DNA of 64,000 nt from a virus (lineage: Duplodnaviria > Caudoviricetes). Shown piece by piece: positions 1 through 64,000 of the stretch. The stretch is from IMG/VR virus record IMGVR_UViG_3300019872_000002, positions 1 to 64,000 of that record; one strand, given 5' to 3'. Every line of letters starts with the position of its first letter. Position 1 is the first letter of the stretch. Under the pieces are notes generated by a model. That model worked only from the letters and a program-made list of their open reading frames with translations. It did not search any database and was not told where the DNA came from. A program made the translations under genes and the position numbers.

Positions 1-87
1 GATGGCGATGGCGATGGCGATGGCGATGGCGATGGCGATGGCTATGGCGATGGCGATGGCTATGGCGATGGCTCTGGCTATGGCTCT
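1..87 (+). repeat. GATGGC/TATGGC hexamer tandem repeat (coding)
   Basis: Read directly: (GATGGC)n with TAT/TCT variants, encoding GD/GY/GS dipeptides. Confidence 0.95.
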
Positions 88-618
88 AAATCAAAAACCT
101 TCACACCACCAGAAAAGCCAAACAAAGAATATCGAAAAGGTTTTTTAACAACTGAAATAGCTTCGTTTAAAACCTTTAATAAAAAACCTGTTTATTACGT
201 TGACAATATACCGTGTATTTTCCTCTCTGTCGTAAACAATGTGGCTAAGGTTTTAGTAATCCGTGACGATTTTAGTACTCAAAAGCAATACATAGCTAAA
301 TCAAATGACTTGTTTGCACATGGTGAGACAAAAGAAAAGGCTATACAGGCGGTTAATGACAAGTTTTATGCTTCACTTTCATTCACAGAGAAAAAAGACG
401 AGTTTTTAAAGCTGTTCAAAAAGGATGAGAAGTATCCTAACAAACTATTTTTTGACTGGCATCATTTTTTAACAGGTAGCTGTCATAGTGGAAGAATGAT
501 GTTTGTAGAATCACGTGGAATAGATTTAAGCGCAGAAATGACAACGCTTGACTTTCTTAAGTTAACTAAAAACGAGTATAACGGACAGGTTATAAAGGAT
601 CTTATTGATTGCTATTAA
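1..618 (+). CDS. 5'-truncated phage protein with Gly-Asp/Gly-Tyr repeat N-terminal tract
   Basis: Frame 1 is open from base 1 (DGDGDGDGDGDGDGYGDGDGYGDGSGYGSKSK...) into the listed 241..618 ORF, so the true start lies outside the window. Confidence 0.85.
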   Translation, partial: DGDGDGDGDGDGDGYGDGDGYGDGSGYGSKSKTFTPPEKPNKEYRKGFLTTEIASFKTFNKKPVYYVDNIPCIFLSVVNNVAKVLVIRDDFSTQKQYIAKSNDLFAHGETKEKAIQAVNDKFYASLSFTEKKDEFLKLFKKDEKYPNKLFFDWHHFLTGSCHSGRMMFVESRGIDLSAEMTTLDFLKLTKNEYNGQVIKDLIDCY

Positions 619-733
619 CTATAGATCGGAGGCGATTAAACTCCCTCCGGTTATGTAATGTTAGTATTACCGGGTTCCAACTCCCGGATGTGAGATACAG
701 AGGACACAAACAACGTAACTAATTAATAGGGAT

Positions 734-1891
734 ATGAATGTACTAAGTTTTTTTGACGGCATGAGCTGCGGAAGAATTGCTTTAGAAAGAGCCGGTATAA
801 GGGTTGATAATTACTTTGCAGCTGAGATAGACAAATACGCAATAAAAGTATCTAAATATAACTATCCGGATATAATTCAGCTTGGAGACGTTTGTAATAT
901 AAAAGCTAATCAGCTGCCTAAAATAGACTTGTTTATGGGCGGTTCTCCTTGTCAAGGGTTTAGTTTTGCAGGCAGGCAATTGAATTTCAATGATCCCAGA
1001 AGCAAGCTATTTTTTGAGTATAACAGAGTTTTGAAAGAAATACTACTTTTAAATCCAGATGTTAAATTCCTTTTAGAAAATGTAGTAATGAAAAAAGAAT
1101 ATCAAAATGTGATTAGTTCATATTTAGGCGTTCAACCCATTATGATAAATTCTGCTCTAGTTTCTGCACAAAACAGAAAACGACTTTACTGGACTAACAT
1201 ATCTGGAATACAGCAACCTAATGATAAAGGTATAATACTAGAGAATATTTTACAGGAAGATATCTTTGATAGATTTTCAGTGACAAAAAATACTAATCCA
1301 TCTGGTCGCGGAATGAATGGAGTTATTCATTTAATAAGTAATAAGGCTCCATGTTTGACGACTAATAAAGGAGAGGGCGTTAAAATAGGTGTATTAGAAA
1401 AAAAATCATTAACTCTTTGCGCTGGTTATGCTAACAATCCAAATCTAAACGACTATTTAGTTAAAAGGATCAAACAAATGGTTCCTGTTTTAGTAGGGCG
1501 TATAAACAGTTCTCAAGACGGTAAAATCGTATCCCCATTTGGAAAAAGCTACTGTCATACAGCTGGTAATGGGAATGTCCCCAAAGTAGCAATAGAACAA
1601 AGATCAAGAGGGAATAACAAAGGAGGTTTTCACTACAATAAAAGCCCTACATTAACGAGTAATTCATGGCAAGAAAACAATAAATTGACCAATGGTCTAT
1701 ATTACCGAAAGTTAACTCCTATTGAATGTGAGAGGCTGCAAACCATTCCTGATAACTATACTCAATGTGTATCCAATAGTCAACGATACAAGATGCTAGG
1801 CAATGGATGGACGATAGATGTGATTGTAGGCTTTTTTAAAAAACTTTCTAATGAACCTCAAAAAAGAAGTAAACAACTAGAGTTATTCTAA
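734..1891 (+). CDS. DNA (cytosine-5)-methyltransferase
   Basis: Motif I FFDGMSCG, motif IV GGSPCQ, motif VI LLENV, motif VIII QNRKRLYW, and C-terminal RKLTPIECERLQ and YKMLGNGW. Confidence 0.95.
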   Translation: MNVLSFFDGMSCGRIALERAGIRVDNYFAAEIDKYAIKVSKYNYPDIIQLGDVCNIKANQLPKIDLFMGGSPCQGFSFAGRQLNFNDPRSKLFFEYNRVLKEILLLNPDVKFLLENVVMKKEYQNVISSYLGVQPIMINSALVSAQNRKRLYWTNISGIQQPNDKGIILENILQEDIFDRFSVTKNTNPSGRGMNGVIHLISNKAPCLTTNKGEGVKIGVLEKKSLTLCAGYANNPNLNDYLVKRIKQMVPVLVGRINSSQDGKIVSPFGKSYCHTAGNGNVPKVAIEQRSRGNNKGGFHYNKSPTLTSNSWQENNKLTNGLYYRKLTPIECERLQTIPDNYTQCVSNSQRYKMLGNGWTIDVIVGFFKKLSNEPQKRSKQLELF

Positions 1892-1908
1892 CAATATTAA
1901 CAACTAAT

Positions 1909-2902
1909 ATGGATAAGGAAATGAGCAGATGTAACGAATGGAATAGCGCATTACAGGGCTTTGGGTGGTATTTAGTGAAGCAAGGGTTTATCCTTGACAT
2001 AAGAGGTATAAAGGGTAAATCAGACCGTTATTATGGCGTAGAATTGCACAAGATTATCAATAAGTATTGTAGGGTCAAAAAGATACAGGGAAGTTTTTCA
2101 ACTAGGATTTTAAAAATGAACGAAGACTTCAAATCATTCAGAGAATGGGTAACTGAAAATAGACAAACATATTTAGCCAAATATTTAGATACCAGTGTAT
2201 GAAAACAAGATTTATAGACACAGACAAAAGAATAGCCATATTGGTTATTACCGCAGGGTTGTTGCTCCTTGCTGTGCTTTTGATATGGCACCGGCCAATT
2301 GAACGCCAGGGATATTTCACAATCGAAAAGACAAGCGATAGCGAGTGGCAGGTAAGCCAGACTAATTACCCGGATACAACGATCAGAGATACCGTTTTAA
2401 TTGACGGAATGGTATTGTATCCTACTACCCATTATTTAAGAGTTTTAAATTAAGGGATATGGAAAGTTTAATAGGAAAACAATATCTGTCACGAGATAAC
2501 TCGTATTGCGAAAATCTAAGCAATGGCATAGACCGAATATTAGCCGGTACAGCTTGGCAAGATGCTCAAGTAACTACAATCATTTGCGAGCCATACGATG
2601 ACGAAGTTTCATTTATGGACGTAAAGCACACTTACAAATTCGTCAATGTCCAAGATAGTAGGCGTGAACACCACAAAGTAACGTTTCATCCTCACGGAAT
2701 TGTGACCGAAAGCAATACAGTTGAAAAGATGCTAAACGGTGATCAATTCAGAAATCCAAATGGAGATATGTTTTACTTCGATCATTTTTGATATATGGAA
2801 GAGATCTTAACAGCAATCGAAAAGCATCACCAAACGTCAATATATCTAATGATATTCATCATTTTATGTATAATACTATATAAACCTGAGAAAGAAAAAT
2901 AG
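1909..2902 (+). CDS. Cluster of four small hypothetical ORFs (1909..2202, 2199..2453, 2459..2791, 2795..2902); the second and fourth have one TM helix
   Basis: Abutting or overlapping ORFs in operon arrangement. 2795..2902 (MEEILTAIEKHHQTSIYLMIFIILCIILYKPEKEK) was read manually. Confidence 0.65.
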
Positions 2903-2931
2903 AAATATTTCTCATTTAACACAAAATATCT

Positions 2932-2939
2932 CATCTTTG
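2932..2939 (+). promoter_or_regulatory. Putative Bacteroidota -7 promoter box (CATCTTTG) for the Rep-like gene leader
   Basis: One mismatch to TAnnTTTG, in an AT-rich intergenic gap directly before the structured leader. Confidence 0.45.
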
Positions 2940-2951
2940 CGGTACGATATC

Positions 2952-3101
2952 AACGCATTTGCAGGCAGTCGATAGAGTAAAGTACCAGTTATACAAAGAT
3001 AATCCAGAAGGGTTAGCGAGTCATACAAACAATACATCAACCTAAAAAATCTGCCTGCAAGCGTTTATTTTCGATGTTATTGTTAGACCGCTAACCCTTT
3101 T
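2952..3101 (+). promoter_or_regulatory. Structured 5' leader (long hairpin plus loop pairing; attenuator or pseudoknot-like)
   Basis: 3008-3018 pairs with 3089-3099 (11 bp), extended by 3028-3038/3073-3084. Loop 3051-3065 is complementary to 2952-2968. A T-run follows the stem just before the TTG start. Confidence 0.7.
2994..3001 (-). promoter_or_regulatory. Putative antisense promoter -7 box (TATCTTTG)
   Basis: Exact TAnnTTTG match on the minus strand inside the leader. The nearest upstream TTTG is 24 nt away, longer than the usual spacer. Confidence 0.4.
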
Positions 3102-3104
3102 ACT

Positions 3105-3917
3105 TTGCAACTAAGACCTACATCATTAAGTAAATCAGCAATCATTAACATTGCTACCAATTACGGTAGGGATTATATGAATGCGTACTTATTTGTAAGG
3201 CAATTAGCAAATCAATACAAACACCCGATAATTTTAGATTATAAATCTCAGCTGAATAACATTAGGTTATCAATGGGGGTAAGGGACAAGAAATTCAGAG
3301 AACTAACAAATGAAGCTATCCGCAGCGGTTTAGTCAAAATAGAGGGAAAGCATTTAAGACTCCTTTCCTCCACTAAAGACAGAACATTCAAGACCAGCAA
3401 AAAGAACGATTACTATTCTACATCTAATCCGGCTCTTTTTAAAAACATGGTTTTAATATCATATCATTACCAAAAACAATACGCAATACTACGCAGCAAT
3501 AAAGTTCAACCAGAAATAAGATTAAAGAACAGTGAACAGTATGCCACGTACAATTCAAATAACTACGCTATTACCCTATCTTGTAAGTCAGTTTCCAAAC
3601 TTCTTCAACTTAACTCTACGTCCCAAGCTAAGAAAGCGATAGAGGACTTAACCAGAAGAAACCTAATTAAAGTCACCAAGCACATAGTTAGGATAACAAA
3701 AGAAGAATTTAACCTTGAACTATTATCCGGACGTAAAAACATACGCTACGATAAGGTTAATAAATCATGGTTTAAAATCGAAGCGTCAACATTTGAATTG
3801 AATTTTAACTTCAAAAGGATTACCTATTCTAAATTTGATCACCTACCACAGGAACAGCAAATAATGTATTTGTCACAAGGGTACACCGTAGATCAGATTA
3901 ACAAGATTATAGTTTAG
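3105..3917 (+). CDS. Putative replication initiator / double winged-HTH DNA-binding protein
   Basis: TTG start, basic protein with two wHTH-like segments (IRLSMGVRDKKFRELTNEAIRSGLVKIEG; LSCKSVSKLLQLNSTSQAKKAIEDLTRRNLIKV). The function is inferred. Confidence 0.5.
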   Translation: MQLRPTSLSKSAIINIATNYGRDYMNAYLFVRQLANQYKHPIILDYKSQLNNIRLSMGVRDKKFRELTNEAIRSGLVKIEGKHLRLLSSTKDRTFKTSKKNDYYSTSNPALFKNMVLISYHYQKQYAILRSNKVQPEIRLKNSEQYATYNSNNYAITLSCKSVSKLLQLNSTSQAKKAIEDLTRRNLIKVTKHIVRITKEEFNLELLSGRKNIRYDKVNKSWFKIEASTFELNFNFKRITYSKFDHLPQEQQIMYLSQGYTVDQINKIIV

Positions 3918-3987
3918 GTTTCCTTTTACATCTTATAGTATATTCTAAGCTAGAAATGGCAATTATAAACATATAATCAAAAAAAAG

Positions 3988-5407
3988 ATGAAATACATCA
4001 AAGAAATAAAGTCTCAAAAATTTGAGGAAGCGTTAGGCTTAGATAAAAGCCAAGTAAAAAGATTGAAAAATGCAATAAGTAAAGCTTATGATCAGAATTG
4101 GCATTTAACGGGGCCAAATGTTGACCAGATTAACGCTTTCGTTGCTCCGTATATCAAAACTCAGGAAGAGGCATTTTATGCAGCTCAGGTTATTCTTTCA
4201 GACGTGTACGGGTCAGTCATTGAGAGAAATAAAAACGTGAATTAAATCAGCTTAAACCAACCAAAATAAACAGTATGAAATATGTATCAGAATTAAAAGT
4301 AGGTGAGGCTATTTGGTGCCACACTGGAAGCGAAGAGCGAAGGATACTAGCTTTAGCTAAAAACATTGCAAAGGTTCATTGTTACGATGATGAGGTAGCT
4401 GGTATGACCTCCTCCGTTTTGATTAAAGAAAGTGACGGTTCTTTTAGCCTGCACTCTTCAAATGAGCTAACTATAAATCGCTTATATTATAGCGATGTTC
4501 AAGTATTCACCTCAACAGCATTTGTATGAAAACTTTTCCAAACACCAGAATCGAACAGGATTGGCAACTGAATCAAGACCAACCTATGTACGAATATTTA
4601 TTAAGGCAAAAGAAGGCTCAGGAGGCACGCGATAGAGCGGATATGATACTTTACCTATGGTTTATAGGAAAGTTGCTCTTGTGCGTCCTAATAGCGGTAG
4701 TTTTAGGTATTACCATAGCATCATTAATCTTCAATTGGTAATGAAACTGCTCATCTTCAAAATTTACATCCTGTTTGCATGTTGCTGTTTTTTGTACGGC
4801 CATGCATACGGGTATATGTTAGGCTATTTGATAGCCGGGTTATTCATCATTAAATATTACACAAAATGGCAGAAAAAGAGACAAAGTATGCGCAGGTAGT
4901 CGAGGACTTGAAAGAGCTGCGCAAGGATATGGAGTATACAGAGAGCCGTAGCCAAAGCAGGCAGGTCGCAATATTCCAGAGAAAGATGTTTGACCTCCGC
5001 AAGCAGGTGGACAGAATTATTGACGGACTCACTGTTACTAAAGAATAGGGATATGACAAAAGAAGAGTTTAAAATGAAAATGGAAGAATTGGTTAAGAAT
5101 TTCGGTTCTTATTGGGATGTTGGCAAAGAAATCTATCCAAGTCAATTCCCTGATGAAATGAATGCAGCGGAATGGTTTGAGCAATTTACTATCTATTCAG
5201 AACAAAAATTGTAACATGGAACTCCACAACAAAATAACAATATCAAGGATTATTAAGAATGATCCCCAGCTAGGCTCAAACCTATTGAATGATAAATTCA
5301 AACAGGATGCTTTAAAACAATTGGCAGAGCAATCCAAACTAAGTGAATACTTTTTGGATATTAACTTTAGCCAGGTCAGGTCTATTATTTACGCTCAGGG
5401 GCTTTAA
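3988..5407 (+). CDS. Cluster of small hypothetical ORFs (3988..4245, 4275..4529, 4526..4741, 4741..4899, 4866..5048, 5053..5214, 5216..5407)
   Basis: Tightly packed, translationally coupled ORFs. 4526..4741 and 4741..4899 carry TM segments. Confidence 0.65.
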
Positions 5408-5408
5408 T

Positions 5409-5882
5409 ATGAATACTCACAAAAATATACTAGATGCTTGCTGTGGCAGTAGGATGTTTTGGTTTGATAAACACAATCCAAACGTATTATTTCAAGACAT
5501 CCGAGAAGAAACACACACCTTATGTGATGATCGTATTTTGGAGATAAAACCGGATGTTATAGGGGATTTTAGAAATATGAAATTCGACGACAATAGTTTT
5601 AGAATGGTAGTATTTGATCCTCCACATCTCAATAAGTTAGGTAAATCATCGTGGATGGCTAAAAAATATGGAGTATTAAACTACCATTGGAGAGATGACT
5701 TGAAACAAGGCTTCGATGAATGTATGAGGGTATTGGAGCCTAATGGAGTCTTGATATTCAAATGGAACGAAATACAAATCAAACTTAATGATGTGTTGAG
5801 TATTATTCCTTATGAACCTTTGTTTGGTCACGTAACAGGTAAGCATGGTCGAACTATCTGGTTAGCATTTATCAAACATTAA
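5409..5882 (+). CDS. Small class I SAM-dependent DNA methyltransferase (amino-MTase type)
   Basis: ILDACCGSRM SAM-binding motif, VVFDPPH catalytic-type motif and RVLEPNGVLIFKW. ATG at 5409 is preferred over the listed 5343. Confidence 0.85.
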   Translation: MNTHKNILDACCGSRMFWFDKHNPNVLFQDIREETHTLCDDRILEIKPDVIGDFRNMKFDDNSFRMVVFDPPHLNKLGKSSWMAKKYGVLNYHWRDDLKQGFDECMRVLEPNGVLIFKWNEIQIKLNDVLSIIPYEPLFGHVTGKHGRTIWLAFIKH

Positions 5883-5893
5883 CGCACACACAA

Positions 5894-6244
5894 ATGAAGA
5901 AAACTAAATCAGAAATAGAGTTAGCAATCTCAATAGGGGAGAACATACGCAGGGTAAGAACGCATCAGGCTATTTCGGTCAATGATATAGCCGAAATATT
6001 AAAGATAACTCGCGTAGCCTACGGTAACATAGAGAGTGGGAAGACGGATATCACATTAAGCAGGCTAATTAAGCTCTGTAAGATACTAGAAATCCCAGTC
6101 CATGAAATTGTACACCATGAGATGATACCTAGCTTAGATCAAGCCTTTGAGGACTTAACAAAGGAGCTTAGGTTAGCTCAAAAAACAATTATCAGTTTAC
6201 AAAACAAGCTTCTTCGGAAAGAGGCTAGTGAAGACGAAAATTAA
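5894..6244 (+). CDS. XRE/Cro-family HTH transcriptional regulator with C-terminal coiled coil
   Basis: IGENIRRVR...ISVNDIAEILKITRVAYGNIESGKTDITLSRLIKLCKIL. Confidence 0.9.
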   Translation: MKKTKSEIELAISIGENIRRVRTHQAISVNDIAEILKITRVAYGNIESGKTDITLSRLIKLCKILEIPVHEIVHHEMIPSLDQAFEDLTKELRLAQKTIISLQNKLLRKEASEDEN

Positions 6245-6251
6245 TAGGGAT

Positions 6252-8897
6252 ATGGAAAGAGTTTTAAAACCGTTGGATTTAGTCAAGACACCACGCGGTA
6301 GTTTTGCTATCATTACAGAGCAAAATGACAATAGTTATTCAATCAGGTTTATAGGATCTTCCTATGGCGATAAAAACGCATGGTGGCAACAAAATGAAGG
6401 TCTTGAATATCTGGATAATTTACCCCGTGTTTTAGCAGTTAGTATGTGTCATCCTTTCGGGAATGGCAAAGGACAAGCGGAAGACGCTTTTAAATAAACA
6501 TAGAAATGGAAAAGCAAGAGATTGAAAAATTAGCAAAGGAGTTTTGCGATAAACAGGGATTGGAGAATTTAACCAGAAGTAAAGATGGGTTGGTTTATGT
6601 CAAAAATATTGTTTCAGATTTTGCTGAACACCTGCTGGAAAAAGGGGTGCTTGTGGAGGCTAAATCTAGTGATGATATAACGCAATTAGCTGAAAGTACA
6701 AAAAAATTGATAGTCAAATTGTTTCCTCCTTTGGAATTTGGCGAAGATCCTGATGTATGTGAGTTGTACGAATCAGTTGAAGAACTTGAAAAGATGGCAA
6801 CAGTTAGGGAAGGGAAGATTCAATTAACCCCTGCAAAGGTTATCAGCGATGAAAAGATTGAAGCCAAAGCAATTGAACTTGATACTGATTGGCGTTTCTA
6901 TAGTGGTATTGGCATCAAAAACCATTTATTAAAAATGGCTAAATGGTATCGTGAACAATTAAACATGAAACCATGAAGAAGCTTGTTAACCTCACCCTAA
7001 TCGTAGTAGCCCTCTACTGGTCTTACAAAGGCTACAAAAAGATAAGACAAGACATAGATAACGACTCTTGTCAATCGCATACTAACCCATCATTCAGTTG
7101 TCCAATTAAAAGTGGATCTTATTTTTAAACCTTAAAAAAATGAAAACTAATCCAAACGATAGTGCAAATGGTTTTGCAATACCCGGTGATGAAAAAGCAG
7201 GGTGGTTACCTGAAACAGTATCCGGTTTAACTAAGCGAGAATCATTCGAAATGGCCGCAATGCAAGGCTATATAACGAGCAACCCTACCGTATTGTACGA
7301 TATAAATGAATTGGCTCATTTATCTAACTGGTCAGTGGTTACAGCTAATGCTTTAATCAAAGCTCTAAATGAAGAACAAAATGAAGAAGCAACCCCAAAA
7401 TAAACTTGATCCTTTATCAGGGCAGTTTACACCGATAGCCAGGGAAAACACCAACCAAGAATTAACCTTCAACATCCTTCGTGTTGCGTATGCGGAACTA
7501 AAGCGCAGGAATAACATCTTGCTAACTGAAAACGCTAAACTCAGGGATGAAAACGAAAAACTTAAAGCAAATGGAAACAATAGTTATTAGTACAGCCTTG
7601 ATACTCATAAGTATTATAGCGAGTGGATATATAGGTGTTGTCCTGTATAAATCACATAAGGAGTATAAAAAAGCAATAGACCAGTATGAACGCTCTGAAC
7701 AGGTTTACGCCTTTAGAATGAAGATACTCCACTTATACGGTTGTGAAGCTATTGAAAGCTTACCTGAGTATCATGAAATGGTCGAAGACGGAAAAGAGCT
7801 GACAATGAAGAATTATTTGAATCCAGATAAAATTGTAAACCTAAATTAAAAGATTATGGACGGAAATTTAGCAATGGCTAATAGCCAACAGTACGACTCA
7901 GAAGCTGAGTTTAATGAAGCATATAAATCTTTTGTTGAATTTAAAGTGCAGCAATGCTTGTCGCTATCGTTTCAATTAGAAGGTTCAGTATTTAACTATA
8001 ATCAGAACGTTCCTTGCGTTTCAGTTCATAGATGGAGTAAAACATCACCTGATGATTATGACTTCAACTACGAGGCTTATTTTGGCTCTAATGCACAAAG
8101 GCTACATCATATCGTAGTTCAGTTAGAAAAACAAATTGAAATAGATAAACAAGCAAAACAATGATAGACTTAAAAGATCTTAAGAAAGAGTATCCCGAAG
8201 CGGATTACTTAGACGGATGGGTTTATCCTTCAGAAGGAGACGACTATCCAATTGAATACGATGATGGGGGCGCGATACTAGTGGACAATGAAATTGAAAA
8301 TTCACTGATGGACGAATATACCCTCGCTGTAGGCGTTGACAGCACCACAAGCATTAGAGAATACATTACCCATACATACGGGTCTTACAAGGAAGCATTT
8401 GACCTTATTTAATAACTAAAATCATGCACACAGAAACAGATTTATCACCAGCAATTATACTTCTTGAACGACACCTTATGACCATGTCATCCGCCGAGCA
8501 AATGCGTAATGTACATGGCTTAACACCAACTGAAATCAAGAATGATCAGAAAGTTTACGACAACCTAAAGAAGCCGTATGTGGAAGCAATCAGATTTTTA
8601 AAACAAATCACTAAGTAATAACAAAACACAAATTATATGAAAATTCAAATCAAATTAGCCGAAATAGAATATCAAATTACAGTAGAGCCTTCATGCTACA
8701 ACACCGTTAGATTAGGGACAAGCGAAAAGGGTAAGCCTACTGAAAGTCTTATCGGGTACTTTACCAATATGTCCCAATCTATTAAGAAAATAGTTCAATT
8801 CCACATGTCGGAATTAGACGAAGTACTCACCCTCAAAGAATACGCTGATCGTATTGATGAAGCTCACAAAAGTGTAATTGAACAAGTAGACTTGTAA
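6252..8897 (+). CDS. Cluster of small early hypothetical ORFs (6252..6497, 6506..6976, 6973..7128, 7140..7403, 7381..7590, 7571..7849, 7856..8164, 8161..8412, 8424..8618, 8637..8897)
   Basis: Contiguous co-oriented ORFs. 7140..7403 has a GLTKRE.F..AAMQG motif common in phage proteins. 6973..7128 was read manually as a TM protein. Confidence 0.65.
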
Positions 8898-8899
8898 TC

Positions 8900-9742
8900 A
8901 TGGAAGACAAAAAAGAACAAGAGACAGGAGTAGCGACAACAGAAACTAAAGCACCTGTAGTTAAAATACCAAAATTCACTGATCTTATTAAAGAGGACAG
9001 AGAAGAAGAAGTATTTCAGAGAGATAGTTTGAACTGGCTGCTAAATCAACCTCCTCCAGAAAAATGGTTAAAAATAAATAAGTACGCTACAGGGCCAAAA
9101 GTAATCAATGCAGAAGGCCAAGAGATTCAAATGCCATATAGGTATTTACCTATTGAAAAAGTAGAGTTATTATTGACTCGTATATTTCAAGTTTGGTCTG
9201 TCGAAATACTGAGGGAAGGCACTATGTTTAATTCAGTATACTGTGCGGTTAGGGTTTACTACAGAGACCCTATTACAGGGGAGATGATGCATCAAGACGG
9301 GATAGGTGCTACAGATGTGCAAACTAAGGCAGGCAAGCCTGCAAGTGACCTCTCAGCTATTGTAGCGGGGGCTATACAAAAAGGATTGCCTGCTGCTAAG
9401 ACCTATGCGGTGAAAGATGCTTGCGATCAAATTGGTAAGCTATTCGGCAAAGATTTAAACCGAGCTGATGCTATTGCTTTCACCATGGGTTATAACACCG
9501 GAGAGAAGACTATGGCAGAAACATTGGATGACAAGGTGGACACTCACGCTATACCTGCAGAGGTTGTTATTGCCATGCAGAAAGCAGAAAGTAAAAAGTC
9601 AGCCAATGAAGTTTACGCAGACCACCCGGAGTTACACGACATAGCCGAGTTCAAAGACTTAGTTAAGCAACGTCATGCAGAAATCGATCTATTAATCTTA
9701 CAAAAGAAAGCAGAGGAGGCTAAGAATGGCAACCAATCCTAA
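8900..9742 (+). CDS. Single-strand annealing recombinase (Sak/Rad52-like)
   Basis: YLPIEKVELLLTRIF...MHQDGIGA...AAKTYAVKDACDQIGKLFGKDLNR, and adjacent to an exonuclease. Confidence 0.7.
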   Translation: MEDKKEQETGVATTETKAPVVKIPKFTDLIKEDREEEVFQRDSLNWLLNQPPPEKWLKINKYATGPKVINAEGQEIQMPYRYLPIEKVELLLTRIFQVWSVEILREGTMFNSVYCAVRVYYRDPITGEMMHQDGIGATDVQTKAGKPASDLSAIVAGAIQKGLPAAKTYAVKDACDQIGKLFGKDLNRADAIAFTMGYNTGEKTMAETLDDKVDTHAIPAEVVIAMQKAESKKSANEVYADHPELHDIAEFKDLVKQRHAEIDLLILQKKAEEAKNGNQS

Positions 9743-9923
9743 ATACGAACTATGGAATTATCCTGTAGATAACGTAATGGTTTATGGCGTATGGAATACC
9801 GATATGCAGGCTAAACAGTATGTCGCTGAATGGGGTGACGTTGTTGCTCCCGATAAGGCTACGGTTGAACTAAAAGTAATTGAACTTAATTCTAATCAGA
9901 ATGGAAACAACGGAGATAAATAA
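9726..9923 (+). CDS. Hypothetical protein
   Basis: Fills the gap between the recombinase and exonuclease genes, overlapping both. Confidence 0.5.
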   Translation: MATNPKYELWNYPVDNVMVYGVWNTDMQAKQYVAEWGDVVAPDKATVELKVIELNSNQNGNNGDK

Positions 9924-10656
9924 AGAAGAACTTGAGTTCATTCAGCAACGCACTGATACATGGAAGAAGGAAAGGATAGGCCGTTTCACTGCTAGTGAGT
10001 TCGCTGATCTGATTGCAGACTGCAAAAGACAAATGACGACCGAAGAGTTAGCCAACAGGCCACCAAAGAGTACGGCTAAGACGATATCTGATCCGACCTT
10101 GCTATCTGAGGGAGCCTTAACTTTTGTGGAGACTGTAGCCGGGGAAATCATCACCGGAGAGTCTGCAGATGTTGACATTAGTACTAAAGAAATGGAATGG
10201 GGCATTCTACATGAGCCAATGGCCGTAAAGCTTTATGAAAAGGTAATGAACGTCAAGGTTCAAGAGGTAGGTAGCCTATCTTATGCACCGTTAAAGAAGT
10301 ACGTATCCGGTTCTCCTGATGGTCTTATTGAAACAGATGGAGGGCTAGAAGTTAAGTGTCCGTTCAAGAACCATATTCATCTAAGAAACCTTCGCATGAA
10401 AACTTGGGAGGACTTGAAGAAGATTCGACCTAAGTATTATTGGCAATGTATAGGTGGGCTACTCATAACCGGGCGTAAGTATTGGGACTTTGTTTCATTC
10501 AGTCCTAACTTCCCAGGCGCATTACAATTAGGCATTGTGAGATTGCATTACGAAGATGTGCAAGAGGATATTCGACATCTTGCGATTAAATTAAAGTATT
10601 CGGTAAAAGAACTGGAACTAATTTTAGAGGAACTAAACTACGAGGAGGCTTTATAA
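9901..10656 (+). CDS. YqaJ / lambda-exonuclease family alkaline exonuclease
   Basis: QRTDTW...RIGRFTASE, MEWGILHE, SGSPDGL, LEVKCP and YYWQC motifs. Confidence 0.92.
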   Translation: METTEINKEELEFIQQRTDTWKKERIGRFTASEFADLIADCKRQMTTEELANRPPKSTAKTISDPTLLSEGALTFVETVAGEIITGESADVDISTKEMEWGILHEPMAVKLYEKVMNVKVQEVGSLSYAPLKKYVSGSPDGLIETDGGLEVKCPFKNHIHLRNLRMKTWEDLKKIRPKYYWQCIGGLLITGRKYWDFVSFSPNFPGALQLGIVRLHYEDVQEDIRHLAIKLKYSVKELELILEELNYEEAL

Positions 10657-10973
10657 TGGTTTTAAGAATTATATGTGGCTTAGTTGGTCACAAAGAAAAG
10701 CTATATCATTTAGCTGAACGTGATTATTGCCTTTGGTGTTCAAGATGTGGTAAAGATATTAAAGCGGATGACAGCCAGATATGGAAGTTTCTTGAGGTCG
10801 GGAATATATACCAAACCAATTACAATGGATTCGCTAAGTGTATTCATGTAAACAAGGGTTTTAATAGGTTTGCAGATTTCGAAACAGTTACTCCTTTTGG
10901 AGATATCGGTAAAGGCTTAGGTAATCCTCGAACATGCAAACCGGAAGAAATAATAAGTTGGAAAAGAATATAA
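10656..10973 (+). CDS. Hypothetical protein with Cys/His motif
   Basis: ICGLVGH...WCSRCG; coupled to the upstream stop. Confidence 0.6.
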   Translation: MVLRIICGLVGHKEKLYHLAERDYCLWCSRCGKDIKADDSQIWKFLEVGNIYQTNYNGFAKCIHVNKGFNRFADFETVTPFGDIGKGLGNPRTCKPEEIISWKRI

Positions 10974-10985
10974 TTTAACCATAAA

Positions 10986-12266
10986 ATGGCAAAGCAAAAA
11001 CAAGAAATAGAAGAAGCGGTAATCGTTACCGAACCTACCGCAATATTAGTAACTGATTTTAAGGCTCCTGTACTACCTAAATTGATTAACAAGGAACAAA
11101 GCATAGCGACAATAAAAGAGTCGCTTAAAACGTACGAAGATGTGGTTATTGACGGAACAAAGGACAAGGTTAACTATGCTTTGGTCGCAAAGGGCATGAA
11201 GGAGATGAAAGACTCTCGTTTAGCTTGGAAAAAAGCAGTGACTGAGAACCTTTCTCAACCCGTGATAGACTGGTTAGCCGAAACAAAGCTTGATATCTCT
11301 GCAATTGAAGATACGTTTAAGGAAGGTGAATCTCTTCTTCGCACTAAAAAGGAGGCAATAGACAACCTCAAAACAAAGGAGAAAGAAGAGGCTGAGGCAG
11401 CTAAGCTTAAAGTGATGACACAGCGTATCGAAACCATTGTCAACCTTGGCGGTAAAAGTGATGGCACTCGTTACCTATTCGACTATGACATTACCCTGTT
11501 TGTTTCCTTAGCCAACATGAAAGACTTGGACGAAAAGAAATGGCTCCCTGTTTTGAAGGAAATACAGGATGCTTGGCACTATGAGCAGAAACGGTTAGCT
11601 GATCAAAAGTTAATAGAAGAGCAACTGGCAGAGGCGAACGCGACTAAGGAGAAGGAGTTGAAAGATAAGCAGACCAAGCTTCGCATTAAGGAGCTTAATT
11701 TGAATGGATTTTTAGCGACAGACAGGGATGGTAATTTTTGGGAGCACACCAATGGACATATTGTTGCTGATGTTCAGATTAACGATTACACAGATGAAGA
11801 ATGGGATCAGTTAATTGAAGGAGTGCAATTTGCAGAATCATTGGAGGATAACGAAGAAGAAGAAGAAGACCTTGACGACACCAGTTTAACATTGGCTCAA
11901 GATCAAGAGCTTAACGATGGCGTACCGCAAGGAACTTACAGTGGAGGTATAATCTTCCCAGAAGGGCACAAACACGCTACAGTAGCCGCTATCGACCACA
12001 CAGCAGACAACAATGTTGATCTTCCTTTTGCAGATGATGAACCGGAAACAGAAGTTGACCTAGAAAATGGAGACTCAGTTCAATATACACTTGACTTCAA
12101 TACAGGGTATCCATACGTTGAGTTTCCAAAAGGAAAAGGATTTATAGAACGTATATTCCTTCCACGATTTGCAGATTATGCTCATGAACTAACAGAATCT
12201 CAACAATTGGTTTTGGAAGGGGACATTGAAGGTGATCTTAAGTTTGTACTTATTAAAATAGGCTAG
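10986..12266 (+). CDS. Coiled-coil protein with acidic C-terminus
   Basis: Long ORF rich in K/E heptads, located in the recombination module. Confidence 0.7.
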   Translation: MAKQKQEIEEAVIVTEPTAILVTDFKAPVLPKLINKEQSIATIKESLKTYEDVVIDGTKDKVNYALVAKGMKEMKDSRLAWKKAVTENLSQPVIDWLAETKLDISAIEDTFKEGESLLRTKKEAIDNLKTKEKEEAEAAKLKVMTQRIETIVNLGGKSDGTRYLFDYDITLFVSLANMKDLDEKKWLPVLKEIQDAWHYEQKRLADQKLIEEQLAEANATKEKELKDKQTKLRIKELNLNGFLATDRDGNFWEHTNGHIVADVQINDYTDEEWDQLIEGVQFAESLEDNEEEEEDLDDTSLTLAQDQELNDGVPQGTYSGGIIFPEGHKHATVAAIDHTADNNVDLPFADDEPETEVDLENGDSVQYTLDFNTGYPYVEFPKGKGFIERIFLPRFADYAHELTESQQLVLEGDIEGDLKFVLIKIG

Positions 12267-12271
12267 ATAAA

Positions 12272-12436
12272 GTGATGGATGTCGGAATGGTAGACGATAA
12301 ACCGGTTGGTATAAGGGTCTATATAAGGTGACTAAGTATCGAACTATGAAAACCCCTACGGTTGATGTTGATCAGCTTATCTTTTTAAGTATCACCGAAG
12401 CATAACATCATGTGGGTTCGAGTCCCACTCCATCAC
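12272..12436 (+). ncRNA. Enlarged tRNA-like RNA (type II/Leu-like D-arm, no canonical anticodon loop)
   Basis: Acceptor pairing 12272-12279/12429-12436, D-arm TCGGAATGGTAGACGA, T-arm GTGGG-TTCGAGT-CCCAC, about 110 nt between D- and T-arms, no encoded CCA. Confidence 0.7.
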
Positions 12437-12451
12437 CTAAATTTAAACATC

Positions 12452-12685
12452 ATGACACTTGATAAAGAAAAGAAGAAAGCTCAAGAGCCTGAACGAATGC
12501 TCTTTGCTAAAAAACAGATTGAATCTTTAGGTTACCTAGTTTTCCAGTTGGATCAAAACACCTTAATTTTTCAATACAACGATCACGACATTAAGTTCTA
12601 TCCTTTTACAGGTTGGGCTACAGGCAAAACTATTAAAGATGGACGTGGACTAAATAACTTACTTAAACAAATAACCAATGAATAA
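12452..12685 (+). CDS. Hypothetical protein
   Basis: ATG at 12452 is preferred because the listed 12410 start overlaps the tRNA-like T-arm. Confidence 0.7.
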   Translation: MTLDKEKKKAQEPERMLFAKKQIESLGYLVFQLDQNTLIFQYNDHDIKFYPFTGWATGKTIKDGRGLNNLLKQITNE

Positions 12686-13277
12686 CATTCTTGTATTTGA
12701 TACTGAAACCAACGGAAAGGCCAAGAACTTCAAAGCTCCCATGACCGATTTAAACAATTGGCCTAGAATTACTCAACTTGCTTATCAGTTATATGATAGG
12801 CAAGGAGTTCTTATTAAGAGTTTCCAATCTATCATTAAACCCGATGGATGGACTGTTCCTGTCGAACCTTTCTTTATCGAAAATAACATGAGTACAGAAA
12901 GATGCGAGGCTGAGGGTATTCTTTTCACGGAAGTATGTGATACTTTTTTGGAGGACTTTAGCTCCGCTTCTATTCTTGTCGCTCATAATGTACCTTTCGA
13001 TAAAAATGTACTAGGTGCTGAGTTAATGAGGTACCAGCTAAAGCCAGTGCAAAAGAAATACGCGTGGATTTGCACTATGAGCGAATCTACTCAGTATTGT
13101 CAATTGCCTGGGCGTTATGGAGATTTCAAATGGCCTTCCCTTATTGAATTGTATACCATATTGTTTGAAAAGGATTTCTCCGGAGCGCATGATGCAATGG
13201 TCGATGTTAGTGCATGTGCTGAATCATTTTTTGAATTAGTAAAGAGAGGTGTTATTGTTTTACCGCAAGAAATATAA
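12678..13277 (+). CDS. DEDDh 3'-5' exonuclease (DnaQ-like)
   Basis: ExoI VFDTETNG, ExoII VAHNVPFD, ExoIII AHDAMVDV. Confidence 0.92.
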   Translation: MNNILVFDTETNGKAKNFKAPMTDLNNWPRITQLAYQLYDRQGVLIKSFQSIIKPDGWTVPVEPFFIENNMSTERCEAEGILFTEVCDTFLEDFSSASILVAHNVPFDKNVLGAELMRYQLKPVQKKYAWICTMSESTQYCQLPGRYGDFKWPSLIELYTILFEKDFSGAHDAMVDVSACAESFFELVKRGVIVLPQEI

Positions 13278-13279
13278 TC

Positions 13280-13693
13280 ATGAGTAAATTAGAGATAACA
13301 GAAGACTACTGGAAAGAACTTGACCCTTCATTATTCAATGATAATGTAAAACAGACACATTGTGACACAAGAGATTTTTATTGCACTTTTAATACTACAG
13401 ACCTTTTTATTGTAAAAGACTTGTCTGTACTTTTAAAGTATAAAAATCAATTCTTCTTTACTATAGAAGAGGTATATGAACTTTTAAAAAGATTGTACAT
13501 CGAAAGTGGTGGAAAAAATAAATGGCGTATGCTTTCTTTTAAGCATGATGGTAGCTGGTTTAAATATTTCCGAATATATAGAACTGATCACGGATATGTA
13601 GTAGGTACAAGCTTTAGGGAAAATCATAAGTTTTATAGAAAACCTTTCTTTGAAGGTGCCATTGTAGAACAAGAATATTTATCAGCACATTAA
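13280..13693 (+). CDS. Hypothetical protein
   Basis: ORF in operon; no motif recognised. Confidence 0.65.
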   Translation: MSKLEITEDYWKELDPSLFNDNVKQTHCDTRDFYCTFNTTDLFIVKDLSVLLKYKNQFFFTIEEVYELLKRLYIESGGKNKWRMLSFKHDGSWFKYFRIYRTDHGYVVGTSFRENHKFYRKPFFEGAIVEQEYLSAH

Positions 13694-13695
13694 TT

Positions 13696-14817
13696 ATGGA
13701 TCTATTTAGCCAATTCGCAAGCCAGTTCAAGCCGAAGGAGGAACCCAAGGCTGAACCAAAAGAAAAGACCACGCAAGAGATACGCGACCGTAATGATCGA
13801 TATGAGGCGTATAGGAAGGCTTACAAGGAGCCAATTTCTATGAAAGCGTTCATAGCCTTAGAGGAAAGAGAAAATGCAGTAGAAGGTTTAGAATCAATGA
13901 GCCAATTTGAGAAGAAGCAACGTAGGCTTGCTGACAAACAAAGACTACCAACAGACATTGAAAAATTTGAGATAGTTATTGATTCTATTGATGAGCAAGG
14001 AAACGCCCTAACAGAGCGTATGGAACCAATTAAAGAACATATAGCTTTCCACCCTGCTATATCTCACGTTAATTGTTCGCCTAATATTACCCCCGAGACT
14101 GTTCAAGCCATCAATCAAATTGCAGAGAAGGTAATTGAGTATTCAAACATGCCAGAGGGCTTAAAAGACCTTCAAAAGCTAAACGGTATAAATAACCATG
14201 ATGACTTGGTTGTTGAGCCCTTGCTCGATGAACCTGTAACCTTTGAACAGTTGGACGAACCAATTGTAAAAGAGAAAAAGATAAGGGTGTTCAAGAAAGA
14301 CTTTCCTACACCTGAGCGTACACAAACGGTAAAGCAACGAGCGTATGTTGGCATTGATAACGGGGTGTCAGGATCAGTGGGAATTATCTATGAGGACGGA
14401 ACTTACGAGTTCTTTGTTACTCCAGTTAAAAAGGAACAGGACTACACCAAAGCAAAAAAGCTAATCAATCGTGTACAGCCTTTGGAACTAGCTGAGTTAT
14501 TTAAATACGTTGGTGAAGGATCAATGGTTATGATTGAACGTCCAATGATCAATTCTACAAGGTTTAATGCCTCTATGAGTGCAATACGCTGCTTTGAGGC
14601 GACTATTACCATTCTTGAAACGTTAGGACTACCCTATCAGGTAGAAGACTCTAAAGCCTGGCAAAAAGCCTTATTGCCAATAGGCATTAGCGGAGACGAC
14701 TTAAAGAAAGCCTCGAAAGATGTTGGCAATCGCTTATTCCCAAATACTAAGTTAATTCTGCATCCTGATTGTGATGGGATGTTGATAGCAAATTATTGCA
14801 AATCTAAACACAGATAA
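13696..14817 (+). CDS. RuvC-like Holliday junction resolvase domain with long N-terminal extension
   Basis: C-terminal YVGIDNGVSGSVG, VMIERP, AWQKALL and DCDGMLIA, starting near 14341. Confidence 0.75.
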   Translation: MDLFSQFASQFKPKEEPKAEPKEKTTQEIRDRNDRYEAYRKAYKEPISMKAFIALEERENAVEGLESMSQFEKKQRRLADKQRLPTDIEKFEIVIDSIDEQGNALTERMEPIKEHIAFHPAISHVNCSPNITPETVQAINQIAEKVIEYSNMPEGLKDLQKLNGINNHDDLVVEPLLDEPVTFEQLDEPIVKEKKIRVFKKDFPTPERTQTVKQRAYVGIDNGVSGSVGIIYEDGTYEFFVTPVKKEQDYTKAKKLINRVQPLELAELFKYVGEGSMVMIERPMINSTRFNASMSAIRCFEATITILETLGLPYQVEDSKAWQKALLPIGISGDDLKKASKDVGNRLFPNTKLILHPDCDGMLIANYCKSKHR

Positions 14818-14819
14818 CC

Positions 14820-17609
14820 ATGGACAGAAAAACAAAAGTTAAATTAAAATTTATCAATTGGTTCTTCAATTTATTTCCTGATAAATATTGTTGGGCTGAC
14901 TGCGTATCTTGGGCTTATTCAAATCGCATCAATCCTTTTAAAATATCCTCATCATTGCCGTGCAAAATAGAGAGTAAAGAGCATGAACACAATCTATGCT
15001 ATTGCGGTGGATGGACTAATGGCAAATGTTATCACACTTTGCCTAAAATTGAAAAAGATAGAATACAAGCTGAAATTGATGCCCAACCCGATCATCCTTT
15101 GCCTTTTTAATCATGACCGACAACAAAGAACTCCGACCAGAAGCAAAGTACAACATGGAAAGCTTCTACCAGCCTCTTTTCAATCTGATGAATGAAGAGT
15201 ATGGCCTACTACTTCTTAACGAAGAAATGCGAGAGATAATCGATGTGGTAAACAAAATGCAAGGCTATGTACCACCTCAAAACTAAACGATATGAAAGCA
15301 GTAAAAGTTAAAGTACTCGCAATAGAGACATCCAATAAGCCTGTATTGGTTGATGAAACAAAACCTGACAAACGTTATACTTTAGGCTATCGGAAAACAG
15401 GGAACAAAATAGCCAGAATAGTAGTCAATACTACACTGATCACTTCCTATAGTCCTGAGTTAAGATTAGGCGCTATAGTTCTAGTGAGTGGCTTTGGAAA
15501 AATGAGAGTTATTGATATACAAAAAGATGGGGATATCAGGCTAATCAATATTGAACGGTCTTTTGTGGAAACGTACAAAATATCACTAAAATTAGATGAA
15601 TATGTTGATGTAGCTCCGTTGGGTTTTATGTATTCGGAAGGGTCAAGCAGATGACATACAAACCCAAAAATCGGCCATATACGCCCCTTTTAGCTTTGCA
15701 AATAGCCAAGCAGGAGGAAAGAATCAAAGCGTGTACATTGAACGCGTACATAACCAGACTATGCAAGCCGGATAAAGTCGGAACCTTTTACTCTAACCAC
15801 TTCAAGAAATGAAAACAGCTATTATAATAATGACGATTAACGTATTTGTATTAGGCTTTGCTTGTGGTGTATTCTTAGAAAGACGAAGTACTAATCATAA
15901 TCCCATCAAGCTTAATTTAAGACTCAACCGGGGAGTTTTATATCTGAACGGTAAACTTATACTCCCGGATAGTATCGACACGCTACAGCCCATCAAAAAC
16001 CAGCCTACCAAGAGAGAAATAACTTATTATTCAACCTTAATTTATAGATAACATGGGACTACAAAGAGAGAAGAAATACATCATCGAAAGAAGTATTGAT
16101 CAGATACATTGGAAACACATTGCTTCGTTTGAGGAAGGTCAGCCGTCTAGGTGGGGTAATCCTTTTGATCAAGATACGGCCTTAGCTGAGGCTATTGGTT
16201 ACAGAGATAGAAAAAGAGAATCCCAACAAAAAGAATTTGTAAGAGTAATTATAGAACTATAAGGCTATGACAGAAGAAGATTTAAAAAAGCTACATCAAG
16301 CTACGAAAATAAAAGGCTCTCAATCTAAAATTAAAGCCCAAATAGAAGGCATCAAAAAATGTTATCTTCTGCAGCTAGTCGGTCGAGATGAAGATAATAG
16401 CCGTTTCCAATTCGATATCCAGGCAAAGGAGTTCAATGGTTCAAATATCATGGAATGGGAAGCTAAACAGTTTATCGACAAATACATCAACCATTTGGAG
16501 TGCAGGTTAATTGAATTACAATCACAATTTGACAACTTATGAAAACATTTGAAGTAGCCTACGTAGGCATTAAAACAGTACTGTCGCAGGATTTGCAGAC
16601 GCTCAAAGAGAGTTATTCTTACGAGAACTATCCTAACAGGGATGAACTACCGGAAGCCTTTATAGACGAGGAAACCGATGAAGAATTTGAGGTCATTGGT
16701 TTTGACGAAGGAACAGGTATCCCTATCGTTGAAGGTGATGCCTACTCTGTTGACGAAGAAGGTTGTTATTCACTTAAAACAGATGAAGATGCCTAAATGT
16801 AGAAAATGTAGTTCAGTACGCTGGACTGTAATAAGCAAAACAAAATTCGGTCAAGGAGATAGCTCTACCGACACTTATGTTCAATGTGACGACTGTGACA
16901 ATACTTCGGTACATGTCACTATTCACGGTTTCCCAACGACTTATGATATCGTGAGAGAGGTTCAAGATGATTATACTAAAGATAATAGTTATGATATGTA
17001 AATATTACGACTCTAAAACCAATACTTACAATCTGATGCAGCAGTTGCAGGATATGGCTGATGCAAGAGACAGGAATCCTGACCGTAAGCCTCCTAAAAT
17101 GTATTATAACTATGCTCAACAAAAATGTTATGAGGAAGCATCGGTTATCCCTCCTCTTAAAGTATTTCTTGGCTGGACTCCAATGAAGGAGTGGATAGGT
17201 AAGTGTGAGCCATTCATACCTTCTCCAAAAATAAGATGGATATATCCAGTATCATACATTACATCAGAGGTAGATAGGTATCTAAGCGAAATGAATTTAT
17301 CTTATGTTGAATTTAGAAAAAGATGTCATGAAATTTTAGGAATACCAAAAGGAAAGGAAGGCGATGAAATTTAATACTATCCCTATAACTCATACTCAAA
17401 TATTATTTTTCTCAGAGTATATAACGGAACTTAAAAAGCTTGGGAATAAAAAAGAATTCGCCTCTGTAATAGTTCCTCATCCTATGAAACAACGAGCTTA
17501 TATTATGGAGACACCCAGTGAATCTTCTATGTTTTTTGGCATTAAGATAACGTTCAGATACGATATGCATTTACAAGACTATGTACTTTATAAAATGGAG
17601 GAAATGTAG
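14820..17609 (+). CDS. Cluster of small hypothetical ORFs (14820..15110, 15113..15286, 15292..15654, 15809..16051, 16053..16262, 16267..16542, 16539..16796, 16789..17001 zinc ribbon, 16991..17374, 17364..17609)
   Basis: Contiguous co-oriented ORFs. 16789..17001 has CRKC...CDDC. 15113..15286 was read manually. Confidence 0.6.
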
Positions 17610-17610
17610 T

Positions 17611-18099
17611 ATGGAACGTAAATTAAAGATATGTGGCCTGTGTGGCCTTGAAAAATTAATCTGGAAAGCCAAGACAAGAGACTCGCCGATGATGTGCAAG
17701 GAATGCTACCAGAACCAGCCTAAATCAAACAACGCTGTTCTTGCCGGTTTGGAATCTCTGCGTGAAGCACAACGATTAAAAGATTCTAATCCACGTCCTA
17801 CGTTCGATTTAAAGCAGTCAAAACAAAAACCTATAGCAAAGGTCAGCTCCAAACAGTTAGAACGTTTAAAGGTGTATAGTACGGCTAAAAAGGAATACTT
17901 CGCTGATCACCCACGTTGCGAGTTCCCAGGATGTTCATCATTAGAAAAAACACTACACCATATGTGCGGGCGTAACGGAGATTTACTATTCAACAAAACA
18001 TTCTTTAAAACACTATGTCCACGACATCATGAATGGGTTGAGCAACATCCCACATCCGCGAAAGAAATAGGTCTATCAGGCGACAGGTTGGATAAATAA
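17611..18099 (+). CDS. Zn-finger plus HNH-like nuclease (NinG-like)
   Basis: CGLCG...CKEC N-terminal finger and CEFPGC...LHHMCGR...LCPRHHEWVEQH C-terminal domain. Confidence 0.7.
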   Translation: MERKLKICGLCGLEKLIWKAKTRDSPMMCKECYQNQPKSNNAVLAGLESLREAQRLKDSNPRPTFDLKQSKQKPIAKVSSKQLERLKVYSTAKKEYFADHPRCEFPGCSSLEKTLHHMCGRNGDLLFNKTFFKTLCPRHHEWVEQHPTSAKEIGLSGDRLDK

Positions 18100-18108
18100 T
18101 ATAACACC

Positions 18109-18946
18109 ATGAAAAATAAAAACGATAAAGGAATTGGCGTTTCTCAAAAAAATGCAGAAATACCCACTATAGTTGTCTTCGTAAAGATGATGGCGGTGAT
18201 GGATCAGCCGATAGGATATGAAATGTACAGAAAAGCTTTGGATGAACATCCTGAGTATTTTCCAGAGGAAGTAGAGGAAGAGCGAAAATGGGCGGCTATC
18301 CCTCAAGATGTCAAAGATGCTTATTACGCAGAGAGTGATATTTGGGGATTATTCATGAAAGACCAGGAAATATTAGCCATAGTAGGTGAAGACCCGTATC
18401 CCAATCGCGGAGGCATCATAGACCGAGTAACCCATCAAGACGAAGAAAAAGGACGTTTGTATGCTTTACATGATGAATGGTCTAAAAAGTACTTTAAGCT
18501 TCAAGGAGAAAAACAAGACAAGCTTTACAACAAATATTTCAGTCAATACGGATTAACCAAATGATAAGATGACCCCACGAGAAGAAAAAATAGACCGCAT
18601 CATCAGGCATTGCCAGAACATAGCTGTCTTATGCGATGTGATGGACATAGAGCTTAGCCACGACTTAAGTGACTACCAATTCAATGACCCTCGCTTAGGC
18701 AACCACAATCGCAGGATAAAGGAGAGCATAAACCAAATCAAGCTATCTTTGGCATCAAAGGTCAAGTCGCTTTCGTACGAGGACACGAAATACAATCACG
18801 GAACCCAATTATGGCGTGTGTTCCGGTTCTTTAGTACGATGGAAACGAGTCAAGTGTCGCTTGTGATGGATGGCTACGAAGAGATTGAAAGAAAAGCCAG
18901 GGAAGAAGCTAAACTTAATCAACATGCAGATAACATTCGGATATAA
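18109..18946 (+). CDS. Two hypothetical ORFs (18109..18564, 18569..18946)
   Basis: Full-length ORFs in operon; no motif recognised. Confidence 0.65.
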
Positions 18947-19466
18947 ATTCACGCATAAAGACCTTATCCCTATTGCTTATCGTTGGGTACTTAAAAATGG
19001 TTCATGCGGTGTGGCTTTTAAAGAGCTTAATACGAACTGCATCAATGGGGAGTATCCTGATGTAATAGGCTTTGGTGCATGGGGTCACAGCGTCCTTATA
19101 GAGGTTAAAGTTAGTCGGTCTGACTTCTTATGTGACAAAAAGAAAACGTTCCGTAAACATCCTGAAAAAGGCATGGGTAGTGAAAGATTCTACATGTGTC
19201 CCTCTGGCCTCATAAAAAAAGAAGAACTACCTCTAGGATGGGGATTGATCTATGTTAATCCTGATGGGAAAGCCAAAGTTGTTGTCAAAAATGGAATTAT
19301 GGTGCCTTACGGAATTAAAGCTGAACGTTTTATTGTTCACATACACGAGAAGAATATAAAGGCTGAACACGGGCTAATGTACTCAGCTCTTCGTAGACTC
19401 CATATTAAAGGCCATATCGACTCCATTTACGACAAGCAGTATAATTATAATCATAAGGAGGAATAA
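18924..19466 (+). CDS. PD-(D/E)xK nuclease-fold protein (MmcB-like)
   Basis: EYPDVIGF...LIEVKVSRSDFLCD...FYMCP...LPLGWGLI. Confidence 0.7.
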   Translation: MQITFGYKFTHKDLIPIAYRWVLKNGSCGVAFKELNTNCINGEYPDVIGFGAWGHSVLIEVKVSRSDFLCDKKKTFRKHPEKGMGSERFYMCPSGLIKKEELPLGWGLIYVNPDGKAKVVVKNGIMVPYGIKAERFIVHIHEKNIKAEHGLMYSALRRLHIKGHIDSIYDKQYNYNHKEE

Positions 19467-19467
19467 C

Positions 19468-19660
19468 ATGCAACCAATTAAAAAAAAAACTCACAGACGA
19501 ATCCTTAATGCCTTACGGAGTGCATAAAGGAATCAAGATGGCTAATGTGCCTGCAAGCTATTTACTTTGGCTCTTCGACAACAACAAGTCGTCCGGCCAA
19601 GTAACGGTCTACATTCATGAGAACATGGATGCTTTAAGAAAAGAAGCGAGACAGAAATAA
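19468..19660 (+). pseudogene. DUF3820-like small protein (MP[F/Y]GxHKG type), frameshifted at an A10 tract
   Basis: With A9 it reads MQPIKKKLTDESLMPYGVHKGIKMANVPASYLLWL...ARQK. The A10 at 19480-19489 shifts the frame. Confidence 0.7.
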
Positions 19661-19687
19661 ATTCACAAACAACATAATCAAAATACA

Positions 19688-20059
19688 ATGAGCAACTCAA
19701 GACTTTCAGTGAAACTGAACCTTGCTACACTAAAGTGCGTAGTCAAGCCACAAACAAATAAAGCAGGACAACAGGTAGACTGCCTTATCATTCCTATCGA
19801 TGTGAATAACATATTCAGAGGTGAGAAAGGAGGAATGTACCTAGACCTAACAGCCTTTCCTATTGACCCTACTAAACGTCATGCAGATAGCAAAGATAGT
19901 CACTTGGTAAAACAGATCTTTCCCAAGGAGGTTTACGAAAAATGGACTGAGGAAGAGAAAAAAGCACAGCCTATAGTAGGTAATGTAATCACTTGGGATG
20001 GCGCACCTGCAGAAGTTGCGGCAACAGTTCTTAAAGAAGAGGACGATCTTCCTTGGTAA
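19688..20059 (+). CDS. Phage single-stranded DNA-binding protein (Bacteroidota-phage type)
   Basis: OB-fold-like core (CLIIPID...GMYLDL...SHLVKQ) and acidic aromatic tail EEDDLPW. Confidence 0.75.
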   Translation: MSNSRLSVKLNLATLKCVVKPQTNKAGQQVDCLIIPIDVNNIFRGEKGGMYLDLTAFPIDPTKRHADSKDSHLVKQIFPKEVYEKWTEEEKKAQPIVGNVITWDGAPAEVAATVLKEEDDLPW

Positions 20060-20067
20060 ATTCACCC

Positions 20068-20100
20068 GCACTCTATCAATCGGTAGGGTGCTTAACTTTT
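20068..20100 (+). terminator. Putative intrinsic terminator after SSB
   Basis: GCACTCTATC/GGTAGGGTGC stem (with G-U pairs) followed by TTAACTTTT. Confidence 0.5.
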
Positions 20101-20105
20101 AAATT

Positions 20106-22135
20106 ATGAAGTATTCAAAGCCAAAAGTAACAATAGACTTAGATGAATATAACGAGCTAAAAAAGATACAACATTCTATTCGTGATAAAGGGCTTGACAT
20201 CTTAACTAGATGGATTGTATATAATCATCAAGATATTATTAAAGAAGTCACTGAGGAGCTTTACAAATATAACCTTGAGATTTATATGGATGCCCAATCT
20301 GACCGTTATTCAATAAGATCACCTAAAGATAAACCATAATGAAATTTGATATCCCTAAAAGAGGCAATAAGCCCTCACACTTAAGCGAAACAGCAAAGCA
20401 AGTCGCTTTACACTCAAAACTAAAACAACTCAGCATAGCGGATATAAAGGCTCTTCTTGACGAAAGCCAAGCGGCCATGGCTGATGCAGAGGCTATAACA
20501 TATGATCCTATTGAATATGAGAAGTGGTACACGCGCTTTAACCATCTGCAAGATGAGATAAAAAGCAGAGCTACTCATCTGTTTTACGAATATGAAAGCT
20601 AATGAAATGGAAAAGGACATGTACATCCCTGAAGCACTTGATTGGGTTACCTGGCTATTGATTGCCATTACCCTTGCGATATTAATTAACAGAATCTATT
20701 TACACTTTAAAACATACGGAATGAGCAGACTTCCCCGACACGAGAGGCACACTCACTTTTGGATACAGGATAAGGTATTGCATGAATCTTACACAACAGA
20801 AAGAGGAATGAGGAGCATGCCTATCATGTCAGTGCCTGATTTTGAGGATACGGATGATTGTGATGCAGAATGCCTAGCCAAAATCGAAGAGATATGTCAC
20901 AAATAAAAGCTACCGACTTAGTTGAAAATCAAAGAAGCATTACAGAGGTATACAGTAGGCTTTGCACGGTCAGCAACAACATACCCGATTACGACCCGGA
21001 CAAGAAAGGATTTGACATGTGTTTAATGCTCTTGAAGGAAGAATTAGCCGACTGTTGGTATGTTAACCAGCTTCATCAAATTAAACGCTTAGAACTCAAG
21101 AATGACAAGCTGAAATTGGAAAACAACGATCTCAAAGAAGACAAAGCGGTATTGCTAAGAAGAATCAAATTATTAACAACTTAAAATATGAAAACAGGAA
21201 CAGAATTAATGGCGCTAGACCATAACTCGCTAGTAGAACATGCTTTAGATTTGCAGGACAGACTATTAAAAGCTACTCAGAACTTAGGTCATCCGGCTTA
21301 TGGTTTGAGTTCATCCACAACATTTGGCATTGATGAACTCAGAGAAGAGTTGTTTGACTTTCTTGAAGTACCTAAAAAAGATTAGTTATGAACCCAGCAG
21401 CAGGATTAGTACAAACATTTATTATCATCATTGCATTAGCGTGTGTTTTGGTTGGCGCAGTCACATTTGGTATTACTAAACTTTCACAACCAAAAGAATT
21501 GGTAGTTAAGAAAAAATTAGTACCAGATATACGTCTTACTACTGACGGTAAAAAAGTGGATACAGTATTCGTTTACAAAATTAGATAAAATGGAAAAGGC
21601 TAAAGATTTAATACAAGAAATGCAAACTACTTATGAAAATAGTTCTATTACTAACGACGTAGATAGTTTAAAGTCGGATATCAATAATACTCTTGTTACT
21701 TATCTCCCCGGTGATTTAACTGTTAACCAGTTTGAAGCAATAGCGGTTACAATAGTTCATATCATCACAAATCCAAAAGAATACTTAAAATAATCACAAT
21801 TAAAACCTTTCGGTAGTAGGTAAACCGTACAAACAATTATGAGTAATATGAATTTAGATTTAGGCAAAGTCCCCACGATAGAGTCTACCACATTCTTTAA
21901 CGATTTCCTAAATGCAATAGGAATAGAGCATGATGACATTAGAATGTCAATTAACCGTTTGGAATCTTTATTGAACCGAGTTCAAGATACTTCTGTACCT
22001 AAAGATGTTCAAAAAGAAAGCGAATATTCAAATGGGAATGACCTTATGAGTGCTTTAAAGAGACAATTAGAAACATCAACTGAATTAAGACGTGATCTCC
22101 GTTCATTAGTAACTAAATCAGAAACACTTTTTTAA
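20106..22135 (+). CDS. Cluster of small hypothetical ORFs (20106..20339, 20339..20602, 20592..20906, 20894..21184, 21188..21385, 21388..21588, 21590..21793, 21839..22135)
   Basis: Contiguous ORFs. 20592..20906 and 21388..21588 have a TM helix. Confidence 0.6.
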
Positions 22136-22145
22136 ATAAACAACA

Positions 22146-22322
22146 ATGGAAAATTACAACAAGCTAAAACAACTGGTCAACGACATTGAGATTGACGTAA
22201 ACAAATTTGAAAGAGGTTCACGCGCTCCGGGAGCAAGAATCAGAAAGGCTATGCAGGAAGCTAAGGTACTAGCCCAGCAGATTAGGATTGAAGTGACTAC
22301 CGCGATTAATAGTAAAAAATAG
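22146..22322 (+). CDS. Hc1-like 'histone H1' small basic protein (58 aa)
   Basis: Manual translation MENYNKLKQLVNDIEIDVNKFERGSRAPGARIRKAMQEAKVLAQQIRIEVTTAINSKK resembles the Bacteroidota 'histone H1'/Hc1 family. It is below the ORF-track cutoff. Confidence 0.75.
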   Translation: MENYNKLKQLVNDIEIDVNKFERGSRAPGARIRKAMQEAKVLAQQIRIEVTTAINSKK

Positions 22323-22323
22323 A

Positions 22324-22590
22324 ATGCCGTTTTACATCAAGAAAAACGTTACGCCCATAGAAGCTAAGGAGCTAACGCAAACTAATCGTGAAGAATTAAT
22401 GGAATGGTGCTGTGGGAAGAAAGGATTAGATGGTTCTATTAGATTAAAAACTCCTGAAAGTGGAGAAGGCACTCAAAATGTTGTAACCGGAGACTTTATT
22501 TTAAAAGGCTATAGTGAAGAAGAAGGATGGCACTTTTGGCCTGTAAAACCTAGTTACTTTCATGATAACTATAAAAAAGTAAACGAATAA
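22324..22590 (+). CDS. Conserved phage hypothetical protein
   Basis: KKNVTPIEA...LKTPE...GDFILKG...WPVKPSYFHDNY, a pattern familiar from phage proteins. Confidence 0.7.
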   Translation: MPFYIKKNVTPIEAKELTQTNREELMEWCCGKKGLDGSIRLKTPESGEGTQNVVTGDFILKGYSEEEGWHFWPVKPSYFHDNYKKVNE

Positions 22591-22613
22591 TTTATCAATA
22601 AGATGTTTAACAG

Positions 22614-22646
22614 AACGCTTGGGAGGTAAGGTGCCCAAGCGTTTTT
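22614..22646 (+). terminator. Intrinsic terminator at the convergence of early and late arms
   Basis: Perfect 10-bp stem AACGCTTGGG/CCCAAGCGTT followed by a T-run. Confidence 0.85.
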
Positions 22647-22675
22647 AATTGTGGCAAATTCGCCATAGTTAGAAT

Positions 22676-23476
22676 TTACACGACGTTTTCATTAGGAAAA
22701 TCATCCCCGGTCTTCGCTATGTTGTTCATTAACCAGATGTAGTTTGCTTTCTTCCTATCCTGTGGGAATTGGCTAATGATCTGTTTGAAATTAATATCCT
22801 CCCTAACCTCTTTATTCTTTAAAAGGTTATCATAGTCCTTCCCGGTGAAGTTAGTCTTCCCTGCATCGAATATGCCATATTTATTCCCTAAGTACCGTAC
22901 TGCATCCAACCTAGCCTTAACCTCTGTAGGCTTTTGGATTTCTCCCTCAAAACGACTATTAGTAGGAGGAATAAAGATCTTCCTCAGATAACGCTCATCA
23001 AACGCTGGCGAGTAAGGTTGCCTACTATCGTTTAGCCCGTGTGAAGTCTCATGAGCCATAGTTGTAGGTGCTTGGTTTGCTACCAAGTCCTCTCTCAATC
23101 TGATATCTCCAATAGAACTATCGTAAGCTCCGGCTACACTCCTTCCTAAGTCAACATCCCCTACACTTGTTTTCCCTGCTATACGGCCTAGAGACTCGTT
23201 ATTTGCTGCCAATACCTTATCTACAACTTGGTTAGTCGGGTCAGTAGTCTGAGATTGAGCCATCACCTCATTATTGAATCTCCCCGGGTTAGTTGTGTTC
23301 TGCAGCATCCGTTCAGTATTTACCATCCTCCCTAATCTTTCTTTATACTTATCAGAATTGGTGTAGTCCCGAATAAACTCAAACTGTTTCCTAATCTCAG
23401 GCAAGAGAGAAACCCCTACTTTAGTCGCTTTGGTCGTATCAACCTTGACAACTGGTTTTTTGTCTTCATCTGGCAT
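22676..23476 (-). CDS. Zincin-like metallopeptidase
   Basis: HETSH (HExxH) at 23039-23053, preceded by AGAYDS and followed by PTEVKARL. ATG at 23476 is preferred. Confidence 0.75.
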   Translation of the reverse strand: MPDEDKKPVVKVDTTKATKVGVSLLPEIRKQFEFIRDYTNSDKYKERLGRMVNTERMLQNTTNPGRFNNEVMAQSQTTDPTNQVVDKVLAANNESLGRIAGKTSVGDVDLGRSVAGAYDSSIGDIRLREDLVANQAPTTMAHETSHGLNDSRQPYSPAFDERYLRKIFIPPTNSRFEGEIQKPTEVKARLDAVRYLGNKYGIFDAGKTNFTGKDYDNLLKNKEVREDINFKQIISQFPQDRKKANYIWLMNNIAKTGDDFPNENVV

Positions 23477-23480
23477 AGTC

Positions 23481-24032
23481 TTAAGCTTTAGGTACAATGA
23501 GCCATTTGTAAACGAAGAAGGCAGCAATAGCAAACACACCAAGGCCGAACAGAGACCAGTATAGCGCGTTATTGTTTGCATCCGTTTTCTTGTCTTTCGT
23601 ATGGATAGTAATTGTACGGGTAATATAATGTGTATTGTTAAAATTGGAATCCACCCGTAAATAAAGCCATTTAACAGACTTTTGTTGCGAGTATGAATTA
23701 TCGGTAGACTTGCTATTCAAAAGCTCTGTAATGCGCTGTTTTAATGTTCCATTTTCATTGAACAATTCAGTGATCTTGCTCTCCTGCTTCTCATCAACTT
23801 TAGCTGTCTGCGTTTTGGTTACTGTACTATCCCCTTTACTCGTTTGAGAAGACACATTCCCTACGCTGGTAGATTTGTCTGACTGCTCATCTTTAGAGTT
23901 CACGACACTGCTTTGCGCTTTCCTTGCTCCGCAGCTACTTGCAACCATAGCTAAAATAATATACAGGAAGATGAGAAATATAATTCCCAATACAGTCTTC
24001 CATACGGGTGACTTAACTTGTGGCTGTTCCAT
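23481..24032 (-). CDS. Lipoprotein with C-terminal TM (unimolecular-spanin-like)
   Basis: Hydrophobic signal ending in lipobox-like VASSC, an S/T/K-rich periplasmic segment and a C-terminal TM; located in the lysis cassette. Confidence 0.6.
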   Translation of the reverse strand: MEQPQVKSPVWKTVLGIIFLIFLYIILAMVASSCGARKAQSSVVNSKDEQSDKSTSVGNVSSQTSKGDSTVTKTQTAKVDEKQESKITELFNENGTLKQRITELLNSKSTDNSYSQQKSVKWLYLRVDSNFNNTHYITRTITIHTKDKKTDANNNALYWSLFGLGVFAIAAFFVYKWLIVPKA

Positions 24033-24339
24033 TGTCTTCTGGTTTAGGTGTGATTGCTGGTTCTGTTGTAACGGTTGCTGATCCATCAGGGGAAACCTCT
24101 GTTGTTACCTTCTGATCATTCTTTTTGCCTGGTGTTATGATGTTACCCGATAGAAGGAAGCCTACTGCAGACATGATCAATGACCCCTGTAAGAAGCCTT
24201 GACAGTTGCTAACCAAATCCCGGTGCTCAACAGGCGTATTGAAAAAAATAAGCGACATCATAGCGATAAAGCTCAGCAGGAAAACCCCTGTACAAAACCA
24301 GAAGAGGTAGATAAACTTTTCGTGTTCAAAATCTTTCAT
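24013..24339 (-). CDS. Two-TM membrane protein (holin-like)
   Basis: Two hydrophobic helices and a charged tail, directly downstream of the endolysin. Confidence 0.55.
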   Translation of the reverse strand: MKDFEHEKFIYLFWFCTGVFLLSFIAMMSLIFFNTPVEHRDLVSNCQGFLQGSLIMSAVGFLLSGNIITPGKKNDQKVTTEVSPDGSATVTTEPAITPKPEDNGTATS

Positions 24340-24341
24340 AA

Positions 24342-24762
24342 TTATTTCTTTAATTCAAAATGTGGGTAATCTTTGAAACTTTTCCACCCCCCCGCCCCAA
24401 TCAACCTTAATACCCATACATTTAGCCGTAGCCAATATATGAGCCGATATCACCCGGAGGTTGGCTACATCATTATATTGGACCTTTCCATCTACATAAG
24501 GGTACAAATCTACAGCCCAACCGTAGCCATCACTTTTAACTTGATGATTTGACTTATTTTTAACCCCGTCAGCGTTAGTTACAATCTCTCCGGGCTTAGT
24601 TCTACCCTTAGCATATAAAGATTGTTGATATGCCGTTGTACGAGTCCCCTGATCAATTGTAAAGTCTACGGGTGTATCTTTAATTGCTTCTTTCATCACC
24701 TTGACTAAGTCAGGATGAACACCTTCTAGCTTTGCTAAGCTTCCTTTTCCGAATACTGCCAT
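24342..24762 (-). CDS. Endolysin, M15 family peptidase, with apparent +1 frameshift near the 3' end
   Basis: LEGVHPDL, QGTRT..QQSLYAKGRT, KSNH, WAVD. The expected ending WGGGWKSFKDYPHFELKK is out of frame because of G7 at 24387-24393. Confidence 0.85.
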
Positions 24763-24779
24763 AATATTGTTTTTTATTT

Positions 24780-24787
24780 CAAAGGTA
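24780..24787 (-). promoter_or_regulatory. TAnnTTTG promoter box (TACCTTTG) before endolysin
   Basis: Exact match 17 nt upstream of the ATG. Confidence 0.65.
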
Positions 24788-24801
24788 GACATACACCCCC
24801 A

Positions 24802-24835
24802 AAACAAAAAATGGCTACCCTTCTCAAGATAGCCA
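24802..24835 (-). terminator. Putative intrinsic terminator
   Basis: TGGCTA/TAGCCA stem followed by a T-rich tract on the minus strand. Confidence 0.55.
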
Positions 24836-24856
24836 CACACATTAAAGCAAAGCAGA

Positions 24857-25219
24857 TTACTGTTTATTCATTAACTTCTTTATTCTACTTGAATTCATCC
24901 TGATCAGAGCCAGTACGCACCCCCAAGCTAAGGGAGATAATAACAAAATGAATATTGGCCTGCTTAATATCTTGTTCTCCATTAACTGCCCTATAAGGGT
25001 CATATTGATAAAGAACAACACGACAATGAACAACATGTACAGCAGATAGGCCGGATTACGACTGATATACTTAACTCCCCTGCGATCACCAAACCGAATA
25101 GCCCTTACCACACTCCAATACAAACCGTACTTCATATCGTGAATAATTAAGATAAGAGTACACATTAACGCCAGTATGACAAGTATGTTGATTATGTATA
25201 ATGCAGTAAGTAAGATCAT
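24857..25219 (-). CDS. Three-TM membrane protein
   Basis: Three hydrophobic segments; in the lysis region. Confidence 0.6.
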   Translation of the reverse strand: MILLTALYIINILVILALMCTLILIIHDMKYGLYWSVVRAIRFGDRRGVKYISRNPAYLLYMLFIVVLFFINMTLIGQLMENKILSRPIFILLLSPLAWGCVLALIRMNSSRIKKLMNKQ

Positions 25220-25647
25220 TTCGTTTCCTCCTGTTCTGATTTATGGTCACTAGGCTTCGGATCGTCGGCCATGACCTTTCTAAGCAAAAACCGGGCATAA
25301 GATGTTAAACCCATTTTCATCGTCTTCTCCAACAACCCAACTATAAACACCGAAAAGCAAGAACAAAAGAACAAATACCACTCTATCTTGAATCGCAACC
25401 CAAAATCCCTATAGCCAAGAGCGCACAAGTAACATAGGCACAAGCTCATTACAGCCTGTATAAAAGAGTTTCTCCACGTGAAGGTATGATTCTTCAACTC
25501 AATCATTACACGCAGCAGAAAGCCCATAGCCACAGCTATAACAGCCCCAATATAGAAAGTAGCGTCCTGTGGATCTGCAGCTATCAATATAGCATTGACC
25601 ACTATGAAGTTTAAAGTTGATTTTGCTAAGCTCACCACAATGTTCAT
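25216..25647 (-). CDS. Multi-TM holin-like protein
   Basis: Several TM helices with a charged C-terminal tail; upstream of the endolysin. Confidence 0.55.
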   Translation of the reverse strand: MNIVVSLAKSTLNFIVVNAILIAADPQDATFYIGAVIAVAMGFLLRVMIELKNHTFTWRNSFIQAVMSLCLCYLCALGYRDFGLRFKIEWYLFFCSCFSVFIVGLLEKTMKMGLTSYARFLLRKVMADDPKPSDHKSEQEETK

Positions 25648-25991
25648 TTATTTAAAGATTTATAATTCATAGCGCAGTAGGTAAGGAATATCGCAAACGT
25701 AGCACATAGCACAAAAAGAAATACGTCTATGTTATAAATCCTCAACGATGTATCAATTACCACGCAAAGAACCGTGTAAGCTACTCGTAATAACGTAATA
25801 AAAACAATGTATTCTAAAAATAGCTGCTCCATCCGTGTATTCTTCTTAGGGTGTAGAATAAAGCCACACAATGTTGTCATAAACAGCAACTGTGTAATGA
25901 TATGCACCCCACCCCAAAAATAAGTATCCCCACCAAATTGTAGGTAAATGATGAATGTAAACAAGTACACAAGAGAAGCAGCTACTTTCAT
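25644..25991 (-). CDS. Four-TM membrane protein
   Basis: Almost entirely hydrophobic 115-aa ORF. Confidence 0.65.
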   Translation of the reverse strand: MKVAASLVYLFTFIIYLQFGGDTYFWGGVHIITQLLFMTTLCGFILHPKKNTRMEQLFLEYIVFITLLRVAYTVLCVVIDTSLRIYNIDVFLFVLCATFAIFLTYCAMNYKSLNK

Positions 25992-25992
25992 A

Positions 25993-26112
25993 CTAACCTT
26001 TTTTAGTAGGGTCTTTAGGAACTAAATCCCCGGTGTCGTCGGCTTCTGATTGAAGGCTCTCGGTTTGCTCAGGAAGTTCTTCTTCCTCGTTCTCTTTTGG
26101 ATCTGTGTTCAT
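25993..26112 (-). CDS. 39-aa acidic micropeptide
   Basis: Manual translation MNTDPKENEEEELPEQTESLQSEADDTGDLVPKDPTKKG. It lies between a promoter-like box and the 4-TM gene. Confidence 0.6.
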   Translation of the reverse strand: MNTDPKENEEEELPEQTESLQSEADDTGDLVPKDPTKKG

Positions 26113-26128
26113 AGCTTTTAATTTTCAA

Positions 26129-26136
26129 TAAAGGTA
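26129..26136 (-). promoter_or_regulatory. Promoter-like box TACCTTTA
   Basis: One mismatch to TAnnTTTG, just downstream of a terminator. Confidence 0.5.
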
Positions 26137-26156
26137 CTACGATTTAGCACTTAAAC

Positions 26157-26191
26157 AAAAAGCCTAGTACCACTTAAGATACTAGGCTTTT
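26157..26191 (-). terminator. Intrinsic terminator after tail fibre
   Basis: AAAAGCCTAGTA/TACTAGGCTTTT inverted repeat with T-runs on both strands. Confidence 0.85.
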
Positions 26192-26209
26192 AAAGCGTTT
26201 GTAATCATA

Positions 26210-28177
26210 TTACTTGAATACAGCTCCTTCAAAAGATACCAGTCCGGTTATACCAGTTAAATAAACCACGTCAAAGGTTGTTGTTGTTTTGTTTGACACA
26301 TAAAACACTGCGGCAGCCAGCATACTTGTAGGTGTTACAGATACTTTATATGTCGTATTAGCCATTGTCTGACCTATAGTAACCGTAAAAACTGTCTGTG
26401 CAGTCCCTGTTACTGAAAATGAATAAGGTATAGGTAAGTTGCTAGTTGTTGCAATTACCCCTGTTACTCCGGTTGGATAGGATAAATAATTTGAATCTGC
26501 AAAAACAATCCTATCACTATCATAAGCTATTCCTTTTACAATTAATGGGTTATTAAATGTTTGAGTAGCTGACCACGTATGAGAAGTTGAGTAAATAGAA
26601 GATATATCAGAAGTATAAGCTACTGTTCCATCTAAAGCCCTCCATGTAGCGACATTCACAGAGCTATTAGTAGGTAAAGCAAAACCTAATGTACCCACAG
26701 TATTCTTCATCAATAATTGGCTTGAACCCGCTGCAATATTCACCTCTCCAGCAGCAGGAGCTGAAATTCCAGAATTTGTTAAATTAACTGCCGCTGTATA
26801 AATATACCCCAATTGATTATCTATATAGTTACTTGCTATTCCTCCTGTAAATGTTTTTCTTCCTGCTGCTGATTGCGCAGTTGTAAGATTCATATAACCT
26901 GCTAAGTTAGCAGCTAAACGCCACTTACTTACAACTCCATTAACACCTGCGCTATCTACAGCATTTAATATACTTGGTGTTGTAGTGCTATTGGTAACAA
27001 CAGGAGTAAGCAATCCATAACCAGATGTTGCAGCTACAGAGGTAACAGTGCCACTCCCTCCTGGTGCATAATTAGGTATATTTAAAGCTCCTGTACTTTG
27101 ATTAAAAATTGCAGCACCAGAAGTTCCTGTAGTTGTTATTGTAATTAAATTTTGTTTTGAATCTAACTCCATCTTTCTTACTACATCAGTAGAATTTGTT
27201 GGGGCAGTTGCTGCGGTAATTTTACCATTTACTTGTAACTTTTCTCCATTGTCCGTTGTAGTCCCAATAAGCGTATTACCATTCAGATAATTCTTGGCAG
27301 TCCCATTTGAATAGATATTATACTTATTTGTGCTCGAAGATAATGATAATCCTATTCCGTAATTAGTAGCTCCATTTGTCAAATCATCTACCAATAATCC
27401 GTATTGTCTTGTAATGGCTGATCCAGCTCCAAGAGTCCCCTGTGTAGCTCTATAATGTATCACATCTGCTACTGTAAACGCAGCGGCAGCAGTCCCTAAT
27501 ACGCTCCTATACCCACTGGCAGAAGTCGTAACATCAGATTGTATAAAGTTAGAACTATAATTTCCAGTGGCACTGACGGCACCAAATAAATTTCTATTAT
27601 TATAATAATTTATTCCAGCAACTAAAGTTCCAGCTAAAGATAACTGGCCTCCTATAACTCCATTACCACTAATATTGAAATTAGCTGTTTGTTGTGAAGT
27701 ATTATTAAATATATATAGAGGATCAGTCCCTGATTTAATGACACTAAAAGCTGATAATGTTTTAGCATAAGAAGGAACATTTGGATCTGTTTCTACCGTC
27801 AGAAAACTACTAGGATTACCAGTTAATGGATACGCATCTGTAATACCATAACCTAAAATTGTTGTTGGTTTAGAGCCTATCTGAGCAAAATTATAATCAT
27901 TAGATTGCGCAGTAACAACTCCTGTTCTTCCAAAAATAGAGCTTACGACACTACCACTAATACTTGAAAAAGTTATCCAACTGCTTCCATCATAATATTT
28001 CATTTGATTAGCAATAGTATCATACCATATAGATCCCTTTCCTATGAAAGGAGAGGTGCTTCTAACCGGAGGTAATAACCCATTCGTAAATTGAGTGGAT
28101 GCGGGATTAATAGTTTGACTAAATGATGATGATATATATACAACCATCATTAAAAATGATATAATTATCCGTTTCAT
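26210..28177 (-). CDS. Tail fibre / receptor-binding protein
   Basis: G/S/T-rich, with KPTTILGYGITDAY and IGTTTDNGEKLQVNG fibre-type repeats. Confidence 0.75.
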   Translation of the reverse strand: MKRIIISFLMMVVYISSSFSQTINPASTQFTNGLLPPVRSTSPFIGKGSIWYDTIANQMKYYDGSSWITFSSISGSVVSSIFGRTGVVTAQSNDYNFAQIGSKPTTILGYGITDAYPLTGNPSSFLTVETDPNVPSYAKTLSAFSVIKSGTDPLYIFNNTSQQTANFNISGNGVIGGQLSLAGTLVAGINYYNNRNLFGAVSATGNYSSNFIQSDVTTSASGYRSVLGTAAAAFTVADVIHYRATQGTLGAGSAITRQYGLLVDDLTNGATNYGIGLSLSSSTNKYNIYSNGTAKNYLNGNTLIGTTTDNGEKLQVNGKITAATAPTNSTDVVRKMELDSKQNLITITTTGTSGAAIFNQSTGALNIPNYAPGGSGTVTSVAATSGYGLLTPVVTNSTTTPSILNAVDSAGVNGVVSKWRLAANLAGYMNLTTAQSAAGRKTFTGGIASNYIDNQLGYIYTAAVNLTNSGISAPAAGEVNIAAGSSQLLMKNTVGTLGFALPTNSSVNVATWRALDGTVAYTSDISSIYSTSHTWSATQTFNNPLIVKGIAYDSDRIVFADSNYLSYPTGVTGVIATTSNLPIPYSFSVTGTAQTVFTVTIGQTMANTTYKVSVTPTSMLAAAVFYVSNKTTTTFDVVYLTGITGLVSFEGAVFK

Positions 28178-29328
28178 TATGATCTATTTTTATCGATAAA
28201 AGGAATTAAATCCAACACGGTATATGCGCCATTAGCAATTAATCCATGAGCTAACCCTGATGGGTGCAATCTTTGTCCAGCAGCTCTTTCAATATCCCTA
28301 ATATTAATATCGGTGGATGGGGTTGAACTAAGTGTAAATGCCGTGCTTTGATCATAAAACCATACATTATTAATACTACCCCCTCCATTTGCTGTATTAG
28401 TGGCAACATCTTGACAGGCATCTCTGTAAGTCTGTATATTACCAGCGATAGATGATAGATCTGTTGGTGAAGGGGCAAAGAAAATAACAGGAGCATGTGG
28501 ACGATGATTATTTCTATGTGTAATAGCCGCAATAAGATTGGATTTATATTCTGAGATTGAAATTATTGCACCATAAGTATTCCCAACATTAGCATCATTT
28601 AACCCATAACTAACATTGAAAACATCATATTCTACATCATAGTAACCTGCTTGTAAAGCTTGAAAAAACTGCCTGGATGTTTCACTTGACTTACCCTTAT
28701 TAACCAATCTGCAATCAAAACCTGATGCCCTTAATTTATTTGTGATTCTAAATGCATATAAATCTTGACCTATATAATTGGCTCCATTAACATCTGTACC
28801 CATACTTCCTACTGTAGTACTATCTCCTGCTAATAAGTATATATATTTTGCTTTAAAATGAAAATCAGCAGTAATATTAATAGCGTTAAAACCAGCAGCT
28901 ACATATGGCTTAGCTGTACTACCAGAATAAACCTTTAATCTACATCCTCCCTTTTCGTATACAATAAATCTTGAATTAGAAAAATCAGAACCCCCATTCG
29001 GGCCTAATATTCCCTCTTCTGAGGATATTGACCCTTGGATATTACTAAATCTACCTTGATCTGTGGCAAGTAGCCAAGCTACAGAAGAGTCTCCAGAAAT
29101 ATGAAATCCGTATACTAACAAAGCTCTACCATAATCTGGAACTGCATCTAAAGACAATATCTGACTCCATAGAGTCACCGTTGGTCTCGTTGTTGGAAAT
29201 GTTGATGTTGTAAATGAAGACCCATACCTAAATAATTCACCTTCCTGTGAAAGCTGTTCTATAGAAGGGAATCCATTTATTGATACATCAATATTTTTTC
29301 CAAATTCATTTCTTATTGCTAAACTCAT
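28177..29328 (-). CDS. SGNH/GDSL hydrolase, probably tail-associated
   Basis: Block I AGDSTT, block II NKGKSS, block III YGLND, block V LHPSGLAH. Confidence 0.8.
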   Translation of the reverse strand: MSLAIRNEFGKNIDVSINGFPSIEQLSQEGELFRYGSSFTTSTFPTTRPTVTLWSQILSLDAVPDYGRALLVYGFHISGDSSVAWLLATDQGRFSNIQGSISSEEGILGPNGGSDFSNSRFIVYEKGGCRLKVYSGSTAKPYVAAGFNAINITADFHFKAKYIYLLAGDSTTVGSMGTDVNGANYIGQDLYAFRITNKLRASGFDCRLVNKGKSSETSRQFFQALQAGYYDVEYDVFNVSYGLNDANVGNTYGAIISISEYKSNLIAAITHRNNHRPHAPVIFFAPSPTDLSSIAGNIQTYRDACQDVATNTANGGGSINNVWFYDQSTAFTLSSTPSTDINIRDIERAAGQRLHPSGLAHGLIANGAYTVLDLIPFIDKNRS

Positions 29329-31217
29329 ATTTTATAATTAAAATCTATTCCTAAATAAGCTTCCCCTTTACCAGGGAAGTATGTAAAAAAATCCTTTCCA
29401 CCTGCATCATTATAAGCAGAAGCTTGGTTGACAAATATAGTCTTTACTTTACTGCCTATTGCAGCTGACAACATCTGATCATAAGTATCTACGATTAGTA
29501 TATCATCTTGAACTGATGAGCCTGTAACATTCTGATATACCCCCCAAATAAATTCTCCATCATAAAATGCAATCTCGCTTGTCACTAAACCTGCTGAATT
29601 AACACTTACAATTTTATTTGTCTCACTTGGAGTAGAGCCTACCCTATAAATAATACTTCCTGATCTTACTATATATAAAACAAACTTATTTGCTAACTCA
29701 GGTATAGATTGCGTAAAGCTTCCTGTTGTAGTTGTGTATTGGGCTGACTGTCTTGTTATTGAATTTCCAATAGCATTATCAACTTCTTCTTTATTGTAGT
29801 AATTAGATAAATTTGATGGTATTCCTCTTTCAACAATATATGTATTGTCTTGAAGTATATCAAAAAATTTGTCAGTTGTTTTATTATAAAGCCTCTCTCC
29901 AACTAAAAATTCATTAAAAATATTTCTATCCGAGTCAATAAAATAGTTACCCGTACTATCAGCAATCCATACAGATCCATCTCTTAAATCATATATTTCA
30001 TTTAATCCATCATTTATTTCAATATCCTTATAAAAAGATAAAGCCTGACTTTGAGCCATATAACCATAGCTACAAGACCCCTTAAATTTAGATAATAAAG
30101 AATTTGAATTTAGATCTATTTCTATAGGAAATCTAAGTGAGCCTTTTCCTGTTGGAGAATCAGACATTTCTGATGTTCTCACAGTAATGATATCACCATC
30201 TCTAACAACTTCTATATCTACTTCTCTTGAAGTAGGAGAAACAAACCAATTACTAAAAGCAGGATCAGTCCATACAGCAGAACTATTATCACTAATAACA
30301 GTCTGATCCACCTTTCCAAAGTTATAAATAACATAATATTTAAGAGAAATATTATCTCTATTTCTTACTACAGATAGTGTATGCTGATTAGGAATAGTTG
30401 GTGAAGTAGTATCAATATCCCAGTTATAATCTGCTGGATCAAGGCCAAATGCAGCATTTGGAACTAAATCATTTATATCTTCAAAAAAAGCTATTACTAA
30501 ACCTACTCTATCATTATCAACTGCTGATGCCCCAACAGTGGCTTTATGTCTATATTTTTTAAGTTTTACTTTAGATACTAAACCAATTGCTGGTCCAGTA
30601 TTATATGTTGAAGAAAACAAATCATTTATCGAATCATAAGACCATGAATTTGTATGTGGTGGATAACCTGGTATAATATTACTTAATGTAAGCGAATCAG
30701 GAAGATCACTAGTGGTATATCCATGAGCAAACCTACCAAAAGTATTAAATACATCCTGCTGGCTAACAAATGTATTTAAAGCATTAGCTAAGTCAATATC
30801 ATTATCAACAAATGCACCTATACGTAGTGAAGGACGTGTATCAAAAGTATTTGTCCCTTCTGTTATAACTCGGATAATATCACCTACATTTCCTACAGGT
30901 AAATTATTTGGAATTTTAAGGACTAAGTTTTCATTTTCATAGCCATCTTTCCACCAGTATTCTTGATTATTACCACCTTCAATATATCCATTTGGTAAAA
31001 GTGTTCCTCCTGTATTGATTACAAGCGGCTCATGACCTCTCCTATCATCTTCTAAAGGCAAGCTTAAACAAGCCTCTTCTATACTTAAAAACTGTCTCCA
31101 TCTGAATGTACCGCCTGTTTTATCGTAGTAATATCTACGCCCTACACTAGGCTTCCCCCGTAAGCTATAAGGCTTATTTGAAGACGTACCATCAGAAGGA
31201 TTATATATATCTGCCAT
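29325..31217 (-). CDS. Virion structural / tail-associated protein with possible lectin-like beta-sandwich
   Basis: 630-aa ORF among tail genes; DNDRVGLVIAF...GYMAQSQ suggests a concanavalin-like fold (inference). Confidence 0.55.
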   Translation of the reverse strand: MADIYNPSDGTSSNKPYSLRGKPSVGRRYYYDKTGGTFRWRQFLSIEEACLSLPLEDDRRGHEPLVINTGGTLLPNGYIEGGNNQEYWWKDGYENENLVLKIPNNLPVGNVGDIIRVITEGTNTFDTRPSLRIGAFVDNDIDLANALNTFVSQQDVFNTFGRFAHGYTTSDLPDSLTLSNIIPGYPPHTNSWSYDSINDLFSSTYNTGPAIGLVSKVKLKKYRHKATVGASAVDNDRVGLVIAFFEDINDLVPNAAFGLDPADYNWDIDTTSPTIPNQHTLSVVRNRDNISLKYYVIYNFGKVDQTVISDNSSAVWTDPAFSNWFVSPTSREVDIEVVRDGDIITVRTSEMSDSPTGKGSLRFPIEIDLNSNSLLSKFKGSCSYGYMAQSQALSFYKDIEINDGLNEIYDLRDGSVWIADSTGNYFIDSDRNIFNEFLVGERLYNKTTDKFFDILQDNTYIVERGIPSNLSNYYNKEEVDNAIGNSITRQSAQYTTTTGSFTQSIPELANKFVLYIVRSGSIIYRVGSTPSETNKIVSVNSAGLVTSEIAFYDGEFIWGVYQNVTGSSVQDDILIVDTYDQMLSAAIGSKVKTIFVNQASAYNDAGGKDFFTYFPGKGEAYLGIDFNYKI

Positions 31218-32047
31218 TATACGGTGAATTGAAGTGAGTAATTAGCTGAATCAAATGAAAATATATCCCTACTACCGATGATGTCTCTGCCTCCTGCAAT
31301 AACTTGGGCTTTCATAGCCCCATCTGGAACAGTTCCGTAATTAAATATAGAGTTAAACCAATTGGTTTTATCAGGTTCAGTAGAAGGTTGTGACCATACA
31401 ATATATTTATTGTTAGAGGCTATTCCGAAAGGTACATTGATTTCTGTAGCCCCTTGAGTTACATTGAAAGTGTTAGGTAATACCGCAGTAGCCAAATCAG
31501 GTTCGGTATCAAAAGCACCCCATCTGATCTGAACTGTTTGTGCTAAACCTGTTAATGTAACCGTATCGCTTGCAGTAAGTCCGTTCTGATCAGTTACAGT
31601 TACTTTTAGAACAAAGTTACCTACCCCGAAGCTTGAAGCCGTTACAGAAGCTGTAGTCGTGTTTGCCAGTGTAATTGATCCACCTGATACCTTCTCCCAT
31701 AAATAGCCAACAATAGGCGAAGAACCCGGTGTAGCAACAGCTGTAAAAATAGCTGTACCGTCAACCGTTACGCTTTGATTTGCACCTGCATCTACCGTAG
31801 GTGGGGTAGCCTGTTGGTTTCCAATGATCAAAAGCATAGACTGATAATTAGCCTCAGCAATGTCGCTAACAGTCGGTTTGGTTATTTCCCATTCCAAGCT
31901 CTTTATAAGGTCGCCAAGGAATAAATAGTTTGCAGGAGTACAAGTATAGCATCCGCGCTTTAAGTCGGCTATATGCTCTGCATTTAGGCCAGAGTAATAA
32001 GCTTTACCCCTGATCAGGTCTGCTGTTATTTCGGCTACAGTACTCAT
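31217..32047 (-). CDS. Structural protein with PKD/Ig-like domain
   Basis: PTVDAGANQSV...YLWEKVSGG...FVLKVTVTDQNGLTASDTVTLT. Confidence 0.75.
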   Translation of the reverse strand: MSTVAEITADLIRGKAYYSGLNAEHIADLKRGCYTCTPANYLFLGDLIKSLEWEITKPTVSDIAEANYQSMLLIIGNQQATPPTVDAGANQSVTVDGTAIFTAVATPGSSPIVGYLWEKVSGGSITLANTTTASVTASSFGVGNFVLKVTVTDQNGLTASDTVTLTGLAQTVQIRWGAFDTEPDLATAVLPNTFNVTQGATEINVPFGIASNNKYIVWSQPSTEPDKTNWFNSIFNYGTVPDGAMKAQVIAGGRDIIGSRDIFSFDSANYSLQFTV

Positions 32048-32298
32048 GCGCTTAAAAAGGTGTAAAGTATGATGTAAACTGATTTGACTCCATCCTTGTA
32101 GCGAGTAGTATTACCGTTAGCTTCATCGATTACAATGCTTGTCATGAGCGGAGTAACCTGAGCCTTGATATCTTTCTCCTTAGCATTTCCACAGCAACCA
32201 CACTGATACACCAAGTCGCTGAACATATCGTTGTTTGTGTCGTTAACCTGAGTATAATCCAAGGTAGTCGAATCGAAGTCGTATTTCGGATAGGTCAT
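32044..32298 (-). CDS. Hypothetical protein
   Basis: First ORF after the promoter box at 32315. Confidence 0.6.
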   Translation of the reverse strand: MTYPKYDFDSTTLDYTQVNDTNNDMFSDLVYQCGCCGNAKEKDIKAQVTPLMTSIVIDEANGNTTRYKDGVKSVYIILYTFLSA

Positions 32299-32314
32299 GG
32301 CGTTTTATTTTTAC

Positions 32315-32322
32315 CAAATGTA
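32315..32322 (-). promoter_or_regulatory. TAnnTTTG promoter box (TACATTTG)
   Basis: Exact match in the intergenic gap. Confidence 0.65.
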
Positions 32323-32337
32323 GCTATTTGCTGTACA

Positions 32338-32367
32338 ATAAAAAAGGATGGCCGTTTTGACCATCCT
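32338..32367 (-). terminator. Intrinsic terminator after the large ejection protein
   Basis: AGGATGG/CCATCCT stem followed by TTTTT on the minus strand. Confidence 0.7.
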
Positions 32368-32372
32368 GTACT

Positions 32373-35300
32373 TTATTCATTTTTCTCATTCATCTTCTTG
32401 ACTGCATCATCTATGATCTTGTCCATTTCAGCTGGACTAAGCTTTCTATTCTGTGTACCCTCCGGCCTAAGCCCTAAATAATCGATCAACCCACCTTTAT
32501 AAAATCCATTGAAGAATCCTGAAGTATTATAGTCAAATGTCAATGTTTTCTTTCCTTGGAGTCCTCGTCCTATGTTTTGTAAATCCCTTGTAAACCTCCA
32601 TGGCACAATAGGTGTAGACAGTCTGCTACCAATCAAATCTCCCATAACACCAGTCCCTTTGTTAATTCCAGACTCTTTACCAGAAGAAAGCTCTTTTACG
32701 CCACCCACTAATTTCTTGCCTTCATCAAAAGCTCCTACTTTAATGTTAAGTAGTTGAGCAAAATAATCTGACATTTTCTTATTCTTAATAGACAGCATTA
32801 AAACTAACATTTGTGGTGATACGGTATTGAAATATTTCCTAGCCCATTCATTCTTCTTAAGCCACTTGTTAAGTGTCTCATCAGAGTTTGTACTTTTTAC
32901 CGCAGCAAATGTTAGCAATGAAGCCATAGCCCCAACCATAACACGAGTGTTTGAATTTTTAGACTTCAAATTGACCATTAACGATTTCTCAATATTTCTT
33001 ACTCCTTCCTCAGTAGTTAAATCCAATTTGTTGTCTCTTTTCTTAGCGTAATCAGCTAAAGGAGAAATAAAATCAACACCACTCTTTTGCATTGTCAATA
33101 TGATCCAGTTTGTTCCACCTCCAACAAAAGGATTCAAAACATTCCTAGATATAATTGAAGTAAACGTGTAAGCTGCAGCTTCATTCCATTTCTTTTCCTT
33201 AATGGCTTTTTGAATTTTTGTTTCTACAGCCGAACTAGCATTGGATACCATAGAAGAAATAGGATTGTTAGCCTCATGCCCCATATCAAAACCTGCTGCT
33301 GTATACGCTGCTTCATATGATGCTTCTATTTCCTCAATTGTAAGCTTTTTATCTTGCAATAGCCCGTCTTTAACCAAATCTGACGCTAACCTCGTAACAG
33401 ATTGCTTATTGTCAGGAATTATAGCCTTACCTGCTTGAAGATTAGCCTTCTTGATAATATCCTCTGCTGTCCCTTGAGCCTGCTCAAATTTAGTTCCTGT
33501 CAATTGTTCTGAAACATATTTGATAGCTTCTTCTTTGCTCATGCGGTTAGGATTATTTCGATCAGTCAAAACCTTAATCAAATTGTAAGTAAAGTATTTC
33601 TCCGTCAAAGCCGATTTGTGCATACTATCAGCCCCTTCCAAATATGACTTACCTAATGCTGCAGAAAGTATCGTATGATATACCTTACTTGTGGACTGCC
33701 TATTTAACCATTCCTCAGTTCTACTTCTGGTAATGAAAGGAGTAGTTATATCACCATACGCTAATCCACCGTTCCTAACGGCATCTTCGTAAATAGCCCT
33801 GGCAATTTCAGAACGATTAGCATTTAAAGCTTTCGTATCAACCTTATCAAACGAAAATCCTATTTTAGTGAACGTACGTTGTATTGCTCCTGATAGCGGA
33901 TTCTCAATAAACTGCTTTACTGATTGCAACATCCCTCTTTGAGCCATACCCATATACTCTTTAACCATGGTAGCAGCCTTGAATATCCCATTTGATTGAT
34001 TCCATGCAACTTCACTTAGTAGAGCTTCTATTTGGAAATTTAAATTCCTGATAGCATGTTTCAACCCAAGCTCACTGACCTTACGCCCATCAACATTAGT
34101 CATATACAAATCTGACAAGGCATTTGCTAACGTCTTAGCCTTAAAGAAAGCCGACTGACCAATATCATTTAAGCCAAGTGCGTTATTCATCAGATAATCA
34201 TAAGTATCCGATTCTTTATCAAACAAGCCATAATTATACAATTCAGCCAATCTTCTTGCACTTGTTTTAGTCTCAGCCGGAGCTTTAGGTGTATTACGCT
34301 GATTAAGCTCATTTAAGGACTTTTCTATAACCGAAGCACGCAAAGCATTGTACTCCTTTACAAACGCGTCCTGCATCCTTAAAATGTCAGATTCAGAGTA
34401 TCCTTTATCTCTCAATGCCTCTTCAACATTTTTTTGAATATTTTCAACACTACCTTCTTCTCCAGCTAGTTTCTTCCAGTCTACAATAGCTACTTTTTCT
34501 TTTACCTTATTAGGAATGCCATCAGCATCCATAACCTCTTTACCATTAGCATCTACCTCATTTTTAGTAACTGTAATTTCCCTTCCATACCCCTTGTCAA
34601 TCAAAGCCTGTTTAATAAATTCTTTAGGAGTTGGGTCAATATTCTCAAGTAATTCCAACCTAGCCTTCTTTTCAGCTTTGAGTTTATTTATTTCAACACT
34701 GTCGTAAGGATCTTTATTATCTGCACGAGCATCTTTTTCCCCCTGATTAATTTGGCGATTGATATCCTCTATATCCGTCATTAGCTTCTTCGTGATTGCA
34801 GCCATCTTCTTAGCGTCTGTGAACGGATCAGCTTGTTTAGGTAGGTACTTATCCCTCAGTTCTGAAATAGCTCTTTCCTCGGCCTGTAATGAGGCCATTT
34901 CAGCATCTATCTCAAGGGGTTTACCCTGCGCTTTCATTTGTCGCTTCTTATCTACAATCTCCTGCTTGATATCAGCTATCCTAGCTCTGATCCTTTCTTT
35001 TGCATCAGCTAACCTCTCTGCATTTGTTTTAGGCTCTCTTTCCTTAGTTGCTCTTTTTGATCCTGTATTTACGTCAACATTTTCCTCTCTAAAACCGTCC
35101 AACATATCCTTACGGAAAGCATCTTCTTTAGCCCAATTCTTACCATAAGCCTCTTTGATTTTACTTATTCCCAATTCAATAGCATCAGCAACGCTCACTC
35201 CTGCCCTTATCGCCCCTTTAATAGTCGTAATACCAGCATCAATAATAGCTACCGGCACACCGATAGAAGCATCATAAGTCCTACTCCTAAGTTTCTTTTG

Positions 35301-38300
35301 AATCTTTGTTAGGGCTTCAATAGCTTTGTCGGCCTGCTGTCTTCTTTTTGATGGCAACTTATCATATATATTTTTAAGCTCAGCCTCGACACCTTTTTGG
35401 ATTGCCACTTCAATGTCTGGAGTAATTGTGTCCGCAGAATCTTTCTCAATATTTTCAGCTTCCTTATTAATCGAGTCAGCATCAGATTCTATTGCTTTTT
35501 GTAAATCCTTTTTTGACTGCCTTTCGGCAGATGAGAAGAACTCATTGGTAACCTGGCTAACATCGTACCCTACCCTAGCCAATTGACGAAGGATACCGTA
35601 ACCAGTCGCTATAGCAGCACTTCTCTGTTGTCTGGTAGAAATGTCCCTAACTAATTTAAGCTGCTTGTTAAGCGTTAATGCGTTCTCAGGCTCATTAAGT
35701 ATTCTACGTTCCAAATCTAATTCTAGCGAAATCGTTATCAACGATCTATTCTCGACAGAGACTCCTTTATTCTCATCAAGATATTTAATAAGCTTATTCG
35801 CGTAATCATCACCAAACTCTTCTTTTGCTTTTTCTACTACATCAGCTCCATGTTGAATTGCTTCTAAACGCTTTGTCCTTTGGTACTCTTTTTCTTTAGC
35901 ATCTAAAGTTCTTCCGGTCTCACGTTCAATATTGTTTAAGGTATTACTCACCTCTTCACTCTGAATATTCTTGTTAACTAACTTCTCGAAATCATCACTT
36001 GTTGTTTGTCGTTCAGATTTGGGAGTTACGGTTTCTTTTGCTCCTTCCTGTGGTACTGTCTCCGCAGCCACATTCTTTTGTACAGGTACAGGTTGTTCAA
36101 CTTCATTTGTTTCTGGTTTAGGTATTACGTCTTGTGGTACTTTTTCTTCTTTCGGAGTAACCTTCTCCCCTTTGATCGTATATCTTGGTTTTTTAGGTTT
36201 AGCTGTATCTGTATACTTTTTGTTTATTTCATCAATTAACTTTAATCTTTCTTTTGCACTATTAAAAGCCTCTTCACTTGCATTCTTCACTGTATTCTGA
36301 TATGTTTTTTGGATTTCAGCTAAAGCTTTAACATTTTTATTTTCGTTTATAGCATGCAAGTTATTAATGAATAAAACCTTATCCATTACAGGACTAGATT
36401 CATCAAAAGGTATCTCAAGCACGTCGCCTGTTTCAAACTTTATTCTTGTCGAATGTGGCCCTTTTGATATACTAACAACCTTACTTGTTTCTGTTTGTGA
36501 TACGTTACCTATTTCGCCAACGGTATATTTTTTTAAAACTTCTGCACCAGTGGCTTTCTCCCTACTTTTGCCTGAGCCTAAATCTTCTATGCTTTTGTCT
36601 CTGACTTTTTTTGCCTCACTTATTATTTCTGATTCTTGCTTAGCTTTCGGTACAGACTCTATTTCTGATTCTTTAGTTACCGTATTTTTAGAACTACTTG
36701 TATCTAATAAGGGTGTCTCCACCTCTACACTTCGAAGTGGGATTGCATTGTCACCAAAATATTTCTCCTTATAATTTTCAAGTAAGGTGATATCCTCTTC
36801 AATCTGGCTTTGAATCTTGTTTATCTGATCAATGGTAAGCTTTCTGGAATTAGCTTCTTTCATAGCCGTTAACTTCTTGTATTTATCATACAAGTAATCA
36901 CTAGCATCATTAACATCCTTCACGTCTATAGGTTTATCACCTTCAACACTCTCAAATGTTTTACCGACACTTGAGGGCATATCTTCCATCACATCTACAT
37001 CCTGCTCAGGGAAACGTTCTTGAAAACGAAGTACTGATTGGTCAATCTGATCTTGTAATTCCTTTTTAGCATCATCACTCAGTTTTTTAGATTGATTAGC
37101 TACTTGTTCAAGTTCTGCTTTTTCGGCAGGATCAGTTTCACGTTCAGCTTCTCTAGCATGCTGTTCGTATACCTGATCAGCCTGTTCTATATAACCATTC
37201 AATTCATCGATGTTGTCTCTGTTTTCAGCTATGTCACGGGCTTCTTGTTCGGCTTCTTCCAATTCAAATCTATCTTTTGTGATAGGCTCTTTCTTACCGT
37301 CAACCCCCAATTGTTTAAAATACTCGCCTGTCTCAGGGTCTTGGCTGAACTTAACCTTTTTGTTGGTTACAATTTCTCTCAACTTGTCGTCACTTTGCTC
37401 AAGCTTAGCGGTAAGTGTTCTTTCCTCAGGAGTACCCACCTCTGCCAATGCAGGGTCTAATGTGGCGTTCAATTCTTTTGTCCTGGCTAATTGCTCCTGC
37501 AAGTTTTCTTTACCCATTATAATATCAAGAGCATTATCATATTTCTCCTGAGAAAGTGTTTGTGGTATCTTCTTTACCGCACTGGCTACTTTGTCAATCC
37601 CAGCAATAGTTCCTTGAACATCGTCAGGAGTCCATTCTCTTTCGACTGCTAGCTGTTGAACATCCTGCTTTATTCTCTCAATATTCTGCGGCGAAGGGTC
37701 AGCTTTTACAGCCTCTACAACCTCGTTTTTAAACGGAGACTTGTCGAACATCACCCCCAAGTTATTACGCGCTCCTACGGCTGCAAATAAGGGTGCATCA
37801 ACGGTTAGGATATTAGCTATGTTTTCACCAACACTACCGTCAGGAATTTGGAAGTTCTCTTCACCAGCAAGCTTATTACTAGCTTTTTTCAACAGCGCAT
37901 CAGATAAAGTAAGTGCAGTTAAATCGCCAGACGTTTTAGCATATCCTTTAGCCAAATCTTTTAAAAATGGAACCCCTTTATTTTTGATGTTATCTGACAT
38001 TTTAACTGCAGAATCTTTAAATGCCGCTACCAATGATTCAGAAGTTAATGGTTCCCCGGATTTTGTTAGTGTTTTTATCGCATCTATTGAGGCTTCGCGT
38101 GAAGCAACATTTCTTAATCCGGATGGAAGAGTAGGAAATAAACTATGAGCATTTAGCTTTGTCATTAACACGTAGTCAGTAATCCCTTTTCCTTGAATAA
38201 ATAAATCTTCAGCACCTCTATCAAAACTAGCTCCTTCTTTTTTTAATTGCTGCACTTCTTTATAAGCATTTCCTACCCCATTCAAGTAAAAAGAAATACC

Positions 38301-39176
38301 ACCTGTAGACTCTGCGGCTATTGCAGCAGGAGCAAACTCCAACAACCCACCCACAGCAGTCATAGCCTTATCTGAACCCTGATAGTCTTCATTTAATCCT
38401 AATCTCGCAGCTTCTTTGGTAGAATCTATCAAATAATTCTTCTCTTCATCGCTAAGTAATGGTTGCCCTGTTAAAGCTTTATTTATTCTATCACTTGCAT
38501 AGACTAACGCAGGAACAATATTTGAAGCCCCTGATAAAATTTTAGAAAACCCGTATGTGATCCCCAATCCCATTCCATTTGAAAATCCATCACCATATTT
38601 AGCCTTCCAATCTGATTCTTGCCTTTTGATAGCCTCATCAGCCAAACTTTTCCTATACGCTTTTCCTTCGTTATATAGTTCAGCTTCTTCTACCGCTCTC
38701 TGTGGACTAGCATTTGTTACTTCTCTTCTTTTTTTCTCACTGAATGAATCCTCAAAGCTTTTAACTGCTTTATCAAAGTCTATTTTTCTTGCTGGCTGCT
38801 TCTTTTTAATTAACTCTGTAGGCTGAATTGTAAATGACCCACTTTGATTAAGTAGGTCATTCGGTTTAGTAATTTGGGAAGGAGGCAAGCCAACTCTTGA
38901 ATCTTGACCACCAGTTGATGAATCTTGATTTTGACCAGAGTTTTTTTTTTCACTACCGAAGTTATCAGTATAAAAGCTATCGAAATCTTTTGTCGTTAGC
39001 TCATTATCTGAGAAGAATTTATGTAACTCCTTAGCTTTTTCTGGATTTGAGTACTCTTTAACAAAAGAACTCTCATCTTTAGTTGTCAACTTATTCTTTT
39101 TCAAGAAGTCATAAATTGGGGTTTTACTCACGTCAACCGTAGTTGATTCTATTGTTGCTGTATTTAAATCTTCCAT
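32373..39176 (-). CDS. Large internal virion / DNA-ejection protein (2267 aa)
   Basis: Helical K/E/A-rich protein with hydrophobic Gly/Ala stretches, in the position typical of podovirus ejection proteins. No RNAP DxDxD/DFDID motif was seen. Confidence 0.7.
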   Translation of the reverse strand: MEDLNTATIESTTVDVSKTPIYDFLKKNKLTTKDESSFVKEYSNPEKAKELHKFFSDNELTTKDFDSFYTDNFGSEKKNSGQNQDSSTGGQDSRVGLPPSQITKPNDLLNQSGSFTIQPTELIKKKQPARKIDFDKAVKSFEDSFSEKKRREVTNASPQRAVEEAELYNEGKAYRKSLADEAIKRQESDWKAKYGDGFSNGMGLGITYGFSKILSGASNIVPALVYASDRINKALTGQPLLSDEEKNYLIDSTKEAARLGLNEDYQGSDKAMTAVGGLLEFAPAAIAAESTGGISFYLNGVGNAYKEVQQLKKEGASFDRGAEDLFIQGKGITDYVLMTKLNAHSLFPTLPSGLRNVASREASIDAIKTLTKSGEPLTSESLVAAFKDSAVKMSDNIKNKGVPFLKDLAKGYAKTSGDLTALTLSDALLKKASNKLAGEENFQIPDGSVGENIANILTVDAPLFAAVGARNNLGVMFDKSPFKNEVVEAVKADPSPQNIERIKQDVQQLAVEREWTPDDVQGTIAGIDKVASAVKKIPQTLSQEKYDNALDIIMGKENLQEQLARTKELNATLDPALAEVGTPEERTLTAKLEQSDDKLREIVTNKKVKFSQDPETGEYFKQLGVDGKKEPITKDRFELEEAEQEARDIAENRDNIDELNGYIEQADQVYEQHAREAERETDPAEKAELEQVANQSKKLSDDAKKELQDQIDQSVLRFQERFPEQDVDVMEDMPSSVGKTFESVEGDKPIDVKDVNDASDYLYDKYKKLTAMKEANSRKLTIDQINKIQSQIEEDITLLENYKEKYFGDNAIPLRSVEVETPLLDTSSSKNTVTKESEIESVPKAKQESEIISEAKKVRDKSIEDLGSGKSREKATGAEVLKKYTVGEIGNVSQTETSKVVSISKGPHSTRIKFETGDVLEIPFDESSPVMDKVLFINNLHAINENKNVKALAEIQKTYQNTVKNASEEAFNSAKERLKLIDEINKKYTDTAKPKKPRYTIKGEKVTPKEEKVPQDVIPKPETNEVEQPVPVQKNVAAETVPQEGAKETVTPKSERQTTSDDFEKLVNKNIQSEEVSNTLNNIERETGRTLDAKEKEYQRTKRLEAIQHGADVVEKAKEEFGDDYANKLIKYLDENKGVSVENRSLITISLELDLERRILNEPENALTLNKQLKLVRDISTRQQRSAAIATGYGILRQLARVGYDVSQVTNEFFSSAERQSKKDLQKAIESDADSINKEAENIEKDSADTITPDIEVAIQKGVEAELKNIYDKLPSKRRQQADKAIEALTKIQKKLRSRTYDASIGVPVAIIDAGITTIKGAIRAGVSVADAIELGISKIKEAYGKNWAKEDAFRKDMLDGFREENVDVNTGSKRATKEREPKTNAERLADAKERIRARIADIKQEIVDKKRQMKAQGKPLEIDAEMASLQAEERAISELRDKYLPKQADPFTDAKKMAAITKKLMTDIEDINRQINQGEKDARADNKDPYDSVEINKLKAEKKARLELLENIDPTPKEFIKQALIDKGYGREITVTKNEVDANGKEVMDADGIPNKVKEKVAIVDWKKLAGEEGSVENIQKNVEEALRDKGYSESDILRMQDAFVKEYNALRASVIEKSLNELNQRNTPKAPAETKTSARRLAELYNYGLFDKESDTYDYLMNNALGLNDIGQSAFFKAKTLANALSDLYMTNVDGRKVSELGLKHAIRNLNFQIEALLSEVAWNQSNGIFKAATMVKEYMGMAQRGMLQSVKQFIENPLSGAIQRTFTKIGFSFDKVDTKALNANRSEIARAIYEDAVRNGGLAYGDITTPFITRSRTEEWLNRQSTSKVYHTILSAALGKSYLEGADSMHKSALTEKYFTYNLIKVLTDRNNPNRMSKEEAIKYVSEQLTGTKFEQAQGTAEDIIKKANLQAGKAIIPDNKQSVTRLASDLVKDGLLQDKKLTIEEIEASYEAAYTAAGFDMGHEANNPISSMVSNASSAVETKIQKAIKEKKWNEAAAYTFTSIISRNVLNPFVGGGTNWIILTMQKSGVDFISPLADYAKKRDNKLDLTTEEGVRNIEKSLMVNLKSKNSNTRVMVGAMASLLTFAAVKSTNSDETLNKWLKKNEWARKYFNTVSPQMLVLMLSIKNKKMSDYFAQLLNIKVGAFDEGKKLVGGVKELSSGKESGINKGTGVMGDLIGSRLSTPIVPWRFTRDLQNIGRGLQGKKTLTFDYNTSGFFNGFYKGGLIDYLGLRPEGTQNRKLSPAEMDKIIDDAVKKMNEKNE

Positions 39177-39178
39177 TT

Positions 39179-40669
39179 TTAAAATCCTCCTTTAGGAATA
39201 CCTACAAATGTAGCCTTCTTTGTAATTGTTTGGGGTGCTGATTGTGGCTTCTTTATTTTGCCTGCTGCATTTCCGGTTTTGAATTTTGACGGGCTTATGT
39301 TCTCCTTGCTTATTTCACTTATAACCGAATTTAATTTTAAGGCGTCTGCTGGGTTATTAGGATCAAAAGTTTCTTTTCGACCTTCAATTATTTTGGCCTT
39401 AAACTCTCCGTCTTGATTAAATGACGTTACTTGGCGAGAAGGAATGTTTAATGTTATTTTCCCATCCGGAGCAACCAAAATACCTAATGGCTTTTGATAA
39501 TCTGATCTTGCGGCTGCTAAAGCTTTCAATTCTTCTCCGCTACCTGGGACTTGGTTAAACATTCTATTGATTAAGTCTTGTCTATATGTTTCTGCACCAG
39601 TTCCCGTACCCCTTGCTTTTTCAAGATTTAACCTTTGTTGTTCCATCGACAACCTTTGGCGTTGCATGTCCTGATCTTCATCGCTATAATCCCTGCTAAC
39701 CTTACGGTATGGATCAGCTTTAGATTTAGCTATATTATAATATTGATTAATTACTGAATTATACTTTTGTTTAGCTAAAGTTATTTGTTCTGCCTGTTGA
39801 TCTAATAAATCATTTAATTGCTGCCCTTCTCCGGTTATTCCATAGTCTCTTGCTATGGCTTCCCTCATTCCCTTATCTCCTTTGTATCTTTTTAACAAAT
39901 CTTCTTTGTTACCATCAAAAGTGTCTTTTACTTTTTTAGCTTCTGAAATAGTTAGTCCCGTAGACTGCTTTAAATATCTTTCGCCCCCATTTGCTGACTT
40001 AAATAATGTTTCTATATTTTGCTTTGTTGGCTCTTCTAAAACAGTTTTTTCTTCTATTTTATTATTTCCCACAATTGAACTAGACTGATAGGTGGACGGG
40101 TCTAGCTTAGGAATAATCTCTTTAATTGGATCAAAGCGCTTTCTTAATTGAGGTATCATTCCCTTACTAGCTTGTGAATAAGGTTTATTTATATAATCAT
40201 TTAATTCTTGAAATGATTCTGGTTCATAAGCATCTGGATCAGCTCTAAAAGCCTTAAATTGATCTGCAACATTCGCTTCTGTAGCTTTTCTTGTATCCGT
40301 ATCAGAAAGTATAGATTGCCTTTCTAATAAATAATTTTGTGCTGCTTCTGATTGTACTGGATCATTGGCATTGTAATTAAATGGGTTTATACCAAGTTGC
40401 CTAAGTTCAATCCCATCTTGTAAGTGCTGCTGATACCTCTTTTTAAACTCCGGTTGCCAATAAAGACCTCCATCTACCTTTAAAGCATTCTTTTCCCAAT
40501 CAGATGCTGTCTGTTGGGCTTGCTTTTGCTTAAGTAATTCATTTTGCTGAGCAATTTTTCGATTGTAATCAATCGTTTCAATTACACTATCTGCCGCTTT
40601 ACTTCTGCCTAAAACAAATGCTGATCCTGTGCCAGCTTGTCCCAAAGGGACTGTATTAATATCTGCCAT
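39179..40669 (-). CDS. Internal virion / ejection protein
   Basis: Q/K-rich helical protein between the pilot-like and large ejection genes. Confidence 0.65.
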   Translation of the reverse strand: MADINTVPLGQAGTGSAFVLGRSKAADSVIETIDYNRKIAQQNELLKQKQAQQTASDWEKNALKVDGGLYWQPEFKKRYQQHLQDGIELRQLGINPFNYNANDPVQSEAAQNYLLERQSILSDTDTRKATEANVADQFKAFRADPDAYEPESFQELNDYINKPYSQASKGMIPQLRKRFDPIKEIIPKLDPSTYQSSSIVGNNKIEEKTVLEEPTKQNIETLFKSANGGERYLKQSTGLTISEAKKVKDTFDGNKEDLLKRYKGDKGMREAIARDYGITGEGQQLNDLLDQQAEQITLAKQKYNSVINQYYNIAKSKADPYRKVSRDYSDEDQDMQRQRLSMEQQRLNLEKARGTGTGAETYRQDLINRMFNQVPGSGEELKALAAARSDYQKPLGILVAPDGKITLNIPSRQVTSFNQDGEFKAKIIEGRKETFDPNNPADALKLNSVISEISKENISPSKFKTGNAAGKIKKPQSAPQTITKKATFVGIPKGGF

Positions 40670-40671
40670 AC

Positions 40672-41346
40672 CTATGCTATTGAACCTGTGGAAGAGCCTA
40701 ATGATTGTGTTGAAAGACCTTGCCTAGCCTTCCATAAATAATATTCTTTTACCTGATTATCCGAAAGTGTCGGGTTGCTTTGTGCTAACGTTGCCTTTGG
40801 CGTGATAAGATTCGTACCTACCTGAGCAGCTTGATCTAAAGCTCCATAAATATTCTCATTACCCGATTGTGTCAATGCAGCCTTTTCTCTCAATTTACCT
40901 TGGTAAATATCTCTATCGTAAGCATTTTTATTAGTGTACTCCTGACCTGCTGCTGCATTGGCATTTAAAGACTGTGTAAGCGCGTTGTCAGCTCCCTGAG
41001 CATTTTGTACAGCCAGATTATTAAGTTGCTGAGATTGCCCGTATGCTATCTTAGTTGCCAAGTCAAGAACATCGCCCCCTGAGCTTGCGCCCTGCACTCC
41101 TGCATTGAAAGCTCCTGCATTAGCAGCTCCAATTTGAGATACAGCTTGTCCATAGCCCGGCATTGAGTAATTACCTGCTCGGTCACCTAAAACCCTAGCA
41201 TTATCAATAACCCCATTGTTGACCTGATACCCTGGGTCGGTTGGATTTAAAGCATTAGCCTTCCTTAACTGACGCGCACCCGATATGGCTTTAAATAGGC
41301 TAGGCACGAGTCCTATACCTGCTGCTGCTAATAGTGGTAATGGCAT
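40672..41346 (-). CDS. Gly/Ala-rich pilot-like ejection protein
   Basis: MPLPLLAAAGIGLVPSLF N-terminus and A/G/Q-rich body. Confidence 0.65.
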   Translation of the reverse strand: MPLPLLAAAGIGLVPSLFKAISGARQLRKANALNPTDPGYQVNNGVIDNARVLGDRAGNYSMPGYGQAVSQIGAANAGAFNAGVQGASSGGDVLDLATKIAYGQSQQLNNLAVQNAQGADNALTQSLNANAAAGQEYTNKNAYDRDIYQGKLREKAALTQSGNENIYGALDQAAQVGTNLITPKATLAQSNPTLSDNQVKEYYLWKARQGLSTQSLGSSTGSIA

Positions 41347-41368
41347 AATTTTTAATATTTAATGTGCA

Positions 41369-41376
41369 TAAAGATA
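41369..41376 (-). promoter_or_regulatory. Promoter-like box TATCTTTA
   Basis: One mismatch to TAnnTTTG, in the gap before the ejection operon. Confidence 0.5.
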
Positions 41377-41414
41377 CAACTATACGATTAATTTTATTTT
41401 TATCAGTCTTATTG

Positions 41415-42314
41415 TCAATAGGTATATTGAGATAATGATACAATCACGTCTAGACTTGACAACCTTACCTCATTTGTATCGTCGTTTTGAATAGTGATTT
41501 TCATGACTGTACCCTGTAATTCCGCGCCTTTCATCAGCGCATCTAAATCCGTTACAAATCTGTTGTCATTCATATCTCTCAAGAAATCAGAGAACCAATC
41601 ACCTTGTATGGATTTGAATCTACCTTTTTTTAACCTTGATCGCTGACCTTCTGGCTTACCGTAATAAGGAGGTATTTCCAAATCTGTGACACTCCATGCT
41701 CTATTGGACTTCTGCCTCATGCTCCAATATTTTTTAACCTCTGTTGGGCTTAAATTGCAGTAAAAAGTAATGATACTTGAATATTGTACGCCAAAGAAAT
41801 TATTCCTAGTCTCATTTGTATTCTGTTCCCATAGCCTTCCGTTTTCAAAAGCAAAGAAGCTATTCACAAACTTATTCATGAACTCTGGTATATATGAGTA
41901 GTAAGTAACCCACTTGTCTGCATCCTCATTGAAAGCCAATGTTGTTCCAATTCTTGCCTGTGCCGGAGGAAAAACCTGTAATAGCTGTAATGAACTTACT
42001 CCTGTAGCATAGAATTGAATTAAAGCCGCTGGATTACTTGTTGTGAATTGCTCAGTGTATATACCTGGTTGCGTTCTTAATACCCCTTGTTCTCCGTCAA
42101 CAATAATATTTACTGTCCCTGATTCCAAAGTTAGTATCGTATATCTGAACGTCCATAGAGCGGCACTTGACAAGTCCAATGTTTGATTGATATATCCTGA
42201 GTTACATCCGCTATGGTAAGCTATGCTACCAGACACAATCCATCCTTGATCTGAAAAATCCCCCGGTAGATTAATTACCAGAGGCTGATTTTTTAAAATT
42301 GAATAGCTTCCCAT
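41415..42314 (-). CDS. Tail protein resembling the C-terminal part of crAss-type nozzle/stabilization proteins
   Basis: TLAFNEDADKWVTYYSYIPE...RNNFFGVQY...WFSDFLRD, directly after the nozzle gene. Confidence 0.6.
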   Translation of the reverse strand: MGSYSILKNQPLVINLPGDFSDQGWIVSGSIAYHSGCNSGYINQTLDLSSAALWTFRYTILTLESGTVNIIVDGEQGVLRTQPGIYTEQFTTSNPAALIQFYATGVSSLQLLQVFPPAQARIGTTLAFNEDADKWVTYYSYIPEFMNKFVNSFFAFENGRLWEQNTNETRNNFFGVQYSSIITFYCNLSPTEVKKYWSMRQKSNRAWSVTDLEIPPYYGKPEGQRSRLKKGRFKSIQGDWFSDFLRDMNDNRFVTDLDALMKGAELQGTVMKITIQNDDTNEVRLSSLDVIVSLSQYTY

Positions 42315-42316
42315 TT

Positions 42317-45300
42317 TTATGTTGTTATGGTTATAGTCCCTTTAGGTATATCATTTTCTATAATAGTTCCGCTTACAGGTATAGTTCCTGATTCAGAGTA
42401 AGCAAATTCTCCTGTTATCGTTTCGGGAATACCTACACTAATATTATTCGTCAAAGTTGCTGTTAATAAATTAGCATCTGTCAGGTAATTGAATGGATAA
42501 AATGAATTTCCATTTTTAGGGTTCACATTCAGAATAAAATTACCAGTTGTGTTATCATCAAGCTTAACTCCGTAATCTCCTTCATTTAGTGAATTAACAG
42601 TTGACAGTGTTTTTGTAGTATATCCTACAGCTGTACTTGATCCGGTAGATACAATATCAACAGAAGTAGCCCCAACAGGGATAACATATTCAAAATACTG
42701 CAATTCTATCGCTTGAGTTGTTACATCGTTATTATACAAACTGGTCACATTATTCAGCTTAATCCCCAAATTTGCTTTTGATGATGGTGCCCATGGATAA
42801 ACATCAGGAAAGGAGAATTGTATTATTTTTATAGTATCCCCCTCGTAATATGTCCCGGATATGGTGCCTGCCCCTGCAAAAGCTAATCTATCAGTTTCTA
42901 CCCCGTTTCTTTGAACTATTAAAGCGTTCCAAGTAAATGGATCTGCCCCATATATAATCTGCCAGTTTATAGGTACTGTTAAGGCTATAGAACATGCTGT
43001 TGTATCGAATATTGGAGCAACATAATCAGGATCAGTAACATCGTTAGGTTTTTCTTCTCCAGTAAGCGAGTTGTCATAAACCAGATATTCTTCAAGAGTA
43101 GCCCAACCTTTGTAGCCAGTGTTCAATCCGTCTTCTGTGACGCAGAAGTATGATAATTCCTTTTGTCTCCAAGCTTTTTCTTGAGGCACATCTACGACCG
43201 TAATACAGGCTTTCTTAGGCAGTGACCATGCACCATCAATGAAAGCCCTGTATGTAAAGCTATCGTTGCCTACAAAGTCTGTATTTGGCTGATACGTAAT
43301 TTCAAAGCCGCTAGTTAAAGTGGCTGTGCCGTTTACCGATGGTGCAACAATTTCAAAAGTAGTTGAATCAGGTAAAAGCGGAGTCGATATAACCCATCCA
43401 TTAAAACCATCGAAGTATATGTACTTATTATAGCCCTCAATGGTAACCACATAGACCCCATTCTTACGGTCAAATCCCCCAAATATCCTTGCTTTGTTAT
43501 TAACCGCCTGGGTTAGCAACTCTCGGACTTCATTGTCCAAGAAATATGTTTTGCTAATAGGTTCTTCACCATTACCTCCCAAACGAATAATAACCCCTGA
43601 GTTGGGGCTTATGAAATATTTTTGAGTTGCATTAGCCGCATAGCTCTCCGGACTATTACCAATCCCTCCCTCCCATGCAAAATACTGTATTGGGTTCAAT
43701 AATTTGGCTGAGCCAACGTTCAAAGCAACTCCGCTATTATCTTGTGTGATCCTTGCATCTACCGGAACATAAGATGTTTTCAATTGCTTGAAGGTATATA
43801 TCAGGTTGGTATCAAACTTAGTCAGCATGATATCTCCGTATTTATCATTGTAATCCTCTCTGTCAAGGTTGTCAAAGTCATTTAGACCATTTATACGCGT
43901 ATCCTCAATAAAGTTGTTAGAGAAACGCATACGGCTTCCGAAATGAACTTCTCCATCACCATTATCCTCTGCATTAACTCTTCCGTTATCATTCATTAAA
44001 CTTTCGTAAAAGTCAGAGTAACTTTGGTCTTCTACAGGTTGAATGGTCATTTGAGTTCCTGGAAATTGATTGTTTAATGGCTGCTCTCTGTTGCGTACAT
44101 AAGCCGTTCCTTCGCTGATTTCAACCAAAGCAGGTAATACGGCTGTTTGATTTTGTTTGTTGCCCCCGTGGTAAGCGTTTTCCGTGCCTGCATTAATGAT
44201 TGCAAATTTCTTTTGGAACTCAAAGAACTGTTGCGTAGACAATGGATTTGAAATACTTGATGGCTTATATATTTCAACCATACTGTTGTCTTCCAATGTA
44301 ATACCAGACGGCTTACGTATCCTTACTGTACCTCTTCTGTCGATTAATTTGTAAGATAGATAAGTAGCAGGATCTGTGCCGCCTACAGTATTGTTCAGCA
44401 AATAGGTAGTTGATGTTGGAGCATCTGTAATTTCCCTTTCGTTACCATCTATTAGCATAAACTTCCCGATGTTACTGGCTTTCGCCTCTCCAACTGTAAC
44501 TGTAGCTGAGCCATTAGTTGTAACATTTGAAAATATGTCATCAGTTAAAGTCGCACTGTAGGAAATGATCTCAGTTTCAAAGGATGGGTAATATGTTCCG
44601 TCACTTGTTTTTCTAATAGCACGTAGACGATCTCCTTTGGCAAATTCATAAACCAGTGGGGTATTAGGATGAATCTTTTGGTAGGTATATAAACTGCCAA
44701 CTACTAAATCTAAGTAGTCTTGAGCTTCATCATCATTTACAGCAACCACTTTCTGAATTAGCATTTGAATATAAGTCCCATACACCAAATCAGAAGATCT
44801 GACAATCTGATAGTACTTAGCCCATATAGGAGCCTTATGGTTGATTTGTACCGTTATTTTAGAAGCTTTATAGCCTCCTAATTCATTTATGGTACTAATG
44901 TTCACAATCAGTGCATCAACAGTGTATACAAGCGATTTACGTCCGTCAAAGTCTTCATACTCTATACCTAGTTTAATGCTGCTTCCAAGCTTAATATTTC
45001 TTATAGATTGTCCGGTATCTTTCAAAGTATTGAACTGTACAGGCTGTACGGATGCTGATCCGCTTATATCATTCTGGTTTCTGGTCGCCTTTATGATGTA
45101 GGAGAAGGTGACCATATCCGGTGTGACCGTATTGTTGTAAATATTAGTCTCCGGTAGTTCTTCTGTTTTCCTAAATATTCTGCCTGTTCCAATCAAAAAC
45201 TGTTTTACTTTATTAGCTACGGTAAGGTAAGTATCAGTATTTATCGCGGTGTAAGTGTAATTAAAGTTGTCTGACTGCCCATTGGAAAGAATAAGCTTAA

Positions 45301-46585
45301 ATTGATTACCAGCCTTTACATCACTACCGATCTTTATCGTATGTATAACAAACCTAGAAGGAGACTCTTTGGCTGAGAGGAAAGTATTGACCCCATCTAC
45401 AGTTGTAATGTCCTCATGAGAAGAAACGTAGTCAGCTGTTCCTTTTGTTAAATTGAAATATGGATCGTTAAATTCATTATCTACCCCATCTTCTATGAAT
45501 AAATCAGAATAGGTAACGCTTGTAGATACATCAATATCAACGACTGGAAACCCTTCATAAGCATTACTATACACAAGGGCATTCTTAACGAAAGCTTGGC
45601 ATAATGGCCTCTTTGGGAGAAAGCTATATGGCCTTATAATTTTTGTCTGATCCAGGCTAGCTGCAGCAATATCATTATAAAAAGTATAAGTGTATTGCGT
45701 ATTATCACTCAATCCAAGCCTCTTCTTATTTACAGTAGTAATCAGAACCCAATTAAGTAGAGAAGTATCATTTACTGCTGCAGAAGTATCTTGCATAGCT
45801 ACCTCAATTTTAATAACAGTTTTATCTCCTGTACCAAAACTTATCTGCAACGCATTATTATCCGTTGGTATTGCATTCACACCTGTAAATGGCTCGTATG
45901 CTGGCAAAGGAACAGCACTAAAGTCGCTCCAATTACTTACTTCTCCATCGTCATATAGAAATCTTACAGCAAACTTATACAACGCGCCATACAGCCTATT
46001 GAACTTCTTAGTAGTATCAGAAAAGTAGATAGCAGTAGGAGCAAATGGGTCTGTCTGTTTATACGCATTTATATAAGATTCTAGCACTGTCCCGTATCCA
46101 GTGGCAGATTTATCTATCAACTTAGAGATATTCGTTTTACGGGCATTTTCTTTGCCGTCAACCCAATATAACCGCCCTTTTATTACGTCAGCGTGTAGGA
46201 TAAGATACTCTGGACTAAATCTCAATATTTGAATACCTCCTGTATCCTCTTTGTCGTGAAGGATATTTATAACTGTTTTGGTCAGTGCATCATATTGAAA
46301 TATACTATCGTTACCATTGTCGTTGTATACCATGAAGTAAAACTTATTGTTCTCTTCATCGTTAGCCACTCCCATACATCTGTTGAATCCAGATGGCAAA
46401 GCAAAAGCAATTTCTGTATTGCCCTTCACATTGGTAATTATACCAACGTTACCTTCCCCCTGAGAATGAATATTGCAATTTAATATGTACGTGGCCGCTG
46501 TAGGAGGGAGCAACTCCCTGGCTATCGTAGTAATTATCCCATCAGTGAATGTATGGGTATCGACTTGTTTCAGATTTGATGGCAT
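42317..46585 (-). CDS. Tail nozzle / stabilization (muzzle) protein with Ig-like insertion
   Basis: 1422-aa beta-rich protein; N-terminal ILNC...GIITNVKGN pattern, late NGTAT...YQPNTDFVGNDSFTY Ig-like repeat, and position after the ring genes. Confidence 0.7.
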   Translation of the reverse strand: MPSNLKQVDTHTFTDGIITTIARELLPPTAATYILNCNIHSQGEGNVGIITNVKGNTEIAFALPSGFNRCMGVANDEENNKFYFMVYNDNGNDSIFQYDALTKTVINILHDKEDTGGIQILRFSPEYLILHADVIKGRLYWVDGKENARKTNISKLIDKSATGYGTVLESYINAYKQTDPFAPTAIYFSDTTKKFNRLYGALYKFAVRFLYDDGEVSNWSDFSAVPLPAYEPFTGVNAIPTDNNALQISFGTGDKTVIKIEVAMQDTSAAVNDTSLLNWVLITTVNKKRLGLSDNTQYTYTFYNDIAAASLDQTKIIRPYSFLPKRPLCQAFVKNALVYSNAYEGFPVVDIDVSTSVTYSDLFIEDGVDNEFNDPYFNLTKGTADYVSSHEDITTVDGVNTFLSAKESPSRFVIHTIKIGSDVKAGNQFKLILSNGQSDNFNYTYTAINTDTYLTVANKVKQFLIGTGRIFRKTEELPETNIYNNTVTPDMVTFSYIIKATRNQNDISGSASVQPVQFNTLKDTGQSIRNIKLGSSIKLGIEYEDFDGRKSLVYTVDALIVNISTINELGGYKASKITVQINHKAPIWAKYYQIVRSSDLVYGTYIQMLIQKVVAVNDDEAQDYLDLVVGSLYTYQKIHPNTPLVYEFAKGDRLRAIRKTSDGTYYPSFETEIISYSATLTDDIFSNVTTNGSATVTVGEAKASNIGKFMLIDGNEREITDAPTSTTYLLNNTVGGTDPATYLSYKLIDRRGTVRIRKPSGITLEDNSMVEIYKPSSISNPLSTQQFFEFQKKFAIINAGTENAYHGGNKQNQTAVLPALVEISEGTAYVRNREQPLNNQFPGTQMTIQPVEDQSYSDFYESLMNDNGRVNAEDNGDGEVHFGSRMRFSNNFIEDTRINGLNDFDNLDREDYNDKYGDIMLTKFDTNLIYTFKQLKTSYVPVDARITQDNSGVALNVGSAKLLNPIQYFAWEGGIGNSPESYAANATQKYFISPNSGVIIRLGGNGEEPISKTYFLDNEVRELLTQAVNNKARIFGGFDRKNGVYVVTIEGYNKYIYFDGFNGWVISTPLLPDSTTFEIVAPSVNGTATLTSGFEITYQPNTDFVGNDSFTYRAFIDGAWSLPKKACITVVDVPQEKAWRQKELSYFCVTEDGLNTGYKGWATLEEYLVYDNSLTGEEKPNDVTDPDYVAPIFDTTACSIALTVPINWQIIYGADPFTWNALIVQRNGVETDRLAFAGAGTISGTYYEGDTIKIIQFSFPDVYPWAPSSKANLGIKLNNVTSLYNNDVTTQAIELQYFEYVIPVGATSVDIVSTGSSTAVGYTTKTLSTVNSLNEGDYGVKLDDNTTGNFILNVNPKNGNSFYPFNYLTDANLLTATLTNNISVGIPETITGEFAYSESGTIPVSGTIIENDIPKGTITITT

Positions 46586-46608
46586 ATTAAACTCAATTAA
46601 TTATACCT

Positions 46609-46616
46609 CAAATGTA
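46609..46616 (-). promoter_or_regulatory. TAnnTTTG promoter box (TACATTTG)
   Basis: Exact match 23 nt upstream of the nozzle ATG. Confidence 0.65.
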
Positions 46617-46636
46617 AATATTATTTAAAGGAGTCT

Positions 46637-47383
46637 TTAATAGTTACTTGGCGAGAAGGATTTGTTCAGTTCTGCTGATGCGTAAAGCGCATTCTGGAAG
46701 TTGTACAGTCGCTGCAACTTATTGAAGTGACGTTCATATTCAGAGTTGTTGTATATGGCCATATTTAAATCACCCCTCTCTTCGTAGAACCTTGCTTTAG
46801 CCCAATAAGAGATACACATTTCAGCCTCTGTAGGAATTAATTTAAGGCCGTCTGATATACCGTCTGACTTATTCAATTACTCTATTTCAGCATCTTTAGG
46901 CACCAAGCTACCTATTTGTATCTCCCCAGTTTTCTTATCTATGTTATAATATCCAGGAGCATACACGCCTCTACCAAAACCGTACAGTTCCCCAAGGAAA
47001 TTATTCCCTCTAAAACAATTGTAGAATGGGAACATTTGGCCTACATATTCTCCACAAAATATATCATTCACCATTTGTTCAGATTGTGATTGATTTAATC
47101 GTTCTCGTTGAACACTCTTGTCGAGACTCAAAACAGCTAAGTGTCCGTTACGCAAGATTCCTACTTTGGTTTCATAAACAAAGTCACTCGGCATTGAAAT
47201 TACATTATCAAATTCAAGAATTGCAGTTTTAACACTGAAATCCTGATTCAAAAACAGGTTCATTTCTCTCCATCCGGAAAGTAAATGACGTGAAAAAGTA
47301 AACTCATATTTCCCAGTACTATCACCGATTCCTGAGGATAGATTAGAAGCGATTGTTTTTATTGAAACCAGAGCTTTTGACAT
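46637..47383 (-). pseudogene. Tail ring/tube protein interrupted by in-frame TAA at 46877-46879
   Basis: The listed ORFs 46877..47383 and 46637..46876 are in the same frame, separated by one stop codon (AEIE*LNKSDG). Confidence 0.7.
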
Positions 47384-47386
47384 TGC

Positions 47387-48013
47387 TTATCTTTTTAAAG
47401 TATTGGTATCGTCTACCTTATTGTTAATTAAATCTGCTGGCTTAGCTTTTTGTCCTGTGAACCATTGAATACAAACGTCTAAAGCGATTACCTCTGTGGA
47501 GGCTATAAGAGGTAATTCATCATCGTCATCCAAGTCTTCTACCCGAACAATATACTCCCCATTCAAAAACTCTGAAAGTACGCCTGTTGGGTACACTTCC
47601 ATACCATACTGTCCAAGAGGATAGTAAAATCCTTGCCCAAGTAACAAGTCTTTATAATGATGTATTGTACGCCTGTCAGCGTCCATCAGAGGCGAGTAAT
47701 AGTTGTTACAGTTATCGAATACTGCTCTTACCCCTTCGTTTCCGTACAGAGGTACATAGCCTTTTGGGAGGGTAATACTCGCAACCGGAGTAGTCCTGTC
47801 AATAGGAATATTTTTAAACACCCCGTAGAACATGGAAGGTAAATCCCTATTACCCTCCTGCTTTAAAGATATGTTTCTTCCAGAGGTAAGCGCATAGTTA
47901 ACAGCAGCAGGAATGTAAGCCTCAATATCCTCTCGCTGTACATTCATTTCATCTGTCAGAACACCTCCTGATACAGCTAATAACACACTCTCCTTAAAAA
48001 CGCCCTTTGTCAT
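47387..48013 (-). CDS. Putative tail ring / adaptor protein
   Basis: Size and position between capsid and nozzle genes. Confidence 0.55.
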   Translation of the reverse strand: MTKGVFKESVLLAVSGGVLTDEMNVQREDIEAYIPAAVNYALTSGRNISLKQEGNRDLPSMFYGVFKNIPIDRTTPVASITLPKGYVPLYGNEGVRAVFDNCNNYYSPLMDADRRTIHHYKDLLLGQGFYYPLGQYGMEVYPTGVLSEFLNGEYIVRVEDLDDDDELPLIASTEVIALDVCIQWFTGQKAKPADLINNKVDDTNTLKR

Positions 48014-48016
48014 CGC

Positions 48017-48223
48017 TTAACCTTTTGCACCCACGTAAATAGTCTGTCCTTTTTTGTTTGTCCTGGTTCCGAATATAGTTCTAAATTCTTTGGATACAAG
48101 ACCTTCTGTTGCTCCTGCACCTGCTACCGGGCTTAGTTCATCCACCGGAATAACTTGAATGTTTTCTGCGTAGAGATCAGTAATCTTTGCTACTACCTCT
48201 GCTTTTTTTTCTGTTAATGTCAT
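48017..48223 (-). CDS. Hypothetical structural-region protein
   Basis: 68-aa ORF filling the gap in the operon. Confidence 0.55.
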   Translation of the reverse strand: MTLTEKKAEVVAKITDLYAENIQVIPVDELSPVAGAGATEGLVSKEFRTIFGTRTNKKGQTIYVGAKG

Positions 48224-48230
48224 AGTATTT

Positions 48231-48923
48231 TTATTTTACGTCTGTTTGCACTGTTCTGTTAATTGCTAGCTCAGAGAAAGACTGTGCTAAATTTTCCCGC
48301 TGTTCTATACCCATACTTTCTAACATGAAGTAAACAAATAAGTTGAATAAACCTTCTGGAAATTCAATATCAATAGTATTTTCTATATCTAATACCAAGT
48401 AATCATTGTCGTCATCTTCTGCGGTAGTAAAAGCTATCTTGGCCTCAGAAGGTTTTTTGCAGTAAATGAAATTAACCGGAATATTGCTTTGTTTCGGTAG
48501 CATGGTTATATTCCCATCTGTAAAATAGTATAACGTCTTATTCTTGGTCAAGTTAGGCTTACGTATAGGGCTGCTTAACGTCATTCCGATAGCGTTTACC
48601 GTTATTTTATGAGCAGCATACTCTTCGTTCACATTTGGTCTATAATTGATAGCTAACGTCCTGTAATAATCTTCATAAGTTTCTATTATTGATGAAGCGA
48701 ACAATTTACCTCCGGTAGTAGATACGACTGCTTCTGAAATTATATGATTTATCAAAGCGTCTGTTACCTTCTGATTGTTCTCATAGTTATCGCAAAGCAA
48801 TGATAATATAGCATACTGTACAGAATACAAATTACTGTTAAACTCAGCAGCAGTAAAGTATCCGGAGGTGCCTGTTTTAGTCAGTACGCTCAGCCTTTCC
48901 CAAAGTGTTTCGACTTTTATCAT
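48231..48923 (-). CDS. Putative tail tubular / ring protein
   Basis: KTGTSGYFTAAEFN N-terminus and YCKKPSEAK...IEFP C-terminus, consistent with crAss-type ring proteins. ATG at 48923 is preferred. Confidence 0.6.
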   Translation of the reverse strand: MIKVETLWERLSVLTKTGTSGYFTAAEFNSNLYSVQYAILSLLCDNYENNQKVTDALINHIISEAVVSTTGGKLFASSIIETYEDYYRTLAINYRPNVNEEYAAHKITVNAIGMTLSSPIRKPNLTKNKTLYYFTDGNITMLPKQSNIPVNFIYCKKPSEAKIAFTTAEDDDNDYLVLDIENTIDIEFPEGLFNLFVYFMLESMGIEQRENLAQSFSELAINRTVQTDVK

Positions 48924-48926
48924 AAA

Positions 48927-48934
48927 CAAATGTA
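48927..48934 (-). promoter_or_regulatory. TAnnTTTG promoter box (TACATTTG), near-leaderless
   Basis: Exact match ending 3 nt before the ATG at 48923. Confidence 0.6.
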
Positions 48935-48937
48935 CAT

Positions 48938-48978
48938 AAAAAAACAAAAGCCAAGAATCAACTAAGACCCTTGGCTTT
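48938..48978 (-). terminator. Intrinsic terminator
   Basis: AAAGCCAAG/CTTGGCTTT inverted repeat followed by a T-rich tract. Confidence 0.7.
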
Positions 48979-49002
48979 AAATCATAACTCAACTCTGTAT
49001 TC

Positions 49003-50136
49003 CTATTCTTCGTTCTTACGTCTCAGCCACGCTTTAATCTTATTGAAGTGAGGCATTTCATCATTTCCAGCTTCCTCTTGTAAAGCAGTAATTGCATCGT
49101 CACTGGTGTATACTTTCTTAGGAGTAGTTTGCGGTACGTCGCTACCAAAGTTTTTTAAATGATCAGGGAGTTCATCACCTACAACCCTTTCAGTAGAAAT
49201 AACTTGTGCTGGCTGGTTGGCGGCTTCCATATATCTCAAATCACGCTCAGCCTTTTCCATTGCGCTCAGGTCATTAGTGATACTGGTCAAGATATTCATG
49301 TGTTTATTAATATCACTAAAGAAATAGTTCTTTAAAGCCTGTTTAGCATCTTGAGTTACATTTTGAATATCAAGGATGTGTTCTCCCTCGCGTTCTCCAC
49401 TTACCCATGACCAACGTCTAACATTCCCAATCGTCTGCAGTTTAACAACACCTTTATCGATAAGATTAGTGATCCTTCCATCAATGTATGTAAGCTCCGT
49501 ATTAGACTTCTCATTGTAAGCCTTAGGATATTTGCTGGCATACTCCATTACATCAGCACGAACGTCGCTAGGGTCTTTCTTATCAACTCCTTTAATACCC
49601 AAACCTTTTGCCAGGATAACCAGTCTTTCTTCGTTTAGGTTCTTAGCATGAGACAGCGCATCTGTTAACGCATCAATTGAAGCAATTTTAGCTTGTGAAC
49701 GTTTTTTAGTATCAATAAATTCGTACTTGGCTTTACCGTTTTTAGTCTTTAACGGAGACAGCGCATTGTTAGGGTTCAGATAAATGAATACCCCTAAGTC
49801 AATATTATTTTGGAAAGCAAACGTTGCACCGGTAGTGTTTACGTATCTAGGCTCAAATTGGTCAATAACCCGATCTCCTACAATTTTTGGATTACTACTG
49901 TCGGCATATCTAATTTCAGTCTTTAACCCTGTCTTAGGATCTGTAGCCATGAAGTGTGACCGCATACCGCTTGCTTTAGGAACCTTGATCAATCCCCCAT
50001 TGATATTGTCAACTCGCCTACGGCTTTTCTCTACCTCAAATGAAGGCTTTTTAACTAGCTTATTGTAATCCTCCTTGCTTGCGTATTTCAGCATCAATTC
50101 CTCAGCTGATACCTGTTTTCTGTTTTCAAATAGCAT
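49003..50136 (-). CDS. Uncharacterised virion-region protein (377 aa)
   Basis: Intact ORF two genes after the major capsid gene. Confidence 0.7.
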   Translation of the reverse strand: MLFENRKQVSAEELMLKYASKEDYNKLVKKPSFEVEKSRRRVDNINGGLIKVPKASGMRSHFMATDPKTGLKTEIRYADSSNPKIVGDRVIDQFEPRYVNTTGATFAFQNNIDLGVFIYLNPNNALSPLKTKNGKAKYEFIDTKKRSQAKIASIDALTDALSHAKNLNEERLVILAKGLGIKGVDKKDPSDVRADVMEYASKYPKAYNEKSNTELTYIDGRITNLIDKGVVKLQTIGNVRRWSWVSGEREGEHILDIQNVTQDAKQALKNYFFSDINKHMNILTSITNDLSAMEKAERDLRYMEAANQPAQVISTERVVGDELPDHLKNFGSDVPQTTPKKVYTSDDAITALQEEAGNDEMPHFNKIKAWLRRKNEE

Positions 50137-50137
50137 A

Positions 50138-50314
50138 TTATAATTCTTTTAGTTGTTGTTTGATTTTAATCTCTTGAATCCTGTTCTGTACAGACTTTTC
50201 TACAAACCACTGGATACTTGATCCATGAGTAGCCTTATAGTCGTTCATAAAGTCTACATCTTCCTGATCTAGCTCTATTCTATACGAAGGTCTTTTTGTT
50301 TTATCAGTTGCCAT
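50138..50314 (-). CDS. Ribbon-helix-helix-like DNA-binding protein (58 aa)
   Basis: RPSYRIEL (strand), DQEDVDFMNDYKATHG (helix), SIQWFVEKSV (helix). ATG at 50314 is preferred. Confidence 0.65.
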   Translation of the reverse strand: MATDKTKRPSYRIELDQEDVDFMNDYKATHGSSIQWFVEKSVQNRIQEIKIKQQLKEL

Positions 50315-50318
50315 ACGC

Positions 50319-50326
50319 CAAATATA
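50319..50326 (-). promoter_or_regulatory. TAnnTTTG promoter box (TATATTTG), leaderless
   Basis: Exact match 4 nt before the RHH ATG. Confidence 0.65.
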
Positions 50327-50384
50327 ATACAAAAAATTGGTTACACACAAATGTGCCTGTTTCCGAAAGTTGTAGGTTTGACTA

Positions 50385-50424
50385 AAAATAGAAAAGCCCT
50401 GCAAGAATTACTCCTACAGGGCTT
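50385..50424 (-). terminator. Terminator after major capsid gene
   Basis: AAGCCCTG/CAGGGCTT stem followed by a T-rich tract. Confidence 0.7.
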
Positions 50425-50443
50425 AGAATTATGAAAAGCTGAA

Positions 50444-51907
50444 TTATGAGGCTGATGTTCCTGCCGGATGGATAACGGCAAATTGCTCTCCTAAAGCAAA
50501 GTGAGGCGCAATCTCTGACCTCATGTAAGTGTTCTGAACGTCAAATTCAGATGATTTGGTAACTAACCTGTCGTTACCAGCACCACCATTCACCCAAAGC
50601 TCATTCTCACGTGAGTAACCTGCTGTTCCTCTCCATTCATAACCTACATATGGGCGGTATTCTGCAGACTCACCGGCAAATCCGAAAGGAACTGCAACAG
50701 CCCAATCTTTTCCACCAATTTGTCCAGCTCCACCGATGTAGTCCAACTCAGGGGCATTTGTTTGTAAGAACGTGAAGTTACCCAAGCCGAAACCTGTAAT
50801 ACCCATGTTCACAAACATACCTTCTTCCGTGAAGCTGCTGTCAAATTTACGTGCATTACGTACACCCTCAGCAATATAACGGTCAGATACACCGATAACC
50901 CAATTGTAGTTATAACGGCTTGAGAAGAATTTCTCAATTTTCTGATTGAAATTATATCCCTCAATCAATAGGATTTCCGATGTACCTACACGGATGTCGT
51001 GGAAGTAGTTTGATAAAGCGTACAAATCCGCATCATCAAAGTCGGAAGTGTCATACTCCATATCGTAACCGTTTTCCAAAGCGTAGTCAAGTAGACCCTG
51101 AGTACCTGGAATTGGAACCTCTGATTTTAATGGATCAGAATAATCAGTCCATCCAGTCGCCTTTTGACCGAACATCCAGATGTGACCTTTTTGTTGCTCC
51201 ATACGCATTTCAGCGTCTTTCAAGCCTTCTTTGTACATCAGGTTAGTACCAGGCACAACTTGGAATGGTGCGGTGGTAGTTAAGTGAGTACCAGAAGTGA
51301 TATCTGTTTCTTTCGCAATCCAGAACGTGTTCTGATATTTGTAAGACAATGGACGTAAAGGCTCCGGTTGTCCAGTTCCTTCACCACTCAAAGTGGAGAT
51401 CCATGATGCTACTGATCCTTCGACAATCTCATCTTCTGGATCAATATCCCTATTGGCCTCTAAAGTGATTTGGTGAGGGTTAACACTACGGTCTTTTTCA
51501 ATCACACGATACTGAGTACCTTGTATTGCAAATTGATAAACCTCAGTTACACGAGGGCGTGACCAGATGGTCGTTCCTATTACGTTCACAGAAGTATACA
51601 TGTCGTCTTCCGCTAGAGCAACAACTATCTCTCTACCTGTCGATGAAATTATTTCTCCAACAGTAAATAGGTCTTTAGGACGTGGTTTCTCGTAGTGACC
51701 TGTAATAGGGCCTTCTACTCCTTTTTTTACAGGTGTTCCCATACCAAACATCTTTAATTTACTTAAAGTCGTTGGTGGATAACCTGATTGTTTGAAGTAG
51801 GTGGATAACAGCTGAGGGTTATCGGCTAATAGTGTTGAACCTAGTACAAATACGTCTCCCTGTGCAGATTCAATGTGCGAAGGGGCGGTGCTGTCGATAG
51901 TTGGCAT
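50444..51907 (-). CDS. Major capsid protein (HK97 fold, crAss-like size)
   Basis: 487 aa, follows portal and scaffold, ends at a terminator. YQNTFWIAKETDITSG, EQQKGHIWMFG and QGLLD resemble the capsid core. Confidence 0.8.
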   Translation of the reverse strand: MPTIDSTAPSHIESAQGDVFVLGSTLLADNPQLLSTYFKQSGYPPTTLSKLKMFGMGTPVKKGVEGPITGHYEKPRPKDLFTVGEIISSTGREIVVALAEDDMYTSVNVIGTTIWSRPRVTEVYQFAIQGTQYRVIEKDRSVNPHQITLEANRDIDPEDEIVEGSVASWISTLSGEGTGQPEPLRPLSYKYQNTFWIAKETDITSGTHLTTTAPFQVVPGTNLMYKEGLKDAEMRMEQQKGHIWMFGQKATGWTDYSDPLKSEVPIPGTQGLLDYALENGYDMEYDTSDFDDADLYALSNYFHDIRVGTSEILLIEGYNFNQKIEKFFSSRYNYNWVIGVSDRYIAEGVRNARKFDSSFTEEGMFVNMGITGFGLGNFTFLQTNAPELDYIGGAGQIGGKDWAVAVPFGFAGESAEYRPYVGYEWRGTAGYSRENELWVNGGAGNDRLVTKSSEFDVQNTYMRSEIAPHFALGEQFAVIHPAGTSAS

Positions 51908-51944
51908 ATTGTTTATAAGTTTTGATTTCTTGTGAATAATTTAA

Positions 51945-53084
51945 TTATCTGCCTGTGGCAACTTTAGTCAAGAAATCGCTGTATTCTTTTTGAGAGTTAT
52001 CGACAATAACATTGGTTGATTCCGGTGGAAGACCTGTTCTGTTCTCATACTTATTGACCATTCTTTCTTCTGTTAATGCCTCAGCATGTTTAAAGATAGA
52101 TTGAGCAATGGTATCGAAGTTCTTTTCCAAATAGTCTGCCCTGATATACTTCTCTGCCAGAGCAACATTTTCGTCATTTACTTCCATACGCCCATCTAAG
52201 AAAAATGATTCAAGTTTTACAGGCAATTGAGACTTAAACTCTGCATTGTAATCAAAGTTAAGTTTGACTGCTTGGTCGCCTTCTTTACCGTTTAGATTTT
52301 TCTCACCTAAACCGGATATTTTTTCTGATATGGTTGGTATGATCTGCTTTACAGATTTTTTATGGTTCTCAGCATCTGCAATCAATTGGAGCCTGTTAGT
52401 CTCTGCTTGTACTGCTGCTGAATTATCAACTGTTGTTAAATCTTTTTTAAACTCTTTCAGAATCTTGCGATCCTCTAACGAACTTACCCGGAGCTTTTCT
52501 TCAAGCCTTGCTCTTTCTGGTGTGCCTGGTTCGTAATCTTCAATAGGAAAATCTTCCTCTACGATCTCTTTAGCAATTTTTGCATCGTAACCGTTTTTAA
52601 CCATGACCATTACTTTAGCGTCTACTGGCGAAAGCTCATCAATGTTTAAACGGCTGATCTTAGTGAAGTTTTCAATTTCATCTGCAGATTTACCAGTTCT
52701 TACCATTTCGTTAAGAGTCTTCACATAGTCGTTAGCGAAAGGGTCTACCTTAAGCTTTTCTTCCAGTTCAGTTTTGGTAGTTAATAGCGTGTCGTATTCT
52801 TTGATCTTAGGAAGGGCTAGTTTAAAACTATCCACATCTGTAAATAATCCTTCTGAGGTATCACTCAGAAATTTAGAATAGTCAACCGCCACTTCTGCAG
52901 TTGGGATAACTGTTTCTGCTGCTACATTGGTTTTGTCATCAACTATTGCAGTTGAATCTGGTGTTTCAGTACTCGTGTCGGCAGGTTTATCAGCAACTAT
53001 TTCAGCTGCTGGCGTTTCTGTCGGAGTCTCCGTAGCAAACCTTTGTGCTGCATACTCCATTACATTGTCTCCTTCTTGGCTCAT
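51945..53084 (-). CDS. Capsid scaffolding protein
   Basis: Acidic low-complexity N-terminus, helical body, position between portal and capsid. Confidence 0.7.
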   Translation of the reverse strand: MSQEGDNVMEYAAQRFATETPTETPAAEIVADKPADTSTETPDSTAIVDDKTNVAAETVIPTAEVAVDYSKFLSDTSEGLFTDVDSFKLALPKIKEYDTLLTTKTELEEKLKVDPFANDYVKTLNEMVRTGKSADEIENFTKISRLNIDELSPVDAKVMVMVKNGYDAKIAKEIVEEDFPIEDYEPGTPERARLEEKLRVSSLEDRKILKEFKKDLTTVDNSAAVQAETNRLQLIADAENHKKSVKQIIPTISEKISGLGEKNLNGKEGDQAVKLNFDYNAEFKSQLPVKLESFFLDGRMEVNDENVALAEKYIRADYLEKNFDTIAQSIFKHAEALTEERMVNKYENRTGLPPESTNVIVDNSQKEYSDFLTKVATGR

Positions 53085-53104
53085 ATCTTTTCAATTTTCT
53101 TGAT

Positions 53105-53112
53105 CAAAAGTA
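53105..53112 (-). promoter_or_regulatory. TAnnTTTG promoter box (TACTTTTG) before scaffold-capsid
   Basis: Exact match in the portal-scaffold gap. Confidence 0.55.
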
Positions 53113-53136
53113 TAAGCTTTTTATTTAATAACCAAA

Positions 53137-55629
53137 TTAGGCCATTTGAGGCTGTTGTTGCTCTAACGGCATCTGACCTTGCTCTTGAGGATTTTGTTGC
53201 TGCTCAGGGCTTGGTTGTGGCTGTGATTGCTGAGGACTGACTATCTGTTGAACCTGTTGGTTGTTACTTGCTATTACATCTGGAGCTATGCTTACATTGC
53301 TAATCTCATCAGGTTTCTTTGGAGCTATCAAAGCAGACAACAACATTTCATTTTGTTTCAGTAAAGCAGCAAGTAACGTATTCTGATTTGTAGCATCAGC
53401 TTTTGCAGCAAGAGCTTCCTGATCCATTTGACCTTTCATCTGAGCAGACTGTTGCTGTACCTGAGCATTAGCTTGTATATCGGCTTGTTTAGCTGCTTGT
53501 GCTGCTTGTTGTTTCTTAGCCTCAATCTGAGCCATCACGTACATAGCTTCATCAATATTACCAGCCATCACTTTACGATAAACATAGAGGTACTCACTCA
53601 TCGTTAATCCTTGTGAGCCGCCTGTCTGATCCCCTAATGCTTTTTGGTTAGTGATGTTTTGCATTAGATTTTGTTTTTCCTCCTGAGAAGCTGCAATCTC
53701 AATTTCTAAGTTGAAGTCCCAATTGTCAAAATCCTTACCGAGATTAAACACGGCCATGTTCTTGCTACCTAATAATGAGTAACTCACTTTAACATCCTTG
53801 TCTTTGGAAACTATCTGCCATTTCTTAATGATATCATCAAATGCAGCTTTAAATACATAGTTGTACGCGTTGAAAGTAGGATACAATGAAGCATTGGCTG
53901 CTTGGAAAGCTAGTTTTGTTTGACCCAGCCCTTGGTAAGCCGAAGTACCTCCTGCATCTGCACCGTTTTGCATACCTAATACTTCGCGAAGCTCATTTAC
54001 TTTCTCTGCGATTTGATTACCATATACAGCCAGAATACCTGCTATTTTAGATACATCTATGTAATCAATAGGTTTCTGGCCTCCGGCCATATACAGCGGC
54101 TTACCATGCGTATCTAGCGCATTATAGTAAAGTATACCTCTCTCCTGTAGACCCTGTAAAATATCTTCTGGTTGCTGCAGAATCCCATTCAGAAATACAT
54201 TCTCCAATAGATCTTTTTGAATAGCAAGTCCTGGGGCTGCAGGTATCGTAGCAAGGGCATTTCTTTGTTTGACAATCGCCATATCAATATCATCAACAAT
54301 AGCTATTGCTCTTTCAACAAGAGAAGCATTTCCTGTTTTAGCAAAGAAGAAGTCTAACCTCGGAGTTTTGTTACCGTCCTCGCCATAATACACAACATCT
54401 TTGCATATTCCATAGTCAAGAAACATATCAGTCCCAATAATCCAGCTTGAATAGTATTTACGGATTACATTTTTCTGAATCTTTTTGTCTCCGCTTTTCT
54501 CAGCCTTTTTATCGATGTTGTAGTTGTAAGGAACTGATTTGAATCTTACCTGACCTGTACCAGTTACATTTTTAATATTCGTTTCTATATCTGTACTGAG
54601 CCACTGAGAATCAAGTACCATGATTTTAACCCGGCTAATTGGGTCAACATCTATATTGGAGATATAGTTAGGATTTACGTTTGTTTTGTAGTAACCTCCA
54701 TTGATAGCCGCTGTGTATTGGGGGTTCATCCATGAGAATGATTTAGCTAAGTACATCAAATCAACAGAGGTAAGGCTAGGATTTTCTTTCCTTATTTCAG
54801 CTATACTCATGATTCTTATTTCTGCAGCTCTGGTAATATCGTTGAAGTCGTTGTGTTCAGAATAAGGGATCAATGCACGGTCTAAAATAACTCTCCTAAT
54901 TTTAGGAAGCATAGTTGATTTCTCAATGTATGTTTTCCATCCACATAAGCTAGTGACAATCAAATCATCAAATGTGGCATCCTGTAAAACTTTATAATTT
55001 GAAACCAACTTAGTCTTCTGGCAGGCAGCTTGACATGCTATCTCCCGGTGCATTGTATAGCCGCCAATCTCAAAGTATGTCTTCACATCTTGAGCTGTAC
55101 GTAGACCCATTTCCTCCGGGTTGATAGGTGTATTTGGAGTAAATCCCACCTGCCTCATGAAATTCTTGTTGTTTTCATCGATAAGGAACAGCAGCATTTC
55201 CTTATCGGCTTCTTTAGCTGCAATACTGTCGTCGTCGATACAAGTAACAGATACATCGTATTCCTGGCTCATGTTCTTCTCCCTCATTACGTCAAACATT
55301 TGAGGAAGCTTATAGTAAGTATCAAATGAGATATTCATCTTAGTGATGAACTTACCGTCTCTATTTTTACGTTTAGCACCGATTAGATTTTCCTTTACCT
55401 TGTTGGATGATTGCTGTCCTGTTGCGTAAGCCCTGAGTTCTTGGAACGTTCTTTTTGAGCCAAACTCAAACGGCACATAACAATAGTTGTTCGCATAGTC
55501 TGAGAAAAACGCATTGTTGAATGCCAAAAAATAATCCTTTTCAAGCTTAAGTTTGGGGTCTATGTCTTGGGATGGATAAGGATTCTTGAATTGGCATTCA
55601 ACATACTGATCTGGCTTAAGATATTTCAT
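53137..55629 (-). CDS. Portal protein
   Basis: About 830 aa, ELRAYATGQQ N-terminal motif, Q-rich C-terminal barrel/tail, between TerL and scaffold. Confidence 0.85.
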   Translation of the reverse strand: MKYLKPDQYVECQFKNPYPSQDIDPKLKLEKDYFLAFNNAFFSDYANNYCYVPFEFGSKRTFQELRAYATGQQSSNKVKENLIGAKRKNRDGKFITKMNISFDTYYKLPQMFDVMREKNMSQEYDVSVTCIDDDSIAAKEADKEMLLFLIDENNKNFMRQVGFTPNTPINPEEMGLRTAQDVKTYFEIGGYTMHREIACQAACQKTKLVSNYKVLQDATFDDLIVTSLCGWKTYIEKSTMLPKIRRVILDRALIPYSEHNDFNDITRAAEIRIMSIAEIRKENPSLTSVDLMYLAKSFSWMNPQYTAAINGGYYKTNVNPNYISNIDVDPISRVKIMVLDSQWLSTDIETNIKNVTGTGQVRFKSVPYNYNIDKKAEKSGDKKIQKNVIRKYYSSWIIGTDMFLDYGICKDVVYYGEDGNKTPRLDFFFAKTGNASLVERAIAIVDDIDMAIVKQRNALATIPAAPGLAIQKDLLENVFLNGILQQPEDILQGLQERGILYYNALDTHGKPLYMAGGQKPIDYIDVSKIAGILAVYGNQIAEKVNELREVLGMQNGADAGGTSAYQGLGQTKLAFQAANASLYPTFNAYNYVFKAAFDDIIKKWQIVSKDKDVKVSYSLLGSKNMAVFNLGKDFDNWDFNLEIEIAASQEEKQNLMQNITNQKALGDQTGGSQGLTMSEYLYVYRKVMAGNIDEAMYVMAQIEAKKQQAAQAAKQADIQANAQVQQQSAQMKGQMDQEALAAKADATNQNTLLAALLKQNEMLLSALIAPKKPDEISNVSIAPDVIASNNQQVQQIVSPQQSQPQPSPEQQQNPQEQGQMPLEQQQPQMA

Positions 55630-55674
55630 ATTCAACTAAAGTTTAGTCAAATATCATTAATTTTTATTTAAAAC

Positions 55675-57039
55675 CTATTTGTGACGAAAGAAGGATGTAT
55701 TGTTCCTGATGTCGTATTTTTTAAATTCAGTGTTTATTTTGGAACCATGTCTAAGTTTTTTACCAAAATCAGTATAAGCAATATAATTGAAAATAGGCAT
55801 GTCTGTATAAACATTACTTTCTTTATGATCACTATACCATTCTGCCATTAACATAGCGAAATGTTCCACTATTGACGCTTTTCCTCCCACTATTCCCGCA
55901 TTTAATAACGTTTTGTTTTTATATCGTTCATAAAAGGAATGATAGCTTGGGTCAATAATATCATTGTTATGATTTTCTTTAAGCCATTTGCATCCTACTA
56001 TTTGCTTTTCATCCCCTACATATAGATAATCACTCAAATCACATAAAAATGGGTTATTTAGCATCACTACGTCTGTTGAGTCAACCATAAACACCTGATC
56101 GTATCTGTTTTCACTCAAAAAGTAGTATAAGCTGATCCATCGTTGAAAATACGGATTATGATTAGATTTCACTTTTACATATTCAACTTCCTTTGTGTTA
56201 TCTATATCAAAACAATCATTAATAATAATCAACTTTTGTCCCTTCATCGATTTTATTAATTTTTCAAGCTTAGTATGGTCTGCCTCCCAATTACTTTCCA
56301 GTTGAGGATCTTTAATCCCGGTGAAGAATGTAGTTATTATAGCCGTTCTTAATGGCTTATATGGATAATATTTCTTGCTCTTTTTGTTTTCAGCCAGTAG
56401 CCTGTCATTTATTTTTATTCTAGCTCTTTTAGCTTTAACTGTACTCACAACCTCCTTAGCCCAATCCATACTGTGAAATAAATCCGAACTGTTATATATA
56501 TCTTGGTATGGATGCTCCGTCAATCCTGCGTTATAAGTCCTATTGGAGAAGTCAACATGCTCGTGTGAATATTTTCCGTATCTAACATCGAATCCCCCTA
56601 TTACATCTAATACTCTACTTCGTATGTACAGCATGCACCCACATGGGTGAGAATACCTTGCTATACCAGAAACTACATTGATTAATTTATGTCCATTGTA
56701 TTCCCCTGATTTAAGCTGATCGAAGGTGAACATTAAGTGATTGATACCTGATTCAATATAAGGCGTATACCAGTCCTCAGCAATAGGATATATATCATCA
56801 TCAGATAGAAATATATGCTCGCAATCGTCCAGTAACTCTAAACATTTATTTTTTACAACAGCTATACCGGCATTTTTTTCAAATCTATAATGTGAATCTG
56901 GAATAGGAGTATCACTGGCATCGTCAACAATTACCAGTTTACTATTTTCCGGCATTTTTGATTTCCATTTGTGTATGGTAGGTAACGCAACTTCATTCCT
57001 ATTGTGGCAACTTATTGCTACTCCTATTTTATACTGCAT
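55675..57039 (-). CDS. Two-domain GT-A glycosyltransferase (GT2-like plus a second DxD domain)
   Basis: IGVAISCHNR, VIVDDASD, FLSDDDIYP, GGFD..Y..EHVDF in domain 1; VFMVDSTDV, LLNAGIVGG, DMPIFNY in domain 2. Confidence 0.85.
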   Translation of the reverse strand: MQYKIGVAISCHNRNEVALPTIHKWKSKMPENSKLVIVDDASDTPIPDSHYRFEKNAGIAVVKNKCLELLDDCEHIFLSDDDIYPIAEDWYTPYIESGINHLMFTFDQLKSGEYNGHKLINVVSGIARYSHPCGCMLYIRSRVLDVIGGFDVRYGKYSHEHVDFSNRTYNAGLTEHPYQDIYNSSDLFHSMDWAKEVVSTVKAKRARIKINDRLLAENKKSKKYYPYKPLRTAIITTFFTGIKDPQLESNWEADHTKLEKLIKSMKGQKLIIINDCFDIDNTKEVEYVKVKSNHNPYFQRWISLYYFLSENRYDQVFMVDSTDVVMLNNPFLCDLSDYLYVGDEKQIVGCKWLKENHNNDIIDPSYHSFYERYKNKTLLNAGIVGGKASIVEHFAMLMAEWYSDHKESNVYTDMPIFNYIAYTDFGKKLRHGSKINTEFKKYDIRNNTSFFRHK

Positions 57040-59209
57040 ATTCTTGATGATGTACAATGGTTGATTGAGCTTGCGCTTTATATGTTGATCGTGGTTGATT
57101 AGCTGCAAACTCACACCAGCCTGTACTTACACCTAAATCTTTCTTACCCCTATTAGCCCAATTCATACTTAAAAGCTGTTCTAATACTCTTGGATGATCT
57201 ATAGTCCCAGCCCATTTAGCTGATAATGTCGTGAGGAAACTAAAATAAGTGTCTATGTTCCCTATTGTCGCACTTACCCCTTCTTTTTCCTGTTGCCCTT
57301 TAGAATTTCTCTTATCAGTTGGCTTGTCCATAAGATATAACTCATATCCCCTCATCTTTAAATAACTATGACACGCCCCAAATCTATCTTTCTCCGGTAG
57401 AAAATCAGTACCATAATATACCATTGTCAAGATTACATCTTCAAAAAAATCATTAGGATCATTCTCTCTGTTTAAGTAATCACAAACAATTCTGTTAGTA
57501 ATGAAATTTGCCCCTCCATCTACAGGGTCACCTATCCTCCATTTTCCATCTGGATCATTGGATTGATAATAATTTACTTCACTACCATCTATGTACTCAT
57601 CAAGCATTCTTTTTACTGTTATAGCACCCTGAGAAGGATCAGATTCTAATGTTGACTGTTGTTCATAAGGATCTAATCCAGATTTAAAATAGTTAACGTT
57701 CCCTGGTTTATGGGCAATAACGCCTTTCACCTTACAATTAGCCTCTAATCCGAAATCACTTGGATGTTTTGATATCATCCATTTACCATTAGAATTTGGT
57801 TCCCATATCACTTGAGTGTCCCTTTTTTCGTCCATCCACTTCAGATTACCTCTTACACATAAGCTTTTTGGCGCATCATGAAGAACATACTGTTGTCTTC
57901 TAGCCAACTTCTCTATATCAAATTGGCTTCCCTCATTAGTGTTTTGGAATACATCCTCTATGGTCTCAGCGTTCATACGCATATATTCAATCTTTCCCTT
58001 GATATCTCCTTGTTGAATACGCATGGCAATCTCACTTCTATTTCTCTCTTTAGCCTCCTCACTTTTAGGGAATCCCCATTTATCTATAGGAGCGGCATCT
58101 AAACTTCCCCTAAATATCCTATATAGTCCTGTAAGAGTTTCTCCATTACTCTTTCTGTTTGCAGGATCACTCTGCGCCCACATTTGTTTAGCCACCCTTA
58201 ATGTTTCTCCACCTTTAAGCTCCTCTACGGTCGAAGTAAACAATGCTTTACCTAGTATTTCATTTGTGATCTTATTATACATTGCTTGCTTAACAACTCC
58301 CCAAGCATACAATGGATTCATCTGTTCCATTTTACCCCATTCGTCCATATAATATCTCCCAAATGTTCCTGTACCAAAAACATGTGGTTTAGTAGCCCCG
58401 TAAACTATAGAGCTATCCAGCGGTGGGTATTCATAATCCTCATTTATAATTGCAGCTGCACCATGCTCAATTTGATTCTTCATCATCTTCTCTTTGGATA
58501 GAGTTTCTCTTTGATAATCAAAAAATAACCCATCCTTAGGGTCAACACTTCCTCTATTTGTAGCCCTCATGAAAAACACCATTTCGTTATGAGCATGAAG
58601 AATTCTTTTGTATGCATTTTCATAAATATCAGTCTCGTTTATCGACTGCATTGGGCACTTAACCTTCTGAACCCTAGTTGCATACTCATATAAGCAGCAT
58701 ATTGCCTTTTCTGTCTCGCCTACTTGGCGACATTTAGCTATAAGCAATCCGTAACACTTGGGATCATGTACAGCCAAAAACCACATTATAAAAAAATCTA
58801 AATCAAGCTTTCTAAACATCATTTTACTTGCCGATGTTGATGACCAGTAATTCAAAAAAAAATAGAACACACCTGTTATATAATATTTCTTACCTTTAAT
58901 AAACATCCATATACCGTTAGTCCTTCTTGAGTATTCTCCATCTATAAAAGCATCCCTTTCTTTTATAGGCCATTTTTTTAAATCAGGAGGTATATATGTA
59001 TAGCGAAAAACCTGCCTTTCTATGGGCAGGTCATGATTTAAAATAAGTTCATCTATAGGTGGTTCTGGCAGAATGGCTTCATACCCATAGACAGGATATA
59101 TTGGAGACATATTTGTGAACTTCATTTCGTAATTAGGCAATCCATACAAATCAATTGTATTTTCTGTTTTTATTATATTATCCCATTTACTTTTATTCTC
59201 TATCCTCAT
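57029..59209 (-). CDS. terL: Terminase large subunit
   Basis: Walker A-like KCRQVGET, Walker B YYMDEWGK, coupling motif FTST, nuclease GLDPY and KKDL. Confidence 0.92.
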   Translation of the reverse strand: MRIENKSKWDNIIKTENTIDLYGLPNYEMKFTNMSPIYPVYGYEAILPEPPIDELILNHDLPIERQVFRYTYIPPDLKKWPIKERDAFIDGEYSRRTNGIWMFIKGKKYYITGVFYFFLNYWSSTSASKMMFRKLDLDFFIMWFLAVHDPKCYGLLIAKCRQVGETEKAICCLYEYATRVQKVKCPMQSINETDIYENAYKRILHAHNEMVFFMRATNRGSVDPKDGLFFDYQRETLSKEKMMKNQIEHGAAAIINEDYEYPPLDSSIVYGATKPHVFGTGTFGRYYMDEWGKMEQMNPLYAWGVVKQAMYNKITNEILGKALFTSTVEELKGGETLRVAKQMWAQSDPANRKSNGETLTGLYRIFRGSLDAAPIDKWGFPKSEEAKERNRSEIAMRIQQGDIKGKIEYMRMNAETIEDVFQNTNEGSQFDIEKLARRQQYVLHDAPKSLCVRGNLKWMDEKRDTQVIWEPNSNGKWMISKHPSDFGLEANCKVKGVIAHKPGNVNYFKSGLDPYEQQSTLESDPSQGAITVKRMLDEYIDGSEVNYYQSNDPDGKWRIGDPVDGGANFITNRIVCDYLNRENDPNDFFEDVILTMVYYGTDFLPEKDRFGACHSYLKMRGYELYLMDKPTDKRNSKGQQEKEGVSATIGNIDTYFSFLTTLSAKWAGTIDHPRVLEQLLSMNWANRGKKDLGVSTGWCEFAANQPRSTYKAQAQSTIVHHQEYAV

Positions 59210-60087
59210 AATGGTAAATGAATTTGTGTAGGTAAAATTTTATTATTCTTTTTTAGATTATCCAGCTTCCATAAAGGTTGTAAATTACGATAATGACAAA
59301 GATGTTTTACTTCTTCCACATTTTTTGCAGAATGTATTGGTATTTTATGGTCTATATGTATTTCTGAACCTATTTTTTCCCAAGACATTCCTTCTGTAAA
59401 CTGCCTCTCAATATGAGCTTTTGCTGTTTTAAAGTCACATCCTAATATTTCAAATGATTTACCTGTTTTTCCCCATCCCTTTGACTGAAATGCCCTATAA
59501 ACCCCTGATCTAAGTAATTCTTTAAATCTATGTAATGGATCAGATTCCCTTCTTTGTTTGGAAATCTCCCTCCGCCTCTCTTTGTAATCTTGAAGATATT
59601 CTTTTCTCCTTCTTGAATTTTCAGGATCTAAGCTGTATTCCTTTGATTTTTTGTTTAACCTTTCCTTATTTTCCTTTTGCCACTTTTGCTTATATAATCG
59701 CTGTTGTTCTCTGACCTCTGATTTTTCTCTTTGTTTTTTGGAGTAAATTCGTTTTTTTTCCATAGACTCAGGATTTACTTTACCTTCTCTACGTCTTTGC
59801 TTTGCTTTTTCTTTTAAAACCTCTTTATTTTTATCATATAATTCTTTGAATATGTTTGGGTTTTTAGATTTTTTATTCTCATAACTCTTCTTGGTTATTG
59901 CTTTAACTTTATCTGGATTATGATCTCTCCAATTTTTTGCTCTAGCATTTGCTTCTTCCCTCGTTGGCTTCTTTAAATGTTTTTTATGACACTCTTTGCA
60001 ATCTGACTTACATCCGTCTGCCACTCTATTTTCTTTATAATAATCTTCTTTTGGTTTAGCTATACCGCATTTTGAACATACTCTCAT
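59206..60087 (-). CDS. HNH endonuclease with N-terminal Zn finger and basic helical region
   Basis: CSKC...CKSDCKEC; C-terminal IHIDHKIP...CHYRNLQPLWKLDNLKKN. Confidence 0.85.
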   Translation of the reverse strand: MRVCSKCGIAKPKEDYYKENRVADGCKSDCKECHKKHLKKPTREEANARAKNWRDHNPDKVKAITKKSYENKKSKNPNIFKELYDKNKEVLKEKAKQRRREGKVNPESMEKKRIYSKKQREKSEVREQQRLYKQKWQKENKERLNKKSKEYSLDPENSRRRKEYLQDYKERRREISKQRRESDPLHRFKELLRSGVYRAFQSKGWGKTGKSFEILGCDFKTAKAHIERQFTEGMSWEKIGSEIHIDHKIPIHSAKNVEEVKHLCHYRNLQPLWKLDNLKKNNKILPTQIHLPL

Positions 60088-60689
60088 ATAACCTGTCTTT
60101 TTACTGAATACTTTTCAGGGTAACTAATGATACGTTTTGACTCAACTAAAGCTGCTTCCCTAGCACTTTTAGAATCAGGGAATATGATAGCCTCAAGCTC
60201 TTTCAAATCTCTTCCTACAGCCCTTAAATCCTGTTTAATTTTAACTCTTTTTTTTAGATAAGCATCATCAGTCTCCCCCTCTTTTTGTGGTTTAACGGAC
60301 TCAAATGTTAGGAATGTAAAAGTGTCATTTGCCGTAACCCATTCAGTCCAATCAGTATTATGAAGCATTTGTAAGTACCTGGCCTTACACATAGCTACTC
60401 TTTCATGTTTGTAATAGAAAACTTCTATAAAGAAGTCTTTTTGTTCGGGTGTTTTAACGGGTATATCTAAAAAATCAAATAGAGAAGTTAGCATAGCCTC
60501 CCTATCGTTTATTTTAATCATAGGACTTTCAACATCACTTATAGCTATTGCAATTTTTATCTCGTTATCATCGGTAATTAATTTAAATTCTGGAAATGCT
60601 GACAATTCCGGGAATTTATTAAGCATAGATTCTTCTTTACTACATTTAGTAAAATCTATAAGACATTTGCTAAAATCAAAATTATACAT
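60084..60689 (-). CDS. Hypothetical protein, possible terminase small subunit
   Basis: Position upstream of TerL only; no diagnostic motif. Confidence 0.4.
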   Translation of the reverse strand: MYNFDFSKCLIDFTKCSKEESMLNKFPELSAFPEFKLITDDNEIKIAIAISDVESPMIKINDREAMLTSLFDFLDIPVKTPEQKDFFIEVFYYKHERVAMCKARYLQMLHNTDWTEWVTANDTFTFLTFESVKPQKEGETDDAYLKKRVKIKQDLRAVGRDLKELEAIIFPDSKSAREAALVESKRIISYPEKYSVKRQVI

Positions 60690-61587
60690 TTACCAATCTC
60701 CTTTTCTCCAAGCTTAGTTGCTTAAAATCGAATCCCTCTTCGCAGATGAAGTGAATATCTTTCCGTTGAATGAGATGTAGTATTTTGTCGCTGATGATTT
60801 GATGGGTTTCAAATTCAAGTTTTTGGCATAACCTGGGATCATAAACTATTTTTTCATTCAGATTTAACACCTGCGTACAATCTGTTTTTTCTTTGTGCTG
60901 GAGATATCCCCTGCATCTTGTTCCTGCCAGTAATATTTTACCGATCTGATTTTTCTTTGTCTTCTTTAATTTAAACTTTGGAGCGATTGTTACCAATCCT
61001 GATGAATGCTCTATAAATTCCTTACCGTCTTCTCTGAGGATATCAATTTCTTCCGGTTCAACCAATAGATATCCGTTAAGCATTTTCTTTGGCTTATTTT
61101 CTTCCCCCAATACCATCTGAAGCATGTCGTATTTAATGAGGTACATTTCACCAAAATCAGTTTCGACAACCATACGTTCGTCTTTAGCTTTTTTATGAGC
61201 TAAGTAAGTAAACATAACCCTGTCTCCCTTCTCAACTTCCATGTCTACATCATAAAGCACTGAGTCCGCTGTCTCCTGAGCTATATGCCTATGAATGCTG
61301 ATATTTATTGGCACTGCTGTTCCATCTATAATAGCGAAACATGAGTTCTTTTTTAAGCTATCTATCTCTGTCAGGTTAAATCTTAAAGAATCAGGCACTG
61401 AGTATACGGTTCCCATTACGCTTAAATTACGCTCTTTTATGGAAATCTTCTCTCCTTTTTCGTATTTAAAGTCAGGAGCAATAAGTCCAAGCTCTTTTCC
61501 AGCGATTTGATAGGTTTCTACTTGCGGATCAGGAAGGACAAGGACGAAGTTGCTCATGCACTTAAACGTTTTCAAATTTATTTTCAT
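60682..61587 (-). CDS. Tandem GroES-like co-chaperonin
   Basis: Two repeats of a GroES pattern: NFVLVLP...GTV...VEKGDRV...YLIKYD and NGYLLVEP...SSGL...GKIL.AG...KIVY...LIQRKDI. Confidence 0.65.
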   Translation of the reverse strand: MKINLKTFKCMSNFVLVLPDPQVETYQIAGKELGLIAPDFKYEKGEKISIKERNLSVMGTVYSVPDSLRFNLTEIDSLKKNSCFAIIDGTAVPINISIHRHIAQETADSVLYDVDMEVEKGDRVMFTYLAHKKAKDERMVVETDFGEMYLIKYDMLQMVLGEENKPKKMLNGYLLVEPEEIDILREDGKEFIEHSSGLVTIAPKFKLKKTKKNQIGKILLAGTRCRGYLQHKEKTDCTQVLNLNEKIVYDPRLCQKLEFETHQIISDKILHLIQRKDIHFICEEGFDFKQLSLEKRRLVNV

Positions 61588-61880
61588 CGTACAGCTACTC
61601 CTTTCAATTCTCTTAATGTAAATCCTTCCGGGTGAACATCATAAATTTTTCCGTCTTCAAAAAATAAAGCATGGACAAATATTTTGTCTATTTTAATCAC
61701 CCGGCTTTTTATTTTTGATTTGAAAATCTTAGAATAAACTTCTTTCTTTTCAACTTTGGTATAATTCTCCAATTCATCTTCATAAACCTCAAAAGTAACA
61801 GGGACAATTAGCCCACCTTCTGATCTTGTAAAACTTTTAGCCTTGTTCCTCATAACTGCTTGGTCTTCCATATAATTCAT
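61584..61880 (-). CDS. Hypothetical protein
   Basis: Coupled ORF; no motif recognised. Confidence 0.6.
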   Translation of the reverse strand: MNYMEDQAVMRNKAKSFTRSEGGLIVPVTFEVYEDELENYTKVEKKEVYSKIFKSKIKSRVIKIDKIFVHALFFEDGKIYDVHPEGFTLRELKGVAVR

Positions 61881-62553
61881 TTAATAATTTAATCATGTCA
61901 GTATTCATAACTCCATCTGCTGTACTAAAAAACTTTTTGTTCTTTAGCCTTTCTTTTAGCTGATGGTATTTCATTGGCACATGTATCTTGTAATCGCCTC
62001 CATATTCTCCTGGTACTCCATTAATATTGCAATAAATACTTTTTATCACGTATCCGAATGGAACTTCCCAATTCATACACACAAATGTAGCAGAAAATTT
62101 GCGCTTGTTGTAGATGATCGGAAAATGGGTATCGTAGTCCAGTGTGGGCTTGCCTTGTGATAGCAAATACTTCCGGCTATGATTAAGCGAACGTCTATAG
62201 TCAACGTTCGCCTTTTTCATCGTATCCATCAGCTCACCTTTGTGCAAATAGGGAATTGTTTCAAGTTCCTCAAGAAGATAGTGGTCATCATTCATGAAGA
62301 TAAAGTTCTCTGATACCCGGTCATCATTGCAAGCAGCAAGTATCTTTCGATATATATTCCTCTCCTTCCATTCTTTTCCTTTTTCATCTTTGCAATGGAT
62401 GTATTTTAAGCCTTGTAACGAGTTTATTTTTTCTCCACATATAAACACTTCACTTTCAAGTTTTAATTTATCTTGCAAGCTCCTAAGTGCGTATACCAGC
62501 TCTGTATTACCATACTTTGATTCTGACTTTATTGGAATAACTACTGAGATCAT
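61837..62553 (-). CDS. Stealth-like / GT-A nucleotide-sugar transferase
   Basis: ELVYALRSL...VFICG...VSENFIFMNDDHYLL resembles Stealth CR2. ATG at 62553 is preferred. Confidence 0.6.
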   Translation of the reverse strand: MISVVIPIKSESKYGNTELVYALRSLQDKLKLESEVFICGEKINSLQGLKYIHCKDEKGKEWKERNIYRKILAACNDDRVSENFIFMNDDHYLLEELETIPYLHKGELMDTMKKANVDYRRSLNHSRKYLLSQGKPTLDYDTHFPIIYNKRKFSATFVCMNWEVPFGYVIKSIYCNINGVPGEYGGDYKIHVPMKYHQLKERLKNKKFFSTADGVMNTDMIKLLNELYGRPSSYEEQG

Positions 62554-62557
62554 GATT

Positions 62558-63268
62558 TTAGAATAATACTTGTTGAATATTGTTATAGTGTGTTGGTTCA
62601 TTTGTCCATATTCCTTCTGTGGTTTTATTTAAGCTACCATGACAAATACCTATAGGCACAAAGTTCATCCATGTTGCTTTCATATTCTCACATACTATTA
62701 CTTGTCCTTCTCTGGATTTGCACCAATTAGCTAAAGATATAAAATCTATTTTTTTGTTATTCATCACATATGACTGTCCTCCATATTGGTATGGAGGGTC
62801 AATAAAGTGAGTTGCAATTTTATTCTCGAGCTCGAGATAATCTGTGCAGACAAATTTCCAATGTTTTATTTTCCATATATTTTCAGCTATCCTCTGTAAA
62901 TTGAATTTTATATGATTATGTCTATCTGTAGTTTTTCTGTATCCGGCCGTAAGGCGAGGACGTTCAGCACCACACCCAATTATAAAACCAAATAAATCTT
63001 TAGCTTCTTGACAATCAAATTTTATGTCCTTCAATAAATCTCCATGCTTAAGTTTATGTGGCATTTTCATTATATCATTTGAAGAGCAGCTTTGTAACCA
63101 TTTCCAAATATTTATAATTACCGGATACTTATCTACTAAAATTACCTCCTTTTCAAAATATTTTAAAGAATATCTAGCAGTGCCGGCAAATGGTTCTATA
63201 ATTAAGTCATGTTTAGGCTTAGGATATAAGTCAACTAGATTTGTTTTTGCTCCATAATAACTCCACAT
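62558..63268 (-). CDS. Dam-like DNA adenine methyltransferase
   Basis: YYGAKT, IEPFAGTA, VDKYP and FIDPPY. Confidence 0.88.
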   Translation of the reverse strand: MWSYYGAKTNLVDLYPKPKHDLIIEPFAGTARYSLKYFEKEVILVDKYPVIINIWKWLQSCSSNDIMKMPHKLKHGDLLKDIKFDCQEAKDLFGFIIGCGAERPRLTAGYRKTTDRHNHIKFNLQRIAENIWKIKHWKFVCTDYLELENKIATHFIDPPYQYGGQSYVMNNKKIDFISLANWCKSREGQVIVCENMKATWMNFVPIGICHGSLNKTTEGIWTNEPTHYNNIQQVLF

Positions 63269-63270
63269 GC

Positions 63271-63615
63271 TTATTGTCTCCTTTTAATCTGTTTGTTTGC
63301 TGGGGTGAATACCGGGGGAGGAAGATAACTGTAGTCTATGTTTAATTCTTCTGAACTATAGCACTCTATCTTGTAGCTTATTCCTCCTGGATTATTTAAT
63401 GTTTGTATAAACTTTGAAAATGGAATTACTTTTTTGAATTTTGTATAGTCATCACTGAATAGGAAATCATCAAAATTATCTATCCTTTTCTTTAGCATCA
63501 CGTAGAATTTATACAAATCTTCTCTGTCATGCCGAATAGTGTAATAAGTGTTGAAATCCAAAGAACATAGCTTATTAAACATTTCCTTTTCATACTCATC
63601 ATACACGCCTTTCAT
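63271..63615 (-). CDS. Hypothetical protein
   Basis: Coupled ORF. Confidence 0.6.
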   Translation of the reverse strand: MKGVYDEYEKEMFNKLCSLDFNTYYTIRHDREDLYKFYVMLKKRIDNFDDFLFSDDYTKFKKVIPFSKFIQTLNNPGGISYKIECYSSEELNIDYSYLPPPVFTPANKQIKRRQ

Positions 63616-64000
63616 TTGCTATCAATAATTTTATTCAACAATATTTTTTCATTCTTTAGCTCCTCAATCTCTTTTTTTAGAACCAAATTCTCTCTTGCAG
63701 ATTTCCTGAGTAGTAATTTCATTTGATTATTATTGGATGCTATTCTGCTAAAATAATCAAAGGATGAATTTAATACCTTCAAACGCTCATGTTGCTGGGT
63801 TGATCTTTCTGTTGGAGGATTTTTTTCTAAGTGAATAAGTAAATCGCTCTCCATTTCTGCAACAACCCCTTTGGCTATCATGATCTTCATCCAATTATCA
63901 ACATGATCGTCAAGTTCTGCTAAATAAACCTCAGAAAGCCCTAAGTAATAAATTTCTGTTGGAGTCAGCTTCTGTTCTCTCCATTCGTCTTGTTCGTGTG
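63612..64000 (-). CDS. 5'-truncated hypothetical coiled-coil protein
   Basis: The frame of the listed 63612..63890 ORF stays open to the window end (HEQDEWREQKLTPTEIYY...). Confidence 0.7.
   Translation of the reverse strand, partial: HEQDEWREQKLTPTEIYYLGLSEVYLAELDDHVDNWMKIMIAKGVVAEMESDLLIHLEKNPPTERSTQQHERLKVLNSSFDYFSRIASNNNQMKLLLRKSARENLVLKKEIEELKNEKILLNKIIDSK

Follow-up and report, generated by a model that had tools for sequence, protein, structure and literature searches.

A Rep-like gene in the window (the whole 64,000-nucleotide stretch of phage DNA that was analysed) is preceded by a region that is best read as a promoter and a 5' leader of ~165 nt, folding into two hairpins whose loops are complementary to each other. 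In order along the leader there are a -7 box, a first hairpin (SL1) with the sequence K5' in its loop, a long second hairpin (SL2) with the complementary K3' in its apical loop, a U-tract and the TTG start codon (Table 1). Related Rep-like genes have the same parts in front of them, in fixed placement and with helices that covary, together with a plus-strand -7 box, a U-tract and the start. Same-strand throttling of the Rep-like gene by its folded leader is the most likely function. As to its form, the sequences make it somewhat better than an even bet that the leader is a cis-acting attenuator or translation gate, acting on the Rep-like gene within the plus-strand transcript.

Table 1. Features of the leader and its surroundings, in positions of the window.
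Feature	Position	Strand	Details
Promoter and ~165-nt 5' leader of the Rep-like gene	2932-3107	+	Best reading of the region
-7 box, Bacteroidota type	2932-2939	+	CATCTTTG (consensus TAnnTTTG); putative leader promoter, start a few nt downstream
SL1, hairpin with K5' in its loop	2941-2986	+	GGTAC 2941-2945/GTACC 2982-2986; TATC 2948-2951/GATA 2971-2974; constrained fold
K5', 5' partner of the loop-loop helix	2952-2968	+	AACGC, 2-nt bulge, TTGCAGGCAG
CAAAG in the SL1-SL2 linker	2994-2998	+	Complementary to CUUUG 3103-3107 (start codon and the 2 preceding nt)
Mini-hairpin, candidate pre-emptor	3000-3015	+	TAATCC 3000-3005, loop AGAA, GGGTTA 3010-3015
SL2, long imperfect hairpin	3008-3099	+	11-bp perfect base, AAGGGTTAGCG 3008-3018/CGCTAACCCTT 3089-3099
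K3', 3' partner, in the SL2 apical loop	3051-3065	+	CTGCCTGCAA, then GCGTT
U-rich tract directly 3' of SL2	3098-3107	+	TTTTACTTTG; TTTT 3098-3101, ends in TTG 3105-3107
Rep-like gene	3105-3917	+	270 aa, TTG start; N-terminal conservation; two winged-helix domains
Palindrome, not part of the element	2901-2912		AGAAATATTTCT; overlaps the stop codon of a small ORF (2796-2901)

The evidence for the loop-loop pairing is comparative. In the window, an inverted-repeat search paired positions 2959-2968 with 3051-3060 over 10 perfect bp, and past a 2-nt bulge AACGC (2952-2956) pairs with GCGTT (3061-3065). This complementarity between the loop and an upstream segment had been pointed out in an earlier note on this DNA, made from the sequence alone; it is present as described and, given the relatives, lies far beyond chance, while the idea that the upstream partner is unstructured does not stand since K5' sits in the loop of SL1. 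A cognate Watson-Crick run of 7-14 bp (9-14 bp with G-U pairs) occurs at the same position in 18 distinct leaders, each with a different sequence, and the covariation expected among homologous leaders is thus found. The best non-cognate runs average 5-6 bp, and in a leader-by-leader pairing matrix the cognate run exceeds every other in 15 of 18 rows and 16 of 18 columns. Sixteen of the 18 leaders have K3' 31-45 nt ahead of the start codon. The predicted topology is intramolecular: two hairpins in a single plus-strand transcript meet through their loops in a kissing contact. The 10-mer of the pairing sequence recurs once in the genome, at 966-975 inside a methylase gene, and this recurrence is taken as chance.

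The -7 box lies at the same place relative to SL1 in every leader examined. Its plus-strand match to TAnnTTTG covers all 6 specified bases in 11 of 19 leaders and 4-5 of the 6 in the others; when read from the sequences, several leaders also have a TTTG 19-22 nt upstream of the box. Transcription would start at this box. Of the 11 type A leaders folded (type A being the layout of the window, see below), most enclose K5' in an SL1, whose stem sequence differs between them; in L060 the SL1 stem is weak or unclear. The fold energy of a 286-nt region beats 200 of 200 shuffles (z = -3.2). Because fold energies are similar for both strands (totals of -338 vs -324 kcal/mol), fold energy is indecisive on the strand, and it is the promoter box, the U-tract and the gene that assign it.

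The leaders precede homologous or distantly related genes for two-winged-helix Rep-like proteins, with identities down to 17%. Searches with a covariance model located the module in five complete genomes of related phages, at one or two copies each and always before a Rep-like gene or what remains of one. This model (R1) represents GGGUUAG-type leaders only, and at E <= 0.01 it misses L005, L010, L067, L069, L070 and the type B leaders, which were analysed by script. A pattern scan of viral contigs returned 38 matches, mostly chance, with the module only in L019, L022, L031, L032 and L043. Genomes of the phage family carrying the leader are ~75 kb in size, and the genes upstream of the leader vary between phages. 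In type A leaders neither a terminator nor a second promoter separates SL1 from SL2. Type B leaders (L066, L068, L003, L006 and L012) have the order -7 box, K5' at the 5' end, canonical intrinsic terminator, second -7-like box, K3' and start-proximal hairpin; judged by this order, their 5' part looks like a separate same-strand small RNA of ~60 nt in tandem with its target. The type B genes are as related as those of type A, the L066 protein being 45% identical to that of the window. Paralogous leaders in one genome carry different pairing sequences (G001, G002).

No Rfam family reached its gathering score anywhere in the window, and none was matched in the ORF-less stretch downstream of the L031 module; no tRNA or tmRNA was found. 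The sole match at a relaxed threshold (E <= 5, 2780-3200) was mir-90 on the SL2 hairpin, which was rejected as spurious.

SL2 had been described as a long hairpin (3008-3038 with 3073-3099) ending in TTTT shortly before the TTG, and it is present as such, with a perfect base of 11 bp and imperfect upper pairing above it in the folds; judged with the relatives, this hairpin too is far beyond chance. RNAalifold on eight leaders gave 14 basal SL2 pairs with compensatory changes in 6 of them, and L067 has a fully flipped base, CCCUAAUCG/CGAUUAGGG. In the window the base GGGUUAG/CUAACCC is followed by UUUU and the UUG start lies 5 nt past the stem. Read from the sequences, at least 4 U within ~6 nt past the stem are present in 13 of 14 type A leaders (exception L069), and across the leaders the start codon comes ~1-14 nt beyond the U-run or helix. 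SL2 resembles the stem of an intrinsic terminator and is predicted to occlude the start region; with ~90 nt it is far above typical terminator length, and a terminator scan does not flag it. A box scan of the leaders found no promoter-like box between SL2 and the start, so that the Rep-like gene would be expressed only through SL2. The TTG start proposed earlier is borne out by the homologues, which conserve the N-terminus from this codon, the first in-frame start conserved in them; TTG is the start in 15 of 19 leaders.

The start codon may itself be drawn into the fold. In the MFE fold 2994-2998 pairs with 3103-3107, extending SL2, and CAA(A/G) or an equivalent pairs with the start region in L002, L004, L019, L022, L005, L010, L066 and L068. 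Opening the region from -15 to +12 costs 12.2 kcal/mol in the window, the 93rd percentile of 61 control genes, and the median over all leaders is 7.5 vs 5.6 kcal/mol in the controls (P = 0.026); the start region is not unusually occluded in most GGGUUAG-type leaders. Start-site occlusion as the sole mechanism was set aside, as the opening-energy comparison gives it only modest support. The leader folds showed no strong, mutually exclusive antiterminator, only the weak mini-hairpin of Table 1, which is mutually exclusive with the SL2 base and forms in the nascent-transcript fold. It occurs in 9 of 9 GGGUU-type leaders at -2.9 to -6.2 kcal/mol, values individually only marginally better than those of shuffled linkers (P 0.02-0.34), and the evidence for it as a pre-emptor is weak.

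The protein encoded downstream belongs to a family of 114 representatives. Its AlphaFold (AF2) model (pLDDT 92) shows the two winged-helix domains at ~28-100 (WH1) and ~155-238 (WH2). The window protein itself gave no significant Pfam or PHROG match, and neither it nor the DNA matched anything in the phage GenBank collection. Distant family members match PHROG replication initiation families and HTH_36, and the family profile matches the staphylococcal RepA_N structures 4pql and 5kbj in the PDB (E 0.002). Foldseek against the PDB returned nothing at E <= 0.001, its top matches being Rep/RepE54 at only E 0.05-0.3, and VIA-align matched the model to winged-helix proteins at Z 6-8, among them 4pta, the initiator of an MDR plasmid (Z 6.3). 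That the gene encodes a replication initiator, as the earlier note had it, is plausible from the two modelled domains and from the PHROG and RepA_N matches of the distant members. No convincing family of direct repeats that might serve as iterons was seen in 2400-4400.

According to the mechanism that we propose, the leader RNA would fold into two hairpins, SL1 at its 5' end and the long SL2 before the start. Pairing of the SL1 loop with the SL2 apical loop in a kissing helix of 10+5 bp would lock the two hairpins together. The locked SL2 would be an attenuator akin to an intrinsic terminator and would also partly occlude the UUG start via the CAAAG/CUUUG pairing, and few transcripts or ribosomes would get through to the initiator gene. 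The outcome would be a low, tightly set amount of a protein that is needed sparingly. We infer both that SL2 terminates transcription or blocks initiation and the sign of the effect that the kissing helix has on it.

The same pairing may be read with the roles distributed otherwise. SL1 with K5' could be an active antisense regulator that targets K3', in the manner of P4 CI or P1 c4; for the leader of the window this would mean action after processing, or in trans from one leader molecule to another, and the dosage of K5' RNA would feed back on Rep-like expression, a form of copy-number sensing. The type B layout, a ~60-nt small RNA gene in tandem with its target, speaks for such a regulator, as does the differing pairing sequence of paralogous leaders within one genome. 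The pairing is also perfect and long (10-14 bp), like that of sRNA-target duplexes. A perfect helix of this length exceeds what a purely structural clamp requires, an observation that counts against the reading we prefer. In type A leaders, however, including that of the window, K5' is tethered to K3' for want of a terminator or second promoter between the two hairpins, and pairing within the molecule should prevail. Together with the lack of a match to C4 or any other Rfam family and of a known processing signal, this makes an active K5' regulator unlikely in the window.

A regulator from the opposite strand is more improbable. The earlier note had proposed a minus-strand countertranscript starting from ~2988 at a TATCTTTG box and complementary to SL1/K5', which would compete with K3' for K5' (IncI/IncB logic) or drive attenuation (pT181 logic). 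The box at 2994-3001 indeed matches TAnnTTTG exactly on the minus strand, and in ~6 of 10 further type A leaders the same linker has a 5/6 minus-strand match. Around 2903-2933 the minus strand of the window has a weak A/U-rich hairpin with U's after it, and the logic is coherent in that the antisense loop would mimic K3'. Nevertheless the box is neither above chance (TAnnTTTG occurs 86 times in the window vs 79.5 +/- 7.7 in shuffles) nor conserved, being exact in none of 10 further type A leaders that were scanned and reaching <=5/6 on the minus strand of their SL1-SL2 linkers. Its sequence is the reverse complement of a linker element containing the plus-strand CAAAG, and pairing with the CUUUG start accounts for this CAAAG: whatever is complementary to a YUUUG start will necessarily resemble a -7 box on the opposite strand. 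Across the leaders there is no conserved minus-strand terminator, none of the small ORFs among 19 leaders is conserved as a leader peptide would be, and the type B leaders provide K5' from the plus strand. The 12-nt palindrome that the earlier note placed near the expected end of the antisense RNA exists, but it is absent from the other leaders, and perfect 12-nt palindromes number 14 in the window vs 21 +/- 4 expected, so that it is regarded as a chance feature. With a box at chance frequency that is exact only here, no conserved terminator and a chance palindrome, the antisense RNA unit finds no support.

It is similarly improbable that SL2 and its U-tract are simply the terminator of an upstream early operon, or the end of a stand-alone small RNA gene of ~165 nt, with the Rep-like gene expressed by incidental read-through and under no dedicated control. 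The SL2 base, with A's before and U's after it, is terminator-like, and the upstream genes are on the same strand. Those genes differ among phages, however, whereas the module, which has a -7 box of its own, occurs only before Rep-like genes, whose proteins diverge to 17% identity, and nearly all leaders have the start codon within their U-rich tail. A DNA-level element, with the inverted repeats as protein sites (a Rep operator or origin) or as cruciforms at an origin beside the initiator gene, is very improbable: origins and autoregulatory operators often adjoin rep genes and the fold energies are alike on both strands, but the crossing loop-loop topology is impossible in duplex DNA, iterons and direct repeats are absent nearby, and the pairing sequences vary freely with complementarity kept, even between two leaders of a genome and before genes for proteins of 17% identity, which indicates base pairing rather than protein recognition.

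The earlier note had connected its antisense RNA with a plasmid-like prophage state. The complete genome of 77 kb contains no tyrosine integrase, resolvase, ParA (AAA_31) or ParB and no lysogeny genes, and the Rep-like gene has no relatives in 185,579 GTDB species genomes, hence no prophage copy. In view of these absences such a state is without support.

Beyond the window, it is conceivable, if rather doubtful, that the leaders represent an undescribed class of RNA control for the initiators of Bacteroidota-type phages, with K5' as a self-addressed same-strand regulator, K3' as a private mRNA address of 10-14 nt and two interchangeable architectures. One would be a cis-fused kissing loop that locks a terminator or a start-occluding hairpin; the other would be a small RNA set free by a terminator of its own, with a second promoter adjacent. 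In the separate-RNA form this would be a sensor of gene dosage (copy number) like the antisense RNAs of plasmids, yet encoded on the sense strand, and paralogous initiators in one genome would stay orthogonal through their differing addresses. RNA control of initiator genes is textbook knowledge for plasmids and for a few enterobacterial phages (P4, P1); to our knowledge, nothing comparable has been described for phages of Bacteroidota-type hosts, in which Shine-Dalgarno pairing is weak and regulatory RNAs are little known. With a compact motif, strong covariation, 18 natural variants and two architectures, the system could be tested in reporters carrying compensatory mutants, and the leader set would be a natural collection of orthogonal RNA-RNA addresses. 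In a group of uncultivated ~75-kb phages with no polymerase and helicase of their own, the leader also flags the probable initiator gene and may flag the origin region.

Among known systems, the iteron-type Rep initiators (RepA/RepE/Rep_3-like) resemble the protein in its model through two tandem winged-helix domains and differ in that no iterons lie near the Rep-like gene (2400-4400). ColE1 RNAI/RNAII and R1 CopA/CopT likewise have complementary hairpin loops that pair in a replicon control region; theirs is an intermolecular sense-antisense contact, whereas here both loops are on one plus-strand leader and form a helix of 10-14 bp. In pT181, pIP501 and pAMbeta1 a countertranscript switches between pre-emptor and terminator. 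They share with the leader a terminator-like hairpin and U-tract just before the rep start; in contrast, the countertranscript is unsupported here and the only candidate pre-emptor is weak (UAAUCC/GGGUUA, -3 to -6 kcal/mol).

Control of repZ/repA in IncI-alpha/IncB plasmids needs an opposite-strand antisense RNA (Inc RNA/RNAI) and a translated leader peptide (repY/repB), and the distal pairing partner lies beside the rep ribosome-binding site. For ColIb-P9 and pMU720, a passage of PMC8053102 (citing Asano and Mizobuchi 1998; Praszkier and Pittard 2002) names the pairing of a rep leader hairpin loop with a distal mRNA sequence as central to initiator control. Long-range loop pairing within a rep leader mRNA is common to both. 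The analogy drawn in the earlier note nevertheless finds no support, as there is here no conserved antisense unit and no conserved ORF for a leader peptide, and the partner K3', in an apical loop, precedes the start by 31-45 nt in 16 of 18 leaders instead of adjoining the ribosome-binding region.

In P1/P7, the c4 regulatory RNA of the immI operon is transcribed together with its target, which follows it on the same strand; RNase P excises the RNA, and its loops pair with target sites further downstream. The same-strand order, with the would-be regulator K5' upstream of K3', and the loop pairing have their match here. C4 is an antisense RNA that regulates ant (PMC8201110). Its target is an antirepressor operon and not a replication initiator, and the leader gives no Rfam C4 match. 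In satellite phage P4, as stated in a passage of PMC4825925 (citing Sabbattini 1995; Briani 2000), CI RNA pairs with seqA/seqC, which lie in the leader of the alpha (replication) operon; the pairing governs expression of the replication genes through premature transcription termination. The likeness to P4, as far as that passage describes it, is that regulator and target are on the same strand in the same untranslated leader upstream of replication genes; K5' and K3' both fall between the plus-strand -7 box and the TTG. The differences are that sequence or Rfam-level similarity is lacking, that one partner pair in two hairpin loops of one short leader is present here with no known processing, and that the host is apparently of Bacteroidota type and there is no lysogeny module, whereas the host of P4 is enterobacterial. 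By analogy of layout, and with no Rfam family match, the leader would work most like the same-strand pairing of P4 CI and P1 c4.

Every sequence feature listed in the earlier note was found in place when positions 2500–4200 were read, and both inverted repeats (the hairpin base and the loop/upstream pairing) were perfect in an inverted-repeat search. Whichever strand is folded, the leader region beats 200 of 200 shuffles (z = -3.2 and -3.5); no tRNA and no Rfam family was found in the region. The pairing of the SL2 loop (K3') with an upstream segment (K5'), as first proposed, holds with respect to complementarity, but not with respect to the partner, which folds as the loop of a hairpin, SL1. 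Because the upstream segment itself sits in a hairpin loop, the contact is an intramolecular kissing loop.

Features of the leader preceding the Rep-like gene in the window
Feature	Position	Strand	Basis or remark
Palindrome AGAAATATTTCT	2901–2912		position confirmed by reading
-7 box, TAnnTTTG-type	2932–2939	+	heads the leader
Hairpin SL1	2941–2986		
K5', upstream segment	2952–2968	+	position confirmed by reading
CAAAGATA (TATCTTTG on the minus strand)	2994–3001	+	position confirmed by reading
CAAAG / CUUUG	2994–2998 / 3103–3107	+	pair in fold, extending SL2
Mini-hairpin UAAUCC / GGGUUA	3000–3005 / 3010–3015	+	nascent-transcript fold
Hairpin SL2	3008–3099		
SL2 base, AAGGGTTAGCG / CGCTAACCCTT	3008–3018 / 3089–3099		perfect 11 bp; inverted-repeat search
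K3', loop segment	3051–3065	+	position confirmed by reading
TTTT; TTG	3098–3101; 3105	+	sequence reading

The gap separating the leader from the upstream gene contains an unannotated 35-codon ORF (2796–2901, + strand; hydrophobic core IYLMIFIILCIILY) whose TAG stop shares bases with the palindrome. The K5' core 10-mer TTGCAGGCAG has a second exact copy at 966–975 (+) within a C5-methyltransferase gene, taken as chance (≈ 0.07–0.15 copies expected). Up to ~22 kb the window's genes are plus-strand and thereafter minus-strand, and the GC skew changes sign near 22–24 kb.

Upstream regions of homologues and viral-contig matches to the SL2-base pattern gave 19 leaders, 18 of them distinct, with two architectures. 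Type A (n = 14; the window, L002, L004, L008, L019, L022, L043, L031, L060, L067, L069, L070, L005 and L010) consists of a plus-strand TAnnTTTG-type -7 box, SL1 with K5' in its loop, a linker of 20–35 nt, a long SL2 with K3' in the apical loop, a U-rich tract and the start codon, which is TTG in 12 of 14 and lies ~1–14 nt past the U-run or helix. Type B (n = 5; L066, ~520–700; L012, 1279–1450; L003, 1011–1170; L006, 2787–2950; L068, ~220–395) begins with a -7 box and K5' at the very 5' end; next come a canonical intrinsic terminator, which a terminator scan flagged in L066 and L012, another box resembling TAnnTTTG, then K3' and a short hairpin directly against the start codon. Judged by its sequence, this is the layout of a putative small RNA gene in tandem with its target on the same strand. 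Close protein relatives can have either architecture; the L066 protein, for one, is 45% identical to that of the window.

In all 18 distinct leaders the cognate K5' and K3' share a Watson-Crick run of 7–14 bp (9–14 with G-U), although the pairing sequence differs in each, e.g. UUGCAGGCAG, CUUGGCGGACG, CCACUGCCAAG, CGCUGUGGUAGG, GACCCUGGCAGG, CACCGUUGCAAAG, GCCAAGCGCCC, CCUUGGUCAGCA and UCUUGCAACGGAUU. Non-cognate combinations average 5–6 bp; in the K5' x K3' matrix the cognate run exceeds all others in 15/18 rows and 16/18 columns, and duplex energies show the same diagonal. K5' begins 22–29 nt after the box start in type A, and K3' ends 31–45 nt before the start codon in 16/18 leaders of both types. 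In the SL2 base, 6 of 14 pairs show compensatory changes (eight leaders), and L067 (~560–700) has CCCUAAUCG/CGAUUAGGG, a strand-flipped form of the common GGGUUAG/CUAACCC. SL1 stems vary in sequence yet enclose K5' in most of the type A leaders folded. This covariation of K5'/K3', SL2 base and SL1 stems argues decisively for base pairing over protein recognition of a fixed sequence.

The 270-aa protein encoded by ORF 3105–3917 has itself no significant Pfam or PHROG match, and its homologues come solely from metagenomes and uncultivated viral contigs, with none among GenBank phages or 185,579 species genomes. Because homologue N-termini align from TTG 3105 on (MELRQ.. vs (M)QLRP..), the 56 residues upstream of ATG 3273 being kept, the alignment marks TTG 3105 as the correct start, and the gene-caller product on record (3273–3917, 214 aa from ATG 3273) is probably incomplete at its N-terminus. 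A profile search returned 114 representative relatives, the distant ones carrying the winged-HTH Pfam domains HTH_24 and HTH_36 and matching the PHROGs replication initiation protein, DnaD-like helicase loader and replication initiation O-like. The family profile matched staphylococcal RepA_N structures (E 0.002), and the AlphaFold model (pLDDT 92) shows two winged-helix domains. The best Foldseek matches, Rep/RepE54, were weak (E 0.05–0.3), and VIA-align gave generic winged-helix matches (Z 6–8), one a multiresistance-plasmid initiator. Taken together, these results make a Rep-like identity plausible, but not proven. DnaB-type helicase and family A polymerase are absent from the phage genome.

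A covariance model built from eight leaders was searched in five complete related genomes of 73–77 kb; it found one copy each in the window's genome, G003 and G004, and two each in G001 and G002. The L019, L022 and L043 copies precede a 264-aa TTG-start protein distantly related to the window's (hhalign probability 91%, identity 17%), which matches PHROG replication initiation families, HTH_36 and RP-C. Of the second copies, the one in G002 has loop sequences of its own and lies ahead of a further Rep-like paralogue; after the one in G001 comes an 8-codon remnant of a window-type Rep N-terminus. Since the copies sit before Rep-like genes or a remnant, the module is specific to this kind of gene. 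That favours the original idea that the leader controls the initiator gene. One 76.6-kb phage has two Rep-like paralogues (L060, 735–1663, -; L022, 6833–7003, -), each with its own leader and loop-loop sequence. In the 73-kb phage of L019, the second module with its 8-codon remnant (L031, 1857–2263, -) is followed by ~400 nt of ORF-less, GC-richer DNA without an Rfam match and then by an RNase H-like gene.

We infer function here from sequence and folding. Three features point one way, to a Rep-like gene that would be expressed only through SL2: a conserved box on the plus strand, a U-tract following SL2 and no promoter between SL2 and the start codon. The SL2 base is GC-rich with flanking A's and U's, resembling an intrinsic terminator, a form exemplified in these phages by the canonical type B terminators, and the U-rich tail ends in the start codon; for these reasons SL2 is read as an attenuator that would also occlude the start in part. 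The start-region opening energy is 12.2 kcal/mol in the window (93rd percentile of 61 control genes), with a modest excess over all leaders (P = 0.026). By locking SL1 to the apex of SL2, the kissing helix would stabilise the OFF fold, and the mini-hairpin, weak but found in 9/9 GGGUU-type leaders, competes with the SL2 base and may be a pre-emptor. Such a cis-acting attenuator or gate is the explanation we favour, by somewhat better than even odds.

The type B layout suggests that K5' could be released as a separate same-strand small RNA, in which case control would be dosage-dependent, as with plasmid antisense RNAs and P4 CI RNA; a processed or trans-acting regulator of this kind seems rather unlikely for the window. 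We consider improbable the antisense RNA that the earlier note derived from the minus-strand box at 2994–3001. A single exact box means little, since the window has 86 TAnnTTTG sites where shuffles give 79.5 ± 7.7; in the linker of other type A leaders the minus-strand match reaches at best 5/6 and is absent from several, and no minus-strand hairpin with a U-run beyond SL1 recurs. CAAAG has a predicted plus-strand role of its own, as its pairing with CUUUG extends SL2 and would thereby sequester the start codon; most leaders of both types have analogous CAA(A/G)/UUG pairings, and whatever is complementary to a YUUUG start will necessarily resemble a -7 box when read on the opposite strand. The palindrome supposed to lie near the antisense end was rejected as part of the element, perfect 12-nt palindromes being at chance level (14 observed vs 21 ± 4 expected) and this copy not conserved. 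An incidental terminator or stand-alone RNA, set beside the module's association with Rep-like genes, is about as doubtful as the antisense RNA, and a DNA-level element is very improbable. The proposed plasmid-like prophage state finds no counterpart in the complete genome, from which tyrosine integrase, resolvase, ParA (AAA_31) and ParB are all absent.

With no conserved leader peptide among the leaders and K3' in the apical loop of SL2 rather than beside the ribosome-binding region, the IncI/IncB scheme fails in two defining features. P4 CI RNA acts on seqA/seqC (PMC4825925), and this system and P1 c4 are closest in logic, with same-strand regulator and target in one leader; the IncI-alpha/IncB pseudoknot and pT181-type attenuators come next (PMC8053102). 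Membership in any of these systems was rejected, given the lack of an Rfam match, leader peptide and conserved countertranscript, and the other host type. The leader would belong to a known kind, RNA leaders controlling a replication initiator, and is set apart by its unusual cis kissing-loop design and the sister architecture with a putative separate small RNA.
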